Source of the DNA: Terriglobia bacterium
Lineage (GTDB): Bacteria > Acidobacteriota > Terriglobia > Acidiferrales > UBA7541
Assembly (NCBI GenBank): GCA_963695545.1
Contig: OY968796.1
Coordinates: forward strand, 3,328,001 to 3,392,000
Direction: 5' to 3'
DNA length: 64,000 nt
Positions 1-64,000 of the stretch are shown here, piece by piece (the first letter of the stretch is position 1; the number at the start of each line of letters is the position of its first letter). The notes below the pieces were generated by a model, which saw only the letters and a list, made by a program, of their open reading frames with translations, searched no databases and was not told the origin of the DNA. Made by a program: the position numbers and the translations under genes.

Positions 1-1134
1 TTCGGCACGCCGGCGGCGGCGCCGATCGCATTGAATGTGACGTTTATTTTGTTCTCGATGAGTTTTCTGCTGAAACGATTTCACAGTCCGGCGGAGGCGC
101 TGGCGGCGAGCGTGCTGGTCGGGGGGATCGTGCAGTTTCTGATGCAATTGCCGCAGGCGGTGCGGCTGGGGATGCGCTTTGAATTCGGGATATCGTTTCG
201 CGATCCGGGCGTGCTGCGCGTGGCGAAGCTGATGGTGCCGGCGTTTTTCGGGGTGGGGATCGCGCACATCACGGTGCTGGTGGGGACATTGTTTGCGACG
301 GACCGGCGCATGCCGGTGGGCAGCCTGACTTCGCTGTACGTGAGCGATCGGATCATGGAACTGGTGCTGGGCGTGTACGCGCTGGCGGTGGCTACGGCGA
401 TTTTGCCGATGATGTCGCGGCAGGCGGCGCTGCAGGACGTTGGCGGATTGAAGTCGACGCTGATGTTCGCGCTGCGGATCGTGTCGTTTATTACGGTGCC
501 GGCGGCGGTGGGGTTGGTGGTGCTGCGCGAGCCGATCGTGCAAATTCTTTTCGAGCACGGGAAGTTCGGAGCGGAATCGGTGCGGCTGACGGCGCGTGCG
601 CTGCTCTATTTCGCGCTGGGGCTGCCGGTTTTTTCGGCCGTGAAATTGATCGTGGCGGCGTTCTATTCGACGCAGGACACGAGGACGCCGGTGCTCACGG
701 CGTCGGCGGCGCTGGCGGCGAATCTGGCGCTGAACGTGATATTTGTGGCGTGGTGCTTGCGTACGTTGCAGAATGGGGCTCCGGCGCTGGCGGCAGTGCT
801 GGCCACCTATCTGAATTTTGCGCTGCTGTTCGCGCTGTTGCGATGGAAGATGGGGCCGCTCGGAGCGCGCGCGGTGGCGGCGTCGATCGGGAAGGCGAGC
901 TTTTGCGCGGCGGTGATGGGCGTGGCGTGTGCAGCGGTATTGCGAGCCGTGCACTTTAATTCCATCGTATACTTCCTGCCTCGTTTGGGAGTGTTTCTGG
1001 CGTTGCTTGCGGGCGGCACTGCGGTATATTTTGGTCTGGCACGAATTTTACGGTGCCGGGAACTGGGCGAGCTCTACGGATTGATTTCTCGTTCGGAGCA
1101 TGGCGCGGCTGCGGCATCGAGCCCGTTGGCATGA
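1..1134 (+). CDS. murJ: Lipid II flippase MurJ/MviN, 5'-truncated by the window edge
   Basis: Polytopic membrane ORF open from position 1 with MviN-like segments (LYVSDRIMELVLGV, AAFYSTQDTRTPV). Confidence 0.9.
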   Translation, partial: FGTPAAAPIALNVTFILFSMSFLLKRFHSPAEALAASVLVGGIVQFLMQLPQAVRLGMRFEFGISFRDPGVLRVAKLMVPAFFGVGIAHITVLVGTLFATDRRMPVGSLTSLYVSDRIMELVLGVYALAVATAILPMMSRQAALQDVGGLKSTLMFALRIVSFITVPAAVGLVVLREPIVQILFEHGKFGAESVRLTARALLYFALGLPVFSAVKLIVAAFYSTQDTRTPVLTASAALAANLALNVIFVAWCLRTLQNGAPALAAVLATYLNFALLFALLRWKMGPLGARAVAASIGKASFCAAVMGVACAAVLRAVHFNSIVYFLPRLGVFLALLAGGTAVYFGLARILRCRELGELYGLISRSEHGAAAASSPLA

Positions 1135-1143
1135 GGAATTCGC

Positions 1144-2040
1144 GTGGAAAGTCTTGCGGCTTCATTTCTGAATTATTTGCAAGTGGAGAAAGGGTTATCG
1201 GCAAACACCATCGGCGGCTACGGGCGGGACCTGCAGAGCTTCGCGGCATTTCTGGAGAAGCGCCGCGTACGGGCGCCCGCGGTGCAGCGCGACGACGTGG
1301 TGGATTATCTCGGCTCGCTCTACCGGCGGAATATGGACAGCCGGTCGGTGGCGCGGCATCTGGTGACGCTGCGCGGATTTTATCGTTTTCTGCTGATCGA
1401 GGATTTGATCAAGTCGGATCCGACGCTGACGCTGGAATCGCCCAAAGTGCGGCGGCGGTTGCCGACATTCTTGCGCGTGGCGGAAGTGGAAAAGCTGCTC
1501 GCGCTGCCCGATCTTTCAACGCTGATCGGCGTGCGCGATCGCGCGATGATCGAGGTGCTCTATTCGAGCGGGCTGCGCGTCTCCGAGCTGATCGGGCTGC
1601 GCGTGAGCGATCTGGACATGCGGACGGGCTCGCTGCGCTGCGTGGGCAAGGGCGACAAAGAGCGCCTGGTGCCCATGGGGCGGCGGGCCATGGCGGCGGT
1701 GGAGCAGTATCTGGCGAGCGCGCGGCCGCTGCTGATGCGCGCGCGCAGGATTCAGGCGCCCGTGCCATTTTTGTTTCTGAATCATCGCGGCGGGAAGCTC
1801 ACACGCTGCGGCGTTTGGAAAGTGCTGGGGGCTTATGGGCGCAAGGCGGGATTGCGTGTGCCGCTGACGCCGCACAAATTGCGGCACAGCTTTGCGACAC
1901 ATTTGCTCGAAGGGGGCGCGGATCTGCGATCGGTGCAATTGATGCTGGGTCACGCGGATATTTCTACGACGCAGATTTATACGCACGTTGTGGAAGAACG
2001 GCTGAAGGCGGTTTACAAGGCGCATCACCCGCGCGCGTAA
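1144..2040 (+). CDS. xerD: Site-specific tyrosine recombinase XerD
   Basis: 298 aa; LYSSGLRVSEL, GKGDKERLVP, HKLRHSFATHLL, LGHADISTTQIYTHV, ends HHPRA. Confidence 0.93.
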   Translation: MESLAASFLNYLQVEKGLSANTIGGYGRDLQSFAAFLEKRRVRAPAVQRDDVVDYLGSLYRRNMDSRSVARHLVTLRGFYRFLLIEDLIKSDPTLTLESPKVRRRLPTFLRVAEVEKLLALPDLSTLIGVRDRAMIEVLYSSGLRVSELIGLRVSDLDMRTGSLRCVGKGDKERLVPMGRRAMAAVEQYLASARPLLMRARRIQAPVPFLFLNHRGGKLTRCGVWKVLGAYGRKAGLRVPLTPHKLRHSFATHLLEGGADLRSVQLMLGHADISTTQIYTHVVEERLKAVYKAHHPRA

Positions 2041-2172
2041 GCGCGCGCGGAGAAACGCTCGCGAATAACAGAAGCGGTGCACCTGACGGACGTCGCGTCA
2101 GCCGGCCCCGATGGAGATGCGGCCCGCGACCATTTGGACTTCGATCGCCGGGCCCCGAGGAAAAACAAACGT

Positions 2173-3738
2173 ATGCCTGATTACATGTTCTTGCTCGAAA
2201 GCCGCCTTTCGGCCGAGCAGCGCGCGGCTGTGCAGCGAATGCAGGAGCTGGCCGTCGCGACCGAATCAAATCTTTATCTGACCGGCGGCGCGGTGCGCGA
2301 TCTGATTTCGGGAATGCCGATTCGCGATCTCGATTTTGTGACCGAAGGAAATCCTTCGCGGCTGGCGCATGAACTCGAGAAGGGCGGGGCGCGCATCGTG
2401 CATGAGGACGAGCGTCTGCGAACGCTGGATCTGGATCTGGCCGGCGACGTGGAGGCGAGTTTGTCGGCGGCGCGCGATGAAGTCTATGCGCGGCCGGGGG
2501 CGAAGCCGGAAACGCGCTGGTCGACGGTGATGGAGGATTTGCGGCGGCGCGATTTTTCGCTGAACGCGATTGCTATTTCGCTGAATGTGGCGTCGCGCGG
2601 TCTGCTGCTCGATCCGACCAACGGGCTGGCGGATCTCGAACGGCGCGAGGTGCGCGCGCTTTCGATTCACAGCTTCACGAATCAGCCGGTGCGCTTGCTG
2701 CGCGCGGTGCGTTATGCGGCGCGCATGGGATTCAAGATCGAGCAGCGGACCAGCGAATGGATGGCGCTGGCGTTCGAGCGCGGAATGGACAAATCGATTC
2801 CGGCGGAGGACGCGGGCGCGGAGCTGTGGGACGTCGCGCGGGAGGAAAAGCCGGCGGTGATTCTGAAAGCGTGGGAAGCGCGGGGATTGCTCGCCGCGAT
2901 TCATCCGCAACTCGCGCGACGCCATCCGGACTACGAAGCGATTACGCGGATTCTGCGCGCGCGGGAAGAATTGCTTTCGGCGGGGCTGCGGCCGCGGCTT
3001 GTGGTGCCGGTGCTCCGAGCGGTGCTCGGGCGGTTGAAAGATCGGGAGCGGCGCGCGCTGCTGGTGCGGTTGGGATTCCGCGCGAAGGTCATCGAGGCCG
3101 TGACGGGCCTTGAAGGCGAGGCCAACAAATTCGCGAAGCTGCTGGGGTCCCGCAAGACGGCGGTTCCCGCGGACGCGTATGCCGCGCTGGTCGATGCGCC
3201 GGAAGACATACTGGCTTTTATTCTGGCGGAATCAAACAACAAGAAGGCCGTGGGCAAGATCAAGAATTTCCTGCACAAGTGGCGTCCCTTGCGGCAAATG
3301 CTGCCGGGAGTGGAAAACGAACTCGCAGTGCTGGGCATGGCGCGCGGACCGAAGTTCGATAAGGTCATCAGGGAATTTTTTGCGCTGCAACTGGAAGGGC
3401 GCGCGCGCAAACCGGAAGAGCACGAGAAACTGTTGCGCAAACTGGCGGGCATAAAAGAGCCTCCGAAGAAGAAGGTCGAAAAGGAAAAAAGAAAGAAGCT
3501 GGTGGCGGATCTCTCGAAGCGCACGCCCTCGCAGAAAATCCCAGCGGCTTCTGAGACTGAGTCGCCCGCGAAGGCTGCCGCTGCCGCTCCGGCTGCGCCT
3601 CCCGCGAAGACTGCGGCGCGGCCTGCCGCGAAGAGCGCGTCGAAGTCAGCGCCGAAGACCAAGAAGGCGGCGGCCAAGAAGGCGCCTGCGAAGAAGAGCA
3701 GCAAGAAAACGAGCAAGAAAAAATCTCGGCGCCGCTAG
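2173..3738 (+). CDS. Class II nucleotidyltransferase (CCA-adding/poly(A) polymerase family) with a Lys/Ala-rich C-terminal tail
   Basis: GGAVRD, DLDF and DLRRRDFSLNAIA motifs; the EDxxR template motif reads NQPVR. Start placed at ATG 2173. Confidence 0.85.
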   Translation: MPDYMFLLESRLSAEQRAAVQRMQELAVATESNLYLTGGAVRDLISGMPIRDLDFVTEGNPSRLAHELEKGGARIVHEDERLRTLDLDLAGDVEASLSAARDEVYARPGAKPETRWSTVMEDLRRRDFSLNAIAISLNVASRGLLLDPTNGLADLERREVRALSIHSFTNQPVRLLRAVRYAARMGFKIEQRTSEWMALAFERGMDKSIPAEDAGAELWDVAREEKPAVILKAWEARGLLAAIHPQLARRHPDYEAITRILRAREELLSAGLRPRLVVPVLRAVLGRLKDRERRALLVRLGFRAKVIEAVTGLEGEANKFAKLLGSRKTAVPADAYAALVDAPEDILAFILAESNNKKAVGKIKNFLHKWRPLRQMLPGVENELAVLGMARGPKFDKVIREFFALQLEGRARKPEEHEKLLRKLAGIKEPPKKKVEKEKRKKLVADLSKRTPSQKIPAASETESPAKAAAAAPAAPPAKTAARPAAKSASKSAPKTKKAAAKKAPAKKSSKKTSKKKSRRR

Positions 3739-3794
3739 CCTAGCGCGAGAGCGCGGCTATCGCGGCAGTTCATTCCGAGTTAGAATGAGCCGAC

Positions 3795-6700
3795 ATGGCG
3801 GACCCGCGTTTCGTCCATCTTCATCTGCACACCGATTACAGCCTTCTCGACGGGGCTTGCGAAATAGGACAATTGGTTGAAGAGACCGCGCGGCGGAGCA
3901 TGCCTGCCGTGGCCGTCACCGATCACGGGAATTTGTTCGCCGCGGAGGCGTTCTATCACGCGGCCGTGACGCGCGGCGTGAAACCCATCATTGGCTGCGA
4001 AGTTTACGTGGCGCGCGGCAGCCGGCTCGATCGCGGCAATTCCGATTCGGGGCCGCGCGATGCCAACGCCGACGCCGGCGCGCGCGGCTCGAACCACTTG
4101 GTACTGCTTTGCGAAAACGACGAGGGTTATCACAATCTCGTGCAGCTGGTAACCGCGGGATTCCTCGAAGGTTTTTATTACAAGCCGCGCATTGACTACG
4201 ATCTGCTTGCAAAACACAGCAGCGGATTGATCGCGCTATCGGCCTGCTTGCGCGGCGCGGTCACCGAGCATGTGATGGACGAGCGCTACAAGGAAGCAGG
4301 CGAGGCCGCACATCGCTTGCAGGATATTTTCGGCAAAGGCCGCTTCTTCCTGGAGATTCAGGATCAGGGCATTGAAATCGAGAAGCGCGTGAATCGCGAC
4401 CTGGTGCGCCTCTCGCGCGAGACCGGCATTCCGCTGGTGGCCACGAACGATTGCCACTACCTGACGCAGGCCGATGCGCGCGCGCAAGAAGTGCTGCTCT
4501 GCATTCAGACCGGCAAGACCATGAGCGATCCGAAGCGCATGAAATTTGCGACGGATCAATTCTTTTTCAAGACGGCGCAGGAGATGGCGCAGGTTTTTGC
4601 CGAGCTTCCGGACGCGCTTGAGCGCACGGCGGAGATCGCCGACCGATGTCACGTAAAAATCGAGGCGGTGCGCAATCCGTTTCCCGCGTTCGAGGTTCCG
4701 GAGGGTCACACGCTCGATAGTTATTTCGAGCGCGTGGTGCGCGAGGGTTTTGCCGAGCGCGTGCCGCATCTGGAAGCGCTGGCGAGCGAAGGCCGGCTGC
4801 GCCGACCGCTGGTTGAGTACGAGCGGCGTCTCTCCGACGAAATCCAGATGATCAAGCAGATGCGCTACGCGGGATATTTCCTGATCGTGTGGGATTTCAT
4901 CCGCTACGCGCGGGCGCAGGGCGTGCCGGTGGGCCCGGGGCGCGGCTCGGCGGCGGGCAGCCTTGCGAGCTTCGCGCTGCGCATCACGGATGTCGATCCG
5001 CTGCTTTACGATTTGATTTTCGAGCGCTTCCTGAATCCGGAGCGTGTCTCGATGCCCGATATCGACATCGATTTTTGCATGCGGCGCCGCGGCGAAGTGA
5101 TCGAGTATGTGACGAACAAATACGGCCGCGGCAACGTCGCGCAGATCATCACCTTCGGCACGATGGCCGCGAAGGCCGCGATCAAGGACGTGGGGCGCGC
5201 GATGGACGTGCCGTACGGGGAAGTGGATCGCATCGCCAAGCTGGTCCCGAATCAGTTGAATATCGAGCTTGAGGATGCGCTTTCGCAATCCTCGCAATTG
5301 CGCGCGGCGGTTGATTCAGACGAGCGCTACAAAGGGATGATGGAAATCGCACTGCGTCTCGAAGGGCTGGTGCGCCATCCTTCCACGCACGCAGCCGGCG
5401 TGGTGATCTCTCAGCAGCCGCTCACCGAAATTCTGCCGCTCTACAAGACGAATCGCGATGAAATCACCACGCAATATTCAATGGAGGGGCTGGAGCGGCT
5501 GGGCTTGCTGAAGATGGATTTTCTTGGGCTGACGACGCTCACCGTGCTCGACGATACGGTCAGGCTGATCCGCCAGAATCGCGGAGCGGAGGTCGCGCTC
5601 GACACGCTTCCGCTGGACGACGCGCCGACGTATCAACTTTTCGCGCGCGGCGATACCACTGCGATTTTTCAATTTGAATCGCACGGTATGCGCGACATTC
5701 TGCGGCGCTATCAACCGACGCGTTTGGAGGATTTGACCGCGCTCAATGCGCTCTATCGCCCGGGCCCGATTCAGGGTGGGATGATCGACGATTTCATCTC
5801 GCGAAAACACGGCAAGAAGAAAGTCACCTACGATTTGCCCGAGCTCAAGGAAATTCTGGAAGAGACTTACGGCGTGATGCTGTATCAGGAGCAGGTGATG
5901 CGCATCGCCAGCCGCCTTGCGGGCTTCACGCTCGGGGAAGCCGATCTTCTGCGCCGCGCGATGGGCAAGAAAAAGCGCGAGGAAATGGCCGCGCAACGCG
6001 AGAAGTTTATCGCCGGGTGCGCCGCGAACAAGATTGCGTCGAAAAAAGCCGAACGCATTTTCGATCTGATGGCGGAATTCGCCGGCTACGGCTTCAACAA
6101 ATCCCATTCGTGCGCGTATGCGCTGCTGGCCTATCAGACGGCCTACTTGAAGACGCACTATCCAGTCGAGTTCATGACCGCGCTGCTGACCTCGGAAACG
6201 GGCAACACGGAAAAAGTGGTGAAGTACATCCACGAATCGCGCGGCATGGGAATCACCGTAATGCCGCCGGACGTGAATTCAAGCGACCTTGATTTTACGC
6301 CCGTGGGCGACGCGATTCGCTTCGGGTTGCGCGCCATCAAGAATGTCGGCGAAAACACGGTGCGCGGAATTCTGGAAGCGCGCGCGGAGCTCGGGCGATT
6401 CACTTCGCTTTTCCAATTCACCGATGCGGTGGATTCGCGGCTGCTGAATCGGCGCGTGCTTGAAAGCCTGATCAAATCCGGCGCGCTCGATTCACTGGGC
6501 AATCCGCGCGCGCAGATGTTCGCCGCGATCGATCGCGCCATGGAGCGCGGGCAGCGGCGCCAACGCGATCGGACGAGCGGCCAGAGTGGGCTTTTCGGCG
6601 CAGCAGCTGCAGCCGCGGCGCCGGCGGAAGAACCGCTGCCCGACGCCGAGGAATGGGCGGAGCACGAATTGCTGGCCTCGGAATTCGCGACGCTTGGTTT

Positions 6701-7298
6701 TTACATATCGGGGCATCCGCTCGCGAAGCATGCGGGCCGCCTGAAGGATTTGGGCGTGACCGATCTCTCGCTGCTGGAAGGACGCCGCAACGGCGAAGAG
6801 ATCACCGTGGCCGGGATCGTGGTGAGCACGCGGCCGATGCGCTCGCGCAAAGGCGATCGCTGGGCGATCGTTAGTTTGCAGGACATGACGGCGGCCGCTG
6901 AAGTTCTGGCATTCCCGGAAGCGTATGCGCGACTCGAAGCCACGCTTAAATCAAATGGGCCGCTGGTGCTCAAGGCGCGCGTAAACGTGGAAGAAGTCGG
7001 CACGCGACTGGTGGTTATGGAGGCGCGAGTGCTTGAGGGCGCGCCGGGCGGTGTGCGGGCGCTGCGCGTGCGCGTGAATTTGGCGGGGGGCATGGACGAA
7101 TTCACGCTCGACCGTTTGCAAGAGCTGTTCGTCGCGAAGCCTGGGCAGTGCCCGGTGGTGTTCGATCTGCTTTCGGCCGACGGTTCGGCCGCAACGCTGC
7201 GCGCGCAGCAGCGCGTTCGCGTGGACGAAGATCTGCTGGTGGCCGTGCGCGCGATGTGCGGCGCAGATGCCGTCGAGCTCGATCGGAGCGCGACGTAA
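3795..7298 (+). CDS. dnaE: DNA polymerase III alpha subunit
   Basis: 1167 aa; PHP domain ([13 protein letters not shown]), [24 protein letters not shown]-terminal OB fold. Confidence 0.98.
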
Positions 7299-8254
7299 TG
7301 GCGCGCGATCACAAGCGCGAGATGGAGAAGCTCGAGCGCGAGGTGCAGAAGCTTCGCCGTCTGGCCGCGCACGAATTGCCGGAGCGCGAAGAGGACCTCG
7401 AGCGGCTGCGCGAGGAAGTGACCGCGCTGCGCCGCGAGTTTCACGATCACATGAGCGCATGGCAGCGCGTGCAACTGGCGCGCCACGCGCAGCGGCCTTA
7501 CATGCTCGATTACGTTCGGCTGCTCTTCGAGGATTTCAACGAAATGCACGGCGATCGCTCGTTCGGCGACGATCCCGCGCTGATCGGCGGCTGGGCGAAA
7601 TTCCGCGGACGGCCGGTGATGTTGATCGGCCAGCAAAAAGGGCGCGACACAAAGCAGCGCGTCGCGCGCAATTTCGGGCAGGTCAAGCCCGAGGGCTATC
7701 GCAAAGCCCTGCGCTTGATGCAGCTCGCCGCGAAATTCAATCGTCCGATCTTCACGTTCGTGGATACGCCGGGCGCTTATCCGGGCGTTGATGCCGAGGA
7801 GCGCGGCCAGGCGGAAGCCATTGCGCGCGTTCTGCGAGAAATGGCGCGGCTGCCCGTGCCCATCGTGGTGATCATCACGGGCGAAGGCGGATCGGGCGGC
7901 GCGCTGGCCATCGCCGTGGGCGACCGCGTACTGATTCTCGAGAACGCGATTTACTCCGTGATTTCGCCCGAAGGATGCGCTTCGATTCTGTGGCGCGACG
8001 CTGGGAAAGCGGAGATTGCCGCCGAGGCGCTCAAGATCACGGCGCCGGAACTGATCGAGCTCGGGTTGGTGGATCGCATCGTTCGCGAGCCCGATGGCGG
8101 CGCGCATTTGGATCACGAAGCCGCGGCTGCTCTCCTGGCTCCCGTGCTCGAAGGGTCGCTCGGCGAGCTGTCTTCGCTCAGCACCGCCGATCTTCTCGCG
8201 CAGCGCTACGAAAAATTCCGGCACATGGGACAATTCTTCGCTCCTACCGATTAG
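7298..8254 (+). CDS. accA: Acetyl-CoA carboxylase carboxyltransferase alpha subunit
   Basis: [37 protein letters not shown] coupling to dnaE. Confidence 0.97.
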
Positions 8255-8266
8255 TGAGAGGCGGCC

Positions 8267-8770
8267 ATGTTTTGCGATGGATGCGGTGCCGCAATGTCCG
8301 CAGAGCAGACATTCTGCGGCGCGTGCGGTAAGCAAATCGGGATCGCGCCGAATCCGGCTGTGCCGCCGCCCGCCGCAATTGACGGCCGTGTCGCAAAGCA
8401 CCTAACGATCGTCGCAATGCTTTGGATCGCGATCGCGTCCCTGACGCTGCTGATTGGTCTCGGCCTCTGCGCCGTAGGTGCGTTCCCGTTCGGCCGTTTC
8501 ATTCCCGAAGACGCCGCGCCGGGCGTGGCCAACATCATCCACTTTGTTCTCCTCGGGATCGGCGTAGTTGTTGTGCTGATCGCGGGCGTGCACTTTCTCG
8601 CTGCGTGGGGACTGTTTCGTCACGCAGAGTGGGCGCGCGTCCTGACGATTGCGTTCGCGTTCCTCCGTCTGCTTGAGTTTCCGCTTGGGACCGCTCTCGG
8701 GATTTACACCATTTGGGTTCTGATGGGCCCTGCCTCCGAAAAAGAATACCGCGCGCTCGGCCCGGCTTGA
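8267..8770 (+). CDS. Zinc-ribbon membrane protein
   Basis: N-terminal MFCDGCG...FCGACG followed by about four hydrophobic helices. Confidence 0.75.
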   Translation: MFCDGCGAAMSAEQTFCGACGKQIGIAPNPAVPPPAAIDGRVAKHLTIVAMLWIAIASLTLLIGLGLCAVGAFPFGRFIPEDAAPGVANIIHFVLLGIGVVVVLIAGVHFLAAWGLFRHAEWARVLTIAFAFLRLLEFPLGTALGIYTIWVLMGPASEKEYRALGPA

Positions 8771-8945
8771 GCGATCTCGAAGGCGCGACAGCGCTCGTCG
8801 ACAATTGCCATTCGCCACGCGTTTCTTCATGTTGAAATTGCCGGGTTGCGGCATTGTCCGATTGGCGTCACCGTCTCCCGCGGTCGTTGTTGCGCGTGCG
8901 CGTGTGCCGTAGCCTTATTCTTTGCGACGTGGGGAGCGCCTCTCA

Positions 8946-9320
8946 GTGCCGACCGACGATAAGTCCGGAAAAGTCCACGACGACAAGGACGGCCACGGCG
9001 AAGTCTTTCGCCACTTTGAGCGTCTGGTTGAGATCAAGGTGCTCGGCAAGACCTTCAGCGTCCCCGAGAAAAATACTCTTCTGCGGGGGTTCCAGTACCT
9101 TAGCCCGGAGACCATCCCGTACGGGCGTTTCTGTTGGAACCAGGAGTGCCAATATTGCCGGGTGGTTGCGAAGCTGCCCGACGACCTGGATGCACACGAG
9201 ATGCTAAGCTGTAAGTTCCTCGTGTTCAGCGGTTTAGAGGTTGTGGACGTGAGCGACGAACTCAGGCTATGCCTCCGCGCGCTGCTCCCGCCCAAGCGGC
9301 GGGGGGCCCGGGGGAAATAG
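8946..9320 (+). CDS. Small 2Fe-2S ferredoxin-like protein
   Basis: CWNQECQYC plus distal LSC; GGGGAG upstream of GTG 8946. Confidence 0.6.
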   Translation: MPTDDKSGKVHDDKDGHGEVFRHFERLVEIKVLGKTFSVPEKNTLLRGFQYLSPETIPYGRFCWNQECQYCRVVAKLPDDLDAHEMLSCKFLVFSGLEVVDVSDELRLCLRALLPPKRRGARGK

Positions 9321-9592
9321 GAACGGACATACGGTAATCGTTTACGCCTGGTCGTGCTCGGGCGGCCAGCCAATAAAATATCGGAATTTTTCATCGAAAA
9401 TCTCAGTTAGTGGTATTATAGCTTTGAGCGGGAGGCATGTTTGATCGCTCTCCGACCGCAACCTTTGTGAGGGCGGCGGGTTGGAATATCTTGTAGCGGT
9501 GAAGAGTTTAGCGAGTTTAAAAGAAGCAGCAAGTTTGCCGGTGCTCGGGCGCACCCTACCACCCCGGAGCCTCCTTACGCCCAGTGCCGGCA

Positions 9593-9633
9593 GAAAGGGC
9601 GTCTCAAGCGATTGGGACGCCCTTTTCCTTTTC
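9593..9633 (+). terminator. Intrinsic terminator
   Basis: AAAGGGCGTC...GACGCCCTTT hairpin followed by TCCTTTTC. Confidence 0.7.
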
Positions 9634-9720
9634 GCGTAGCCGCACGCTGAGTCGCAGATGGGCGCTTAGGCGCTGCGCCTTGCGCCGAATGTCCGCAACG
9701 GATACGATTTCCGCTTCGTC

Positions 9721-10317
9721 GTGAGCACCTCACCACAACCGATTTTTTGCGATGGCTGCGGACTCGCCGCGTCGCCCACGCACATTCGCGAGCGTTTGGC
9801 GCGTCTCGAGGTTGCCACGCGCTATCGGCCGATTCACATTTCAGTTTTGTTCGTGGATGTGTCGCCCGACGCGGGCCTGGATTTCTATGACGTATCTTCT
9901 CGGCCGGCTGGCGCCCGCGAAATCTTGCTCGATGCTCTGGGAATTGCGGTGCCGAGCGAAACGAGCGGCGCATCGCACGCGAGTGCGATCGAATTGCGAT
10001 TGACGGAATTCCAGCGCCGCGGATTTTTCTTCGCCTCAGTGTCGGAATGCCCCTTGGCCATTGTCTCCGCTGCGCAAATTATCGACCGGCTCGGATCGAC
10101 ACTTTTGAAGCGTGTGCAATTTTCTTACAGGCCAAAATCCGTGGTCCTGCTTTCCGGCGCGCTCTCGCCGCTCGTGCCGATGCTCGCCCGCGCGGGGCAG
10201 GGAATTCGCGTGATTCCCGACGGCGCTCCCATTGCTTGGCCGCGCCCCGGTGACAGTGCGGGTGAGCTGGCCTTCCGTGCAGCTTGCGCGCGCATTGCTG
10301 AGACCGCGCGAACCTGA
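9721..10317 (+). CDS. Hypothetical protein with N-terminal CxxC
   Basis: 198-aa ORF with protein-like composition; FCDGCG near the N-terminus; no family recognised. Confidence 0.65.
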   Translation: MSTSPQPIFCDGCGLAASPTHIRERLARLEVATRYRPIHISVLFVDVSPDAGLDFYDVSSRPAGAREILLDALGIAVPSETSGASHASAIELRLTEFQRRGFFFASVSECPLAIVSAAQIIDRLGSTLLKRVQFSYRPKSVVLLSGALSPLVPMLARAGQGIRVIPDGAPIAWPRPGDSAGELAFRAACARIAETART

Positions 10318-10371
10318 ATTTGCGCTTGGCGTGTGATAGAATCGCGCGTTGCGAGGGGATTTCGAGGTAAG

Positions 10372-10854
10372 TTGAAGCCCAAGTTCAAGTTCGCAGTCGG
10401 CGCGGGAATCATCGTGGCGGCGCTTTCGTGCCTTGCGTGGGTCGGCGCACGCGATAGCAAGACGTACTACCACACCATTTCCGAACTCTCCACACTTCAG
10501 GGATCGGCGCGCAACGCGCGCATTCGCGTGGGCGGCGATGTGGCTGCGGGATCGATCACACATCGCGATGGCGGCGTGGATTTCGTGCTCACCGAGCAAG
10601 GCCAAACGCTGCCGGTGAGCTACATCGGTTCGGACCCACTGCCCGACACATTTAAGGATGGGGCGCAATGCCTGGTCGAAGGGCACGAGACCTCCGATGG
10701 CCGTTTCATGGCCGAGACCATTCAGGCCAAGTGCGCGTCAAAATACGAAGCGGCGCCCGGCGGAGTTTTGCCGCCCGCCAATTCCGGCCAGCCTGCGGCG
10801 ACGGGGCAGCCGGCCGGCACGACCGCGGCGACACCGGGCTCCCCCGCGAGCTAG
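10372..10854 (+). CDS. ccmE: Cytochrome c maturation heme chaperone CcmE (CxxxY type)
   Basis: N-terminal TM, LPDTFKDG, AKCASKY; first gene of the ccm cluster. Confidence 0.92.
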   Translation: MKPKFKFAVGAGIIVAALSCLAWVGARDSKTYYHTISELSTLQGSARNARIRVGGDVAAGSITHRDGGVDFVLTEQGQTLPVSYIGSDPLPDTFKDGAQCLVEGHETSDGRFMAETIQAKCASKYEAAPGGVLPPANSGQPAATGQPAGTTAATPGSPAS

Positions 10855-10875
10855 AGTTTTAAACCGGAGATTTGC

Positions 10876-12951
10876 GTGGATCTTTTCGGTTCGTTTTCCC
10901 TGCTGCTCGCGTTTTTGTGCGCCATCTACGCCATCGTTGCCGGCGTGGTGGCGGTGTATACGCGGCGCCCTCTGCTGGTCAAAAGCGCGCGGCAAGCCGG
11001 GATGGCCGTTTGCGTTTTGATCTGGCTCGCCTTCGGCAGCCTCGTCTACCTCTTCTACACCAATAATTTTTCGATTGCGTACGTCGCCGAGCACAGCAAC
11101 CGCGCGCTGCCGCAATTTTTCAAATTCCCGGCGGTTTGGTCGGGGCAGGAAGGCTCGCTGCTATTCTGGAGCTTCCTGCTTTCGATTTACGTTTTTTCGG
11201 TGCTGTTCACTTATCGCGGCAAGCATCCGGAGTTGATGCCGCGCGTCGGTATTATTCTCGCGAGCATCCAGCTTTTCTTTCTCATTCTCAATAATTTTAT
11301 CGTCAGTCCGTTTCACATGTTGGGCGCGCTGGGAATCGGCGGTGTGTTGCACGTCGTGGCGCGCGCCGACGGCAACGGCCTGAATCCGTTGCTGCAATAT
11401 CCGGAGATGATCATTCATCCGCCGGTGCTTTACTCCGGCTACACGGGCTTTTCGATTCCGTTCGCATTTGCGCTGGCCGCGTTGCTCGGCCGCTATCCCG
11501 GCGAAAAGTGGATTCACCTCACGCGTCGCTGGACCATGATCGCGTGGGGATTTCAAAGCGCGGGCATTTTGCTCGGCGCGCATTGGGCTTACGCCGTGCT
11601 CGGCTGGGGCGGCTATTGGGCCTGGGACCCGGTGGAAAACGCATCGCTGTTGCCCTGGCTGACGGCCACTGCTTTTTTGCACTCGGTGATGATGCAGGAA
11701 AAGCGCGGCATGATGAAGGTGTGGAACGTGTGGCTGGTGTTTACAACATTCATCCTCACGATTCTCGGTACCACACTTACGCGCAGCGGTCTTGTCAGCT
11801 CAGTTCACGCGTTCGCGCAATCGACCATCGGGCCGTGGTTCTTCGCTTTCATCGGCGTGATCCTGATCGTCTGCTTCGTCGCCTACTGGCAGAATCGCGA
11901 TTATCTGCGCAGCGATAATCAACTCGATTCCATGATCTCGCGCGAATCGAGTTTCTTGTTCAATAATTTGATCTTGCTCGTAGCCTCTGTGGCCGTCTTG
12001 TCCGGAACGCTTTTCCCGGTGCTCTCGGAAGCCGTGCGCGGAACGAAGATCAGCGTCGGTCCGCCGTTCTTCAACAAAGTCAATATTCCTATCGCTATGT
12101 TTCTGCTGTTTCTCACCGGCGTTGGGCCGCTGCTCGCCTGGCGCAAGACCTCCGCCGAAAGTTTGCGGCGCCATTTTGCGTGGCCGCTGATGGGCGGCAT
12201 CGCCGCGGCGGGAATCGCGGTGGCGTTTGGCCTCGAGAATTTTTACGTTGTGTTGTGCTTGCTGCTGTCGGTCTTCGTGGTGCTCACGATCGGCAGTGAA
12301 TTCTATCGCGGCGCGCGCGTGATCGCGGCGCGCACCGGCATGAACCTCGCAAGCGCCGTCGGGCAACTCACCATGCGCAACACGCGCCGTTACGGCGGCT
12401 ACGTCGTGCACTTCGGCATGGTGCTCGTCTTCATCGGCATCAGCGGGCAGGCCTTCAATAAGGATAAGCAGATGCAGATGTCGCCGGGATCGACCATGAA
12501 GATCGGTCCATACACGCTCATTTGCCAGAATTTCGATTCCACGCCCGGGCCCGATCCCAACGCCCCGAATTACACCGCCGAGCGCGCCACGATCGAAGCC
12601 GATCGCGACGGCCGCCAAGTGATCATGCTCTATCCCGAGCGCCGCATGTACACAACGAATCAGGAATCCGGCACGATGGTCGCGATTTATTCGACGCTCA
12701 AGGAAGATCTGTATGTCGTTTACGCGGGCCTTGACCCGAACACGCAGAAGCCGATCATTCACGCATATTTGAATCCCCTGGTGAAATGTATCTGGCTTGG
12801 GGGAGCCATCGTGATTCTCGGCACGATTCTCGCGCTTGTGCCGTCTCAGCAAGCTACGATCGTGTTGCGTCCCGTTACGCAGTCGCTGCCGCTCGGAGCT
12901 ACGCCAGAGCCTGCCGTCGCCGATTGGAGGCGCTATGGCCGCCGAACTTAG
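10876..12951 (+). CDS. ccmF: Heme lyase CcmF
   Basis: WSGQEGS, GLNPLLQ, HPP, WGGYWAWDPVENAS, SVHAFA motifs. Confidence 0.97.
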   Translation: MDLFGSFSLLLAFLCAIYAIVAGVVAVYTRRPLLVKSARQAGMAVCVLIWLAFGSLVYLFYTNNFSIAYVAEHSNRALPQFFKFPAVWSGQEGSLLFWSFLLSIYVFSVLFTYRGKHPELMPRVGIILASIQLFFLILNNFIVSPFHMLGALGIGGVLHVVARADGNGLNPLLQYPEMIIHPPVLYSGYTGFSIPFAFALAALLGRYPGEKWIHLTRRWTMIAWGFQSAGILLGAHWAYAVLGWGGYWAWDPVENASLLPWLTATAFLHSVMMQEKRGMMKVWNVWLVFTTFILTILGTTLTRSGLVSSVHAFAQSTIGPWFFAFIGVILIVCFVAYWQNRDYLRSDNQLDSMISRESSFLFNNLILLVASVAVLSGTLFPVLSEAVRGTKISVGPPFFNKVNIPIAMFLLFLTGVGPLLAWRKTSAESLRRHFAWPLMGGIAAAGIAVAFGLENFYVVLCLLLSVFVVLTIGSEFYRGARVIAARTGMNLASAVGQLTMRNTRRYGGYVVHFGMVLVFIGISGQAFNKDKQMQMSPGSTMKIGPYTLICQNFDSTPGPDPNAPNYTAERATIEADRDGRQVIMLYPERRMYTTNQESGTMVAIYSTLKEDLYVVYAGLDPNTQKPIIHAYLNPLVKCIWLGGAIVILGTILALVPSQQATIVLRPVTQSLPLGATPEPAVADWRRYGRRT

Positions 12952-13489
12952 ATCGCGTCGCGCTGCGCGGCCGCATCGGCCGCAGACGAACTATTTCCTC
13001 GTGCTGACCATTGTTGCTTCGCTTGCAGTTCTCGCGATCGCCATGCCCATCGCCTTGCGCGCGCAGCAAAGCGATCGCGCCGAGCAGATCAGCGGCAAGC
13101 TGATGTGCATGTGCGGCTGCGGCCAGACGCTGAAAGAATGCAACCACATCGATTGCCCGTTGCGCGCGGGGATGTTTAAGGAAGTCGATGCGGACGTCGC
13201 CCGCGGCGAATCCGACGACTTGATCCTGCAGGATTTTGTGCAAGAGTACGGCGAAGCGGTTCTTGCCGAGCCGCCGGCCAAGGGATTCAATCTCGTCGCC
13301 TGGATTTTTCCGGGCGCGGCGTTTGCTGTCGGCTTGTGCCTCGTGATCTTGATCGTGCGCAATTGGCGCCGTCGTCCGCCCGTGGCCGGTGCGGCAGTCG
13401 CCGCGATGGCCGGCTCGGCGAGTCATAGCGTCGATGCCGAAGACTTCGAGCGCGCTCGCCGTCAAGCGGATCGCGACACGGACGAATAA
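12935..13489 (+). CDS. ccmH: Cytochrome c biogenesis protein CcmH
   Basis: Signal peptide, LMCMCGCGQ, QEYGEAVLAEPP, C-terminal TM. Confidence 0.85.
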   Translation: MAAELRSRRAARPHRPQTNYFLVLTIVASLAVLAIAMPIALRAQQSDRAEQISGKLMCMCGCGQTLKECNHIDCPLRAGMFKEVDADVARGESDDLILQDFVQEYGEAVLAEPPAKGFNLVAWIFPGAAFAVGLCLVILIVRNWRRRPPVAGAAVAAMAGSASHSVDAEDFERARRQADRDTDE

Positions 13490-13492
13490 CTC

Positions 13493-13864
13493 ATGCCACT
13501 CGCCGCCATCATCGCCTGGGATTCGGATTCAATGATGCTGGTAGCGTGCGCGCTGCTCGCCGCTTCCACGCTGGCCTTTATTTTCTGGATCGATCCCGAT
13601 CCCGCCGATTCCGCGCCGCACCGTTCGCATCTCGATCAATTGCTCGAGCGGCGCGATGCGGTGTACGAAAATCTCCGCGATCTAAAATTCGAGCATCGCG
13701 CCGGCAAATTCGCCGAATCCGATTTCGAGCAAATGAAGGACGCGCTCGAGACCGAAGCCGCTCTGGTGCTGCGCGAGATCGACGAGACCACCGGCAATCC
13801 TGTGCGCACCGCGCGGCCCGCGCGCTCGAATCCTCAAGAGGTGACCACGGTGGCGCGAACATGA
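13493..13864 (+). CDS. CcmI N-terminal-like membrane protein
   Basis: TM then LRDLKFEHRAGKFAESDF, resembling the CcmI N-terminal motif; within the ccm operon. Confidence 0.65.
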   Translation: MPLAAIIAWDSDSMMLVACALLAASTLAFIFWIDPDPADSAPHRSHLDQLLERRDAVYENLRDLKFEHRAGKFAESDFEQMKDALETEAALVLREIDETTGNPVRTARPARSNPQEVTTVART

Positions 13865-15258
13865 ATCCGCGCGCATCCCGATCGAGATTGAAATTGACAA
13901 GGACGGCCATGAATCGTTCCCGCTTCCCGCAATTCGCAATCGCTCTGCTCGTGTGCCTCTGTTTTTGTGCCGCGGCGCGGGCCGGAACCGTCACCGGCGT
14001 CGTTCGCAATGGCACTACCAACAAGCCCGCCGCCGGAGTGGATGTGCTCCTGATCGAGTTGCAAGGCGGAATGCAAACTGTCGGCACCACGAAGACCGAT
14101 GCCGCCGGAAACTACCATTTCGATAACGACGCCATCGGTCAGGGCCCCATGCTGATTCGCGCCGTGTATCATGGCGTTTTTTTTCATCAGCCGCTAACAC
14201 CCGGCACGCCCACCGCCGACGTCACCGTTTACGAGACCACTTCAAATCCCGACGCGCGTCAGATCCAGCAGCGCCTCGTCGTCTTTCAACCTAACGGGAA
14301 TTCATTGATCGTAGGCGAAGAATATTCAATCGAGAATCAATCGCAGCCACCCGCCGCCTTCTACGATCAAAAGGGCGATTTTGAATTCATGATTCCCGAC
14401 GGCGCGCAATTGAGCCAGGTTTCGGCCTGGGGGCCCTCCGGCATGCCTGTGGTGCAGGGAACCATCGATCGCGCGCCCAATCGCTACGCCATCGCGTTTG
14501 CTTTTCAGCCCGGCGATAACGGCGTGCGCATCTCGTACGAAATTCCCTACGGCACGAACAGCGCGTCGCTCGCTCTGAGTTCTCCCTACGCCGCCGCGCA
14601 CATGATGATTGCCGCGCCGCCGACGGTTCAGGTCGCAAGCGATGGATTTCAGCCTGGCCCCGCAGAGCAGGGATACAGCACGTACACGCATGACGATATC
14701 GCCGCTGGAGCCGTAACCCAAATCTCGGTGTCCGGCACGGCTCCGCCGCCCGCGGCCGATGACGCGTCTGGCTCCGGTAGCGATCAGGGCGGCGCGCCCG
14801 ACCAGGTGAACGGGCGCGATTCGGGCGACGCCGCGAGTGGCTCGCTGCAAGTGATTCCGCCGCGACTCGATTCGCTGCGTTGGTATCTGGTAGGAGGCTT
14901 CGCCGCGTTGTTCGCCGTCGGCCTTGCGCTTTTGTGGCGACGGACCGATTTGGCGGTCCCACTGCGCACCACGCCGGCGATCGCCGGCGATTCGGGCGGC
15001 AATGTTTCCGCGTCGGCGGTTAGTGCGCCCGCTCGCAGCGCAACGTTGCCCAAGTCTCCGCCCGTTTCAGCGGCTCCGCCCGCGCCGTCGGAAACCGTCG
15101 AACAAGCGCAGCGCGAAGTTGTGCAGAGCCTCGACGGCATGAAGGACACGCTGTTTCGCCTGGAACTCCGCCGCCAGGCGGGCACCATCTCCGAGGAAGA
15201 TTACGCGCGCGAACGCGCACGCCTCGAAAAAGTTCTGCACGATCTTCTTCGCGGATGA
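13861..15258 (+). CDS. Membrane-anchored periplasmic protein with carboxypeptidase-regulatory-like domain, ccm-associated
   Basis: Signal peptide, GTVTGVVRNGT beta-sandwich start, TM, C-terminal AGTISEEDY motif. Confidence 0.75.
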   Translation: MNPRASRSRLKLTRTAMNRSRFPQFAIALLVCLCFCAAARAGTVTGVVRNGTTNKPAAGVDVLLIELQGGMQTVGTTKTDAAGNYHFDNDAIGQGPMLIRAVYHGVFFHQPLTPGTPTADVTVYETTSNPDARQIQQRLVVFQPNGNSLIVGEEYSIENQSQPPAAFYDQKGDFEFMIPDGAQLSQVSAWGPSGMPVVQGTIDRAPNRYAIAFAFQPGDNGVRISYEIPYGTNSASLALSSPYAAAHMMIAAPPTVQVASDGFQPGPAEQGYSTYTHDDIAAGAVTQISVSGTAPPPAADDASGSGSDQGGAPDQVNGRDSGDAASGSLQVIPPRLDSLRWYLVGGFAALFAVGLALLWRRTDLAVPLRTTPAIAGDSGGNVSASAVSAPARSATLPKSPPVSAAPPAPSETVEQAQREVVQSLDGMKDTLFRLELRRQAGTISEEDYARERARLEKVLHDLLRG

Positions 15259-15277
15259 TGTACTCTCGCGCCACGCC

Positions 15278-16006
15278 GTGACGCCATCTGAACCGCCCAT
15301 GTCCGCGGGTTTTAAAATCGAATTCCATAACGTAGAAAAGCGCTTCGGCATGCGCTTGGCTCTTCGCGGAATCACGTTGTCGATCGCGTCCGGGGAATTC
15401 GTGGCTCTGGTTGGCGCGAATGGTTCGGGGAAGACCACGCTGCTGCGCATCGCGGCACAGCTGATGCGCCCGAGCGCCGGAACCATTCGCATCGGCGCCG
15501 ACGCAGCGACAATCTCGCCGCTCGCCGTTCGCGCGCGATGTGGACTCGTCTCACACGCCACGCAGCTTTATGACGAATTGACGGCCGAAGAGAACTTGCG
15601 CTTTTTCGCGCGCCTCTACGATCTGCCGAATGTGGGCGCGACCTGCGCCGCGGCACTCGATCGAGTCGGACTCGCGCCGCGATCTCGCGATCTTGTCCGC
15701 ACATTCTCGCGCGGCATGCGCCAGCGATTGTCGCTCGCGCGGGCGATGTTGTGTAGTCCGCGCCTCTTGCTTCTCGACGAGCCTGCGACGGGCCTCGACC
15801 CCGCAGGCCAATCTTGGCTGGGAAGGGAAGCAGCGCGCCTGCACTCGAAAGGCTGCACAATTCTGATGAGCACGCACGGCAACAATGAAGTGCAGTCGGC
15901 CGTCACGCGCGCCCTTCGCCTTGATTCCGGAGCCGTGGCCGAAGATTCGACCGAACACGGCGCAGATGTACGCGGGATCCTGGCGCGCGGAGGCTCCGAG
16001 AATTAA
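15278..16006 (+). CDS. ccmA: Heme exporter ATP-binding protein CcmA
   Basis: Walker A GANGSGKT, FSRGMRQR, LLLLDEP; precedes ccmB/ccmC. Confidence 0.9.
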   Translation: MTPSEPPMSAGFKIEFHNVEKRFGMRLALRGITLSIASGEFVALVGANGSGKTTLLRIAAQLMRPSAGTIRIGADAATISPLAVRARCGLVSHATQLYDELTAEENLRFFARLYDLPNVGATCAAALDRVGLAPRSRDLVRTFSRGMRQRLSLARAMLCSPRLLLLDEPATGLDPAGQSWLGREAARLHSKGCTILMSTHGNNEVQSAVTRALRLDSGAVAEDSTEHGADVRGILARGGSEN

Positions 16007-16013
16007 TCAAACG

Positions 16014-16688
16014 ATGAGCCTCTCGCGCGCCACCGGCATAATTCTCGCCAAGGAACTCCGCGTCGAATTGCGCTCGCGCGAGCTACTCTCGACCACACTG
16101 GTTTTTGTTCTGCTCGTCCTGGTCCTTTTCAGCTTCACATTCGATCCCACGTCCACAGAGGCGCGCCGCTTCGGCCCCGGCCTTCTGTGGCTCGGCTTGC
16201 TGTTCGCGAGTTCGCTGATGCTCCAGCCCTCGTTCGTGCGCGAACAATCGAACGACACGCTCTCCGCGCTGCGCATGGCGCCGATTGACCCGTTTGCCGT
16301 GCTGCTCGGCAAGCTCGCGGCCAACGCGCTGTTTCTCTTTTTCGTGGAGCTGATTCTGCTCCCGATTTTCGCAGCGTTGTATAACCTCGCGATTTTGCCG
16401 GTTCTCGGGCGGCTACTCGTTATTTTAGTTCTCGGCACGGTAGGCCTCGCCACGATCGGCACCGTGTTTTCCGCGATCACCGCGCAGGCGCGTCTGCGCG
16501 AGCTTTTGCTTCCGTTGCTCATGTTTCCACTCGTGGCGCCGGTGCTGATTGCCAGCACGGAAGCCACGGTCGGGTTGTTTTCAGAAGATGCTTCTCTCGA
16601 TCGTGTGTGGCTTGTCTTCCTTGTCGCGTTCGACGCGGTCTTTTTGACTGCGGCCTGGCTTTTCGGCGAGTATCTCTTCGAGGAATAG
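16014..16688 (+). CDS. ccmB: Heme exporter membrane protein CcmB
   Basis: KELRVELRSRE, six TM segments, LLLPLLMFPLVAP. Confidence 0.92.
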   Translation: MSLSRATGIILAKELRVELRSRELLSTTLVFVLLVLVLFSFTFDPTSTEARRFGPGLLWLGLLFASSLMLQPSFVREQSNDTLSALRMAPIDPFAVLLGKLAANALFLFFVELILLPIFAALYNLAILPVLGRLLVILVLGTVGLATIGTVFSAITAQARLRELLLPLLMFPLVAPVLIASTEATVGLFSEDASLDRVWLVFLVAFDAVFLTAAWLFGEYLFEE

Positions 16689-16696
16689 GAGAGAGA

Positions 16697-17404
16697 TTGG
16701 CTTCGGCAATCAATTCCAAATCGGCCGCACGCCCGTCCATTTTCCTGGCGCTCCTGGTCTACGCGTGGCTTGTGCTCGCTGCGTATGCCGCGCTCTTTGT
16801 CGCGCCCACGGAATTAACCATGGGCCTGATCCAGCGCATTTTTTATTTTCACGTGCCCTGTTTCTGGACGGCCTTCATCGCCATCGGCACCACCACATTC
16901 GGCAGCATCGCGTATCTCAGCACGCGCGCGATGAAATGGGATTGGCTTGCCGTGTCGGCCGCCGAACTCGGCACGGTCTTTCTTACCATCGGCCTTGTGA
17001 CGGGCCCCATCTGGGCCAAGCCGGTGTGGGGCGTCTGGTGGGCCTGGGACGCGCGCACGACTTCCACCTTCGTGCTCTGGGCCATGTACGTCAGCTATCT
17101 CCTGCTGCGCACGTTGGTCGATGAACCGGAGCGGCGCGCTCTGCTCTCCGCGGTCGTCGCGATCTTCGCGTGCCTGGACGTGCCGCTGGTCTATTTTTCG
17201 ATCTGGTGGTTCCGCACCCAGCATCCGCAGCCGGTGATCGGCGACGGCGGCTACCTCGATCCGCGGATGCTCCGAGTCCTGTTGTTTTGCTGGGGTGCAG
17301 TGGTGGCGTTGTTCGTGTTGGTGGTTCGGCAGCGTTATCGGCTTGAGAAATTGCGAGCCGAAGTAGATGGCCTGCGAATGGAAGCGGAACGCCGAGCGCT
17401 CTAG
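16697..17404 (+). CDS. ccmC: Heme exporter/assembly protein CcmC
   Basis: RIFYFHVP, WAKPVWGVWWAWDAR (WWD motif), WWFRTQHP. Confidence 0.93.
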   Translation: MASAINSKSAARPSIFLALLVYAWLVLAAYAALFVAPTELTMGLIQRIFYFHVPCFWTAFIAIGTTTFGSIAYLSTRAMKWDWLAVSAAELGTVFLTIGLVTGPIWAKPVWGVWWAWDARTTSTFVLWAMYVSYLLLRTLVDEPERRALLSAVVAIFACLDVPLVYFSIWWFRTQHPQPVIGDGGYLDPRMLRVLLFCWGAVVALFVLVVRQRYRLEKLRAEVDGLRMEAERRAL

Positions 17405-17449
17405 CGCTCGACAGGTATGGTTCGCACAGATCGGGAGTAAGGAGTGGTG

Positions 17450-17584
17450 ATGGAAAATCTAAATAGCGTATTCGCGGCATTTATGGCGCTATGGGCCGTG
17501 TTCTTCGTCTATCAAATCACTGTGGGCCGCCGCCTCGCGCGGCTGCAAGACGAGATCGAGCGCCTGAAGAGCCGCCTGAAGTAA
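17450..17584 (+). CDS. ccmD: CcmD-family small protein (44 aa; not in the ORF track)
   Basis: AAGGAG upstream; MENLNSVFAAFMALWAVFFVYQITVGRRLARLQDEIERLKSRLK (one TM plus basic tail) directly after ccmC. Confidence 0.82.
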   Translation: MENLNSVFAAFMALWAVFFVYQITVGRRLARLQDEIERLKSRLK

Positions 17585-17601
17585 TTGCCGATATTTTCCG
17601 C

Positions 17602-18588
17602 ATGAGCGATCGCAAACGCGTCGGCGTGGTTTTATTTCAGCTCGGCGGACCGGACACGCCCGACGCCATCGAGCCATTCCTCTATAATCTTTTTTGCGAT
17701 CCCGACATCATAAATTTCCCCGGCGCGTGGCTCGCGCGCCGGCCTCTCGCCTGGTGGATCGCGCATCGCCGCGCGCGCGCCGTGGCCCATCACTACGCCG
17801 CGATCGGCGGCCGCTCCCCGATTCGCTTGCTGACCGAACGCCAAGCCCGCGCCCTGGAGCGCGCGCTCGCGAACCGTTGCGATGCAAAATGTTTTGTCGC
17901 CATGCGCTACTGGCATCCCTTGACGCGCGAAGCCGCCGCCGCCGTGCGCGTCACGCAGCTCGACGATCTCGTATTGCTGCCGCTCTATCCGCAATATTCC
18001 CTGGCCACCACGGCCAGCAGCATGAAGGAATGGACGCGCCTCTATCGTCCGGCCGGCGCGAATCCCCCGGCCGTGCATGCGGTCAAGGACTTCTATGATC
18101 ATCCGCTTTATATCCAAGCGCTCTGCGAGCGAATCGCCGCGACTCTCCGCCACTTCGCCGATCCCGCCGGCATACATTTCGTCTTCAGTGCGCACGGCCT
18201 GCCGATTTCGCTGGTCGAACGTGGCGACCCCTATCCGCAGCAGGTGCAGGAAACCGTGCGCCTGGTGCTCGAGCGCGGCGGATGGCCATACGAACACACG
18301 CTTTGCTATCAAAGTCGCGTCGGCCGCCAGCGATGGCTCGAGCCGTCGTTGACGCTCACGATCGAACGCCTCGCCCGCGAAGGCAAAAAGAGGCTCCTGC
18401 TCATCCCTCTCTCTTTCGTTACCGAGCACATCGAGACCCTGCACGAAATCAACATTGAAGCCCGCGAAGAAGCGCTCCATCTCGGCGTCGAGCAATTCCA
18501 GTTGATGCCCGCGCTGGGCGATTCTCCTAGGTTCATCGCGGCGCTGGCCGATTTGGTGCTGCGCGCCGCGGGAATAAATCATTCCTAA
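17602..18588 (+). CDS. hemH: Ferrochelatase
   Basis: LGGP, MRYWHP, LPLYPQYS, FSAHGLP, QSRVG, HIETLHE motifs. Confidence 0.96.
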   Translation: MSDRKRVGVVLFQLGGPDTPDAIEPFLYNLFCDPDIINFPGAWLARRPLAWWIAHRRARAVAHHYAAIGGRSPIRLLTERQARALERALANRCDAKCFVAMRYWHPLTREAAAAVRVTQLDDLVLLPLYPQYSLATTASSMKEWTRLYRPAGANPPAVHAVKDFYDHPLYIQALCERIAATLRHFADPAGIHFVFSAHGLPISLVERGDPYPQQVQETVRLVLERGGWPYEHTLCYQSRVGRQRWLEPSLTLTIERLAREGKKRLLLIPLSFVTEHIETLHEINIEAREEALHLGVEQFQLMPALGDSPRFIAALADLVLRAAGINHS

Positions 18589-18693
18589 AATGGCCCAATT
18601 CGGCTTGACACCATTTCGAGCGCGGCATATAAAAGACAGTCCGTGCGTTGCCGTAATCATCCTCAGGTTCAGTACGAGAGGTGACGCGCTCTT

Positions 18694-19302
18694 ATGACCG
18701 ATTTACCCGAAGGAAAAGCGGCAGACAGTCCGGCCAAACCCGCTTCTCCCGCCGTACCGGCCCCGACGCCGGCGGCAGCCGCGAAACCCGCGGCTAAGGC
18801 CGCCCCGAAGTCATACGAACCACCCGATAAAGGGCGTCGCCGTCTCATTTGGGCGCTGATTTGGAGCTATCTCGGGGTCAACCTTCTACTCTTTCTCAGA
18901 TTTTTCTTCCCGCGCGCATTGTATGAACCCAATACGGTCTTTTCGGTCGGCTACCCGTCCGACTTCTCGCTCGGTATCGACCAGCGCTTTTTGCTGACCA
19001 ACCGCATCTGGATCATCCGCGAGCCGGGCCGCATCTTTGTAATCTTTGCGCGCTGCACGCACCTTGGCTGCACTCCGGAATGGAAGCCTTCGGAAAATAA
19101 GTTCAAGTGCCCATGCCACGGCAGTGGTTACGACGCAGAAGGCATCAACTTTGAAGGCCCGGCGCCGCGCCCAATGGACCGCGCCAAAATGGAGCTCGAC
19201 GCCACGGGCAAGATCATCGTGGATACCAGCAAGCTTTATATGGATGACCCCCGAGCCGGCGTGAATCAATTTAACGACCCCGGGGCTTTTCTGAGCGTCT
19301 GA
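18694..19302 (+). CDS. Rieske iron-sulfur subunit of a cytochrome bc/b6f-type complex
   Basis: CTHLGC and CPCHGS boxes, GPAPRP, RRR before the TM. Confidence 0.95.
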   Translation: MTDLPEGKAADSPAKPASPAVPAPTPAAAAKPAAKAAPKSYEPPDKGRRRLIWALIWSYLGVNLLLFLRFFFPRALYEPNTVFSVGYPSDFSLGIDQRFLLTNRIWIIREPGRIFVIFARCTHLGCTPEWKPSENKFKCPCHGSGYDAEGINFEGPAPRPMDRAKMELDATGKIIVDTSKLYMDDPRAGVNQFNDPGAFLSV

Positions 19303-19359
19303 CGGATTCGCGCGCCTCCGTAGGCGCGCGCGAGGCACCACCGAGTCGAGGGGGAGCGG

Positions 19360-20298
19360 ATGCCGGAAGACAACGGCGAACAGAAGAAGAGCGGGTTGCT
19401 CGATCGCGTCCGCAGCGACGTCAAGACGCTGAAGGAAACGGTCAAGGAAAAGGGCAAGGACGAAATCGCCGCGCTCAAAGAGCCGGAAAAAACCCAGCTC
19501 TACCGTTCCATCTTCCGCGTCAAGCACGACGAAGAGCCGCGCAATCGCGCGCTCTCCGTGCTCACCAACGTTTTCTTTCACCTGCATCCGGCCAAAGTCA
19601 ATCGCGACGCCACGAAATACAATTTCACTTGGGGCATGGGCGGAATCACTTTTTATCTGTTCGTCGTGCTCACGTTCACCGGCGTTCTGTTGATGTTCTA
19701 TTACCACCCGACGAAGGTGCAGGCATTCCGCGACATTCTCTATCTTGAGAACGACGTGCCCTTCGGCAAGTTGCTGCGCAACATGCATCGCTGGGCGGCG
19801 CACTTGATGATCATCGCCGTTTGGCTGCATATGTTTCGCGTGTTCCTCACCGGCTCCTACAAACGCCCGCGCGAATTCAATTGGTGCGTCGGCGTGCTGC
19901 TGATGGTTTTGACGATGCTGCTCTCGTTCACCGGCTACTTGCTGCCCGACGATCAACTGGGCTTCTGGGCCGTCACCGTGGGCACGAATATGGGCCGCGC
20001 CACGCCGCTGTTAGGCAGCGAAGGACCGTTCGGCGCGCAATTCGGCATGACGCCCTACAACGACATACGCTTTGCGCTGCTCGGTGGCTCGATCGTCGAT
20101 GCCAACGCGCTGCTGCGCGCCTACATCTGGCATTGCATCGCGATCCCGCTGATCGCCGCGATTTTGATGGCCGTGCACTTCTGGCGCGTGCGCAAGGATG
20201 GCGGCATTTCGGGTCCCGCGCCCGTGATGCTCGAATCGGAAATCAAGGAAGAAAAAAAGCCGCGGCCCGTGATCTTGCGGCCCAGCGGAACGCAGTAG
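19360..20298 (+). CDS. Cytochrome b, N-terminal (b6-like) subunit
   Basis: HRWAAH...WLH, FTGYLLP, and WH-x14-H heme ligand spacing. Confidence 0.93.
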   Translation: MPEDNGEQKKSGLLDRVRSDVKTLKETVKEKGKDEIAALKEPEKTQLYRSIFRVKHDEEPRNRALSVLTNVFFHLHPAKVNRDATKYNFTWGMGGITFYLFVVLTFTGVLLMFYYHPTKVQAFRDILYLENDVPFGKLLRNMHRWAAHLMIIAVWLHMFRVFLTGSYKRPREFNWCVGVLLMVLTMLLSFTGYLLPDDQLGFWAVTVGTNMGRATPLLGSEGPFGAQFGMTPYNDIRFALLGGSIVDANALLRAYIWHCIAIPLIAAILMAVHFWRVRKDGGISGPAPVMLESEIKEEKKPRPVILRPSGTQ

Positions 20299-20383
20299 CG
20301 AGCGTACTGAGTACGGGTGTGGGCTCCAGTTGGAGTCCGCAAAAATGTGATAGGGAATTGCCGGACCAGCTCCAGGGGGACGG

Positions 20384-21367
20384 ATGAATTTTCACCAGAT
20401 TTGGGAGATCGCGTCGTCGCCGGACAACGTGCCGATCGTGGCACTGCTGTTTCTCGTGCCGTTCTATTGCTGGTACGCGTTTCGGCAAGCCTTCGCCAAC
20501 GACCGCCTGATCGAAAAGCTCGAAGCCGACCCCGCCGCCGCGAAAACGGCTCATCGCAAGACGCAGCCCTGGAACCCGAAGTGGGAACGCGAGGTCCACA
20601 CTTGGCCCTACCTGATGCGCATGGAACTCGTCGCCGCGATTCTGGTGACCGCGCTCTTGATGGTGTGGTCCATCACGCTGAATGCGCCGCTTGAAGAGCC
20701 ATCGAATCCAAACGTCACCATGAATCCCGCGAAAGCGCCGTGGTATTTCCTGGGCCTTCAGGAAATGCTGGTTTATTTCGATCCCTGGATTGCCGGCGTG
20801 GTCATGCCCACGCTGATCATCGGCGGCCTGCTGGTGATCCCGTATATCGACGAGAATCCCCTGGGCAACGGCTATTACACGTACAAGCAGCGCAAGTTCG
20901 CCATCTGGACGTTCCTCTTCGGCTTCATCGGTTTATGGGTCCTTATGATTACCATCGGCACATTCATCAGAGGACCCGGTTGGATGTGGTTCTGGCCCGG
21001 CCAGACCTGGGACGCTAGCCGTGTCGAATTTGCGGTCAATCGAAACCTCGATCAGGTTTTCGGCATTGACGGCTCTTGGACGGCGTTTCTGCTTCCCGCC
21101 GCGCACAAAGCCTACGCGCCTATTCTCGCGCGAATTATTTTCGGCATTTTTCCGTTGATTCTGTATTTCCTGGTCGCTGGATACGCAGTGTTCCGGCTGA
21201 TGACCTGGACGGATTTCTCGCGGAAAATTTTCAAGCGCATGACGCTGCTTCAGATCGTCACCGCTAACGTGGTTTTGGTGTTCATGCTCAGTTTGCCGAT
21301 CAAAATTCTGCTGCGCCTGTTGCTGCGCATTAAGTACGTCTGGGTGACGCCATGGTTCAGCATCTAG
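20384..21367 (+). CDS. Cytochrome b C-terminal / subunit IV-like protein
   Basis: NPAKAPWYFLGLQE (PEWY-equivalent), multiple TMs. Confidence 0.85.
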   Translation: MNFHQIWEIASSPDNVPIVALLFLVPFYCWYAFRQAFANDRLIEKLEADPAAAKTAHRKTQPWNPKWEREVHTWPYLMRMELVAAILVTALLMVWSITLNAPLEEPSNPNVTMNPAKAPWYFLGLQEMLVYFDPWIAGVVMPTLIIGGLLVIPYIDENPLGNGYYTYKQRKFAIWTFLFGFIGLWVLMITIGTFIRGPGWMWFWPGQTWDASRVEFAVNRNLDQVFGIDGSWTAFLLPAAHKAYAPILARIIFGIFPLILYFLVAGYAVFRLMTWTDFSRKIFKRMTLLQIVTANVVLVFMLSLPIKILLRLLLRIKYVWVTPWFSI

Positions 21368-21409
21368 CCATTCGCGCGCCGCGCGCAATTTCGATAAGGG
21401 AGACTCGGA

Positions 21410-24400
21410 TTGCCTGACATTCCTCCACCGGCTCCTGATCCGGCCGCCCCGCCGCCGGACGATCCCATCACCACTCGGCCTCTCGCGCCGCTGATTCTGA
21501 TTTCCATGTTCGTCTTGATGCTGACGGTAACCTGGTCGCTCTACGACGAATTCTTCGGCCTGCGTCCTTGGCGCGATTATCAATCGCGATTTGTCGCGGC
21601 CTACGTTCCTTATCTCGAGTCGCAGAAGTCGGCGCGCATGAAAGAAGAAGCCGCGCTCTACGCCACGCCGGAATATCAACGGCTCAAGGCCGCCGCTGAC
21701 GCCGCCTCCGAGGCCGTTGCTCCGCTCGATCATCAAAACACTCTTGACGTGGATCTTCTCGATCAGCAGCGCGCCGCGATGACCCCCGCCTTCCAAACCT
21801 CGCGCGGTTTGGTCGGCTCGCTCACCTATCAGCTCGAGCAAATCCCGGAATCCGACAAGAGCGCCAAGGAATCGAAGCTCAAGGATTTGAACGATGCCAC
21901 GGCCAAGACGTTCGACGTTGCTTGGCCCGTCTCCGCCACCGAGATTCAGCACCGGCAAATGAATTACACCCAGCTCAATCAAACCTTTACGGACTTGATG
22001 GCCGCCAAAGCCGCCAAAATCGCCGCCCGCGGCGACGCCGATCAATCGATGAAAGACGCCCAGGCGGCACTCGCGGATTTCGTGAAAACGAAATTGCCCG
22101 GCCTCGGCTCCGCCGATCTTGAAGGCCTCATCAACAGTGTCAGCGACATGGATATCCACCTGCGCCAGATCAACGTCAATCCCGCAGGCACGCAGCTCAA
22201 TTATCTTGGCGGCGCGGGGCTCGTCGATCGCTGCCAATCCTGCCACGTGGGCATCGACCCGCTTATCGTGCCCGTCACCATGACGTTGACCAAGGCCGAT
22301 TTAGGCCTCCAGCACAGCGATGACGCACCCTTCGCCAGCCATCCTGATCCGGATCTGCTGAAGTATCACCCACTTGAAAAATTCGGCTGCTCGCCGTGTC
22401 ACGGCGGCAATGGCCGCGCGCTCGACACCGTCGAGAAAGCTCACGGTCGTTACGAGCACTGGCTCTGGCCCCTCTACTATCCGGAAAACGAGGAAGCGGG
22501 CTGCCAGCAATGCCACGCATTAGATATGGTCACTGAGCACGGCCCCGTGATTACGCGCGCCCGCGAACTCTATCGCATCAAAGGCTGCATCGGGTGCCAT
22601 CTCTATCAGGGCTTCGACAATCAGGATGAACAACTCGTCTCTACGCGCCAGCAGATTTTGCAGCTCGCCGCGGACAAAGAAGCCGACCAGTTGCGGATCG
22701 GCCAGCTCAACAAAATGGGCGACGCCGCCACTTCCAACGACGCCGCGAACGCCCTTTATCAGCAGGCCACCAACCTCACTTTGACGATCAGCCGCATGGA
22801 CGCGCAGTCGGAGCAACTCGAAGATTTCTCCGCCAACTTGCTCAGAGACGTCAAGAAGGTCGGCCCGGATCTAAAAGAAGTCCGCGTGAAGTTGCGCCCC
22901 GAATGGATTCCATATTGGATCGGTCACACGCGCGAATTCCGTCCCACCACGAAAATGCCGCAGTTCCGCTTGCAGCAGGACGAAATCGAAGCCATCGCCG
23001 CGTTCATCTGGCAATCCGGCATCGAGGGCCCCGCGTTGCCCACGCAGGCCCCCGGCGATCCGGCGAAGGGGAAAATAGCGCTTGAAACGCGCGGTTGCCT
23101 CGCCTGCCATTCCATCGGCGAAGGGTCGCAGATGATCGGCGGAGATTTCGCCGCGAATCTCAGCCGCATCGGCGAAAAAGAAAACTACGATTATCTGGTC
23201 CGCTGGATTCACAATCCGCGCGATCGCACGCGCCCCTACGATCCCTACGTGCATCGCGATCTTGGGCCCGAAGATTATGCGAAGGCCGGTCTGCCGTTTG
23301 TCTTCGATCTTGATCATTCGCGCAGTCCCGTCGATGGGCACGAACTCGTCGTCGAGCAGCCCACCATCATGCCCAGTCTTCGTCTGTCATGGGATGAATC
23401 GCGCGACATCGCCAGCTACTTGATGACTCAGAAGCACGCCGACGCCAGCTATCCGCCCGCGCCCTATCTCAACGATCCGAATCTCAAGGCCAAGGGTTTG
23501 GCGCTCGTGAAGCACTACGGTTGCGCCGGCTGCCACGAAATTTCCGGTCTCGAAGAAGAAGGCCGCATCGGTACCGAACTTACGAATGAAGGCAGCAAGC
23601 CGATCGAGCGCCTCGATTTCGCGCTCTTCACCGAAGACGCCAAAGAGGGCGTCCTGCCCGACGGGAAAGAATCCCCGCGTGGCGCTTGGTATGACCTCAA
23701 GGGTTTCTTCGAGCAGAAGCTCGCCGATCCAGCCGTCTTCGATCGCGGCAAATACAAACCCGATCCGATGGATCGCTTGCGCATGCCCAAGCCGAATCTC
23801 ACCTCCGACGATGTCAACAAGTTGACCACGCTCCTGCTCGGCTCCGTCGATCCGGCGCTGCCGCCTCAATATATGTACACGCCGGCCGATCAGCGCGCCG
23901 CGATCCAAAAGGGCTGGTGGCTGGTCACCAAATACAACTGCATCGGCTGCCATCAGATCGACGTCGGCCAAAGCTCCGTTCTCATGGGCCTTCCGCAGTA
24001 TCAGGGCGACAACAAAGCCAATTTGCCGCCTGAGCTCGTCACGGAAGGCGCGCGCGTGAATCCCGAATGGCTCAAAGGTTTTCTCGCGAACCCGGCGCTC
24101 AGCGACACAGACACCGATCGCGACGGCGTGCGCTCGTATCTGCAGGTGCGCATGCCCACTTTCTTTCTCTCCGACGACGAGATCCGCACGCTCGTTCTAT
24201 TTTTCGAGGCGCTCTCCAGTCAGCAGCAGCCGTTCATTCCTCCGCATCTAGAGCCGCTGACGACCGCCGAAGTCGGCATGGCGCGCGATTTGTTCACCAG
24301 CCCCGCTGCGCCTTGCCTGAAATGCCACATGACCGGCAACGCCGCGCACGACAAGACCGCCATCGCGCCCGATTTTCTCCTCGCGAAGGATCGCCTGCGT

Positions 24401-24658
24401 CCCGCGTGGGTCGAACGTTGGATCACCGACCCCGCGCTCATCGCTCCCGGCACAGCTATGCCTTCGGGTCTTTTCCATCAGGAAGATGGCCGCTGGGTAT
24501 TCTCCGGTCCTGTGCCGCCCGCGATGCACGCCTACGAAGGCGACAACGCCGACCTGCTCGTGCGCTATATGTTTGAGCTAACGCCTGCGGAGGAGCACGC
24601 CTTACTCGGCCGCACGCCTTCAGGCGGAGGCGGCGGAAGCGGAGGAGCAGGGAAGTAG
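21410..24658 (+). CDS. Membrane-anchored multiheme cytochrome c (8 CxxCH)
   Basis: CQSCH, CSPCH, CQQCH, CIGCH, CLACH, CAGCH, CIGCH, CLKCH; N-terminal TM. Confidence 0.92.
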   Translation: MPDIPPPAPDPAAPPPDDPITTRPLAPLILISMFVLMLTVTWSLYDEFFGLRPWRDYQSRFVAAYVPYLESQKSARMKEEAALYATPEYQRLKAAADAASEAVAPLDHQNTLDVDLLDQQRAAMTPAFQTSRGLVGSLTYQLEQIPESDKSAKESKLKDLNDATAKTFDVAWPVSATEIQHRQMNYTQLNQTFTDLMAAKAAKIAARGDADQSMKDAQAALADFVKTKLPGLGSADLEGLINSVSDMDIHLRQINVNPAGTQLNYLGGAGLVDRCQSCHVGIDPLIVPVTMTLTKADLGLQHSDDAPFASHPDPDLLKYHPLEKFGCSPCHGGNGRALDTVEKAHGRYEHWLWPLYYPENEEAGCQQCHALDMVTEHGPVITRARELYRIKGCIGCHLYQGFDNQDEQLVSTRQQILQLAADKEADQLRIGQLNKMGDAATSNDAANALYQQATNLTLTISRMDAQSEQLEDFSANLLRDVKKVGPDLKEVRVKLRPEWIPYWIGHTREFRPTTKMPQFRLQQDEIEAIAAFIWQSGIEGPALPTQAPGDPAKGKIALETRGCLACHSIGEGSQMIGGDFAANLSRIGEKENYDYLVRWIHNPRDRTRPYDPYVHRDLGPEDYAKAGLPFVFDLDHSRSPVDGHELVVEQPTIMPSLRLSWDESRDIASYLMTQKHADASYPPAPYLNDPNLKAKGLALVKHYGCAGCHEISGLEEEGRIGTELTNEGSKPIERLDFALFTEDAKEGVLPDGKESPRGAWYDLKGFFEQKLADPAVFDRGKYKPDPMDRLRMPKPNLTSDDVNKLTTLLLGSVDPALPPQYMYTPADQRAAIQKGWWLVTKYNCIGCHQIDVGQSSVLMGLPQYQGDNKANLPPELVTEGARVNPEWLKGFLANPALSDTDTDRDGVRSYLQVRMPTFFLSDDEIRTLVLFFEALSSQQQPFIPPHLEPLTTAEVGMARDLFTSPAAPCLKCHMTGNAAHDKTAIAPDFLLAKDRLRPAWVERWITDPALIAPGTAMPSGLFHQEDGRWVFSGPVPPAMHAYEGDNADLLVRYMFELTPAEEHALLGRTPSGGGGGSGGAGK

Positions 24659-24769
24659 CGTCCGCCGGCGCGACCGGGCTAAATCGAGAAACAAGACGTG
24701 ACACACGACATTGAAGATTGAAGTAAGATAACGCGCAGTACAGGATCAACAGGAGGCAAGTCGCTCGCC

Positions 24770-25579
24770 ATGAATCGCAAATATCAGTTGTCTTTGTTAA
24801 TTGCAGCCGCTCTCGTTTTCGCCGCCGCCGGCTGCGGCAATAAATCCAGCAGCGAATCCGGCTCGGAATCGAGTTCCACATCCGCGCCCGCCGCACCCGC
24901 CGGCAAGACCGTCGATCCGACCACTGCCGGTGAGATTTCCGGCATGGTGACTCTCGACGGCACGCCGCCGAAAATGAAGCCCATCAACATGTCGCAGGAA
25001 GCCGCTTGCGCCAATCAGCATCCCACGCCGGCCTTGAGCGAAGAAGTCGTCACCGGCGACAAGGGCGCGCTGGCCAACGTCATCGTCTACGTCACCTCGG
25101 GAGCCGAAGATTATTCCTTCCCGACGCCTTCCGATCCCGTCGAAATCGATCAGAAGGGTTGCCAATATCATCCGCACGTTCTTGGCTTACAAGCTGGCCA
25201 GCCATTGTCCGTCGTGAATAGCGATCCCACCACGCACAACATTCATCCCGGCCCCAAGGACAATCGCGAATGGAACGAGTCCCAGCCGCCCGGCTCCGCG
25301 CCGATCACCCAGAGTTTCGCGCGCCCCGAAGTGCCGATCCCGGTGAAGTGCAACATTCACCCGTGGATGAAGGCCTACATCGGCGTGTTCGCCAACCCGT
25401 ATTTCCAGGTGACCGGCAAAGACGGCGCCTTCGATCTCAAGGATTTGCCGCCCGGCACCTACACGATCGTCGCCTGGCAGGAGCTGTATGGCGCAAGCGA
25501 CCCACAGACCGTAACCATTGGCCCCAAGGAAACGAAGACGGTCAACTTCGTCTTTAAAGCCACGGCCGCCGGAGACTGA
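24770..25579 (+). CDS. Lipoprotein with cupredoxin-like and carboxypeptidase-regulatory-like domains
   Basis: Lipobox AAGC; HNIH and CNIHPWM, resembling a type-1 copper ligand set. Confidence 0.75.
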   Translation: MNRKYQLSLLIAAALVFAAAGCGNKSSSESGSESSSTSAPAAPAGKTVDPTTAGEISGMVTLDGTPPKMKPINMSQEAACANQHPTPALSEEVVTGDKGALANVIVYVTSGAEDYSFPTPSDPVEIDQKGCQYHPHVLGLQAGQPLSVVNSDPTTHNIHPGPKDNREWNESQPPGSAPITQSFARPEVPIPVKCNIHPWMKAYIGVFANPYFQVTGKDGAFDLKDLPPGTYTIVAWQELYGASDPQTVTIGPKETKTVNFVFKATAAGD

Positions 25580-25704
25580 ACGCCCAAACTACGCCGGCGC
25601 GGCCCGAACGCACCAGAACGCCAAAGCCGTGCGGAGCGACGCTCAAACCAACCGCTCCGCACGGCTTTATTTATGAAAGCAGATTCGCTACTCTGTGATT
25701 TGAC

Positions 25705-26637
25705 GTGACCACCCAATCCCAACCGGCCCTGCACCGTTTCGCCGTCTTCACGGCGTGCTGTACGTTCGCGTTGCTCATCGCCGGCGCGCTCGTCACCTCC
25801 AACGACGCAGGCCTCTCCGTTCCCGATTGGCCGCTGGCCTACGGTAGATTGGTGCCGCCAATGTTAGTGGGCGGAATCGTTTACGAATACAGCCATCGCG
25901 TCATCGCCACGTTCGTCGGCACGCTAACCGTCATCTTGGCCGTGTGGCTGTTGCTCCGCGAACCGCGCCGATGGGTTCGCTGGGTCGGTGGCGCCGCGCT
26001 CGGCGCGGTGGTGGCGCAGGGTTTGCTCGGCGGCATGACCGTTCTTTTCTTCCAGCCGCCCGCTGTTTCGACGGCTCACGCCACGCTCGCGCAGATTTTC
26101 TTTTGCACGCTCGTCAGTCTCGTTGTCTTCACCGGAAGCTGGTGGCAAAGCGATTTGCCTGCGATCGAATCTGTCGACGCCGCGCGCATCGAATCCCTCG
26201 CGCATTGGACCGTCGCCGCCGTATTTCTGCAATTGATCCTCGGCGCCGCGTTCCGTCATCGTGCATTCGGTTTGGTGCCGCACCTGATCGGCGCGGTGGT
26301 CGTGCTGCTTCTGATCTTCCGCCTCGCGGGCACGCTGAAACGCGAGTTCCCAAACTCGCGCGTGTTGCGCGGCTGCGCCCGCGCGCTGCATATCCTGATC
26401 GGCGTGCAATTGCTTCTCGGCGGAGCCTCGTGGTGGGCCCTTGGCTACGCCGCATCGTTTCCGCAGCCCGTTCTCATCACCGTTGTTTTGACGGTCGCGC
26501 ACGTGGTCACCGGCGCCCTGGTCCTCGCCGCCACCGTCGTCACCACGCTCATTTGCCATCGCCTGTTGCGCCCCCTCGCGCAGAGCGCCGTCGCGCACAC
26601 CGAGCCGGTATCCGTCGGCACGGAGCAAACCGCATGA
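25705..26637 (+). CDS. ctaA: Heme A synthase (COX15/CtaA family)
   Basis: AGLSVPDWP, EYSHR, QGLLGG, conserved His in TM helices. Confidence 0.9.
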   Translation: MTTQSQPALHRFAVFTACCTFALLIAGALVTSNDAGLSVPDWPLAYGRLVPPMLVGGIVYEYSHRVIATFVGTLTVILAVWLLLREPRRWVRWVGGAALGAVVAQGLLGGMTVLFFQPPAVSTAHATLAQIFFCTLVSLVVFTGSWWQSDLPAIESVDAARIESLAHWTVAAVFLQLILGAAFRHRAFGLVPHLIGAVVVLLLIFRLAGTLKREFPNSRVLRGCARALHILIGVQLLLGGASWWALGYAASFPQPVLITVVLTVAHVVTGALVLAATVVTTLICHRLLRPLAQSAVAHTEPVSVGTEQTA

Positions 26638-27527
26638 GCACTGTCCGCGCCGTTCCGGCCGCCGGGCTCTCGCGCCCCGCGGCCTACTATTCGCTCACCA
26701 AACCCGACGTCTCGCTTCTCGTCGTGCTCACCACGCTCGGCGGTTACGCCCTCGGTTCGCGCGGTCCGATGGATTGGCTACGCATGGCCCACACCGTCTT
26801 CGGCACGCTTCTCGTCGCCGCCGGCACCTCCGCGCTCAATCATTACATCGAGCGCGAGTCCGACGCTCACATGCGCCGCACCGCCGGACGGCCGCTGCCT
26901 TCAGGTGCTCTGCGCCCCCCCGAAGCCCTGGCCTTCGGCGCCGCGCTCCTCGCCGCGGGTGGTCTGTATCTGATTTTGGCGACAAATGCGCTCGCCACAT
27001 TCGTCGCGCTAGCCGCCTCCGCCAGCTATCTCCTGATCTATACGCCGCTCAAATCCCGCACCACCTGGGCCACGCTTATCGGTGGTTTCCCCGGCGCCGC
27101 GCCGCCGCTCGTCGGTTGGGCGGCCGCGCGAGGAAGTCTCGATCGCGACGCTTGGATTCTTTTCGCCATCGCGTTCCTCTGGCAGATCCCGCACTTCCAC
27201 GCCATCGCCTGGATTTACCGCGAGGATTACGCGCGCGCCGGCATCAAAATGTTGCCCGTCGTCGATCGCGCCGGCACCCGAACCTTTCGCCAGATTTTAC
27301 TCGCCGCCGCCGTGCTCATCCCCGTTAGTCTTTTGCCCGCAGTCACTGGCCTTGCCAGCGTGCGCTACTTTTTTGGCGCCGGCGTCGTCGGCATTCTTGT
27401 CGTGGCCCTTTGCCTGTGGGCCGCGGCCGAAAAAACCAATCTCCGCGCCAAATGGCTGATGCACGCAACCGTCGTGCAGCTGCCCGTTTTGCTCGCTCTG
27501 CTTTGGTGGGACAAAATTCCGCACTGA
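26634..27527 (+). CDS. ctaB: Protoheme IX farnesyltransferase (heme O synthase)
   Basis: LTKP, DAHMRRTAGRPLPSG, YTPLK, WQIPHF, DYARAG. Confidence 0.95.
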   Translation: MSTVRAVPAAGLSRPAAYYSLTKPDVSLLVVLTTLGGYALGSRGPMDWLRMAHTVFGTLLVAAGTSALNHYIERESDAHMRRTAGRPLPSGALRPPEALAFGAALLAAGGLYLILATNALATFVALAASASYLLIYTPLKSRTTWATLIGGFPGAAPPLVGWAAARGSLDRDAWILFAIAFLWQIPHFHAIAWIYREDYARAGIKMLPVVDRAGTRTFRQILLAAAVLIPVSLLPAVTGLASVRYFFGAGVVGILVVALCLWAAAEKTNLRAKWLMHATVVQLPVLLALLWWDKIPH

Positions 27528-27541
27528 GGTCGCCAATCGAT

Positions 27542-27817
27542 ATGGCTGAAAAATCCGACACGAAGGAAAAGATGAGCACCGGAGAATTGCTCGAGCTGCT
27601 CGGAATGAGCCTGGTCATCGTGCTGCTGGCCGTCGCCGGCCTCGCATCCGATTTCCTCACGCATCTGCTCAGCTCGATGGATGGCCTCCTGCTCTTCATG
27701 ATCTGCCTGTTGATGGGCGGAGTCTTCTCGCTGATGCTCTTGATGTACGCGAACGACGCCGGATGGCTCCCCAAGCGCCGCCGCAAATCGCCGGACGCCG
27801 CGGCCGAATCGAAGTAG
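27542..27817 (+). CDS. Small two-TM hypothetical protein
   Basis: GAGG upstream, two hydrophobic helices, fills the gap after ctaB. Confidence 0.65.
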   Translation: MAEKSDTKEKMSTGELLELLGMSLVIVLLAVAGLASDFLTHLLSSMDGLLLFMICLLMGGVFSLMLLMYANDAGWLPKRRRKSPDAAAESK

Positions 27818-27828
27818 CCGCCGGGCCT

Positions 27829-27928
27829 CGCGGAGCGCATTGCTTTACCGGTCTGCGCGGAGCGCATTGCTTCACCGGCCTGCGCGGAGCGCATTGCTTT
27901 ACCGGTCTGCGCGGAGCGCATTGCTTTA
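27829..27928. repeat. 27-bp tandem repeat, about 3.7 copies
   Basis: Unit CGCGGAGCGCATTGCTTTACCGGTCTG at 27829, 27856, 27883 and partial at 27910. Confidence 0.95.
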
Positions 27929-27953
27929 AAGGACCTGACAGGAGATCCAGACC

Positions 27954-28382
27954 GTGCCTTCCGCTCCCGCCTGGGACGCCATCCTCAACGGTACCAGCGG
28001 CGTCCTCTTGCTCTGTGGCTACGTCATGATCCGCAAAGGGCGCATCCTCGCGCACAAAACATTCATGATCTCCGCCGTCGTCTGCTCCGCGATTTTCCTC
28101 GTCAATTACGTCGTCTATCATCTCCGCGTCGGAGTGCATCGCTTCCAGGGCCAGGGCGCCATACGCCCGGTCTATTTCACGATCCTCATTTCGCACACCA
28201 TTCTCGCCATCGCCATCGTTCCGCTCGTGATCATCGTTCTCACCCGCGCGCTTCGCGGACAATTCATGCGTCACCGCGCTCTCGCCCGCTGGACGTTTCC
28301 CATCTGGGTCTATGTCTCCATCACCGGAGTCATCGTCTATTTCCTGCTCTATCGACTCTACGCGGCCGGGCCGCACGTTTGA
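27954..28382 (+). CDS. DUF420 family membrane protein
   Basis: HK..M, FLVNYVVYH, ILISHTILA, HRALARWTFPIWVYVSITG. Confidence 0.88.
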   Translation: MPSAPAWDAILNGTSGVLLLCGYVMIRKGRILAHKTFMISAVVCSAIFLVNYVVYHLRVGVHRFQGQGAIRPVYFTILISHTILAIAIVPLVIIVLTRALRGQFMRHRALARWTFPIWVYVSITGVIVYFLLYRLYAAGPHV

Positions 28383-29272
28383 CGACCCCCGTCGATAAGT
28401 ACGTGCCCGCGCCCGTGCCCGTCGCCGAATCCTCCGCGCCGCGCCCAGGAATGAAGCGCCGCTGGCTCTTCGCCATCCTCGCTCTCGTTCTGCTCTTCGT
28501 TCTCATGCCGTTCCTGTTCTGGCAAGCCACATGGTTCGGCCGCCCGCTCACCGATTCCCAAATCGCTGAATACCTCGATCCCACCGCGCGCCCGCGCGAT
28601 ACGCAACATGCCCTCGCGCAAATCGAACAGCGCATCGAAAGTCCCAATGCCGCCGTGAGCGACTCAGCGCGTGCGTGGTATCCGGACATCATCCGCATCA
28701 GCACTCAGGGCGGCCCAGAGCTGCGCCTCACCGCCGCCTGGGTCATGGGCCAGGACAACACCGCGCCCGAATTTCACCAGGCACTTTTGCATCTCTTGAC
28801 CGACCCCGACCCCATGGTTCGCCGCAACGCCGCGCTCGGCCTCGTGCGCTTCGCCGATTCCGCAGGCCACGACGAAATCCTGGCCATGCTCTCGCCCACA
28901 ACGCTCGCCTCGCCGGCTGCCGGCGTTCTCTCCATTCGCGTAAAAACTGGCGACACCGTAAATCCCGGCACGATGGTCGCGCGCGTCACATCCGGCGATC
29001 AAAAGATCGAGCTGCGTTCCCAAATGCCCGGCACCGCCGGCCCCTGGCTAGTCACCGACGGCGCGCAAGTCACCGCCGCCGAGCCTCTCCTCGTGCTCGA
29101 TCCCAGCTCTGATATGGTTTGGGAATCCCTGCGCGCCCTCTACCTGATCGGCCAGCCTTCAGATCTATCCGCCGTAATTTCCTACACGCACCCGCCCGCC
29201 GATTTTCCCGCCAGCATCGCGCAGCAAGCCGCGGCCACAGCCGCAGCGATCCGCTCCCGCGCTCAGCATTAA
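28379..29272 (+). CDS. Membrane-anchored HEAT-repeat protein with a biotinyl/lipoyl-like insert
   Basis: TM, DPDPMVRRNAALGL HEAT repeat, SPAAG...VKTGDTV barrel-sandwich hybrid pattern. Confidence 0.65.
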   Translation: MTTPVDKYVPAPVPVAESSAPRPGMKRRWLFAILALVLLFVLMPFLFWQATWFGRPLTDSQIAEYLDPTARPRDTQHALAQIEQRIESPNAAVSDSARAWYPDIIRISTQGGPELRLTAAWVMGQDNTAPEFHQALLHLLTDPDPMVRRNAALGLVRFADSAGHDEILAMLSPTTLASPAAGVLSIRVKTGDTVNPGTMVARVTSGDQKIELRSQMPGTAGPWLVTDGAQVTAAEPLLVLDPSSDMVWESLRALYLIGQPSDLSAVISYTHPPADFPASIAQQAAATAAAIRSRAQH

Positions 29273-29309
29273 ATTGTTTGGTGAGAACTTGTAAGGAAGG
29301 GAACTACGC

Positions 29310-29687
29310 TCAATACGGCAACGCGCCCTGCTCCGTCTCAAACTCCGCCAGCGGAATCAAATCGATCGCATCCCAAGGGCAGCCTTCAAGGAACGTCCCA
29401 TCCGGCCCCTTGCTCGTGCACAACTTGCATCCGATGCACAACAGCGGATCCACGATAATCCGTCCCATCGGTGGATGATCCGGGTCCGACGCCCAGAACA
29501 TGCAATCTTCCACCGGGCAATAATCCACGCAAGCCGGAGATCCCGCGCATCCCGTGCAGCACTCATTAATCACGGCCAAAATGTGCGGTTTGCGCTTGCG
29601 CTTGTCGTTCCGCCCGGCCGACCGCGGCTCTTCTTTCTCCACTTGGCCCGCGACGTACTCTTCAATGGAAGGCTGTGTGTAAGGCAC
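29310..29687 (-). CDS. 4Fe-4S dicluster ferredoxin
   Basis: CCTGC...CVDYCP and CIGCKLC...GCPWDAI. Confidence 0.88.
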   Translation of the reverse strand: MPYTQPSIEEYVAGQVEKEEPRSAGRNDKRKRKPHILAVINECCTGCAGSPACVDYCPVEDCMFWASDPDHPPMGRIIVDPLLCIGCKLCTSKGPDGTFLEGCPWDAIDLIPLAEFETEQGALPY

Positions 29688-29740
29688 CCGATGTCCTCAC
29701 TTCAAAAGCACGCCCATTTTTGCCGAGCGCACGGTCAATG

Positions 29741-30757
29741 TCAATCGGCAGTAACGCCCTCGAGCGCGCCGACCACCGCATCCGTAAACTCTTCCGTCGA
29801 AGACTTCCCGCCCACATCGCGTGTCAAGTGCCGCCCTTCCCGAAACACGCGCGCCACGGCTTCCTCAATGCGCTGCGCCGCCGGAATCTCATTCAGATAA
29901 TTCAGCATCATCACGGCGCTCAAAATCAGCGCCGTCGGATTCGCGATCCCGCGCCCCGCGATATCGGGCGCCGTGCCATGCACAGCCTCAAACAGCGCCG
30001 CGTGCTCGCCGATATTTCCGCTTCCCACCAGGCCGAGTCCGCCCACCAGGCCCGCGCACAGATCGCTCACCACGTCGCCGTAAAGATTCGGCAGCACCAT
30101 CATGTCGAATTGCTGCGGATTCATCACCAGTTGCATGCAGGTATTGTCCACGATCATTTCCGCGTACCCAATCTCCGGGAATTCCTTGGCGATGCGCCGC
30201 GTCGCGCTCAAAAACATTCCATCGGAAAGCTTCATGATGTTCGCTTTGTGAATCGCGTGAATCTTTTTGCGTCCGATGCGCCGCGCGTACTCAAACGCAA
30301 ATCGCGCAATGCGCGTCGAAGCCTTGTCCGTGATAATTTTCAAACTCTCGACCACTCCCGGCACGATGGTGTGCTCGAGTCCCGCGTAAAGATCCTCGGT
30401 GTTCTCCCGCACCACCACCAAATCCACGCCCTTCCATCGCGAAGGCGCGCCCTCCAGATTCCGCGCCGGCCGCAAATTCGCGTAAAGGTCCAGTTCCTTC
30501 CGCAGCGCCACGTTGATGCTCGGCGGCCCTTCCGCAATCGGTGTGGACATCGGCCCTTTGAGGCCCACGTGGTTGCGCTCGATCGAATCGAGCGCCTCGC
30601 GATGCGGAAATTCTCCTGTCCGCCGCCCCGCCGCCGAAGGCGCCTCAACCACCTCCCAATCGACACCCACCCCCGCCGCCGCGATCACGCGCTGCGTGGC
30701 CTTCGCCACTTCCGGCCCCACTCCATCGCCAGGCAACAATGTGATCGTATGCCGCAT
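29741..30757 (-). CDS. Isocitrate/isopropylmalate dehydrogenase family, NAD-IDH3-like
   Basis: LLPGDGVGPEV, RENTEDLY, HKANIMKLSDG, NLYGD, EAVHGTAPDIAG; start ATG 30757. Confidence 0.92.
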   Translation of the reverse strand: MRHTITLLPGDGVGPEVAKATQRVIAAAGVGVDWEVVEAPSAAGRRTGEFPHREALDSIERNHVGLKGPMSTPIAEGPPSINVALRKELDLYANLRPARNLEGAPSRWKGVDLVVVRENTEDLYAGLEHTIVPGVVESLKIITDKASTRIARFAFEYARRIGRKKIHAIHKANIMKLSDGMFLSATRRIAKEFPEIGYAEMIVDNTCMQLVMNPQQFDMMVLPNLYGDVVSDLCAGLVGGLGLVGSGNIGEHAALFEAVHGTAPDIAGRGIANPTALILSAVMMLNYLNEIPAAQRIEEAVARVFREGRHLTRDVGGKSSTEEFTDAVVGALEGVTAD

Positions 30758-30925
30758 CGAGTCATTGTACGGAAATCGCGCGGTGTTGTCGAAACCAGTG
30801 TCTCCGCCGGTTGCAACCTGACACATCCTGCAGCATCTGATATAATGACCCTGTAGAGCAGTTGGCCAACGATGCCCAGTCACACCCAGGCGCTCTAAGC
30901 GTCTCTCAGCGGAGGATTTAGGACC

Positions 30926-31249
30926 ATGCTGAACGTCACACCGGTTGCGACCGAAAAGGTCAAGGAAATCATGGGGCAGCAGACCCCGGCCCCCACGGCC
31001 CTGCGCGTCGCCGTGGTTGGCGGCGGCTGTTCGGGCTTCTCTTATCACATGGCTTTCGATAGCAAAGAGAATGACACCGACAACGTCTACGAATTTGGCG
31101 GCCTGAAAGTGCTCGTCGATCAGATGAGCGAGATGTATCTCGACGGCGTGCAGATCGACTACGTCGAAACTCTCGAAGGCGCTGGCTTCAAATTCAACAA
31201 TCCCAACGTCAAGAGCACCTGCGGCTGCGGCAGTTCCTTCAGCGTATAA
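30926..31249 (+). CDS. A-type Fe-S carrier (IscA/ErpA/HesB family)
   Basis: GGGCSGFSY and TCGCGSSF. Confidence 0.95.
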   Translation: MLNVTPVATEKVKEIMGQQTPAPTALRVAVVGGGCSGFSYHMAFDSKENDTDNVYEFGGLKVLVDQMSEMYLDGVQIDYVETLEGAGFKFNNPNVKSTCGCGSSFSV

Positions 31250-31270
31250 ACTACGCAATTGCCTTTGCAG

Positions 31271-31311
31271 GGGGCGGAGGTCGCCGCGGCGACTCTTCGC
31301 CCCTTTTTTTT
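31271..31311 (+). terminator. Intrinsic terminator
   Basis: GGGGCG...GTCGCC GC GGCGAC...CGCCCC followed by a T8 run. Confidence 0.8.
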
Positions 31312-31482
31312 GCGCCCGCGCCTCAAGGGTTTCCGAGCGCTAACGCCGCGCCCCGCTTCGCCAAGTTATCTCGGTCGGGACGGGCAGTTCATTTGTCCGC
31401 TTCGCACGTTGCCCCGCATTCTGTGCTTCTGCGACACTTATCGTTCCTTTGAACTTCTGAACCTGTATAATTCGCGGAAACC

Positions 31483-33795
31483 ATGACACTCGCGCCGGGC
31501 ACAACGCTTGGAGCTTACGAGATCGTCGCGCACGTCGGCGCCGGCGGAATGGGCGACGTTTATCTCGCGCGCGACACAAAACTCGGCCGCAATGTTGCCA
31601 TCAAAGTTCTTCCGCCCGCATTCGTCGAGAATCCTGAGCGCCTCGCCCGTTTCCGCCGCGAAGCCCAAATCCTCGCTTCGCTGAATCATCCGAATATCGC
31701 CACCATCCATGGCCTCGAAGAATCCGCCAACGTGCCCGCTCTCGTCATGGAATATCTCGAAGGCCAAACGCTCGCGCGCTGTCTGGTCCACGGCGCGCTG
31801 CCGCCCGAGCGAGTCCTCGCACTGGGAATCGAAATTGCCGACGCCCTCGATGCGGCGCACGCCAAAGGAATCGTTCACCGCGACATCAAGCCTGCCAACA
31901 TTTTCATCACCGAGCGCGGTCACGCCAAAGTTCTCGATTTTGGTCTCGCAAAAATGGGACAGGATCCGGTTTCATCCGCTGCCCTGGAGACGATCTTCAC
32001 CAGCCCCGGAACCATCGTCGGCACCGTCGCTTACATGTCCCCCGAACAAACGCGCGGCGAGCCCGTCGATCGCCGCTCCGACATCTTCTCGCTGGGATCC
32101 GTGCTCTACGAAGCCGCCACCGGTCGCGCCCCCTTCGCCGGTCTCAGCGCCCTCGCCGTGATGCATGAGATCGCCGCGGCCACGCCTCCCGCTCCGAGCG
32201 CCCTCCGCCCCGGACTTCCCGCCGAGCTGGATCGCGTGATCCTAGCCTGCTTACAGAAGGATCCGGCGAAGCGCCCGGCGAACGCATCCGACGTCGCCGA
32301 ATCCCTCAAATCGTCCAAGCTTCCCGCGCCGACTGTCGGTTCTCCGATTCGCGAGGTCCGCCGCTCCGTCGCAGTTGTGCCTTTCCAATTCCGCGCAGCC
32401 GCACCGGAGGAGCGCTTCCTCTCCGTGGCTCTCGCCGACGCCGTCGCCAATCGCCTCGGCTCCGCTCCCACTCTCGTCGTTCGCCCCACCACCAGCGTCG
32501 TGAAATATGCCGAGAGGGAAGCAGAGTGGACACAAATTGCGCGTGAACTCAACGTCGACCTGGTGGCCGAAGGCAGCATTCAAAAAATGGGTTCTCGCGT
32601 GCGGGTTATGATCCAGGTGTGGGAACTGCGCGACGCGCGCTCGCTCCATTCGACAAAAATCGATGGCGATATGAACGATCTCTTCACCCTGCAGGATCGC
32701 CTCGCGGATTCCGTTTTCGATGCCTTAACTCCGCGAGTCGCCGAAAAGCCGCCGCAGACCGCCGCCCCCGCCTCGCGGCATCCGCTTGCCTTTGAACTTT
32801 ACATGCGCGCAGTCGACCGCTCCGTGTGCTTCAACAAATTCGAGCTTATTTCCGCCATCGAGATGCTTGACCGTGCCGTTGATCTCGATCCCGATTTCGC
32901 GGATGCCTGGGGCATGCTCTCCATCATTTGCTGCCAAATGGGAGCGCATCTCGATCCCGATCCCAAATGGTTCGCTCGCTCCGAACAAGCCATCGCCAGG
33001 ACACTCGATCTCGATCCTGTCAACTGCAACGCCTTCTGCGCGCGGGGCATGGTCATCTGGTCGCCGTCCCGCGGATTTCAGTTCCGCCCCGGTCTCCGCG
33101 CGCTCAACGCCGCCATCACCATAAACCCGAGCCGCTTCAGCGCCCGCTCCTATCGCTCCGCGATTTTGTTTCATGGTGGGTTCCACGAAGCCGCCTACAG
33201 GGATATTGACGAGTCCATGCTGGCGAACCCTGGATTTGCGCTGAATTATGCGGGTCGCGCCTATACCACGGTTTATGACGGTGACTACGCCTTGGCGGAC
33301 GAACTCAATCAAAAGGCCCTGACCATGGAGCCTGCTTTAGTTCACGCGAACGTATTGTCCCCGCTGCCGTCGATCTATCTCGGGGAATTGGAAAAGGCGC
33401 GCGAGAAACTTCGCAAGGCTCGCCAGATGATCCCCGAAGAACCTCAGCTGGTCGCTGTGGAAGGGCTGATCCTGGCCCACGAAGGTGATTTCAAACGTGC
33501 CGAGCAGCTCGCCGACGAAGCCGTGGCCAACAAGAGAAGCATGACCCACACTCACCATACTTGGCATTGCGCCGCCGGCGTTTACGCCCTGTGTGCGAAG
33601 CCGGAGAAAGCCATGATCGAACTCAGGCGCTGCGCCGAGAATGGCCTGCCCAACCATCGCGCGTTCCTAAACGATCCGCATCTGCGCTCGCTCCACACGA
33701 ATCCGGATTTCGTAGCTCTCATGCGCGATCTCCGCCGCGACTATCAAGCCTTCCAGCAAGAATTCGCGCTCCCCGGCGCGATCTCCCCGGCGTAA
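31483..33795 (+). CDS. Hanks-type Ser/Thr protein kinase with TolB-N-like and TPR regions
   Basis: [35 protein letters not shown]; helical repeats. Confidence 0.93.
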
Positions 33796-33922
33796 ATTTG
33801 CGATCGTGCCCGGCGCGATTCGAGATTGACGCGAGCGCCCGCCGGACGTATGGTCTTGCGCGGAAATGCGTTGGGATCTCAAATTCCCAGCGGCGCATCT
33901 CGATGCAGCTTGGTTTCGATAC

Positions 33923-35269
33923 GTGAATAAGAGAACCTTCATCAAACGTTTGGCGGCAATCATCGCGAGTCCTGTCGTCTCGCGCCTGGCTGCCCGCGCA
34001 GCGGACGATAAATTGCAAAATTGGTCAGGCAATATCGACTACAGCACCGAGCAGTTGTACGCCGCCAGCTCACTCGAACAAGTCCAGGATTACGTTAAGA
34101 GTCAAACCAAACTGAAAGTCCTCGGCACGCGCCACTGCTTCAACACCATCGCTGATAGCAAATATGATTTCCTCTCCCTGAAACCGATGGATGAAGTTCT
34201 CGCGCTCGATCCCGTGGCGCGCACCGTCACCGTCGGCGCCGGCATCACCTACGGCAAACTTGCTCCGCTAATCGACGCCAAGGGTTTCGCGCTGCACAAT
34301 CTCGCTTCGCTGCCGCATATTTCCGTGGCCGGCGCCATCACCACGGCCACGCACGGCTCCGGAGAGAAAAACGGCAACCTGGCCACATCCGTCGCGGCGC
34401 TGCAGATCGTCACCGCGGCGGGCGATGTGCTCGAACTGTCGCGCGAAAAAGATGGAGATACATTCCGCGGCGCCGTCGTCGGCCTTGGCGCCCTCGGCGT
34501 GATCACGAGCATCACGCTCGATCTCGAGCCAACCTTCACCATGCGCCAGTACGTTTACGAGAACATGCCCTTCGACGAGATGAGGGACCATTTCGACGCC
34601 ATCGAGGCCAGCGCCTACAGCGTCAGTTTCTTCACCGATTGGCAAAATCATCGCTTCACCGAAGTTTGGCTAAAAACACGCGTGGATCAATCTCCCGCAT
34701 TTTCCGCGCCTCCGGAATTCTTTGGAGCCACGCTCGCCACCGAAAATCTCCATCCCATTCGCGGACTTTCGGCCGTGAATTGCACCGAGCAAATGGGCGT
34801 ACCCGGTCCGTGGTACGACCGCCTCCCGCATTTCCGCATGGGCTTCACGCCCAGCGCCGGCAATGAACTCCAGTCTGAATATTTCGTTCCTCGCCGCAAC
34901 GCCGTCGAAGCCATCCTCGCCGTTGAAAAACTCCGCGACCAAGTCAGCCCGCATCTCCTCATTTCCGAAATCCGTGCGATCGCCGCCGACGATTTGTGGA
35001 TCAGCACAGCCCACGATCGCGCCTCCGTCACGATCCACTTCACCTGGAAACCTGATTGGCCCGCCGTCAGCAAGGTGTTGCCCGTAATCGAAAGGGAATT
35101 GGCTCCGTTCAACGCTCGCCCACACTGGGGAAAACTCTTTACCGTCTCTCCCGCCGTTCTGAAATCCTCCTACGACAAAATGCCCGATTTCATCGCGCTC
35201 AGCAACAAACTCGATCCCCATCGCAAATTCCGCAACGATTTCCTGAACACAAATATTTTCAACACCTGA
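33923..35269 (+). CDS. FAD-dependent alditol/xylitol oxidase-like protein (FAD_binding_4 plus ALO), Tat-like signal
   Basis: GTRHCFN, LHNLASLPHISVAG, ELQSEY, RPHWGK; KRTFIK N-terminus. Confidence 0.88.
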   Translation: MNKRTFIKRLAAIIASPVVSRLAARAADDKLQNWSGNIDYSTEQLYAASSLEQVQDYVKSQTKLKVLGTRHCFNTIADSKYDFLSLKPMDEVLALDPVARTVTVGAGITYGKLAPLIDAKGFALHNLASLPHISVAGAITTATHGSGEKNGNLATSVAALQIVTAAGDVLELSREKDGDTFRGAVVGLGALGVITSITLDLEPTFTMRQYVYENMPFDEMRDHFDAIEASAYSVSFFTDWQNHRFTEVWLKTRVDQSPAFSAPPEFFGATLATENLHPIRGLSAVNCTEQMGVPGPWYDRLPHFRMGFTPSAGNELQSEYFVPRRNAVEAILAVEKLRDQVSPHLLISEIRAIAADDLWISTAHDRASVTIHFTWKPDWPAVSKVLPVIERELAPFNARPHWGKLFTVSPAVLKSSYDKMPDFIALSNKLDPHRKFRNDFLNTNIFNT

Positions 35270-35412
35270 TCCCGCCTTGAGCCAATTCCCGCAAGTGTCC
35301 CGAACAGCACAGACTCCCACCCTGACGTTCACTAGCATGGCGGCGAAAACGTTCGACGATTAGCTCGCGCTGTGCTCGACGGCGTCCTGAATGCGAGCGC
35401 TGGAGGAAAAAT

Positions 35413-35685
35413 ATGTTTCACTTAATCTGGTACATTCTCATCGGCCTGCTCTCCGGCGTTATCGCAAAATCGGTGATGCACGTACACCTCACGTTGTTCT
35501 GGACGATCACCGTCGGCATCATCGGTTCGCTCGTCGGCGGCGGCGTTATGCACATGTTTTTTGCCTCGAAAAACGAACGCTTTCATCCCGCCGGCCTCAT
35601 TTTTTCCACGCTCGTAGCGATCCTGCTTCTCTACCTCTGCTACAAGCTGAACATTCATCTCCCCCAGATCAGTCTTCCTAACTAG
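35413..35685 (+). CDS. GlsB/YeaQ/YmgE (transglycosylase-associated) membrane protein
   Basis: GGAGG RBS; three TMs with GIIGSLVGG. Confidence 0.8.
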   Translation: MFHLIWYILIGLLSGVIAKSVMHVHLTLFWTITVGIIGSLVGGGVMHMFFASKNERFHPAGLIFSTLVAILLLYLCYKLNIHLPQISLPN

Positions 35686-35908
35686 CTCTCCATACTTCCG
35701 CTTTGCCCTGCAAGCACATTCGCCAGTGTCCCCGCGCCGATCGTGTTGCGGCTCGGAAGCGGGTTGGTGTCATACGGCGTGAAGAAGTAAAGTCAGGCGA
35801 GACGGGTGTACTATGGTTCCGTTTTTACGTCCCACAGGGAAATTCCCGGAATAGTGCTTGGAACCCGGCGGGTTCGTCACTATAAGCCGGACACGAAAGG
35901 GCGCACGC

Positions 35909-36943
35909 ATGAGCAAAGAGCAGACCCATCGATGGCCATTCCTGTTTCCATTTCGCAGGCGTCACTGGCCGCGGCCTCATGTGCTGCAAACTATGCTCGC
36001 GGTCGCCGTGTTCAATGACCAGATGCCCGATTCTTCCTACGTGCAGGGAATCAACCTTCCAGGTATTTCCGCGGGGCCGATCCTCGCATCGATACCAGCG
36101 CTCAGCGTGACTGGCATGACGCCGGGAGGATCCACCACCAACCCGTTCTATCTGCAAGGCACCTGGGAACTGCTCAACGGAGGCACCGTGCTGCAGCCCA
36201 CGGCGGCTAAAGCAAGTCCGTCCGGGGCTTTCACACCAATGTACTGGCTGAACTCAATCACTTACTACGGCGGGAATTTGTATGTGATCGGCAGCAACGG
36301 CTCGGAGTTCGGAGTCCTGCGATTCGATGCCACCACCGGCAATCCGAACGGCTCCGGCAGCAACCCCGCGACCGATCCGCTTTACTTGGCCCTGGATTTG
36401 TTAGTCGAAAACTCGGGTATGAGCGTGGTCACTTTTCAGGGACAAGCGGCTCTCGCGATTCCGCTGGCCTCAGGCATCGCCGCCTGCATCATTAGCGGCA
36501 CCGGAGTCCCGGCGCTTCTGGGGCCCGTTCCTTACAGTTCGTTCCAGGTTTCCGTCCCGTCGGGATATCTTGCGCTGACCGCTCCGTGCCAATCCCCATC
36601 TAATCTCTATTTCCTCTATTTCGATGGGTTCAATCCCCCCGGCGGCGCCGGACTAGGTTCGGTCAGCGTGGCCGAAGTAGAAAATGCAATTCTGCTCGGG
36701 TCTACGAACATAACCGTTAATCAGATTACGCCTTTGGGATCGCTTCCGCTCACCTGCGCCTGGTGCGTCACTCAAATCAATCAACAAGATGTGGTTTACG
36801 TCGCAATTCCAAGCTGGATCAACCAGACGATTCCACAGTGGTCGATTGACATGATCAACCCGACTACCGGTGTGACCTCGCCGATCGCCCTAAACCTGCC
36901 GGGGTACCCGTGGGGAATGTGCGTTGTGACAGTGTCGGTATGA
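35909..36943 (+). CDS. Hypothetical beta-rich protein
   Basis: 344-aa ORF rich in G/S/P/T/N; no family recognised; start uncertain. Confidence 0.6.
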   Translation: MSKEQTHRWPFLFPFRRRHWPRPHVLQTMLAVAVFNDQMPDSSYVQGINLPGISAGPILASIPALSVTGMTPGGSTTNPFYLQGTWELLNGGTVLQPTAAKASPSGAFTPMYWLNSITYYGGNLYVIGSNGSEFGVLRFDATTGNPNGSGSNPATDPLYLALDLLVENSGMSVVTFQGQAALAIPLASGIAACIISGTGVPALLGPVPYSSFQVSVPSGYLALTAPCQSPSNLYFLYFDGFNPPGGAGLGSVSVAEVENAILLGSTNITVNQITPLGSLPLTCAWCVTQINQQDVVYVAIPSWINQTIPQWSIDMINPTTGVTSPIALNLPGYPWGMCVVTVSV

Positions 36944-37038
36944 AGTCTGCGCGGCGGCGCGGTCGCTAATCCGCGCCTCTCCCGGCGCAATTCACCAGCC
37001 CGAGTTTTTGCACCCTGGTGAATGAGAAGGATTGATGT

Positions 37039-37599
37039 TCACGCAGCACGAATCGGCGCCGGCGGCACCACGACCTCAACAAGTCCGGTCGCCACGTCGT
37101 ACACCAGGCCTGATATGAGCCACGCGCCCGGCAGTCCCGGAATCGCCCGTAGCGCGGCAACGTCCACGGCCACCGCCGCGCGGGGATCGCTGACCGCTTT
37201 GTTCTTCAGTTCGCCTTCTTGTACTTGAAAATAGTGCGTCAGCATCGCGGGGTCGCCGGCCAGCCGAGTCATGCCGCAATCGGTATGCTGCAGCACGATC
37301 ACGTGAAACTCCCCGCCGCCTCCCGGAATCTCTCCGGCAACCTCGCCGATTCGCCCGAGTAGACCCAACTGCTCCAACAACCCCGGCGTGATTCGCCCCC
37401 CGATGTCGCGCAGCACCACGGCCTCGCCAGGTTTAATTCCAAGGACGTGAGCCGGATCCGTACGCATATCCGCGCAAGCGACGATCAACGCCTTTACCTT
37501 GGGCATCGCCCGCGGAAGCGAGGGCATCAGTGCGCCCGCAGCGGACTGCTGAGCAGCAAATTCCTTATTACGTTCTAACCAGCGGTCGAGATTGTTCAT
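37039..37599 (-). CDS. Beta-class carbonic anhydrase
   Basis: CADMR and HTDCG zinc-binding motifs, GLVYDVATG. Confidence 0.88.
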   Translation of the reverse strand: MNNLDRWLERNKEFAAQQSAAGALMPSLPRAMPKVKALIVACADMRTDPAHVLGIKPGEAVVLRDIGGRITPGLLEQLGLLGRIGEVAGEIPGGGGEFHVIVLQHTDCGMTRLAGDPAMLTHYFQVQEGELKNKAVSDPRAAVAVDVAALRAIPGLPGAWLISGLVYDVATGLVEVVVPPAPIRAA

Positions 37600-37732
37600 G
37601 CCGATTCTCCGTGAGATTTGTTCTAACATCACTATTGTAGAGCACGGCAGGTCTCAATAGAAATTCAATCGAGGCTCACTCAAGTTCAAGTCCCAATTCG
37701 TCGGATTACCGGCTCGCGCCGCGTCCTTCGCT

Positions 37733-38203
37733 TCATCGCCGATCGGCCACAGTCGATTGCTCCTCCAGTGAGTTCGAGCTTGCATCGGCGATCTGCTCGA
37801 CCGTGCTCGATATTGCGCGAATCGGAGCGCACACGTGTACGGTCTCGCCCGCATCGTCCACGTCCACAACAATCGACCCGCCCGACTTCGCAACCTCCAC
37901 GTGTTCACCGCGTTCTTTCACCTCAACCAATACGACGTCGCTTGAATCGCGCAAACCGTCGAGCGCCGCGCGAATCGCCGGCATGTTCGGCTGGATTTGC
38001 CTGGCCGCGCCCGCGAGATCGCGCCGCGGCACTAGGTACACGGCAATCGGAACCAGCATCGCTGGCGCGATCACGTGGATGTGAACGCCCTGCGGCTTCT
38101 TCTCGACCACCTTCACGTTCACCACACCTTCGCTGCATAGCACGCCCACGCCTGCCAGTCCCACCCCGGCCACTCCCAGCGCAATTTTTGCCAGCAGTAT
38201 CAT
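37733..38203 (-). CDS. Hypothetical exported protein
   Basis: Hydrophobic N-terminus; shares a V.VAKS.G.I.V.V.D motif with the adjacent gene. Confidence 0.7.
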   Translation of the reverse strand: MILLAKIALGVAGVGLAGVGVLCSEGVVNVKVVEKKPQGVHIHVIAPAMLVPIAVYLVPRRDLAGAARQIQPNMPAIRAALDGLRDSSDVVLVEVKERGEHVEVAKSGGSIVVDVDDAGETVHVCAPIRAISSTVEQIADASSNSLEEQSTVADRR

Positions 38204-38263
38204 CGTCTCGCTCCGAACCCCCGGTTTTGTCCCGCTCCGGAACCTCTGCCTCTCGCGATAGCC

Positions 38264-38848
38264 TCAGTCCTGCGTATTCCGCGAATCCACCCAAACGCGG
38301 ACCTTTTGGCCCGAGCTCTGCACGGTAACCAACACCACGTCCCCCGCGTCACCCAACGCGCGCAGCGCGGCCGCAATGTCCAATTCGTCGCTCTGCGCGG
38401 TGGAAAACAGCGCGTCGGCGACTTTCAGAGGAACCGTCACGTCTACCGTTTGCTCCTTGTTCGTCTTGTCGATCACATGCACGATGATATTTCCGTTCGA
38501 CTTCGCCACGCGCACATCCGAATCCTTGTTCTTCACTGTGACGAACTCGTTGTCCGGTGCGGTCCGCACCGCATCCAGCAGCGCCCGAACGTCCACGCCG
38601 TTCATTTCCGCGTTGTGAATCGAGATCTTGCCATCGTGCAGGTCGTGATTGTTGATCGCCGGCAAAATCTTCTCGGCCATCGAAAGCGGCACGTTCACAT
38701 TGACAGTCCCGTCATTCGTCGGATCCTCGACGTTCACGTGCAAGTACTCCTCCGCAGGCGCCGCCATTGCAGAGCCCGCCAGGACCATCAGTCCCGCCGC
38801 GAGCACACACAGCACTGCCGCGATTCGCGTTCGCATGGCTTGTCTCAT
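38264..38848 (-). CDS. Hypothetical exported protein
   Basis: GGAGG RBS, signal peptide, internally repeated V.V.VPL motif. Confidence 0.75.
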   Translation of the reverse strand: MRQAMRTRIAAVLCVLAAGLMVLAGSAMAAPAEEYLHVNVEDPTNDGTVNVNVPLSMAEKILPAINNHDLHDGKISIHNAEMNGVDVRALLDAVRTAPDNEFVTVKNKDSDVRVAKSNGNIIVHVIDKTNKEQTVDVTVPLKVADALFSTAQSDELDIAAALRALGDAGDVVLVTVQSSGQKVRVWVDSRNTQD

Positions 38849-39258
38849 TTTGTGTGGGCCTCCTCAGCCCTTCTTGCAATGCAGTACGGAGCGAGCCCTG
38901 CAAATGTTCCTCGGAATCGAAGCGCCATGTCTGGTCTTCTCAGAAACCCGCTGCGCCGAGCCGCACGAGCGATGGGCAGTGGTGGGTTAGAAAAACGAGA
39001 TCGTTGTCGCCGCGCGATCGACGGCTATCGAGGCTAACTCCTGCTTAGTCGGATTACCGGACACGTGCGTCAATCCGACGACGCATCAGCCCCGCAATGT
39101 CGGCAGACGTTAGCCCAGCGCGCCTGTCCGCCGTCGCGGGTAAGCCCTGGATACACGCACCCAAGATGGTTTCTTTGCAATTGCTTTGTTCGCGCCCCGC
39201 AGCGTCGAGACTGCGGCCACCACCGACGCGCCACGCCGCGCAATCGACCGCACACCGC

Positions 39259-39370
39259 AAAACCAGCCCCGTAGGGGCGGCAGAGCTTAGCCCAGGGCGT
39301 AAGCCCTGGGCATGCAAAACAAAAATACCTTTCTCTCAGTTGTTTTGTCTGAGCCCCGTAGGGGCGACAC
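39259..39370. repeat. Composite REP-like element (GCCCCGTAGGGGC family), copy 1
   Basis: AGCCCCGTAGGGGCGGCAGAGCTTAGCCCAGGGCGTAAGCCCTGGG, ~40 nt AT-rich, AGCCCCGTAGGGGCGACAC; three more copies at 61-62 kb and a decayed partial near 39088-39150. Confidence 0.9.
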
Positions 39371-39843
39371 AGGTTCTAACGAGATTATTATCCCACCTCC
39401 GACGGCCCGGACATGTCGGCGGTGGTCTAGTTTCCGGTTAGCGCGTCAATCGGCGCTTGGCCAAAACTGCGCGGACGAGCGCGCTGAAAAACCGGGCCCT
39501 GACAATCCAAATTCGTGGGAAGCACTATACATTTGGCCTACGAATGTTGATCGGAATGTCAACTCTGAGTGAGGTCCGAATCTCGTCGTGAATGGGAATG
39601 TCTAAGCTTTCCGCAATCCCTGGCGTCGGAGATCCATGCCACGTTTTATTCGTCCCGATCAGATTCCAGGCGCCGCAGCGATTGGAATCCGATCATGCCC
39701 ATCGTTTTGCTATAAGCTTTCAAGGCGGCATATGCCAAAAGCGCGCGATTGTTCCCGATCACTTGATTGAAATATGCCTTGGCCCGCTCGCGCGCGAAGG
39801 GCGTCAGCTGAGCGATGCAAGCGGCGCGCAAACTCTGCCCAAA

Positions 39844-40617
39844 TCAAAAAGACTTTAAATCAGCCACCATCCAGGCAGCCCCTGTAATAAGAAAAGTCAG
39901 GGCGCATTCGGACCAGTTGAAATGCGTCTCTGGGTGAGCGATCACCAGCGGAACCCAAACCAACACGCCAAAGAGCCCCAACATCAGCGTCATCAGGCGC
40001 ATTGCAAGCCGCGCCTGCCAATTGATGAGAATGGCGATGGCCGCGATTGCAAACGCGATCGTCGTGAGCGTCGCCCAAAACATCTGGTTCGGCGGAATCC
40101 ACTTTGGAACCAGGCTCGCTGTCTCATGAGGTAAAAGCGCCTGACCAAGCGTAAAGGAAATCGCGCAGACTCCCAGTCCAAGGCGCGCCAGTCGACCGAA
40201 CACTGTCGCCCGGGCCGCGTTCGCCTCCGTCGCAGCGTACATGGCAATCGCGCCGCAGAACATGGAAAAGAACAGGAAGAAGCTCCCCCCGTAGCGATCA
40301 TAGATATTCGATGCGGCAATGATGTCAGGTACGCAGGCCAGCGAGAAACACAAATAGATAACGCACAGTACCACCGAAGCCAGGCGCGCGGTCCGCGGGA
40401 ACAACATCCCAATGCCACCGGCAATCAGAACGGCCATGAGACATTTGCCGATCAGCGCGCCAAAAGGCAGGCTCAAGATGTGCTGCAGGTTTTGCCAGGC
40501 GCCAGAGTCGTGCCACATCACTCCGATGACGCCGAACAGCACCGCCGACGCACCAAACGCAATGCGCCCATACAGCGTCTCAGGGATCTTCACGCGAACA
40601 TAATGCTCAATCCGCAT
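39844..40617 (-). CDS. DoxX-like polytopic membrane protein
   Basis: About eight TMs; SLVPKWIPP..FW motif; start uncertain. Confidence 0.7.
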   Translation of the reverse strand: MRIEHYVRVKIPETLYGRIAFGASAVLFGVIGVMWHDSGAWQNLQHILSLPFGALIGKCLMAVLIAGGIGMLFPRTARLASVVLCVIYLCFSLACVPDIIAASNIYDRYGGSFFLFFSMFCGAIAMYAATEANAARATVFGRLARLGLGVCAISFTLGQALLPHETASLVPKWIPPNQMFWATLTTIAFAIAAIAILINWQARLAMRLMTLMLGLFGVLVWVPLVIAHPETHFNWSECALTFLITGAAWMVADLKSF

Positions 40618-40996
40618 GCTGCGACGCAAGATCGGATTGTTCTCGCATGAAGGCTAGCCCGAAGCTCTGCCAAGTCGGAAGGCTCCCTGTGGGAAGTTGC
40701 GACCGCTCAGTCCACTTGCCAGTGTAGTTAGATAATCGGACAAGTAGCTTTGCGGGATTCCACTTCTCCGGCAAGCGCGTTATACGTCCAGGTGAGATGT
40801 CTCGGTTGCGCAGCGACGCGAGTTGAGTTCGGGTTGGGCACTGCGGGAACAATCGTCCAGCACAAACCCAAGCTCTTACGATCTTGGCAGGCGACACGAA
40901 AACACGCGACGTCGGGATGCAACCATCTCAGTGACCTGACCGGGGTTTTTTGTACCAGCGGGAGTGAGAGAGAATTCACTCTGGAGGGAAGCTGGT

Positions 40997-41275
40997 ATGC
41001 CGATGAGGAGATACAAGCCGGAGCAGATCGTCACGCTGCTGCGGCAAGTTGAAGTTGAAATCGCCAACGGAAAGAGCACCCCACAAGCCTGCAAGGAAGC
41101 CGAGATCACCGCGCAGACCTACTACCGCTGGCGGAAGGAATACGGCGGCCTGAAGTTGGATCAAGCGAAACGCCTCAAAGAGTTGGAGCGGGAAAACGCC
41201 AAGCTGAAACGGTTGGTGGCGGAGCTTTCGTTGGAGAAGCAAATTCTGAAGGATGTGGCAGAGGGAAACTTCTAA
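40997..41275 (+). CDS. IS3 transposase OrfA (HTH plus leucine zipper)
   Basis: TYYRWRKEYGGL, LKELERENAKLKRLVAEL; ends at GGGAAAC TTC TAA, a -1 frameshift-type site. Confidence 0.92.
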   Translation: MPMRRYKPEQIVTLLRQVEVEIANGKSTPQACKEAEITAQTYYRWRKEYGGLKLDQAKRLKELERENAKLKRLVAELSLEKQILKDVAEGNF

Positions 41276-41298
41276 GCCCTGAGCGGCGACGTAGCGCG

Positions 41299-42141
41299 GT
41301 GGAGCATGCACGCGAGAGCTACCAAGTATCAGAGCGGCATGCCTGCCGGTTGCTGGGGCAGTGGAGAGGGACACAACGCTACGAGGTGATCCACCGAACG
41401 GATGAAGACGCGCTGACGCGAGACATCGTGGCGCTGGCCAGCGAGTACGGGCGCTTCGGCTATCGGAGGATCACGGCGCTGTTGCAAGCACGGGGCTGGT
41501 ATGTGGGCAAGGATCGGGTGCAGCGGATCTGGCGGCGCGAAGGGCTGAAAGTGCCGCAGGGACAAAGGCCGCGAGGAAGGCTGTGGTTGAACGACGGATC
41601 GTGTGTTCGTCTCCGGCCGGAACGAGCCAACCATGTGTGGAGCTACGATTTCGTGAGCGCGATGACCCACGACGGCCGAACACTGCGAATGCTGACGCTG
41701 ATCGACGAATACACGCGGGAGTGCCTGGCGATCCGCGTGGCGAGAAGGCTGGGGAGATACGAAGTGATCGAAGCGCTGGCGGACGTGATGCTTTACCGGG
41801 GAATTCCGGAACATATTCGCTCGGACAACGGCCCGGAGTTCGTGGCCAAGGAGCTGAGGAGTTGGCTGGCGAAGGTGGGAACGGGGACGCTGTACATCGA
41901 ACCGGGAAGCCCTTGGGAGAATGGCTACTGCGAAAGCTTCAACGGGAAATTGCGCGATGAATGTTTGAACGGAGAGATTTTTTACTCGCTGAAGGAAGCG
42001 CAGATCGTGATCGAGAAATGGCGGATGGTGTACAACACGCTGCGTCCGCACTCAGCGCTGGGCTACAGGCCACCGGCGCCGGTGGCCTGTAGCCCCTTGG
42101 TGCCGCCAATTCTCGGTTCGCCGTCGACGGCTGTGATGTAG
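41299..42141 (+). CDS. IS3 transposase OrfB (DDE/rve)
   Basis: WSYDF, SDNGPEF, PWENGYCESFNG, RPHSALGY. Confidence 0.93.
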   Translation: MEHARESYQVSERHACRLLGQWRGTQRYEVIHRTDEDALTRDIVALASEYGRFGYRRITALLQARGWYVGKDRVQRIWRREGLKVPQGQRPRGRLWLNDGSCVRLRPERANHVWSYDFVSAMTHDGRTLRMLTLIDEYTRECLAIRVARRLGRYEVIEALADVMLYRGIPEHIRSDNGPEFVAKELRSWLAKVGTGTLYIEPGSPWENGYCESFNGKLRDECLNGEIFYSLKEAQIVIEKWRMVYNTLRPHSALGYRPPAPVACSPLVPPILGSPSTAVM

Positions 42142-42759
42142 ACTCTCTCATTCACCGTGGTACAAAAACTCGGGCTGGTCAATTGTCAAAATGTCGCGGC
42201 CTTATTTGCAGTTCACGACCGCTGATTAATCGCTCGACGCTCAAGTCCCGATAAGTCGGAGTACCCGACAGGTGCGCCAAAAAAATCGCGCCCTCTCACA
42301 TCGCACTTGCCCACGCCGAGCATCTCTGCTATACTTTTTTGTGTTCTCGCAAATCAATTCGAATTCTTCCGCCCCGCGCCCTTCGGCAGTGTATAGCTTC
42401 GCATCCCCTCGATTCTCCAGCCGGTATGAGATGCACGCTCGTTCACATGAAAGTGCCTCTGCAAACCATTTATTCTCAGTCGATTACAAAAGAGTGCGCA
42501 ACTCATTCAAACAAAACACTTTTAGTGCCCTTACTTTTCACACTCATCCGCACTCTTTCTCTGAAAGTCCTGTGTTTTCAGCATTTTATGATTTTGGTAC
42601 GGGGGGTATATATACCCGTCTAATTCGCACGGCAGCCGCCGGAGCCAGCACGAATCCCAAGTCCCGTGAAATCATCAAGTTGTCCAATCGCACGCGCTTT
42701 CGCCCCAAATCGGCGCCGCATTGCAAACTCGACCCGTCAACCGTATTCTTGAGGCCCCG

Positions 42760-44397
42760 ATGAAAGTAGCACTCGGCCAACTCAATCCCACCGTCGGCGA
42801 TTTCTCCGGCAACGCCGCCAGAATTCTCGACGCCGCCGCACGAGCACGCGATCGTGGCGCGGACATCATCGTCTTCTCGGAGATGTGCCTCTGCGGATAT
42901 CTCCCGCAGGATCTCGTCGAGCGCCCCGCATTTCTCGATCGCAATCGCAAAGAACTCGATTGCCTCGCCAAAAAATTGCCGTTGCCCGCCGTAGTCGGCT
43001 ACGTAGCGCGCTCCGGCGAAGCGACAGGGAAGCCCGCAGCCAACGCTGCGGCTCTCGTCAGTGGCGGCCGCGTCGTCTTCGAGCAGCACAAAATGCTTCT
43101 GCCCACCTACGACGTTTTCGATGAATCGCGTTACTTCCAGCCCGCGCGCTCGCAGCAAGCATTCAAATTCGAGGGCGAAAGCCTCGGCATCACCATCTGC
43201 GAAGATATTTGGAACGACAAGAATTTCTGGGTCAAGCGCCTCTACGATCGAGATCCCGTCGCCGAACTTGTAGGGCAGGGAACTACCCTGCTTCTAAATC
43301 TCTCCGCGTCTCCTTACGTGATCGATAAACGCAATCTGCGTCTTGACATGCTTCGCTCCATCGCGCGCACCCACCAGCGCCCCATCATTTACGTCAATCA
43401 AGTCGGAGGGAACGACACGCTGGTCTTCGACGGCGGCAGCCTCGCCGTCATGCCCGATGGACGCGTCGCCGCCCAAGCCAAACTGTTTGAAGAAGATCTC
43501 GTCCTTTTCGATTCCACCACAGGCATGGGCGAAATTCACGCGCAACCCCAAGAAGAAATTGTCGTCGCCTACCAAGCTCTCGTCTGCGGCACGCGCGACT
43601 ACGTTCGCAAGTGCGGCTTCCACAAAGTTGTCGTCGGTCTCAGCGGCGGCATCGATTCCGCCGTCGTCGCTGCCATCGCCGCCGCTGCCGTCGGCCCTGA
43701 AAATGTGTTCGGCGTTTCCATGCCCGGCCCGTATTCTTCCGAAGGCAGCCGCACCGATGCCCGCCAACTCGCGCAAAATCTCGGCATCGAATTCATCGTC
43801 CTGCCCATCGGCGATGTCTTCGCCAGCTACCGCGCCGATCTGGCCGCCGTCTTCGCCGGCAAACCCGAAGACGTCACCGAAGAAAATCTCCAGGCCCGCA
43901 TCCGCGGCAACCTTTTGATGGCGCTCTCAAATAAATACGGCGCTCTCGTCCTGAGCACCGGCAACAAATCCGAATTAGCCGTAGGCTACTGCACGCTCTA
44001 CGGAGACATGGCCGGCGGCCTCGCCGTCCTGGCCGACGTCCCGAAAACCATGGTCTACGCCGTAGCCGACGTCATCAATCGCGAAAGGGAATTGATCCCC
44101 CAAGCGACCATCGCCAAGCCCCCATCCGCCGAACTTCGCCCCAATCAGAAGGACACGGATTCTCTGCCGCCCTACGACGTCTTGGATCGCATCCTCAAAG
44201 CCTACATAGAGGACCTCCTCTCGCCCGAGGAGATTGCCGACCTTTACAGCTACGATCTATCTTTGGTTCGTTCGATCGCGATTAAAGTGGACCGCAACGA
44301 ATACAAACGTAAACAGGCCGCGCCCGGCCTTAAACTAACTTCGCGCGCCTTCGGCTTCGGCCGCCCGTTCCCCCTGGCGCAAAAGTTCGAGCCGTAG
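42760..44397 (+). CDS. nadE: Glutamine-dependent NAD+ synthetase
   Basis: Nitrilase-like N-domain (E, K, ICEDIW) plus GLSGGIDS, TGNKSE, YGD, PSAEL. Confidence 0.96.
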   Translation: MKVALGQLNPTVGDFSGNAARILDAAARARDRGADIIVFSEMCLCGYLPQDLVERPAFLDRNRKELDCLAKKLPLPAVVGYVARSGEATGKPAANAAALVSGGRVVFEQHKMLLPTYDVFDESRYFQPARSQQAFKFEGESLGITICEDIWNDKNFWVKRLYDRDPVAELVGQGTTLLLNLSASPYVIDKRNLRLDMLRSIARTHQRPIIYVNQVGGNDTLVFDGGSLAVMPDGRVAAQAKLFEEDLVLFDSTTGMGEIHAQPQEEIVVAYQALVCGTRDYVRKCGFHKVVVGLSGGIDSAVVAAIAAAAVGPENVFGVSMPGPYSSEGSRTDARQLAQNLGIEFIVLPIGDVFASYRADLAAVFAGKPEDVTEENLQARIRGNLLMALSNKYGALVLSTGNKSELAVGYCTLYGDMAGGLAVLADVPKTMVYAVADVINRERELIPQATIAKPPSAELRPNQKDTDSLPPYDVLDRILKAYIEDLLSPEEIADLYSYDLSLVRSIAIKVDRNEYKRKQAAPGLKLTSRAFGFGRPFPLAQKFEP

Positions 44398-44465
44398 ACG
44401 TGCAGCTGCGGTCTTTGTTTCGTGTCCGCCGGAATTTTGATGAAGTATTGTTAAAGGAGAGTGTT

Positions 44466-45398
44466 GTGCGAAACGCTTTCATCGCCATGATTCTGATGTT
44501 GGCTTCATTCGCAGTCGCGGCCAACGCCCAGACCGCACCGCCTGCGCAAGCTCCCGCGGCGCACGCCGCAGGCCCGCAAGCCGCAACTCCCGCCGCCGCG
44601 CCTCCTACCGAACTACAGAAGAAGATCCAGGCCTACCTTCGCGATCTCTACGGTTTCGGCCCGGATTTCACCATCACCGTCGGCGCGCCTCAGCCCACAC
44701 CAATTTCTGACCTGTCCGTAATGAATGTGGAAGTCGGCTACAACGGCCAATCCGATTCCACGGTCATCTACGTTAGCAAGGATGGAAAATTCCTGATTCG
44801 CGGGGAACTGGACGATATGTCGCTCGACCCGCTCGCCGCAACCCGCGATGAAATTCACACCGCAGGCGCTCCGTCAAAGGGTCCGGCCGATGCTCGCGTC
44901 GTCGTCGTCGAGTACGCCGACTACGAGTGCCCCATGTGCCGTCAACTCGATACGCTCATGCGCACGCTCTTGCCAAAATATCCGCAGATTCGCCTGGTCT
45001 ACAAAGATTTCCCCATCACCGATCTGCACCCTTGGGCCATGACCGCCGCTCTTGCCGCCCACTGCGCCTTCGTTCAGAAACCCTCTGCCTTCTGGACTTA
45101 TCACGACAGCATCTTCGACAGCCAGGACTTGATCTCGCCCGACAACGCCTTCGATAAGCTCCAGGATCTCGCTTCCCAAGCCGGTCTGAATCCCGATCAA
45201 CTCAAGTCCTGCATGTCCGACTCGAGCGCCGCACAATACATTCAAGCCGAGCAAGCCGAAAGCCAAGGCCTGGAAGTCGCCAGCACACCGACCATTTTCG
45301 TTAACGGTCGCCGAATCGTCGGCCCCAACGAACAACTCCTGGAGCAATACATCCAGTTCGAGCTGGCTAAAAAACCCTCCGCCCCCAAAGCTCCATGA
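44466..45398 (+). CDS. DsbA/thioredoxin-fold periplasmic protein
   Basis: Signal peptide, DYECPMC, HPWA, STPT; AAGGAG upstream of GTG 44466. Confidence 0.88.
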   Translation: MRNAFIAMILMLASFAVAANAQTAPPAQAPAAHAAGPQAATPAAAPPTELQKKIQAYLRDLYGFGPDFTITVGAPQPTPISDLSVMNVEVGYNGQSDSTVIYVSKDGKFLIRGELDDMSLDPLAATRDEIHTAGAPSKGPADARVVVVEYADYECPMCRQLDTLMRTLLPKYPQIRLVYKDFPITDLHPWAMTAALAAHCAFVQKPSAFWTYHDSIFDSQDLISPDNAFDKLQDLASQAGLNPDQLKSCMSDSSAAQYIQAEQAESQGLEVASTPTIFVNGRRIVGPNEQLLEQYIQFELAKKPSAPKAP

Positions 45399-45538
45399 CC
45401 ACCCGCCGTCTCAACCGTCGCCGTCACGTCCCGCCGCGAACCAACGGCGCTGACCATCCGAATCGCCCCCCACCTCAAGCCTAGGCGCCACCCCTCCGCG
45501 AATCCACCCCACGCCGCGCCGCGCGGCGGCCCGCACAA

Positions 45539-45777
45539 CGCAAGCCTCGCGCAAGACGCCCGCCCCCCGCCCACATCCCGCCGCGAATCCCCCGCCATCG
45601 CAAGCGTCGCGCAAGACGGCCCGCCCCCGCCCACCTCGCGCCGCGAATCCCCCCGCCATCTCAAGCCTCGCGCAAGCCCCCCGCCCCCGCCCAAATCACG
45701 CCGCGAATTCACCGCCATCGCAAGCCTCGCGCAAGACGGCCCGCCCCCGCCCACATCACGCCGCGAATCACCCGCCT
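45539..45777. repeat. ~60-bp C-rich tandem repeat, 4 copies
   Basis: Unit about CGCAAGCCTCGCGCAAGACGGCCCGCCCCCGCCCACATCACGCCGCGAATCCCCCGCCAT at 45539, 45599, 45660, 45719. Confidence 0.9.
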
Positions 45778-46099
45778 CCGACGCCCGGCGAGCCGGACTC
45801 GCAACCGCGCCGCACGAAAGACCCCTAGCGCCCGGCGCGACAAACTCCCCAGCGTTCGGCGCGTCAATATCGGCAGCGCTCCGCGGGCCAACGTCGGCAG
45901 CTCTCGGCGCGACGACTCCGGTAGCGCCCGGGGCGACAATTCCGGTAGCGCCCGGCGCGAAACACCAACCATAGTGCACTCGATTGCAGTTAGTGCACCT
46001 AGTGCACTCTGCAGATGGAACAGCCCCCCTCGTCTCCCGGTAAATTCCCAATCCCAAGTCACCCCGCCCGCCTTTCGGTCGCCCACTGCCTGTCGGTGC

Positions 46100-46127
46100 A
46101 GTTGACATAATATATCTTAGCGGGTAC
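46100..46127 (-). other. dif-like XerC/XerD recombination site
   Basis: Minus strand GTACCCGCTAA-GATATA-TTATGTCAACT: 11-6-11 layout, right arm 9/11 identical to the E. coli XerD arm TTATGTTAAAT; coincides with the C/G composition switch. Confidence 0.85.
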
Positions 46128-46159
46128 TTGCTTGCAAGGGGAATTTACGGGTGGGGGCG

Positions 46160-46710
46160 CGATTGTCGCGGGCGGGGATCGCTGTGCGGATTGTGCGGCG
46201 ATAGGGGACGCAGGGAGGGGGGCGCGCGTGGTGCGGTGGCGGAGGATGCGGTTGGGGGCGCGGACTGGGTTGTGCAGATCGGGGTGAAGACGGGGATGCG
46301 GAGGGGGCGAGGGGATGGCGTGGGGTTGGCGTTCGACGGGGATCTGTCTGCGTCGCGCTGGCGAAAATCACGTAGAAGGATCTTCCCGCGGGCTGACGAT
46401 CGACGGGGATTTATTTGTGTGGCGCTGGCGAAAATCAGGTAGAAGGATCCTCGCGCGGGGTGACTATCGACGGGGATTTATTTGTGTGGCGCTGACGAAA
46501 ATCAGGTGGAAGGGTCTTCGCGCGAGGTGACGCGGGAGAAGTTGCTCGAGATTGGGGAGGTTCGGTGACGAGGATTATTGGGGCGGGGGCGGGGCCGGCT
46601 GGATTGGTGCGTCGTGCGCGAGACCAGGCGCGATGTCGGTCCCCTGCACTGCCGCGCGATAGGCGCTTGGATTCGGTGCTTCGCGTCGGAGTTTGCGCGG
46701 CGCGCGGACG
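46160..46710 (+). pseudogene. Decayed copy of the downstream lipoprotein gene
   Basis: Collinear blocks shared with 46838-47293 (GAGAAGT.GCTCGAGAT, GATTAT, GTCGGTCC.CTGCACT, CTTCGCGTCGGAGTTTGCGCGGCGCGCGG); left boundary approximate. Confidence 0.7.
46334..46531. repeat. 67-bp tandem repeat, 3 copies, inside the decayed copy
   Basis: Units starting CGACGGGGAT at 46334, 46401 and 46468. Confidence 0.9.
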
Positions 46711-46837
46711 CGCGCGACGGGAGCGGCGCCGGGAATCTCGGGCGGTGCCGGAGTGCGGGGGGCGCGGTGTACACCGGCGCGCGGCAGCGGGGCGCGCGGG
46801 GAGCGAGGCGCGTGTCGGGCGGAGCGGGGATGGCGAC

Positions 46838-47293
46838 GTGAGAGTGCGGCGGCGTCTGGCGAGAATCGGATTGATGGCGGCGCTCGCTTGGCTCAGTGCG
46901 TGCGGCAGCGGCGGCGGCGTTCGCGAGATGGTGGGATCGATCGAAGATGGCTTGCGGCTGGCGCGGCAGCTCGAGCAGCAGACGGGGCAAAGCGACATCG
47001 TGGCCATGGTGATCAACGGGCAATTTATCGGCATCACGCTCGAGAATTCGGCCTGGAACGATCTTCCGGCGGAGCAGAAGCGCGAGAAGTCGCTCGAGAT
47101 CGCGCGGCTGGCTTACGAAGATTATCCGGGCGGCGGCGATCTGGTTGCGATTGACGTGTCGTACGAGACGAGATACGACGTCGGTCCGCTGCACTATCGC
47201 GTGAAGGGCGATAAGTTTGAGTTCTTCGCGTCGGAGTTTGCGCGGCGCGCGGCGGCCGGCGGCGTCGGTGATGTGGGCGCGGGCGGGAAGTGA
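46838..47293 (+). CDS. Hypothetical lipoprotein
   Basis: Basic N-terminus, hydrophobic stretch, lipobox LSAC; globular C-terminal part. Confidence 0.7.
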   Translation: MRVRRRLARIGLMAALAWLSACGSGGGVREMVGSIEDGLRLARQLEQQTGQSDIVAMVINGQFIGITLENSAWNDLPAEQKREKSLEIARLAYEDYPGGGDLVAIDVSYETRYDVGPLHYRVKGDKFEFFASEFARRAAAGGVGDVGAGGK

Positions 47294-47515
47294 GGGCGCG
47301 ACGGTTCGCGCATCGTGGCGCGCGTGGCGAAGGCATCGTGACGCAGAGATGCTGGCGGTTCGCGCATCGGCCAGTTCCCTACTGTGCGCGGTGCGGGGGC
47401 GCCGCTAACGCCCGGCCGGGCGCGGATCGCGGCTGCCGCGCATCGCGGATACGGCGCTTGCCAACGTCCGCGCATCGGGCAATTGCCTTCCGGGCGCTCC
47501 CCGCGATGGCAAGAT

Positions 47516-47645
47516 GGAGGCCTGAAGGCCTCCGCTACATAATTCGACCCGGGCGGAGCGGTTTGCGTGGCGCGGGCACTCTTGGCTGGGTGGTTTCGGT
47601 ATTTCACACGCAGCGCAAAAAAACAAAGGCGCACAGGCAGGAGGG
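47516..47645. repeat. Degenerate REP-like remnants related to the elements at 60550 and 62259
   Basis: GGAGGCCTGAAGGCCTCCGCTACATAA matches 60599-60625 with one mismatch; CGGTTTGCGT...AAAGGCGCACAGGCAGGA matches 62251-62335. Confidence 0.75.
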
Positions 47646-48031
47646 TCCTCCAGCAGGCGGCGGACCTGCGGCCTGCGCGACACAAAGCAAGATGGAGGCC
47701 CGCGCCACGGCGGACAGGTTTCGGCCTCCGCCGCATGAGACGGAACATTGCGCGCGTGACGCGCCGCGACCGGCAACGCCGGGAGCGCATCGACGCGGCC
47801 GCGCATCGCGCAATTCCCTGCTACGCGCTGGGCGCGGAGAGTTGGCTGATCGACGCTGGCGGGCCGCAGGTGCGGCCTGGCGCCGAGCACGCCACACTTG
47901 AAATGTTAAAGAGTTCGTTTAAAATGCCTAAACCGTCGCGCGCGGTGGGCGTGCGTGCGGGGATCGAGGAGGGTTGGCGGTATTCGGGCGCGGCGCGGTC
48001 CGGCGCTTGCGAAAATTCCAGGAGACGAGTC

Positions 48032-48958
48032 ATGGACCTGCATCAGCTCGAAATATTTCTCACCGTGCTCGAACTGAACGGCGTGACGCGCGCCGCGGAA
48101 AAAGTCCAGCTGACGCCGGGCGCCGTCAGCATCCAGATGCAAAAGCTTTCAAGCGAAGTTCACACGCAATTATTTATCCGCGATGGCCGGCGCCTGGTGC
48201 CCACGCCGGCGGCGCTGCGGCTGGCGGAACACGCGCGGCGCGTGCTGAAGCAAGTGCGGCACATCCAGCAGGATTTCGAGGACGATCCGCGCGCGGATCA
48301 GCGCGAATTTCGGTTCGCGACCGGCGTGACCACGCTGGTCTACCGGCTGGGCCGGCCGCTGCGACGACTGCGGCTGCAATATCCGCACTGCGATTTTCAC
48401 GTGTCGGTGGGGCCGACGGAAGAGATCGTGGCGGGCTTGCTGAACCGGCAGCTCGACCTCGGATTGATCTCGCTGCCGGTGGCGGAAGAGCAGTTGGAGA
48501 TCACGCCGCTCTTCGAGGAAGAACTTTTTCTGTTGAGGCCTTCGCCCACGCTGGTGCGCGGCGGCGCGATCACTTCGATCGAGCCGCGAGATCTGGCCGA
48601 CGTGCCGTTTCTGCTTTATCCGAAGCGCAGCAACATGCGATTGAAAATCGACAGCTTCCTCAAAGAAATGGGGCTGACGCCGCGCGTGTTGATGGAAGCC
48701 GACGACACGGAGGCCATCAAGCGTCTGGTGGAATCGGGATTCGGATATTCGATTTTGCCGGAGCACGCGTTGCGCGGTCATCGCAGATTTTTTCACGTGC
48801 ATCGCATCGGGCAGAAGCGGCTGATTCGCAGGCAGGCGCTGGCGGCGGTGCGCACGGATTTTCCGCGGCGGCTGACCGTCTCGATCGCGGGATTTCTGAA
48901 GGACGCCATGCGCTCGACGCGCCGCACGAGCGAAGCGCGCGTGGCGGCGGTGCAGTAG
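48032..48958 (+). CDS. LysR-family transcriptional regulator, copy 1
   Basis: MDLHQLEIF HTH with AVSIQMQKL; LysR substrate-binding domain; AGGAG upstream. Confidence 0.93.
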   Translation: MDLHQLEIFLTVLELNGVTRAAEKVQLTPGAVSIQMQKLSSEVHTQLFIRDGRRLVPTPAALRLAEHARRVLKQVRHIQQDFEDDPRADQREFRFATGVTTLVYRLGRPLRRLRLQYPHCDFHVSVGPTEEIVAGLLNRQLDLGLISLPVAEEQLEITPLFEEELFLLRPSPTLVRGGAITSIEPRDLADVPFLLYPKRSNMRLKIDSFLKEMGLTPRVLMEADDTEAIKRLVESGFGYSILPEHALRGHRRFFHVHRIGQKRLIRRQALAAVRTDFPRRLTVSIAGFLKDAMRSTRRTSEARVAAVQ

Positions 48959-48968
48959 GCGCGTGCGC

Positions 48969-49490
48969 CTATTGAAACATTTTTGCGATGGTCTGCATCG
49001 GCAGAAACAAACGCCTCGGGACCTTGAGGTCGATAAATCCGAATTCCTTGTAAAAGGCTTCGGCTTTTTCGTCCTTCGCATCGACAACCACGGTCCAGGA
49101 TGCAATTTCGCGACTGAGGATGAGACATCGATGAAGGGCGTCCATCAGCAACATCGGGCCTAAGCGAATTCCGTAGTCGATAGCGGTGCTTCGAGCCAGT
49201 CTTCCGATCAAAGTCGCCGGGACCTCGTTGTGCCTGCTCAGTTTTTGCGCAAGAGCCTCCGGGACGCTGTCCAGAAATATCGAATACTGCGACAGTGTGT
49301 AGTAGCCGGCGATGGTCTTACCGTCGGGCGTCATCACGAAGACTGCGGCGAGATTTTTCCTGACGCTTTGGCCCGCTTGCGTTTTGAGATAAATGTCCAG
49401 TTGCGGGACGCCACAAGAAAAAGCCGCCCGGTCGTGATTCGGTCCGAGCGGCTCAAAGACGAAGTTGGGTTGATTTTGACGTTCTGCCAA
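48969..49490 (-). CDS. GNAT acetyltransferase toxin (TacT/AtaT-like)
   Basis: FSCG..LD.YL, AGYYTL, LIGRLA, VVDAKD, FYKEFGF; downstream of a DUF1778 gene. Confidence 0.9.
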   Translation of the reverse strand: MAERQNQPNFVFEPLGPNHDRAAFSCGVPQLDIYLKTQAGQSVRKNLAAVFVMTPDGKTIAGYYTLSQYSIFLDSVPEALAQKLSRHNEVPATLIGRLARSTAIDYGIRLGPMLLMDALHRCLILSREIASWTVVVDAKDEKAEAFYKEFGFIDLKVPRRLFLPMQTIAKMFQ

Positions 49491-49820
49491 TCACAACTCC
49501 ATCGGCTCCATCAGCCCCATGCGTTCTTTATATTCAGCAGCCGCCTTCTTCGCCGCTGCATTGGGTTCGGGCGGATTCAATAGCATGTTGACGAATAGCT
49601 CGCGGCTTGCGTCGCGCAGGTTCAACATCTCGTAGTCCTTGACGGTTGCCGCAGCGGCCTCCTCGAGTTTGGCCACCACAAAATCTGTGAGAGAAGTTCC
49701 GCGCAGTAGTGCAGCGCGTTCGATCAGGCGTTTTTGCTCAGGGGTGAGCCTGGCTTCGAGGCGTTCTGCGCGGCTGGGAGCTTTCCTTGTCGTCCTCACG
49801 GCTCTAGCTGTCCGCGGCAT
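49491..49820 (-). CDS. DUF1778 ribbon-helix-helix antitoxin (TacA/AtaR-like)
   Basis: RLEARLTPEQKRLIERAA..GTSLTDFV, LLNPPEPN; GGAGG upstream. Confidence 0.92.
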   Translation of the reverse strand: MPRTARAVRTTRKAPSRAERLEARLTPEQKRLIERAALLRGTSLTDFVVAKLEEAAAATVKDYEMLNLRDASRELFVNMLLNPPEPNAAAKKAAAEYKERMGLMEPMEL

Positions 49821-49847
49821 ACTGGCCTCCAATTCACCCTTGCAAAT

Positions 49848-49867
49848 GTACGGCAATTTGCCGGGTA
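49848..49867. promoter_or_regulatory. Putative operator of the TA operon
   Basis: Inverted repeat CGGCAA-T-TTGCCG just upstream of the antitoxin gene. Confidence 0.5.
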
Positions 49868-50151
49868 TGTCAATGGCACTATCAAGATGTTTTGAATCTG
49901 CCGGATATGGGAGTTAGAGCAGTTTCCTTCCGCGATGCGCGCGCTTCGAGAGCGGCTAACCCGACGCACGCGCAACGACCCAAAAAACAGCGCCGCCGCG
50001 GGGAGGTCCGGGCCCCGCGGCGGCTTGCACAGCTACAACTCCGTTGGTCGGCTACAGATTAGTTCGACGGCTACAACTCCGTTGGCCTGACCCGTTGGTC
50101 TGAAACGCGCGGGCAGCCATCGCAGGCCGCCCGCGGCTGGGCTGACTCGAG

Positions 50152-53100
50152 CTAGAACGTGAACTTGGCCGAGAGCTGCGCGACGCGCGGATCGGCGGCC
50201 TTGACGCCGCTCGAGCCATCGAGCGCGCCGAAGCTGCTGGAGTTGAGTTGGTTGACGCCGCCGAAGTTCGCGGTGGAATTGTTGGCGCCGTTGGTTGCGG
50301 TGTAGGTCGGCGCGAAGTTCACGCGATTGAAGACGTTCAGGTAGTCCACGCGCAGCGTCAAACCATAACGCTCGGTGACCGCGAACGTTTTCGCGAAGGA
50401 AATATCCCAGTTGTAGGTGAACGGCATGCGGAAGGTGTTCTTTCCGATTGTGCCGAGCGTGCCGAAGATCGCCGGGTTGTTGACGGCATGTCCGGACGCG
50501 CAGGTGGTGCCGGTCAGCGGCACGTTGCAGACCGTGAATGGTTCAAAGGCCTGCGCATCGAGCAGGCTGTTGCAATTGGTGGAGACGCCGGTGCAAGCGG
50601 AGACGTTGTTGTAGGGCGAAAGGCCGGCGACGCAGCTATCGTACAAGCCGTCGTTCGTGGCCGAGTTGACCACCAGGCCCTGGCCGCAAAGCGTGCCGCG
50701 CTCGCTGCCCAGCGTGTTGCCGGAAATATTGTTGGCGTTCTCGATCGCGGTGAACGGACGGCCCGAAGCGGCCGAGACGATACCGGTGAGTTCCCATCCG
50801 CCAGCAAGCAAGCGCATGACCTCACTCGAGCCGTGCAGCGCGGGCGTCTTATAGACGAACGACCCGTTGAGCACGTGCCGCGTGTCGAAGTCCGACGGCC
50901 CCCAGTCCAGTGTGTGACGGTTCGGCGTGTAGGTTTCGTTGGTCGGGCAAGGCCCCGAGGCGACGTAGGCTTTGCACAGCGCCGGCTCGTTGATAGCGAC
51001 CGGGGAGAATATGCCATCGAAACCGGCGTCGCCTTGACCGAACGGCACATCGTCGAGGCTCTTCGCGTAGGTGTAGTTCACGAGCAGCGTGAGTCCGTTG
51101 GTGGCGCGCTTCTCGTAGGACACCTGGAGCGAGTTGTAGTCCGAGTTGATGTCGAACGCGTCTTCCAAAAGCGCCGTCGCAGAGAGCGCCGTGGTGGGAA
51201 TGAAGGTGCTGGCGGTGGTCGCTCCACCACTGGTGGTAGGAGCGCAATCCTGCGCCGCTGCCGGAGTGATGCCCACGCCGTAAGTGACCGCTGTGCCGGG
51301 CTCGCAGAACGTGCCGAGCAACGCGTTCACCACGCCAGTGCCGGTATTGATGCTGCCCGTTCCGGGGTTCGCTGGATTCAGCGGAGCTTGCGGCGGCGTC
51401 GGGTTGAGGTTCACGGTCTCCATGTTATGTTTGGAGATCAAGCCGACGTAGGCCACGCGCAACAGCGATTCCCCAGGCAATTGGCGCTCGATCGTCAGGT
51501 TGTAGGAGTAGACGGTCGGAACGTAATACTTCGCGGTCGAGAAGCTTCCATCGAGGTTGTTTCCGGGAATGTACGGATACGGGATTGTGCAGCCCGCGGC
51601 CGCCTGCACCACGCCGCCGGTTGAGCAAATGGGCAAATCCTTCGGTGGCGCATACGGGCCGGGGAAGGTCGGGAAGTTTACATGGTAGCTTGCCGCTTGC
51701 GCGCCCGAGCAGTTCAGGCGCGTTTGCGTGCCCGACTGGGTGCAGAGCGGATCGTTGAAGGACCCGGCCGTGGAGGACTCATTCGGTGCAGCCGCGGTGG
51801 ATTCGACGAACTGCGGGCTGTAGGGCCACTCGTCGACGAAGCGGTTGCTGTCCACACCGGCGATGCGCGAATCGTAGAAGATTCCGCCGCCGCCGCGAAC
51901 GCTGGTCTTGCCGTCGCCGAAAACGTCCCACGCAAAGCCAACGCGCGGTTCGAAGTTGTTGTAGCTGCTGTTCATGCCGTTTTGCGGGCAACCCGGATCG
52001 CCGCCGTAGAGCAGGCCCGGAGGCGCGTCTGGGAATTCCGTGGAACGCACGCCTTGCGCCATCAACGCGAGGTTGATGCAGGTGTAGCGATGGTCGGTGA
52101 TTTCATCCGGCATGTTCGCCGGTTCCCAGCGAACGCCGAGATTCAGCGTGAGGTTGTGGCGCAGGCGCAGGTTGTCCTGCAAATACAGTCCGGCGTAGGT
52201 GGTGCGCAGAGCCTTGAATTCACCGCCGCCCTGCTGCAAGCCGTAAGTGGTGGCGCCGGTGTCGCACATGTCTCCGGCCAGGTAATTCGTGAAGGTGCCG
52301 CGTCCCTCGGCGGTAGCATTGGCGGAAGACTGAGCGCCAACTCCGCTGTTCGCCACACTCGAGCCGTTAGCCAGAAGGCCCAAGAACGCGTCGTTGGTGC
52401 AGAACGCGATCAGGCCGGGTTGATTGAACTCGTTGATCAGGTCCACTTCGCTGCGCTCAAGATCGCCGCCAAAGTGGATGTCGTGAGGGCCTTTTTCCCA
52501 GCTGATATCGTCACTGGTGACCACGGTGCTGCGCAGGAACGTTCCGTGGGGGTTCGTGCCGAAGCTGAAGCCGTTGCCGGTGTTTCCGTTTTGAACGGTC
52601 ATCTGCTGAATGGCGTTCGGGCTGACGTTATCGGGCAAAAGCGATCCGAACGATTGCGGATCCGGAGCATTGGTGCCCGGGCCGCGGACGGAAGCCTCGC
52701 GCGAATAGCTCAGACGGAAATCGTTCAGGAAAGTCGGGGAGAAGGTGTGCGTCTCGTGCAGCAGCGCGTTCTGCGATTCGATGGTTTGGCCGTCGGTGTA
52801 AGCCAGCAGTTCGGTCGGCGGCGTGTATGGCGAGCGGACAAACCGGTCAAACTCATAGCGACCGGTCACTTTGTCGTTGCTCGTCAGCAGGTAGTCGAAT
52901 CGGCCCATACCGGAGTCGTAGTTCTCGGTATCGGGAATCGGGAAGCTGGCGCAGGGATTCGATCCGGCGGGGCAAGCCACCGGGCTTACACCGGGCAGGA
53001 TATTCGCGAGACCTGTGGATGTGAGGCCAGCCAGAGCGTAAGTCGGATTCATCATCGGAAGGCCGGTGGTCGCGTTGATGCCCAGCATCTTGGCGACCGC

Positions 53101-54159
53101 GGTGTCGATCACGCCGGTGCCGCAGGCCATCGGACTGGCTGTCGATTGGGTGTTGCACGGCTCGCCGTTCGTCAGGAAATTGCTGATGTCCGTGGTTCCC
53201 GGCATGTGCTGCGTGGTCGAAGCCAGGTTGCGCAGCGCCTCGCGCTGGTAGCCGGCGAAGAAAAACAGTTTGTTCTTCTTGACCGGGCCGCCGAAGGTGC
53301 CGCCGTACTGGTTGCGCTTGATCACGTCGGTCGGCGCGAGATAATTTTTCGCGTTGAACACCGGATTGCGGATGTAATCGAAGGCATCGCCGTGAAAGGC
53401 GTTGGTGCCGCTGTTGGTGATCACGTTCACCACGGCGCCGGCGTTGTTGCCATACTCGGCGGTGTAATTGCTGGTCTGCACGCTGAATTCGGCGAGCTCA
53501 TCGGGGAACGGGAACGGCTGGTTCACGCTGGTATACGTGTCCATGTAATCGCCGCCGTCGAGCAGGTAGCTGGTCTGATCGCCGCGCGTGCCGTTGGCGG
53601 AAATTGTGAGCGCGCCGGGGAAGGTTTTTTGCGGGCCCTGATCCATGCCGCCGTTCGGCGCGATCACCGCGCCGGCCACGGTGGCGGCGAGCTGCGCGAC
53701 GTTGCGGCCGTTGAGCGGGAGGTCGTTGATGCGCGCGCCTTCGACCACGGTTTTCAGCGTGGAGGTCGTAGTGTCAACCGCGAGCGCCGTCCCGGTCACC
53801 GTCACCGACTCCGATGCGGAGCCGAGCGAGAGTTGGAAATTTACGGTGAGGGACTGGTCGGCCAGCACGATGACGTCTTCGGATTCTCCCTTGAAACCCG
53901 AGGCGCTGACGCTCAGGTGATAGTTCGCCGGAGCCAGCGAAGGAAGGAGGAAAAATCCATTGGAGTCGGCCTCGGCATCGCGCTCGAAACTGGTGCCGGC
54001 TTGCGTTGCGGTCACTTTGGCGCTGGGTACCGCGCCGCCGCTGGGATCTGTGATGGTGCCGTTGATGGTGCCCAAGCCCTGGGCGTGGGTCAAGCATGGA
54101 GCCAACAACAGAAATGCGCATGCGCACAACAAACACAGCGGGCCAAAACGAGGTTTCAC
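50152..54159 (-). CDS. TonB-dependent transporter, Oar-like, with N-terminal carboxypeptidase-regulatory-like domain
   Basis: Signal peptide, LPLNGRN, TNSGTNAFHG, NQYGGTFGGP, C-terminal KFTF. Confidence 0.92.
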   Translation of the reverse strand: MKPRFGPLCLLCACAFLLLAPCLTHAQGLGTINGTITDPSGGAVPSAKVTATQAGTSFERDAEADSNGFFLLPSLAPANYHLSVSASGFKGESEDVIVLADQSLTVNFQLSLGSASESVTVTGTALAVDTTTSTLKTVVEGARINDLPLNGRNVAQLAATVAGAVIAPNGGMDQGPQKTFPGALTISANGTRGDQTSYLLDGGDYMDTYTSVNQPFPFPDELAEFSVQTSNYTAEYGNNAGAVVNVITNSGTNAFHGDAFDYIRNPVFNAKNYLAPTDVIKRNQYGGTFGGPVKKNKLFFFAGYQREALRNLASTTQHMPGTTDISNFLTNGEPCNTQSTASPMACGTGVIDTAVAKMLGINATTGLPMMNPTYALAGLTSTGLANILPGVSPVACPAGSNPCASFPIPDTENYDSGMGRFDYLLTSNDKVTGRYEFDRFVRSPYTPPTELLAYTDGQTIESQNALLHETHTFSPTFLNDFRLSYSREASVRGPGTNAPDPQSFGSLLPDNVSPNAIQQMTVQNGNTGNGFSFGTNPHGTFLRSTVVTSDDISWEKGPHDIHFGGDLERSEVDLINEFNQPGLIAFCTNDAFLGLLANGSSVANSGVGAQSSANATAEGRGTFTNYLAGDMCDTGATTYGLQQGGGEFKALRTTYAGLYLQDNLRLRHNLTLNLGVRWEPANMPDEITDHRYTCINLALMAQGVRSTEFPDAPPGLLYGGDPGCPQNGMNSSYNNFEPRVGFAWDVFGDGKTSVRGGGGIFYDSRIAGVDSNRFVDEWPYSPQFVESTAAAPNESSTAGSFNDPLCTQSGTQTRLNCSGAQAASYHVNFPTFPGPYAPPKDLPICSTGGVVQAAAGCTIPYPYIPGNNLDGSFSTAKYYVPTVYSYNLTIERQLPGESLLRVAYVGLISKHNMETVNLNPTPPQAPLNPANPGTGSINTGTGVVNALLGTFCEPGTAVTYGVGITPAAAQDCAPTTSGGATTASTFIPTTALSATALLEDAFDINSDYNSLQVSYEKRATNGLTLLVNYTYAKSLDDVPFGQGDAGFDGIFSPVAINEPALCKAYVASGPCPTNETYTPNRHTLDWGPSDFDTRHVLNGSFVYKTPALHGSSEVMRLLAGGWELTGIVSAASGRPFTAIENANNISGNTLGSERGTLCGQGLVVNSATNDGLYDSCVAGLSPYNNVSACTGVSTNCNSLLDAQAFEPFTVCNVPLTGTTCASGHAVNNPAIFGTLGTIGKNTFRMPFTYNWDISFAKTFAVTERYGLTLRVDYLNVFNRVNFAPTYTATNGANNSTANFGGVNQLNSSSFGALDGSSGVKAADPRVAQLSAKFTF

Positions 54160-54810
54160 ATTGCCTCCTGGTGTCTACCTAGACTCTCCCGCGTTGCCGC
54201 GGGGCCGTGAGCGTCCTACCTGGCGCTTACGGCGAACCTACTGCCGGTCGCATCGCCACGCTGCTTTCGCGCGTTACGCACCCAAGCGAGCGCATCCACG
54301 CATCAGCGACTGCGTCCAGCACCTTTCGAACGTGTTTCGGGGCCCGGTGCTTCTCTGCCGACTGGTTATGAGACAAAAAAACTGGAATAAAAATAAAACG
54401 TGTAAGCGATTTGAAATCCCTTTACGTGTACGTGCACGCAGCGCACACCCACGCTTCCTTGGCGCGAACTATATTCAAAGATTAAAACTTGTCAAGCACA
54501 AATTTAATGCCGGCATCGGCAATGGGCGTCCTGCTGTGCCAATCGGGTACGGGTTCTTCCGAGGGAGTTCGAGCGAGTTCGCGCAGAGAGCCACGGATCA
54601 CGATCAAGCCACCACCTCCGGCCTGAACGCCGCACACACCCCAGAACCGCATTCCCACCCCGTTAAGGAACCGAGCATCCGATACCGTGGGCAGGTTTTC
54701 GCACTTCGCGACCTGCATAGTCAAGCTTGAATATCTGTACGAAGCGTTTAGAATAACTGAACGATCGCGGCGGCCCCATTTGCGCTCGGGGGCGGCGTCG
54801 AAAAACCATC

Positions 54811-55704
54811 ATGGATATCCGCCAGCTCGAGCTGTTCCTCGCCGTCGTGGATGAATCCGGAGTGACTCCGGCAGCCAGAAAGCTGAATCTTTCGCCCGGC
54901 GCCGTGAGCATGCAGATTCGAAACCTTTCGTCGGACGCCGGAACGGAATTGTTTGTTCGCGTGGGAAGGCGCTTGAAGCCCACGCCCGCGGCGCTGCGCC
55001 TGGCCGAGCGCGCGCGCGCGGTGGTCAAGCAGATGGAGCAGATTCAGAGCGATTTCAAGGACAACCCGCGGAGCGATAGCAAGCCATTCTGCTTCGGCGT
55101 GGGCAGCACCACGCTGGTCTACCGGCTGGGCGGACCGCTGCGCAATTTGCGCCGGCAATTTCCGCATTGCGATTTCAATGTGTCCGTGGGGCCGTCGGAA
55201 AAAATCGTGGCGGGATTGCTCGACCGGCAGATGGATCTCGGCCTGATTTCGCTGCCGATCGGCGAAGGGCAACTGGAGATCACGCCGCTTTACGATGAGG
55301 AGTTGCTGCTGATCCGGCCGTCAACCGCGCCGGTGCGCGGCGGAGCGATCCGCTCGATCGCTCCGGAGGATTTGGAGGGCGTGCCGTTTCTGCTCTATCC
55401 GAAACACAACAACATCATACGATTGAAAATCGATCGATTTCTCAGCGAGGTCGGCGTCACGCCGCGCGTGGTGCTCGAAGCCGACGATACCGAAACCATC
55501 AAGCGGCTGGTGGAATCCGGATTCGGATATTCGATTCTGCCGGAGTGCGCCGTGCTCGGTCAGCGCAGATTTTTTCACGTGCATCGCATCGGCCACAAAC
55601 GTTTGATCCGCAAACAGGCGCTGGCCGCGCCGCGCTCGGAATTTCCGCGCAAACTCACCCTGGCCATCGCGAATTTTCTGCAAACCGAGCTGCGCGATAC
55701 CTGA
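54811..55704 (+). CDS. LysR-family transcriptional regulator, copy 2
   Basis: Close paralogue of 48032-48958 (shared IKRLVESGFGYSILPE and RRFFHVHRIG); divergent from the transporter gene. Confidence 0.93.
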   Translation: MDIRQLELFLAVVDESGVTPAARKLNLSPGAVSMQIRNLSSDAGTELFVRVGRRLKPTPAALRLAERARAVVKQMEQIQSDFKDNPRSDSKPFCFGVGSTTLVYRLGGPLRNLRRQFPHCDFNVSVGPSEKIVAGLLDRQMDLGLISLPIGEGQLEITPLYDEELLLIRPSTAPVRGGAIRSIAPEDLEGVPFLLYPKHNNIIRLKIDRFLSEVGVTPRVVLEADDTETIKRLVESGFGYSILPECAVLGQRRFFHVHRIGHKRLIRKQALAAPRSEFPRKLTLAIANFLQTELRDT

Positions 55705-55770
55705 TCGCGCACAACCGCGGCGCGCGTCGCGCGATGAGGCCGGCGATCGCGATTCGCGCGTCGCGCAATT

Positions 55771-56412
55771 TCAATCAAAGGAATAAGGCGACGTGCGGGA
55801 TGTACTGCGGCGTGTGGACGCCGATGCGTCCATGTCCAGCGAATCGGCGGCTTCGTTGTCGGAGGAATAGAGAGGGCGGCGCGTGGGTTTGCGCAGAGGA
55901 TATTCGCGGCCGCGCAGATTCGTCGCGGCGCATTGGCGGCAAACGGCTTTGCCGCATTTTTCGATTTCGGCTGCGCGGTCGCACATTCTGAAATAAAAAC
56001 ATGACGGCGGCGCGGCGCTCGGCGCGGTGCGCATGGCTTCAATCGACTGCGCGAGGCGCAATGCTTGAATCGTCTGCGCGGTGCCCGTCGCTTCAATTGG
56101 CTGCGCGCTGCGCAGTGCTTCGCCGCGCTGCGCGAAGCGCGTTGCTTCAATCGGCCGCGCGGTGCGCAATGCCTTAATTGACTGCGCGGAGCGCGCCGAT
56201 TTGCCGGACTGCGCGGAGCGCATTGCCTTAATCGTCTGCGCGGAACGCGTTGATCTGGTCGGATGGGATCGGCGGACGGCTTTGGGCGAGGGCTTCTTCT
56301 TGGCGGGAGGACGTCGCGGCGGGATTACGGTGGCGCGGCGTTTGAGCAGGCGGGCAATTCTCTTCTGGGCGGGGACGCTTCGCGGACTACGGCGGCGGGA
56401 TCGCGCGGGCAA
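55771..56412 (-). CDS. Basic hypothetical protein with 9-aa repeats and a Cys-rich C-terminal region
   Basis: Follows 56434-57225 co-directionally; RSAQ-type repeats; CFYFRMC...CGKAVCRQC. Confidence 0.45.
   Translation of the reverse strand: MPARSRRRSPRSVPAQKRIARLLKRRATVIPPRRPPAKKKPSPKAVRRSHPTRSTRSAQTIKAMRSAQSGKSARSAQSIKALRTARPIEATRFAQRGEALRSAQPIEATGTAQTIQALRLAQSIEAMRTAPSAAPPSCFYFRMCDRAAEIEKCGKAVCRQCAATNLRGREYPLRKPTRRPLYSSDNEAADSLDMDASASTRRSTSRTSPYSFD
56023..56252. repeat. Degenerate 27-bp tandem repeat, about 8.5 copies, same family as 27829
   Basis: Units such as CGCGGAGCGCATTGCCTTAATCGTCTG at a 27-bp period. Confidence 0.85.
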
Positions 56413-56433
56413 TTTGGAATTTCCGGGAATCTC

Positions 56434-57225
56434 TTAATGATGCGCGGCGACGGCGCCGACTACGGCCCCGGTGGCCGCGCCGATCGCGAACCATTTCGCG
56501 CCGCGGCGCAGGCGCGTCCAGAAGCTTCCGCCCTTCGCGCTTGTGACGGCGGCGTCGCGCTGTTGCGTGAGCGCGGTGACCTGCGTCTGCGCGTCGGCCA
56601 AATCTTTTTTCGCGGTGTCGCGGTCGAGCGTGGTCGCCTGGCAATTCTCGAAATAATCGTAGAGCGGCTGGAGATCGGCCTGCGGAATGTTCGCGACGAT
56701 CGGAGCGAGGTTGCTCGGGACTGCGGCGCTCGCGCTCGCGCCAGCGGCGCCCGCGCTGACGCCGGGCGCGGCGGGAAGGCTCGCGCCGTTTTGCGCCGCA
56801 GATTGGGCGTTAGCGGAATTGCTCGCCCTGGTATTCGCGCCGGCGCTCGCAGGCTGATTCCCTGCCCCGCCGGCCTGCGCGTTGGCCGAACTTGGCGCTG
56901 ACGGTGAAATCGTGATCGGTTGCGGCAGCGGCGGCAGCGCCGACGGCAGCGCGGCGAGCGCTTGCTGCGGCGTCTGAACTTTTTTCTCGAGCGCGGCGAT
57001 TTGCGCGAGCTGCGTCGCGAGTTGCGCGTCGCGCGCTTTTTCGCTGGCTGCGGCCGCGTCGAGATGTTTCTGCGATGCCGCGAGCGTGGCCGAAAGCGCC
57101 GCGGCGCTGCGATGCGCCGCAAACCACGCGTGCGCGATCAGCGCCGCAGCGATCAGCAGCGCGACAAGCGCGACCGCGCGCCAATGTTTCCAGGCGAGTT
57201 CGTCGAGTGAGAGGGGAATTGACAT
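56434..57225 (-). CDS. Membrane-anchored coiled-coil protein, spanin-like by position
   Basis: N-terminal TM, Ala/Gln coiled coils, Pro-rich linker, C-terminal hydrophobic GxxxG segment. Confidence 0.6.
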   Translation of the reverse strand: MSIPLSLDELAWKHWRAVALVALLIAAALIAHAWFAAHRSAAALSATLAASQKHLDAAAASEKARDAQLATQLAQIAALEKKVQTPQQALAALPSALPPLPQPITISPSAPSSANAQAGGAGNQPASAGANTRASNSANAQSAAQNGASLPAAPGVSAGAAGASASAAVPSNLAPIVANIPQADLQPLYDYFENCQATTLDRDTAKKDLADAQTQVTALTQQRDAAVTSAKGGSFWTRLRRGAKWFAIGAATGAVVGAVAAHH

Positions 57226-57306
57226 ATAGGTCAGCGCATCTCGTCGCGCTAGACGGTCAGAATGCCCGCGGTAAGAGCGTGGAGATGGAGCATCGGCAAT
57301 TCAGAG

Positions 57307-57624
57307 TTAGGACTTTGTTGGTTTCTGAGTTGATCGCGATTGCGGGGAACTGGACTGTGATTCTACGGCGATGATTTTCTTGTTTTTCAGGATTTCGATG
57401 TAGTCATCGAGTGACACGTCACACCTGATCAGACCCGCCAATTGCTTCTCGTTGAGTTTCAGTTGCTGTCTGATCAGATTCCCGGGCTGTTCTTTATTTC
57501 CCTGTGAGCGTTTTGTGCGGACCACCGTCTGACCGCCATATTCAAACCAAGCGAGTCGGTCTCCGCTGTTACGTACCTTGAGTCCTAACTTGTTTACGAT
57601 TTTCTCAAATTCATGGACTTTCAT
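57307..57624 (-). CDS. HicA-like small basic protein (putative toxin)
   Basis: 105 aa, alpha-beta-beta-beta-alpha pattern, TKRSQG and LIRQQLKL segments; overlaps the upstream HicB-like gene; visibly lower GC. Confidence 0.6.
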   Translation of the reverse strand: MKVHEFEKIVNKLGLKVRNSGDRLAWFEYGGQTVVRTKRSQGNKEQPGNLIRQQLKLNEKQLAGLIRCDVSLDDYIEILKNKKIIAVESQSSSPQSRSTQKPTKS

Positions 57625-58045
57625 GGGGCCGCCGCACGACATGCTCTTTCAATACACCCCAGACTTTGGCTAAGTCCGGCCCGAGGCGCGGTTCCTCTGC
57701 CTCCAGTGAAACGTAGAGTTCAGCGATCGTATGTCCGAGATCATCGCAAGCCGAGGAATTCGACTTGCCGGTTCCAAATTCGTCCACCTGCCTCCACGAC
57801 GCGATAGCAGTGGCTCCGCGTCGGTCCAGATCGACGGGGATCGGCTTAATCACTCGAAACTCGCATCGACTGATCGTCCCGAGGAGGATCTGCTTCGGGC
57901 CGCGTTCCCGTCTGCGAATATGAACTTTAATTCTTTGGATAACGTCGTGAAGCACCACTGCCTGTGGGACATCGGGCGGTGGCACAAATTTGGGCGCAGG
58001 CTGCTCAAGATTTTGATTTACAAGGTATTGGGGCATAGCGGCCAT
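57611..58045 (-). CDS. HicB-like protein (putative antitoxin)
   Basis: C-terminal EFGTG....ACDDL..TIAELY..L...LGPDL resembling the HicB partial RNase H fold. Confidence 0.55.
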   Translation of the reverse strand: MAAMPQYLVNQNLEQPAPKFVPPPDVPQAVVLHDVIQRIKVHIRRRERGPKQILLGTISRCEFRVIKPIPVDLDRRGATAIASWRQVDEFGTGKSNSSACDDLGHTIAELYVSLEAEEPRLGPDLAKVWGVLKEHVVRRPHESP

Positions 58046-58048
58046 ACT

Positions 58049-58477
58049 CTAGTTACCTCGTATCAGCCCTAGGGGCGGAATCTGAAGCTTGTCGGCCCTG
58101 ACGAGAGCCCGGCCGAGAAAGACGTCGTTTGCATACAGCTGGAACTCATAAGTCCCGAATTCGGCTATGGGGATGCCGGCGAAATTGAACGCCAATTCCA
58201 TCGGATCGTCTGGCTTGGCCCATTGCGCGTCCACCCTTATCTCCACGACAGGAGATTCGTCCCTGAGATTCACCAGTCGAACCCGAAGGTTGTACGTCCC
58301 AGAACCCTCAACCAATTTCGCATACAGGCCTAGGCTGTTTATCGGAAACGGAACGGCCGGAGACTGAACTCGATCAAAAACTCCCACAAGCGTTCGTTTT
58401 TGAGTCGCAGCGTCTTGTATCACCGTGTCGCAAACGATGATCGCCAAAACTGTCGGAATGGGGCTGGATTCAGCCAT
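58049..58477 (-). CDS. DUF6941-like all-beta protein
   Basis: AIIVCDTVIQD...KRTLVGVFDR and GTYEFQLYAND motifs recalled from DUF6941. Confidence 0.7.
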   Translation of the reverse strand: MAESSPIPTVLAIIVCDTVIQDAATQKRTLVGVFDRVQSPAVPFPINSLGLYAKLVEGSGTYNLRVRLVNLRDESPVVEIRVDAQWAKPDDPMELAFNFAGIPIAEFGTYEFQLYANDVFLGRALVRADKLQIPPLGLIRGN

Positions 58478-58665
58478 CAAGCAATATCTAGGACATCATC
58501 AGCCGGAATGTTCGTGAAAGCAAGGGGGCACGCGGTTACAGTACGCCCGATCCGCAGGTTTCGCCTCCTCTTCGCTCCCGTGGCGCGCGCGATAAGACCA
58601 GCTAGTTGTCTGCGGCGCGCGCTCTTGTGTGTTAATCAAGGTAAAGGCCCATCCGCGCGGCGATT

Positions 58666-59109
58666 TCATTTGTAATGCGCGACGCGAGACAAAACCTCGG
58701 CGGGATAATCGCGATTGGCGCCGCCGTTCCAGGCGAGCAGGGCGCGCGTCGCGTCGCCGGCGGCGGCGTCGAATTTCGCGCGCAATTGGCGGCAGCCGAA
58801 TTCGAGGCCAGTGGCGGGATCGCAGAGTTCGGCGAGCGACGCGGCTTCGCAGCCGAGCTCGCGCGCCACCTGGCCCATCAGCTGCATCAGGCCCCAGGAG
58901 ATCGAGCGCGTGTAGGCCTCGGTGGCGGAAATTTTGCCGGCGTTGTAGAGCGGGGCGATGTAGCGCGCGAGAAAACCCGGCTCATAGCGCACGGCCCACG
59001 GATTCCAGGCCGATTCCTGTTCGACGACCGCGCAGACCAGCGGCGGATCGAGTTTGTGCGCGACCGCGGCAACGCGAGCGAGCGCGATGAGTGCGGGCGG
59101 TGCGGACAC
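58666..59109 (-). CDS. Lytic transglycosylase (SLT domain), endolysin candidate
   Basis: AVVEQESAW (catalytic Glu), SWGLMQLM, ALLAWNGG; no signal peptide. Confidence 0.9.
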   Translation of the reverse strand: MSAPPALIALARVAAVAHKLDPPLVCAVVEQESAWNPWAVRYEPGFLARYIAPLYNAGKISATEAYTRSISWGLMQLMGQVARELGCEAASLAELCDPATGLEFGCRQLRAKFDAAAGDATRALLAWNGGANRDYPAEVLSRVAHYK

Positions 59110-59192
59110 TGAATATCTGAAGGGTGAAAATGGGATCGACGGCGCAGCGTCTATGGGCGGAAATCCAAGAGAAACAGAACGGGCGGCACCGT

Positions 59193-59229
59193 AAAAAAGA
59201 AAGGACTCGACCGAAGCCGAGTCCTTTCT
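59193..59229 (-). terminator. Intrinsic terminator of the predicted sRNA
   Basis: Minus strand AGAAAGGACTCG-GCTTCGGT-CGAGTCCTTTCT then a T run: 12-bp stem with a cUUCGg loop. Confidence 0.9.
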
Positions 59230-59251
59230 AAGAATCTGTCCTTGCCAAGGT
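59193..59251 (-). ncRNA. Predicted ~59-nt sRNA antisense to the anticodon arm of the neighbouring tRNA
   Basis: Bounded by a consensus promoter and a terminator; 5' end ACCUUGGCAAGGAC is the exact reverse complement of tRNA positions 28-41. Confidence 0.75.
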
Positions 59252-59257
59252 AAGAAC

Positions 59258-59286
59258 AGATTAACCGAAACAGCCTAGGCTGTCAA
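59258..59286 (-). promoter_or_regulatory. Sigma70-type promoter for the sRNA
   Basis: TTGACA (59286-59281), 17 nt, TAATCT (59263-59258); A at 59251 lies 7 nt downstream; palindrome ACAGCCTAGGCTGT at 59270-59283. Confidence 0.78.
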
Positions 59287-59332
59287 GATAACTTCCTACG
59301 CATATCCCTTTTTGCATAGGCCATGCAACCGC

Positions 59333-59404
59333 TGGACGCGACGGGGCTCGAACCCGCAACCCGACCTTGGCAAGGACGTGTGTTCCCAATTACACCACGC
59401 GCCC
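59333..59404 (-). tRNA. Atypical tRNA: anticodon GCC (Gly) with Ala-type acceptor stem; CCA not encoded
   Basis: GGGCGCG TG GTGT AATTGGGA ACAC A CGTCC TTGCCAA GGTCG GGTT GCGGG TTCGAGC CCCGT CGCGTCC A folds into a full cloverleaf with U8, A14, G18, G19, U33, TTC and A58. Confidence 0.92.
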
Positions 59405-59411
59405 ACGTGTA

Positions 59412-59440
59412 CTACTAACATATCTATCCGTGTCTGACAA
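59412..59440 (-). promoter_or_regulatory. Possible weak promoter for the tRNA
   Basis: TTGTCA, 17 nt ending TGT, then TAGTAG, 7 nt before G1; the -10 lacks the conserved final T. Confidence 0.4.
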
Positions 59441-59513
59441 CACATGGATCGATGGTCCAAGGCTGCGCCACCTGTGAATCGGACCAAAGCGGAAGTCAAA
59501 ACCGCGCACTGTG

Positions 59514-59759
59514 TCAATCGCGGCGCTTGGTGTCGGTCAGGTCGATGAAGCCGATCGCGGGGGGATCCTCGAGATGAATGCCGAGATGATCGGCGATCTG
59601 GCGCAGCGCGTGGTGCAGGTGTGGCAGATGGATCAGCGCCATGGCGGTGACAAAAGTGCGGCGGATTTCATCGTCGCGCATGCGTCGATGCAGCCAACGC
59701 ACGAACAGCGTGAATTGCGCCAGAATCGCGAATGCGACGACGACCCAGTAGGGGTTCAT
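59514..59759 (-). CDS. Small single-TM protein, holin-like by position
   Basis: GGAGG RBS; N-terminal TM followed by a basic segment; nearest protein gene upstream of the SLT. Confidence 0.55.
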   Translation of the reverse strand: MNPYWVVVAFAILAQFTLFVRWLHRRMRDDEIRRTFVTAMALIHLPHLHHALRQIADHLGIHLEDPPAIGFIDLTDTKRRD

Positions 59760-59924
59760 GTCGTCCTCCGAACTGATCTGGCGTGGGGCGGAGCGAGCCG
59801 GCGCGGTTTCGTGGCGCGTGCCGCTCGCGCACCCTGCGATCTTTCGCGCGCACAGATTTCGAGCGAAAGTCCTCGGTCAGAGGAGCTTTCGCGGTAAACA
59901 AGTCAAATTTAATTTACGTGCTTG

Positions 59925-60479
59925 TCAGATGGCACCGCCGATGCCGGCGGTTAGGCCGTTCGGGCCGATGCCGAGATTGAAACTGTTGCTGGGAGCGGCG
60001 GCGCGTTGCTGAACGCCCAAAATATCGCTGGGGATGCCGAGCGCGCGGCCGAGCAGGCCGGAATTTGTGCCGTACAAACCAGCGAGACCTTGCAGCGCGG
60101 CGAGCTGATCGGATTGCTGTTTATTCGCGAATGCGATCTGCGCATTTTGCGCGACGGTGGCGGCGCTGGTGCCATAATTCCGCGAGAGCGCGTCGAGCGT
60201 GCTGTTGTAGCCGGCGTTGTTGTTGGTGGCGGCGGCGCGCGTGGCGGCGTTGTTCATCAGCGAATCGAACGTGCTGCCGAGCGCGCCCATGGCTTGCCCG
60301 GTGATCGCGGATTGCTGCGCCGCGGTGTAGCCGGGATTGTTCAGCAGATTCTGATAGCCCGGCAGCAGCTGGCTATAGAGCGAAGAATTCTGGCTGGTGA
60401 GATTTTGATTGATCGCGTTCTGCGTGGCGAGTTGCTGATTGGTCGCCTGGACCGTTTGCCCTTCTGAGCCGCGTCCCAT
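59925..60479 (-). CDS. Phage internal virion/ejection protein-like
   Basis: GGAGG RBS; Q/N/A/G-rich, nearly uncharged, helical; downstream of nozzle-like genes. Confidence 0.55.
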   Translation of the reverse strand: MGRGSEGQTVQATNQQLATQNAINQNLTSQNSSLYSQLLPGYQNLLNNPGYTAAQQSAITGQAMGALGSTFDSLMNNAATRAAATNNNAGYNSTLDALSRNYGTSAATVAQNAQIAFANKQQSDQLAALQGLAGLYGTNSGLLGRALGIPSDILGVQQRAAAPSNSFNLGIGPNGLTAGIGGAI

Positions 60480-60549
60480 GTGAAGACACCTCCGTGGAAT
60501 GAATTCGAGATTTGAGTGGCGGCGCGCGTGATTCGCGCGATGTGTTTTT

Positions 60550-60622
60550 TGTAGCGGAGGCCTTTAGGCCTCCATCTGGGGCGTGCGTGGAAAAGGCTGG
60601 AGGCCTAAAGGCCTCCGCTACA
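60550..60622. repeat. GTAG-type REP doublet in inverted orientation
   Basis: TGTAGCGGAGGCCTTTAGGCCTCCA ... TGGAGGCCTAAAGGCCTCCGCTACA. Confidence 0.88.
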
Positions 60623-60687
60623 TAACCCGTGCTACAGAGCCGCGGCCGCGAGCCTCGGCGATGCGCGCTCCGCAAACGAAGCGTGCG

Positions 60688-61209
60688 TTACGAGTTTCCG
60701 CTGGTCGTGGTTTTGCCGAAGCCGGAGCCGCCGCTGCCGCCGCTGGCGGTGCCGCTGCCGGATGAAGCTTGCGGCGCGGGGCCGGCCGCGCCTCCGCCGA
60801 CAACCGGCGTGGCGGGCGAACCGAAGACGACCGCGGCCGATGGTTGCGAGCCGAGATATTGCGAATAGCCGCGCCAATATAATGTTTGGTTGCCGAGCGA
60901 AACGCGCAGATTGCGCGAGCTGCCCAGAAAATAAACGTGCGGCGCGGCGAAGCCGGGCGTGCTGTCCGACTCGACGAAATAATATATGCCCTTATTCACG
61001 GCGGAATTGTCGGTGATGGCCACGTCGAAAATTCCGTCGGCCGCGACCACGGAGATTCCGCCGATCGGCGCGGGCGCGGTGATGTCGCCCGAAGGATCCA
61101 CGCCCGTCGCGCGGCCGATCGAATTCACGGCGGAGATGACCTGCGTGATGGCTTCGTAGGTGTACGGCGATTCGCTTTTGATGCGCGCGAGTTGTGGGAC
61201 GGTGAGCAT
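60688..61209 (-). CDS. Hypothetical phage structural protein
   Basis: 173 aa, beta-rich core with G/S tail, in the co-oriented late gene run. Confidence 0.6.
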   Translation of the reverse strand: MLTVPQLARIKSESPYTYEAITQVISAVNSIGRATGVDPSGDITAPAPIGGISVVAADGIFDVAITDNSAVNKGIYYFVESDSTPGFAAPHVYFLGSSRNLRVSLGNQTLYWRGYSQYLGSQPSAAVVFGSPATPVVGGGAAGPAPQASSGSGTASGGSGGSGFGKTTTSGNS

Positions 61210-61239
61210 TTGAATCGAATACGATTTTCGCGAACGTTT

Positions 61240-61346
61240 GTGTCGCCCCTACGGGGCTTAAAACAATTGGAGAAAATATAAAATGGACCGCGTACCCAGG
61301 GCTTACGCCCTGGGCTAAGCTCTGCCGCCCCTACGGGGCTGGTTTT
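61240..61346. repeat. Composite REP-like element, copy 2 (inverted relative to copy 1)
   Basis: Reverse complement of the 39259 element with a different AT-rich middle; another GTAG REP half at about 61403-61426. Confidence 0.9.
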
Positions 61347-61447
61347 CGTGCGGGCCGCGATTTCGTCACGTGGCGCGACCTCAGCATTGCGCGAAAAAAG
61401 ATGCCGCCCTAAAGGGCGGCGCTACAACGACAAAGTCTACGGCGCAA

Positions 61448-61849
61448 TCACGCGACGTCAACCTTGCGGCAGAAGCAGGGCCAGGGATCGCGGCGCCAGC
61501 CCAGGCGCGCGAGGCGACGGCCGAAGGCGCGCGCGACGGGCGGCGGCAGAAACGCTTGTGCGTCGTCGAGGCCGCGGGCGGCGGCGGCGCGGCGCGTGGC
61601 TTCGTGCATCACCAGAAAACGCTGCCAGCGATCGCGCGGTGTGCCGGCACGCGGATCGTGAAGCAAATATGTTTCGGCGGTCAGGCGCAGGAGCACGCCC
61701 ATGGCCGGCTCGCCGGAATCGTCCTCGAGCACCAATTTTGAAATGAATAGCGGGCTCGTGAGATCGGGAAACGGATAGCCGAAGCCTTGCGCGGCGTGCA
61801 GGCGGCGCAGAGCGTCGAGATCGCGTTCCGTATATTCGCGGATCAACAT
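61448..61849 (-). CDS. Hypothetical protein with GNAT-like pattern (podovirus head-tail region type)
   Basis: MLIREYTERDLDAL start and FGRRLARLGW end; directly after the nozzle-like gene. Confidence 0.55.
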   Translation of the reverse strand: MLIREYTERDLDALRRLHAAQGFGYPFPDLTSPLFISKLVLEDDSGEPAMGVLLRLTAETYLLHDPRAGTPRDRWQRFLVMHEATRRAAAARGLDDAQAFLPPPVARAFGRRLARLGWRRDPWPCFCRKVDVA

Positions 61850-61952
61850 CTGGGACGAAAGAAGGAAAATTCGACGGACCCGCGTGTGGGGCCGGTGCGA
61901 GGTGGCGCCGGGAGGTGGCGCTCGCCGCGCGATCACAAATCGCTTCGTGATG

Positions 61953-62206
61953 CAGCCCCGTAGGGGCGGCAGAGCTTAGCCCAGGGCGTAAGCCCTGGGT
62001 GGACAAATCCTCCACACGTTTTTCATCAAATGTTTTTCTTAAGCCCCGTAGGGGCGACACAGTCGTTGAATCAATTGCGGATATCGCGAGCGCTTGTGCC
62101 GCCCCTACGGGGCTAAGACAAAACATTTGGGAATAATCTAATTTGCGAATCGTTCCCAGGGCTTACGCCCTGGGCTAAGCTCTTTCGCCCCTACGGGGCT
62201 GGTTTT
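61953..62206. repeat. Two composite REP-like elements (copies 3 and 4) in inverted arrangement
   Basis: 61953-62060 forward and about 62096-62206 reverse. Confidence 0.9.
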
Positions 62207-62258
62207 CGAGTGCGCGGCGATTTCGTCCCGTGGCGCGATTGTCGCGGGCACGGTTTGC

Positions 62259-62348
62259 GTAGCACAGCCATTCCTGGCTGTGCGATTTTGGGTTTTCTAC
62301 ACGCGGCGCAAAAAAGCAAAGGCGCACAGGCAGGAATGCCTGTGCTAC
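62259..62348. repeat. GTAG-type REP doublet, another family
   Basis: GTAGCACAGCCATTCCTGGCTGTGCG ... CGCACAGGCAGGAATGCCTGTGCTAC. Confidence 0.85.
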
Positions 62349-62466
62349 GAAAAGACGATGGCGCGCCCCGCTACACGAGGCAGAACATTCAGCACGCCCG
62401 CGCGCGGCAAACACCGAGAGATCCCTCGTCGAGGACTCCTCGGGATGACGGCGCTTGGTCGCGCCG

Positions 62467-64000
62467 TCAATTCACGCCGCGGACGATGGACCATGGGTCG
62501 GGCATCAGGCTGGGGATGAAGCGCTCCATCTCGAACCAGGAGCCGGCGGAATTTGTGCCGAACTGGAAGGCGACGCGCTCGGCGAGAACGTTGATCGGCA
62601 ATTCCAGATCGTGCGGCGAGTGCGAGGCGAGCGTTAGCGCGGGCAGCGACGCGGCGTAGGCTTCGCTATCGGCGAACGCGCTTAAATTCAACGTGCCGGT
62701 GCCTTGGGCGTAGAGCGTGAGATACGAAAACAATTTTCGGTGCGCGCGCACGTCGAATTGCTGCTCGAGGTCGTGGCTCAGAAAGAAAAATGTGGTGTAG
62801 TAGGCGTCGATCGCGGCGCCGTCGTCGGAATATTGCGTGTCGAGCATTTGATAGATTTTGCCGTTGCCCACGCCGTTGCCCAAAAACAATTGCGCGGTGC
62901 CGTTTGCGCGTTCGGCGAGCGTGGCGCAATTCGCCACGATGCTCCACGGGCACCAGCGGCGCGAGCGGCCGGCGGAAAACAATTTTCCGCTGATGGTAGA
63001 AAAGTGATACGGGCCGAGGCCGGCGATTTCGCTCGAAGAAAAGCAGCTGCGGTAATCGAGCATCAGCACGATCGAAGGCGTGGTCGCGGTGCCCAGCGGA
63101 ACGCCGCACAGAATGCGGCGATTGGTGGTGTCCACGCGGACCCACAGCGTGTTGCCCGCGGCCCAATTGATCTGGTCCCACAGCGGCTGAATTTCCTGCG
63201 AGATTTTCACCGGCTCGCCGCCATCATATATATAGAGGCCCTGGCGCGCGGCGATCACAGCCCAATCTTCGCCGATGTCCACGCCATTCACGGAGGGCGT
63301 GCCGACGGTGCGCGAAATTTCGGTCACGCTCCACGAAGCCGGCTCGCTGCCACTGGAATCCTGCGTGGAATAAAGTTCGTGGTCCTTCGCGAAATATAAA
63401 ATTCCGCGCAACTCGAACGCGGCGCGCACGGCTTGCCCATCGCCTTCCGCGATTTCGAGCAGGCCGGTGACGCCGTCGTAGCTTTCCGGGCTGCCGGCGG
63501 TCGAAGCGCGCACCACGCTGGTGTTGTACGGCTCGGCGGTGGGGAAAATCTCGATGTTGTCCACGCCGAATCCGCCGCCGACGCTCGGCGTGCCGTCGGC
63601 ATCAACGCGCAGCACGAGATCGGACGGAATGGTGGCGATCGCGGGCGTTAGCGGCGCGATAAATTCCTGCCACGCGGAGGTGGCTTGCGCGGCGGTGACT
63701 TCGATGCCGGTGGTGTTGATTCCGGCCGACGCGCTGTAAAGATGAATGTGCAGCGTGCCCTGCGTCGCAGGCGGCGAACCGACGGCGCGCACGCGCGCGC
63801 GCACGGAGTACGCGGTCTGCACGGCGATGCGCGTGACGCCGAGATAGTCCGCGACCGCGCTTTGCGTGATCAGGCCGCGCGTGGCGGTCGTGCCGTCGCC
63901 GAGAATATCGTACGCGCCGCCCCACACGCCGTTATCGCGCTGGCCGCCGGTGAAAAATGTGGCGTCGGGCGTCCAGCCGAGCGGCACGCCGCTGGTGGGA
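62467..64000 (-). CDS. Phage tail nozzle/stabilisation-like protein, 5'-truncated
   Basis: Over 506 aa, beta-propeller-like; YDGGEPVKISQEIQPLW resembles podoviral nozzle proteins (pattern-level only). Confidence 0.55.
   Translation of the reverse strand, partial: PTSGVPLGWTPDATFFTGGQRDNGVWGGAYDILGDGTTATRGLITQSAVADYLGVTRIAVQTAYSVRARVRAVGSPPATQGTLHIHLYSASAGINTTGIEVTAAQATSAWQEFIAPLTPAIATIPSDLVLRVDADGTPSVGGGFGVDNIEIFPTAEPYNTSVVRASTAGSPESYDGVTGLLEIAEGDGQAVRAAFELRGILYFAKDHELYSTQDSSGSEPASWSVTEISRTVGTPSVNGVDIGEDWAVIAARQGLYIYDGGEPVKISQEIQPLWDQINWAAGNTLWVRVDTTNRRILCGVPLGTATTPSIVLMLDYRSCFSSSEIAGLGPYHFSTISGKLFSAGRSRRWCPWSIVANCATLAERANGTAQLFLGNGVGNGKIYQMLDTQYSDDGAAIDAYYTTFFFLSHDLEQQFDVRAHRKLFSYLTLYAQGTGTLNLSAFADSEAYAASLPALTLASHSPHDLELPINVLAERVAFQFGTNSAGSWFEMERFIPSLMPDPWSIVRGVN

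What the first reader, a model, noticed from the sequence alone, without database searches (positions are those of the whole stretch)
59193..59440. Candidate all-RNA toxin-antitoxin system: mistranslating tRNA plus a dedicated anti-anticodon sRNA
Seen: downstream of the tRNA, on the same strand, is TTGACA-17-TAATCT. The predicted +1 (A59251) begins ACCUUGGCAAGGAC, the exact 14-nt reverse complement of the tRNA anticodon arm GUCCUUGCCAAGGU, followed by a short linker and a UUCG terminator. The match includes U29, which creates a U29.U41 mismatch in the tRNA stem. Established: the common bacterial tRNA-Gly(GCC) arm, e.g. in E. coli, is CGACC...GGUCG with A29, which would pair less well and is more stable. 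The sRNA 5' end can show a UUGGCAA loop complementary to the UUGCCAA anticodon loop. Inference: a strongly expressed, probably short-lived sRNA neutralises a stable toxic tRNA, giving addiction or abortive infection when transcription stops. The reverse reading (the sRNA sequesters host tRNA-Gly and the odd tRNA is a decoy) is also possible. The ~250-bp module contains no credible protein gene. I know of no described system with this layout but could not search.
Basis: partly seen in the sequence, partly recalled or inferred. Interest (0 to 1): 0.95.

Follow-up and report, generated by a model that had tools for sequence, protein, structure and literature searches.

The report
Miscoding tRNA with its antisense antidote
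A protein-free 250-base cassette pairs a tRNA built to put alanine at the wrong codons with a small RNA that matches its anticodon arm; the pair recurs and co-evolves in many soil bacteria, which points to an undescribed all-RNA toxin-antidote system that still needs a bench test.

Summary
Confirmed and much extended. The window tRNA (59333-59404, minus strand) has a glycine anticodon on an alanine-type acceptor (G3.U70, A73). Downstream lie a sigma-70-like promoter, an exact 14-nt complement of its anticodon arm and a terminator. This is a family: Ala-acceptor tRNAs with Asp, Arg, Gly or Cys anticodons, mostly in Acidobacteriota. 167 of 174 such tRNAs carry their own arm complement downstream, against 6 of 174 upstream and 2 of 97 ordinary phage tRNA-Ala. 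Anticodon and complement switch together several times. The sRNA fits its own tRNA better than the host tRNA-Asp in 25 of 25 comparisons, which argues against the reverse reading. No partner protein is conserved, and here the cassette is an insertion in a phage-like gene cluster. Best reading: a mistranslating tRNA toxin held off by a more strongly transcribed antisense sRNA. Charging, toxicity, rescue and a separate sRNA transcript are inferred, not shown. A regulated, useful mistranslation switch is the main rival. Ten paper searches and Rfam found no description.

The parts
59333..59404 (-). tRNA, anticodon GCC (reads GGC/GGU), Ala-type acceptor G1-C72, G2-C71, G3.U70, A73; 4-nt variable loop; U29.U41 mismatch; no encoded CCA. 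Candidate toxin
   Evidence: acceptor nearly the same as host tRNA-Ala(TGC); host tRNA-Gly start with GCG and have U73
59411..59440 (-). Weak promoter-like site for the tRNA: TTGTCA 59440-59435, 17-18 nt, poor -10 at 59417-59411
   Evidence: sequence, (8 of 12 consensus matches; family mean 6.5); inferred
59295..59320 (-). Trailer hairpin with purine-rich loop; in the family the loop carries a second short complement to the 5' side of the anticodon loop (weak in this member)
59258..59286 (-). sRNA promoter: -35 TTGACA 59286-59281, 17-nt spacer, -10 TAATCT 59263-59258
   Evidence: boxes conserved and spacer free across the family
59238..59251 (-). Anti-anticodon segment, exact complement of tRNA nt 28-41 (59364-59377); predicted sRNA 5' end
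59193..59251 (-). Predicted 59-nt sRNA (candidate antitoxin) ending in the intrinsic terminator 59229-59193
   Evidence: transcript not shown
59514..59759 (-). Flank, not part of the cassette: 81-aa ORF conserved upstream of the transglycosylase (holin-like by position only; no significant family hit)
58666..59109 (-). Flank, not part of the cassette: SLT transglycosylase / endolysin-like gene of a phage-like cluster whose major head protein and terminase lie beyond the window end

Best explanation
A two-RNA toxin-antitoxin cassette. The tRNA is made from a weak promoter, trimmed, given CCA, charged with alanine by the host AlaRS (G3.U70, A73; glycine determinants U73 and C2-G71 absent) and inserts Ala at GGC/GGU codons; relatives do the same at Asp, Arg or Cys codons. 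A short sRNA from a stronger downstream promoter pairs with the anticodon loop, opens the weak anticodon stem and blocks or destroys the tRNA. With no terminator in the trailer, the primary transcript should also contain the complement and fold shut in cis, delaying maturation. If the cassette is lost or transcription stops, the sRNA decays first and the proteome is corrupted: addiction to the cassette, or abortive defence. Shown: layout, co-variation, specificity by computed pairing. Inferred: charging, toxicity, sRNA instability, biological role.
For: Complement downstream in 167 of 174 G34 rows vs 6 of 174 upstream and 2 of 97 control phage tRNA-Ala. Promoter-first definition: matching triplet in 80 of 82 GTC, 16 of 16 GCG, 3 of 3 GCA, 5 of 7 GCC. 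Cognate duplex -31.6 vs -20.9 (same anticodon, other arm) vs -15.4 kcal/mol. At least 14 anticodon changes on the masked tree. Promoter score higher on the sRNA in 157 of 162; terminator in 159 of 166; terminator-like site inside the trailer in 3 of 166. Full 5-bp anticodon stem in 16 of 151 cassette tRNAs vs 94 of 100 controls, while acceptor (144 of 151) and T stems (142 of 151) are intact. Target codons are the commonest of their boxes or jointly so (GGC 46.5, CGC 46.6, GAC 26.8 / GAT 27.1 per 1000). Patchy: 7 of 251 genomes of the class; insertion in 2 of 30 orthologous sites. Extra sRNA copies without a tRNA next to them (L569, L586 upstream, L603/L608). Natural missense tRNAs are toxic in E. 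coli (PMC5389517, PMC10404621, passages).
Against: No functional datum. Gly-to-Ala is a mild change (PMC10404621 passage: less harmful than Ser at Phe codons in human cells). Weak stems and a pyrimidine at 37 (C37 in 59 of 166) may make poor decoders. Seven of 174 rows score under 10, among them an intact GCC tRNA whose sRNA and trailer still match GTC (L586), and L577 has no sRNA promoter in the 166 nt held. A TCT/CCT group of G3.U70 tRNAs has no complement at all. Only 2 viral-contig hits belong to the family; 9 loci lie next to uvrD and 8 next to a Glu/Gln-tRNA synthetase gene, which suggests long residence in chromosomes. The only RNA data are two low-depth contigs that run through the promoter and cannot show a separate sRNA. 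G3.U70 and A73 were fixed by the search pattern, so their conservation in the scans is by construction.
Confidence: 0.68

Rival explanations
1. A regulated mistranslation switch that benefits the host: same molecules and same pairing, but the sRNA tunes a sub-lethal level of Ala misincorporation under stress; no addiction or killing.
For: Stable positions beside uvrD (9 loci, all GCG) and Glu/Gln-tRNA synthetase (8 loci); a palindrome-like upstream element in 53 of 162 (loose pattern, no control); weakened stems could limit decoding; mistranslation can raise stress tolerance (PMC10404621, passages).
Against: Patchy distribution and many unrelated insertion sites; repeated anticodon switching and mostly orthogonal cassettes co-residing in 7 of 100 genomes (own tRNA best for 14 of 15 sRNAs) fit selfish modules better than a host regulator.
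Confidence: 0.17
2. The tRNA does not translate. It acts outside the ribosome (decoy for anticodon nucleases, sink for AlaRS or EF-Tu, donor of Ala to a non-ribosomal pathway) and the sRNA regulates its level.
For: Defective anticodon stems in 135 of 151; some acidobacterial allo-tRNAs were charged or toxic yet inactive in translation (PMC5389517, section 16).
Against: U33 in 166 of 166 and G34 in all core rows; pairing is centred on the anticodon and tracks it; no partner enzyme conserved nearby. U33 was part of the pattern.
Confidence: 0.07
3. The complement works only in cis, in one long precursor; there is no separate sRNA.
For: The precursor folds shut (-93.8 vs -70.0 kcal/mol with the cloverleaf forced); no internal terminator; two RNA-library contigs span tRNA to complement.
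Against: Conserved -35 and -10 boxes with a free 16-18-nt spacer directly before the complement (score 8.5 or more in 104 of 113 vs 29 of 2260 shuffles); in the ACC lineage promoter, complement and terminator lie upstream of the tRNA.
Confidence: 0.04
4. Reverse reading: the sRNA is the toxin and sequesters the host tRNA with the same anticodon; the odd tRNA is a decoy.
For: The window sRNA pairs fairly well with the CGACC-type tRNA-Gly of other families of the class (net -15.9 vs -20.4 cognate); tRNA-directed RNA toxins exist (CreT, PMC8501985 abstract).
Against: Own host tRNA-Gly(GCC): net -5.9 vs -20.4, likewise for three GCC homologs; 25 of 25 host tRNA-Asp comparisons favour the cassette tRNA (-24.2 vs -4.9) although the host tRNA is nearly invariant; the genome has no tRNA-Arg(GCG) among its 54 tRNA calls; a decoy would not have the weaker promoter.
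Confidence: 0.04

Closest known systems
Type VIII toxin-antitoxin systems (creTA, SdsR-RyeA; PMC10767807 passages, PMC8501985 abstract)
   Same: Toxin and antitoxin would both be RNAs; small, protein-free locus; attacks translation.
   Different: CreT is a mini-ORF that sequesters a rare tRNA and CreA acts through CRISPR-Cas at transcription; SdsR-RyeA are opposite-strand overlapping sRNAs. Here the toxin is itself a tRNA, and the antitoxin is a same-strand, separately promoted RNA complementary to its anticodon arm.
Allo-tRNAs of Acidobacteria (Mukai et al., PMC5389517; review PMC7609411)
   Same: Missense tRNAs whose identity and anticodon disagree, in Acidobacteria, some with G3.U70, toxic in E. 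coli, found near toxin-antitoxin loci; the supplementary table lists G3U70 rows with a GCG anticodon (2 of 3 rows seen).
   Different: Allo-tRNAs have 8/4 or 9/3 acceptor branches and long variable arms; this family is a canonical 7/5 tRNA with a 4-5-nt loop. 'Antisense' and 'complementary' occur 0 times in that paper's main text and held supplement.
tRNA-ProX family of Streptomyces/Kitasatospora (PMC10404621, passages)
   Same: Natural bacterial mistranslating tRNAs with varied anticodons; toxic in E. coli.
   Different: Pro identity with a dedicated synthetase gene (ProRSx); no antisense RNA mentioned (0 occurrences).
Type I toxin-antitoxin systems such as hok/sok (mechanism recalled, not from a call)
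   Same: Antisense RNA from a stronger promoter; inert primary toxin transcript.
   Different: Type I toxins are proteins and the antisense RNA blocks an mRNA; here no protein is made.
Phage tRNA-Ala(TGC) with a GUG/CAC D stem
   Same: Same tRNA body; plausible ancestor (inference).
   Different: Ala anticodon, intact stem (94 of 100), no complement (2 of 97 at score 10, 0 at 11).

Membership tests
Type VIII toxin-antitoxin | Toxin is an RNA (no toxic protein) | tested here: inconclusive
   A tRNA gene and no conserved ORF; that the RNA is toxic is not shown
Type VIII toxin-antitoxin | Antitoxin is an adjacent RNA specific for the toxin | tested here: met
   By sequence only: promoter, cognate complement, terminator, co-variation
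Type VIII toxin-antitoxin | Toxicity and rescue in vivo | not testable with these tools
   needs expression tests
creTA | CRISPR-repeat-like antitoxin beside cas genes; toxin is a mini-ORF of rare codons | tested here: not met
   No Cas family among 149 nearest flanking ORFs; no CRISPR family in Rfam scans; toxin candidate is a tRNA
SdsR-RyeA | Two overlapping sRNAs on opposite strands | tested here: not met
   Same strand, 81 nt apart in the window; no Rfam match
Allo-tRNA | 8/4 or 9/3 acceptor branch and long variable arm | tested here: not met
   7/5 branch, 4-nt variable loop
tRNA-ProX | Pro identity and adjacent ProRSx | tested here: not met
   Ala-type acceptor; no ProRS family among the nearest flanking ORFs
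Type I toxin-antitoxin | Small toxic protein whose mRNA is blocked by the antisense RNA | tested here: not met
   The complement targets tRNA nt 27-41 across the family; no conserved ORF
Functional tRNA-Ala (by identity) | G3.U70, G2-C71, A73 and intact acceptor/T stems | tested here: met
   identity rules from PMC11415595 and PMC9976931 passages; charging itself not testable

The most novel reading that the evidence does not exclude
A new class of protein-free addiction or defence module in which the toxin is a working tRNA that rewrites the genetic code (Ala at Asp, Arg, Gly, Cys and other codons) and the antitoxin is an anti-anticodon sRNA, with a base-pairing specificity code that lets orthogonal versions coexist; the same logic appears in separate lineages (records titled Actinomycetota, Patescibacteria and an archaeon) with the sRNA downstream or upstream.
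Probability: 0.6. Interest if true: 0.97.

Novelty: categorically new. Interest (0 to 1): 0.93.

Why it matters
It would be the first case, as far as ten literature searches and Rfam show, of an sRNA dedicated to silencing a tRNA through its anticodon, and of a tRNA used as a toxin with an RNA antidote. It offers an answer to how bacteria can carry missense tRNAs, an open point since the allo-tRNA work in the same phylum. It gives a natural route for testing ambiguous-intermediate ideas of codon reassignment. Annotation pipelines call these genes ordinary tRNA-Asp, -Gly, -Arg or -Cys. A 250-base programmable pair is directly testable in a laboratory strain and could serve as a compact plasmid-maintenance or tunable-mistranslation tool.

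Tried and rejected
Exact 14-mer scan of viral contigs: 120 stretches, none within a tRNA called by ARAGORN: uninformative. Tight tRNA pattern in viral contigs: 0 hits. Promoter pattern in 401 class genomes: 8 matches, 6 without a tRNA and judged chance. First general pattern slipped register and returned 110 ordinary tRNA-Ala of 119; kept only as a control. One search aligned the wrong strand (redone). The control set had a pattern error (2 rows); corrected. Integrase attachment-site duplication rejected: the repeat is inverted, 112 nt apart, and follows each tRNA's own arm. The trailer kissing test against other arms discriminated poorly (cognate 6.8, other arms 6.3-6.4, shuffled 5.2); only the base opposite position 35 co-varies (A in 23 of 46 GTC rows, in 2 of 71 others; 49 of 166 could not be anchored), so this element is a lead. 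No arm complement was found beside the genome's allo-tRNA-like genes (scores under 11). Two metatranscriptome contigs of a relative (depth 2 and 2.7, 8 differences each, small word share) cover 59246-59387 and 59233-59382; DNA carry-over is not excluded and no silent control stretch was laid, so they are not counted as proof of expression. Three look-ups of earlier findings returned nothing. Second-nearest flanking ORFs were extracted but not scanned.

Full report
1. Observation. The window holds one tRNA gene, anticodon GCC, at 59333-59404 on the minus strand (Rfam 54 bits). Its acceptor is G1-C72, G2-C71, G3.U70 with A73, nearly the same as the host tRNA-Ala(TGC) and unlike the three ordinary host tRNA-Gly, which start with GCG and have U73. 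Downstream on the same strand are TTGACA (59286-59281), 17 nt, TAATCT (59263-59258), an exact 14-nt complement of tRNA nt 28-41 (59251-59238) and a 14-bp terminator. The 14-mer is found only at these two places in the genome. The generic promoter scan did not list the promoter. Rfam has no family for the sRNA, here or in 20 family loci.

2. First homologs, found by DNA similarity and not by pattern. In 101 related genomes three full homologs appeared: G003 (92% over the cassette only), G060 and G021. All three have G3.U70, A73 and GCC but different arms, and each has TTGAC-18 nt-TAATCT followed by the complement of its own arm: 17 nt exact in L003, 15 of 18 in L004.

3. The family. A metagenome scan that left out GTC and GCG gave 114 hits, 60 of them GCC. 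Viral contigs gave 7 hits, 2 of them family members. After removing duplicates (229 unique rows) and keeping GTC, GCG, GCC, GCA and GCT rows with at least 170 nt downstream, 167 of 174 have an arm complement scoring 10 or more downstream, against 6 of 174 upstream and 2 of 97 phage tRNA-Ala with the same body (0 at score 11). The 55 other rows (other anticodons or short flanks) are not in this count. Six further loci from a later class-wide search all had the complement at the expected place; one shares its tRNA sequence with an earlier row. The pattern matched 7 of 251 genomes of the class, all with non-Ala anticodons although any anticodon was allowed, and 0 in the backwards control. Caveat: G3.U70, A73 and U33 were fixed by the pattern, and kin are not independent.

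4. The sRNA is its own gene. Defined from the promoter, 108 of 113 loci have a -35/-10 pair; 104 of 113 score 8.5 or more against 29 of 2260 shuffles; the spacer is 16-18 nt and free in sequence; the anti-anticodon starts 5-15 nt after the -10 in 107 of 108. A terminator follows in 159 of 166, median length about 60 nt. The sRNA promoter is closer to consensus than the tRNA's in 157 of 162 (9.5 vs 6.5 of 12; window 9 vs 8).

5. Co-variation. The triplet after the -10 matches the own anticodon in 80 of 82 GTC, 16 of 16 GCG, 3 of 3 GCA and 5 of 7 GCC loci. Cognate duplexes average -31.6 kcal/mol, same-anticodon non-cognate -20.9, other anticodon -15.4; the own arm is best among 85 arms for 49 of 108 and in the top five for 87. 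Among the 166 cassettes (chosen for having a complement, so this describes and does not test), positions 28, 30, 36 and 37 are paired in 165, 164, 164 and 152 against 106, 90, 120 and 82 after shuffling, through several pair types. A tree with the anticodon and its complement masked needs 14 anticodon changes (minimum 4); well-supported branches force at least 4 each for GTC and GCC; the bootstrap had not settled and the window's branch is long. Some sRNAs carry a second complement to tRNA nt 1-15 that tracks nt 9 (38 of 39), which suggests an origin by inverted duplication of the tRNA's 5' half (inference).

6. Target. The window sRNA binds its own arm at net -20.4 kcal/mol and the host tRNA-Gly(GCC) at -5.9; the next best host tRNA is -12.0. 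G003, G060 and G021 behave alike. For 30 GTC loci a host tRNA-Asp was recovered in 22 genomes; the cassette tRNA wins 25 of 25 comparisons. Against this, the window sRNA pairs at -15.9 with the CGACC-type tRNA-Gly of other families. In 7 of 100 genomes two or three cassettes coexist, and 14 of 15 sRNAs prefer their own tRNA.

7. The tRNA looks built for the job. Acceptor and T stems are complete in 144 and 142 of 151, but the anticodon stem is complete in only 16 of 151 against 94 of 100 controls, which would let an antisense RNA invade. G3.U70 is sufficient for AlaRS (PMC11415595, passages). Bacterial Gly identity needs U73 and C2-G71, Cys U73, Arg A20, and D-aminoacyl-tRNA deacylase removes Gly from G3.U70 tRNAs lacking U73 (PMC9976931, passages); A20 was seen in 0 of 17 GCG tRNAs. 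That tRNA-Asp needs G73 is recalled. CCA is encoded in 1 of 151. The codons read are abundant in this genome. The trailer has no terminator (3 of 166) and the full precursor folds shut at -93.8 against -70.0 kcal/mol. A trailer loop with a short second complement is a lead, weak in this member.

8. Context. The nearest ORF on each side of 75 loci (149 proteins) shows no conserved partner: uvrD 9, Glu/Gln-tRNA synthetase 8, alkylation repair 5, transposases 3, FRG 2, and many singletons. In the window the cassette lies between an 81-aa ORF and a transglycosylase at the end of a phage-like cluster with head protein and terminase hits. So the cassette is a late insertion, and the family is not mainly phage-borne.

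9. Other lineages. Promoter, complement and terminator also follow Ala-acceptor tRNAs with AAC (L588), GAA (L493, titled Nitrosarchaeum; L531, L571, L573), TAT (L415, L436, titled Patescibacteria) and GCC/GCG in Actinomycetota-titled records (L418, L475); in an ACC group the sRNA lies upstream, twice in tandem in L603 and L608. Binning errors are possible for single records. A TCT/CCT group, reading codons that are rare in this genome (2.2 and 2.4 per 1000), has no complement.

10. Mechanism and rivals. Best reading: mistranslating tRNA toxin with an antisense antitoxin (0.68). Rivals: regulated useful mistranslation (0.17), non-translating tRNA (0.07), cis-only folding (0.04), sRNA toxin against host tRNA (0.04). 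Function is untested; the RNA-library evidence is too thin to use.

11. Prior art. Ten full-text searches listed no paper on such a pair; I saw listings and abstract starts only, the library lacks most subscription papers, and four searches listed only part of their hits. Read: PMC5389517 (passages, section 16, term search of the one held supplementary table; its supplementary figures were not seen and could show related loci), PMC7609411, PMC11415595, PMC10767807, PMC10404621, PMC9976931 (passages), PMC8501985 (abstract and outline). If toxicity holds it would formally meet the type VIII definition (RNA toxin, RNA antitoxin), but it is neither creTA nor SdsR-RyeA, and it is not an allo-tRNA or tRNA-ProX. 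The hok/sok comparison is recalled.

12. Verdict. Real, conserved, co-evolving and apparently undescribed; interest 0.93.

Noticed in passing
window 61295-61340 (+), 61954-61999 (-), 62155-62200 (+): Three copies of the Rfam Acido-Lenti-1 RNA motif inside the phage-like cluster.
   Followed up: no
window 57307-58480 (-): Three lower-GC ORFs after the transglycosylase: a 111-aa and a 144-aa pair without Pfam, PHROG or NCBIfam hits (HicA/HicB-like by eye, recalled resemblance only) and a DUF6941 protein.
   Followed up: partly
window 56434-64000 and L510: The phage-like cluster's transglycosylase is present, nearly always once, in 44 of 81 genomes of the family with conserved gene order: possibly a domesticated phage or gene-transfer-agent-like element.
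   Followed up: partly
G000:C1 344768-344860, 2007148-2007327, 2260191-2260283: Irregular tRNA-like genes, two with UAU anticodons and long arms (allo-tRNA-like), without an arm complement nearby.
   Followed up: partly
L512, L539, L540, L550, L556, L566, L585, L611: A group of G3.U70 tRNAs with TCT/CCT anticodons: upstream purine-rich site and hairpin, conserved trailer, often a downstream promoter with a palindrome and another hairpin, but no anticodon complement. Possibly a different control scheme.
   Followed up: partly
L586: tRNA anticodon GCC while its sRNA and trailer still match GTC, plus a degenerate sRNA upstream: a recent switch or an assembly error.
   Followed up: partly
L569 (269 nt before the tRNA end), L603, L608: Extra sRNA units of a different specificity next to a cassette, without their own tRNA.
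   Followed up: partly
L145, L158, L225, L194: Phage tRNAs with G3.U70/A73 and Arg (TCT, CCG) or Trp (CCA) anticodons, without a complement.
   Followed up: no
family loci, about 80 and 50 nt upstream of the tRNA: Recurrent TTCC..GGA-type palindrome and TTGTGA element in GTC/GCG subfamilies, absent in the window; possible regulator site (no control run).
   Followed up: partly

What the first reader, a model, noticed from the sequence alone, without database searches (positions are those of the whole stretch)
59333..59404. tRNA with a glycine anticodon and alanine identity elements: predicted Gly-to-Ala mistranslator
Seen: G1-C72, G2-C71, G3.U70, C4-G69, discriminator A73, G20, anticodon GCC, and intact tertiary bases (U8-A14, A15-U48, G18/G19, TTC, A58). 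Established: AlaRS recognises G3.U70 with A73, G2-C71 and G20 and ignores the anticodon; bacterial GlyRS needs U73 and C2-G71; D-aminoacyl-tRNA deacylase removes Gly from G3.U70 tRNAs. Inference: it would be charged with Ala and decode GGC/GGU, and GGC is visibly the main Gly codon here, so expression should be proteotoxic or recoding. Anticodon-based annotation would label it an ordinary tRNA-Gly.
Basis: partly seen in the sequence, partly recalled or inferred. Interest (0 to 1): 0.88.

Follow-up and report, generated by a model that had tools for sequence, protein, structure and literature searches.

The report
Miscoding tRNA with its antisense RNA
A transfer RNA built to carry alanine but to read glycine codons sits next to a tiny RNA gene predicted to block its anticodon, and this two-RNA unit recurs in many soil bacteria with the two partners changing together, which suggests a toxin-antitoxin pair made only of RNA.

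Summary
The tRNA is real (59333-59404, minus strand): alanine acceptor (G1-C72, G2-C71, G3.U70, A73), anticodon GCC. A second genome carries it with one change. The same module occurs in over 100 distinct loci (named ones are Acidobacteriota; variants in Patescibacteria) with anticodons GUC, GCC, GCG, GCA. With the anticodon masked, the antisense still shows the matching codon in 108 of 115 (89 of 115 in a first version of the test). Controls: 0 of 50 alanine tRNAs, 0 of 32 tRNAs with other acceptors. The anticodon changes 13 times on the tree, four anticodons occur beside one neighbour gene, and only the anticodon stem is weakened. Best reading (0.62): an all-RNA toxin-antitoxin module, where an Ala-mistranslating tRNA is held silent by a codon-bearing small RNA. 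The pairing is strongly supported computationally; charging, toxicity and separate expression are untested. No description in ten paper searches; no earlier scan note describes it.

The parts
59333..59404 (-). tRNA with Ala acceptor (G1-C72, G2-C71, G3.U70, A73), anticodon GCC (59371-59369), U29.U41 mismatch, no encoded CCA; predicted toxin
59417..59422 (-). possible -10 hexamer of the tRNA promoter (TATGTT; TATGAT at the same place in G003); no good -35; weak call
   Evidence: sequence; TAnnnT clusters at -15 to -12 in the family; the consensus scan found none here
59287..59332 (-). 3' trailer between tRNA and second promoter, able to form a local hairpin
59258..59286 (-). sigma-70-like promoter of the small RNA: -35 TTGACA (59286-59281), 17 nt, -10 TAATCT (59263-59258); a 14-bp palindrome (59270-59283) overlaps it
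   Evidence: family: 107 of 109 modules score at least 7.7 of 12, against 39 of 109 shuffles; below the threshold of the scan
59193..59251 (-). predicted ~59-nt antisense small RNA (antitoxin candidate); predicted start 59251
59238..59251 (-). 14 nt exactly complementary to tRNA positions 28-41 (59364-59377), carrying the codon GGC (59246-59244) and matching the U29 variant
   Evidence: (inverted repeat I1)
59193..59229 (-). intrinsic terminator (14-pair stem, U run)
58666..59109 (-). SLT transglycosylase/endolysin of the prophage-like cluster (downstream neighbour)
59514..59759 (-). small membrane protein, holin-like by position and size only (upstream neighbour)
   Evidence: no family hit; conserved beside the lysin in 28 of 30 loci

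Best explanation
A ~230-bp all-RNA toxin-antitoxin module. Step 1 (inferred from identity rules): the tRNA is processed, gets CCA from the host enzyme, and is charged with Ala by AlaRS; GlyRS disfavours it and DTD would remove Gly. Step 2 (inferred): on the ribosome it reads GGC/GGU and puts Ala at Gly codons across the proteome (Asp, Arg or Cys codons in other members), which is toxic. Step 3 (shown by covariation, not by experiment): a small RNA from its own strong promoter displays the codon plus the complement of the 5' strand of the anticodon stem and invades the weakened stem, blocking decoding and/or maturation; the same sequence can pair in cis in a read-through precursor. Step 4 (inferred): loss of the DNA or a transcription shut-off lets the small RNA decay first and frees the tRNA, giving addiction and possibly abortive infection.
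For: Masked-anticodon test: the downstream triplet equals the codon in GCC 40/40, GTC 61/65, GCG 5/5, GCA 2/4, GCT 0/1 (wobble); controls Ala(TGC) 0/50, upstream 1 of 112, opposite strand 0 of 115. A first version using all 14 arm positions gave 36/40, 47/65, 4/5, 2/4, 0/1. Acceptor-blind searches: 8 of 8 hits with the Ala acceptor have the antisense codon, 0 of 32 hits with other acceptors. Stem positions 27-33 pair Watson-Crick at 0.936, against 0.64 (max 0.696) when partners are shuffled within an anticodon class; G.U wobbles (34) outnumber A.C/C.A (2), which fits RNA pairing on this strand. Complementarity begins at the predicted start site: run over positions 37-43 is 1.36 when the -10 box lies 5-8 nt from the codon (n=45) and 5.65 when it lies 10-14 nt away (n=63). 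13 anticodon changes on a tree built without these triplets, at least 5 forced by well-supported branches for GTC and for GCC. Four anticodons beside one neighbour gene, 16 loci, each with a matching or wobble triplet. 106 of 109 anticodon stems have 1-3 mismatches while acceptor, D and T stems are about 98-100% paired. The small RNA prefers its own tRNA: -9.0 against -1.8 kcal/mol for host Gly(GCC); family medians -16.3, -7.5 and -3.6. Hosts keep a normal Gly(GCC): 5 of 5 Acidobacteriota, 3 of 5 Patescibacteria. Natural missense allo-tRNAs killed E. coli, and G3.U70 allo-tRNAs inserted Ala (PMC5389517). The same holin-lysin slot holds a hicAB-like pair in G001 (Pfam HicB E 0.007, below cut-off).
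Against: No experiment. The mismatched anticodon stem could make it a poor decoder, and the computed minimum-energy fold is not the cloverleaf (-29.4 against -24.5 kcal/mol). The only RNA data are two low-depth contigs that run from inside the tRNA through the promoter into the antisense, which fits read-through or DNA rather than a separate small RNA. Most modules sit at stable sites between housekeeping genes, not on mobile elements; only 1 of the 109 came from viral contigs. 27 other G3.U70/A73 tRNAs with non-Ala anticodons (TCT 8, CCA 5, CCT 3, ACC 3, CTT 2, six singles) show no convincing downstream antisense. The window's -10 box matches only 3 of 6. The start-site correlation is confounded with subfamily, and the 109-module set was chosen by its antisense score.
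Confidence: 0.62

Rival explanations
1. Regulated adaptive mistranslation: the same two RNAs, but kept by the host as a switch that releases low-level Ala misincorporation under stress (dormancy, proteome diversification), not as a selfish or defence toxin.
For: Long-term retention at orthologous chromosomal sites (16 loci beside an AlkD-like gene, 18 beside MqnC, 14 beside GlnRS). Precedent of tRNA-ProX with unknown host function (PMC11415595 section 17). Weakened stems may dampen activity.
Against: Found in only 8 of 401 class genomes. The target amino acid switches freely, which fits arbitrary toxicity better than a tuned benefit. Here it is an insert present in 2 of 30 lysin loci.
Confidence: 0.15
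2. Cis-only maturation lock: one transcript runs from the tRNA to the terminator; the trailer folds back on the anticodon arm and blocks processing until a nuclease or factor releases the tRNA. No free small RNA is needed.
For: The precursor's minimum-energy fold pairs trailer and anticodon arm in cis. Two metatranscriptome contigs span both parts. There is one clear terminator.
Against: A promoter-like site precedes the antisense in 107 of 109. Complementarity starts at the predicted start site. In five Patescibacteria loci the antisense lies upstream of the tRNA, in most followed by a hairpin and T run (judged by eye).
Confidence: 0.12
3. The tRNA does not decode; it acts as a decoy or sensor (for AlaRS, EF-Tu or anticodon nucleases), or as a trigger that binds the downstream RNA like a T-box leader.
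For: 1-3 anticodon-stem mismatches in 106 of 109 and CCA encoded in 1 of 109. Some natural allo-tRNAs were inactive in translation (PMC5389517).
Against: Pairs 30-40 and 31-39 and the 7-nt loop are kept; anticodons change only among sense triplets with G34. Downstream genes vary in strand and function, unlike a leader.
Confidence: 0.08
4. An ordinary phage tRNA-Gly or a decaying tRNA-Ala pseudogene with a chance or duplicated inverted repeat.
For: It lies in a prophage-like cluster; the body resembles phage tRNA-Ala(UGC) genes; the anticodon arm is nearly self-complementary.
Against: Repeated co-switching of anticodon and triplet, intact other stems, and null controls. It ranks first of 53 tRNA genes of its genome for downstream antisense.
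Confidence: 0.03

Closest known systems
Allo-tRNAs of Acidobacteria (Mukai et al., PMC5389517; read: results parts 2-3, term search of main text, supplement parts 1 and 23 of 26 and term searches)
   Same: Natural missense tRNAs in the same phylum; Ser or G3.U70/Ala identity; GUC and GCG among common anticodons; expression of Ser-type missense allo-tRNAs killed E. coli; often near toxin-antitoxin genes
   Different: Allo-tRNAs are 8/4 or 9/3 with a long variable arm; this family is canonical 7/5 with a 4-5 nt loop. 'Antisense' and 'complementary' occur 0 times in that paper's main text and supplement text, and family motifs were not found in its tables. Its figures could not be seen.
Type VIII toxin-antitoxin systems, CreTA (PMC12737573, passages) and SdsR-RyeA (recalled)
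   Same: Toxin and antitoxin are both RNA; translation is the target
   Different: CreT is a mini-mRNA that sequesters a host tRNA, and CreA guides Cascade to repress transcription. Here the predicted toxin is itself a tRNA and the antitoxin pairs directly with its anticodon arm; no cas gene family was among the neighbours scanned.
tRNA-ProX with ProRSx of Streptomyces (PMC11415595, section 17)
   Same: Canonical-shaped dual-identity tRNA family with several anticodons that mistranslates in E. coli
   Different: Pro identity, A34, and a co-encoded synthetase. Here: Ala identity, G34, no dedicated synthetase as a constant neighbour, and an antisense RNA partner; that review has 0 mentions of antisense or toxin.
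Type I toxin-antitoxin loci such as hok/sok (recalled)
   Same: Compact locus with an antisense RNA that silences a toxic transcript
   Different: The toxin is not a protein; the antisense is a separate same-strand gene, not an overlapping opposite-strand one
T-box leaders (recalled)
   Same: An RNA displays a codon to pair with a tRNA anticodon
   Different: Pairing here extends over 10-16 nt of stem and loop, targets only the neighbouring tRNA, and no constant downstream gene exists; Rfam finds no family on the small RNA

Membership tests
bacterial tRNA-Gly | C35, C36 anticodon | tested here: met
bacterial tRNA-Gly | U73 and C2-G71 | tested here: not met
   A73 and G2-C71; rules
tRNA-Ala identity | G3.U70 with G1-C72, G2-C71, A73 | tested here: met
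   acceptor-blind search 8 of 8
tRNA-Ala identity | alanylation by AlaRS | not testable with these tools
   AlaRS gene present; no assay
allo-tRNA (Mukai et al.) | 8/4 or 9/3 acceptor branch with long variable arm | tested here: not met
   7/5 with 4-nt loop
tRNA-ProX / ProRSx | Pro identity, A34, co-encoded ProRSx | tested here: not met
type VIII toxin-antitoxin | both partners are RNAs encoded together | tested here: met
   predicted; expression not shown
type VIII toxin-antitoxin | toxin RNA arrests growth and antitoxin RNA neutralises it | not testable with these tools
   needs expression tests
type VIII toxin-antitoxin | antitoxin transcribed separately and less stable | tested here: inconclusive
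   promoter and terminator conserved; RNA contigs span both parts
CreTA | CRISPR-repeat-like antitoxin beside cas genes | tested here: not met
   no cas family among 115 neighbour proteins of 23 loci; no repeat family in Rfam
T-box leader | leader of a constant same-strand gene with T-box fold | tested here: not met

The most novel reading that the evidence does not exclude
A widespread, undescribed kind of toxin-antitoxin system in which the toxin is a host-charged tRNA that corrupts the genetic code (Ala at Gly, Asp, Arg or Cys codons) and the antitoxin is a ~60-nt codon-bearing RNA that caps its anticodon. Specificity is re-programmed by matched one-base changes in both RNAs, and the module serves addiction or abortive phage defence.
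Probability: 0.6. Interest if true: 0.96.

Novelty: categorically new. Interest (0 to 1): 0.91.

Why it matters
It would be a natural case of a tRNA as toxin and of a small RNA whose target is a tRNA anticodon. It offers a testable answer to an open question: how genomes tolerate the toxic missense tRNAs reported in Acidobacteria. It shows that anticodon-based annotation hides a family of code-corrupting genes labelled tRNA-Gly or tRNA-Asp. It could also provide a ~230-bp, protein-free, programmable switch for mistranslation or for controlling suppressor tRNAs.

Tried and rejected
Patterns meant to exclude Ala anticodons slipped register because of variable gaps, so searches returned mostly ordinary tRNA-Ala(UGC); these were used as controls only, and the 143/401 tally is not a module count. 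The acceptor was fixed by my pattern, so its invariance there is circular; searches removed that. The 8-position masked test was defined after seeing the 14-position test; both are reported. Of 376 parsed records, 217 had the family D stem and at least 160 nt downstream, 193 were unique, 115 had GCC/GTC/GCG/GCA/GCT, and 109 were kept for tree and covariation (dropped: L249, L265, L266, L308, L326, L331). Ten of the 43 genome hits lay outside Acidobacteriota and Patescibacteria; they looked like noise, misregistered Ala tRNAs or single mutants, with no clear antisense in the four examined. The genome's other odd tRNAs (two Ile-UAU, second Asn, Gly-UCC-like) have no downstream antisense; the host Gly(GCC) gave a chance triplet match at a low score of 7.5. 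The sigma-70 scan found no promoter in the window. A promoter upstream of the tRNA is not above background in the family (29 of 109). The hairpin flanking the antisense (59233-59262) overlaps the -10 box and would not be in the small RNA. RNA runs X1 and X2 hold only a small share and are contigs, so they show neither start, strand nor level. Rfam gives no family for the small RNA. An att-site remnant was considered and rejected: the repeat is inverted, internal to the tRNA and covaries. Paper searches found no description; subscription journals, figures and bioRxiv supplements were not visible. Scan look-ups found no note on this module.

Full report
Observation. The window's only tRNA gene lies at 59333-59404 on the minus strand. 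It has G1-C72, G2-C71, G3.U70, C4-G69, A73, G20 and anticodon GCC as described, plus a U29.U41 mismatch and no encoded CCA. G003 carries the gene with one D-loop change while the upstream flank diverges. The host has ordinary Gly(GCC), Gly(UCC), Gly(CCC) and three Ala tRNAs, and encodes AlaRS, GlyQ, GlyS, DTD and two PF01743 nucleotidyltransferases. GGC is 4.74% of codons in long ORFs; GGC+GGU are 68% of Gly codons. By the identity rules read in PMC9976931 (section 22 and passages) the tRNA should be charged with Ala, not Gly. That step is inference.

The missed partner. A repeat search shows a perfect 14-nt inverted repeat between the anticodon arm (59364-59377) and 59238-59251, followed by a terminator (59229-59198). 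Just before it lies TTGACA-17 nt-TAATCT (59286-59258). The predicted start site, 59251, coincides with the first complementary base. The predicted ~59-nt RNA co-folds best with this tRNA among the 54 tRNA genes of the genome (-9.0 kcal/mol; host Gly(GCC) -1.8). This tRNA ranks first of 53 for downstream antisense.

Family. A pattern for Ala acceptor plus GCC found 43 loci in genome contigs: 23 Acidobacteriota, 10 Patescibacteria, 10 others. The body matches phage-type tRNA-Ala(UGC) genes. GUC and GCC are each one base from Ala GGC, and GCG, GCA and GCU are one base from GCC (inference on origin).

Covariation. I located the antisense with the anticodon masked and then read the opposing triplet. 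With all 14 other arm positions it was the codon in 47/65 GTC, 36/40 GCC, 4/5 GCG, 2/4 GCA, 0/1 GCT. With positions 27-33 and 37, chosen after that first test, it was 61/65, 40/40, 5/5, 2/4, 0/1 (the GCT case pairs by wobble). Controls: Ala(TGC) 0/50 in both tests; upstream 1 of 112; opposite strand 0 of 115. Searches that left the acceptor free found 8 Ala-acceptor genes among 9 hits in 401 class genomes, all 8 with the antisense codon; 0 of 32 tRNAs with other acceptors (1 genome, 31 viral) had it. Among the 109 modules with an antisense score of at least 9, positions 27-33 pair Watson-Crick at 0.936, against 0.64 for shuffles within an anticodon class; wobbles are G.U 34 times and A.C/C.A twice. 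A tree built without the two triplets needs 13 anticodon changes, at least 5 forced for GTC and for GCC, though some long branches are unsure. Sixteen modules beside an AlkD-like gene show four anticodons, each with a matching or wobble triplet.

Anatomy. A promoter-like site precedes the antisense in 107 of 109 (39 of 109 shuffles), and a terminator-like site follows in 82 of 109 (8 upstream controls; 3 of 50 Ala controls). Where the -10 box is 5-8 nt from the codon, pairing to positions 38-43 fades (mean run 1.36, n=45); where it is 10-14 nt away it persists (5.65, n=63). This is expected if only transcribed bases are under selection, but it is confounded with subfamily. Anticodon stems carry 1-3 mismatches in 106 of 109, mostly at pairs 27-29, while the other stems are intact and Ala controls have none; G20 varies; CCA is encoded in 1 of 109. 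In Patescibacteria five loci have the same order and five have the antisense upstream, judged by eye from duplex folds. Hosts keep a normal Gly(GCC) in 5 of 5 Acidobacteriota and 3 of 5 Patescibacteria assemblies.

Context. Here the module is an insert between a holin-like gene and an SLT lysin of a prophage-like cluster with terminase, head and replication genes. It is present in 2 of 30 lysin loci; the same slot in G001 holds a hicAB-like pair with a stop in hicA (weak Pfam hit; the HicA label rests on recalled motifs). Elsewhere it lies mostly between housekeeping genes at a few recurring sites, with varied downstream genes (115 proteins of 23 loci).

Against. Nothing is shown experimentally. 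The computed fold of the bare tRNA is not the cloverleaf. Two low-depth soil metatranscriptome contigs run across tRNA, promoter and antisense, which fits read-through or DNA. 27 other G3.U70/A73 tRNAs with non-Ala anticodons lack a convincing downstream antisense. Stable chromosomal sites also fit a host-kept switch.

Mechanism and comparison. The best reading is an all-RNA toxin-antitoxin module: an Ala-charged tRNA that miscodes an abundant codon, silenced by a codon-bearing small RNA that invades its weakened anticodon stem (0.62). Rivals: host stress switch 0.15, cis-only lock 0.12, non-decoding decoy 0.08, ordinary gene 0.03. That the two sequences are selected to pair is far more certain than the toxin role. 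It works like a type I or type VIII system but fails membership of allo-tRNAs, tRNA-ProX, CreTA and T-boxes. Mukai et al. (PMC5389517; results parts 2-3, term searches, supplement parts 1 and 23 of 26) report toxic missense allo-tRNAs near toxin-antitoxin genes without an antisense partner in the text seen. I also read section 17 and term searches of PMC11415595, and passages of PMC7609411 and PMC12737573. Ten searches found no description; subscription papers, figures and bioRxiv supplements were not visible and could hold one. Genomes marked unpublished enter only the tallies; no claim about the module rests on them.

Noticed in passing
window 56434-64000 and on to about G000:C1:3420000: Prophage-like cluster whose SLT lysin has a homologue (E<=1e-30), nearly always single-copy, in 85 of 151 genomes of the family and all 6 of the genus searched. 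Few genes hit PHROGs, and an IS interrupts the head region. It may be a domesticated prophage or gene-transfer-agent-like element.
   Followed up: partly
window 57307-58480 (-): Three low-GC genes inserted after the lysin (DUF6941, an unknown, and a 111-aa basic protein that looks HicA-like by eye, no Pfam support); possibly a second defence or toxin-antitoxin cassette.
   Followed up: partly
L009, L015, L020, L021, L048 (Patescibacteria): Variant with the antisense RNA upstream of the Ala-acceptor/GCC tRNA, mostly followed by a hairpin and T run; assembly G436 holds both arrangements.
   Followed up: partly
L241, L316, L317, L335 (TCT); L306, L347 (ACC); L321, L349 and others: G3.U70/A73 tRNAs with Arg, Gly(ACC), Lys or Trp anticodons, often CCA-encoded, without downstream antisense; L306 and L347 have a partial upstream match.
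   Followed up: partly
G000:C1:344768-344860, 2007148-2007327, 2260191-2260283, 1625451-1625526: Other irregular tRNAs in this genome: two long-armed UAU tRNAs, a degenerate Gly(UCC)-like gene, a Ser-like body without a normal anticodon, and a second Asn tRNA. No downstream antisense in those tested (the anticodon-less one was not tested).
   Followed up: partly
window 39265-39310, 61295-61340, 61954-61999, 62155-62200: Four Acido-Lenti-1 repeats (RF01687), three inside the prophage-like cluster.
   Followed up: no
L439:2011-2640 (G001): hicB-like gene and a hicA-like gene with an internal stop in the holin-lysin spacer.
   Followed up: partly
L001:387-460 (viral contig): Ala-type tRNA with GCC anticodon, encoded CCA and no clear antisense.
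   Followed up: partly
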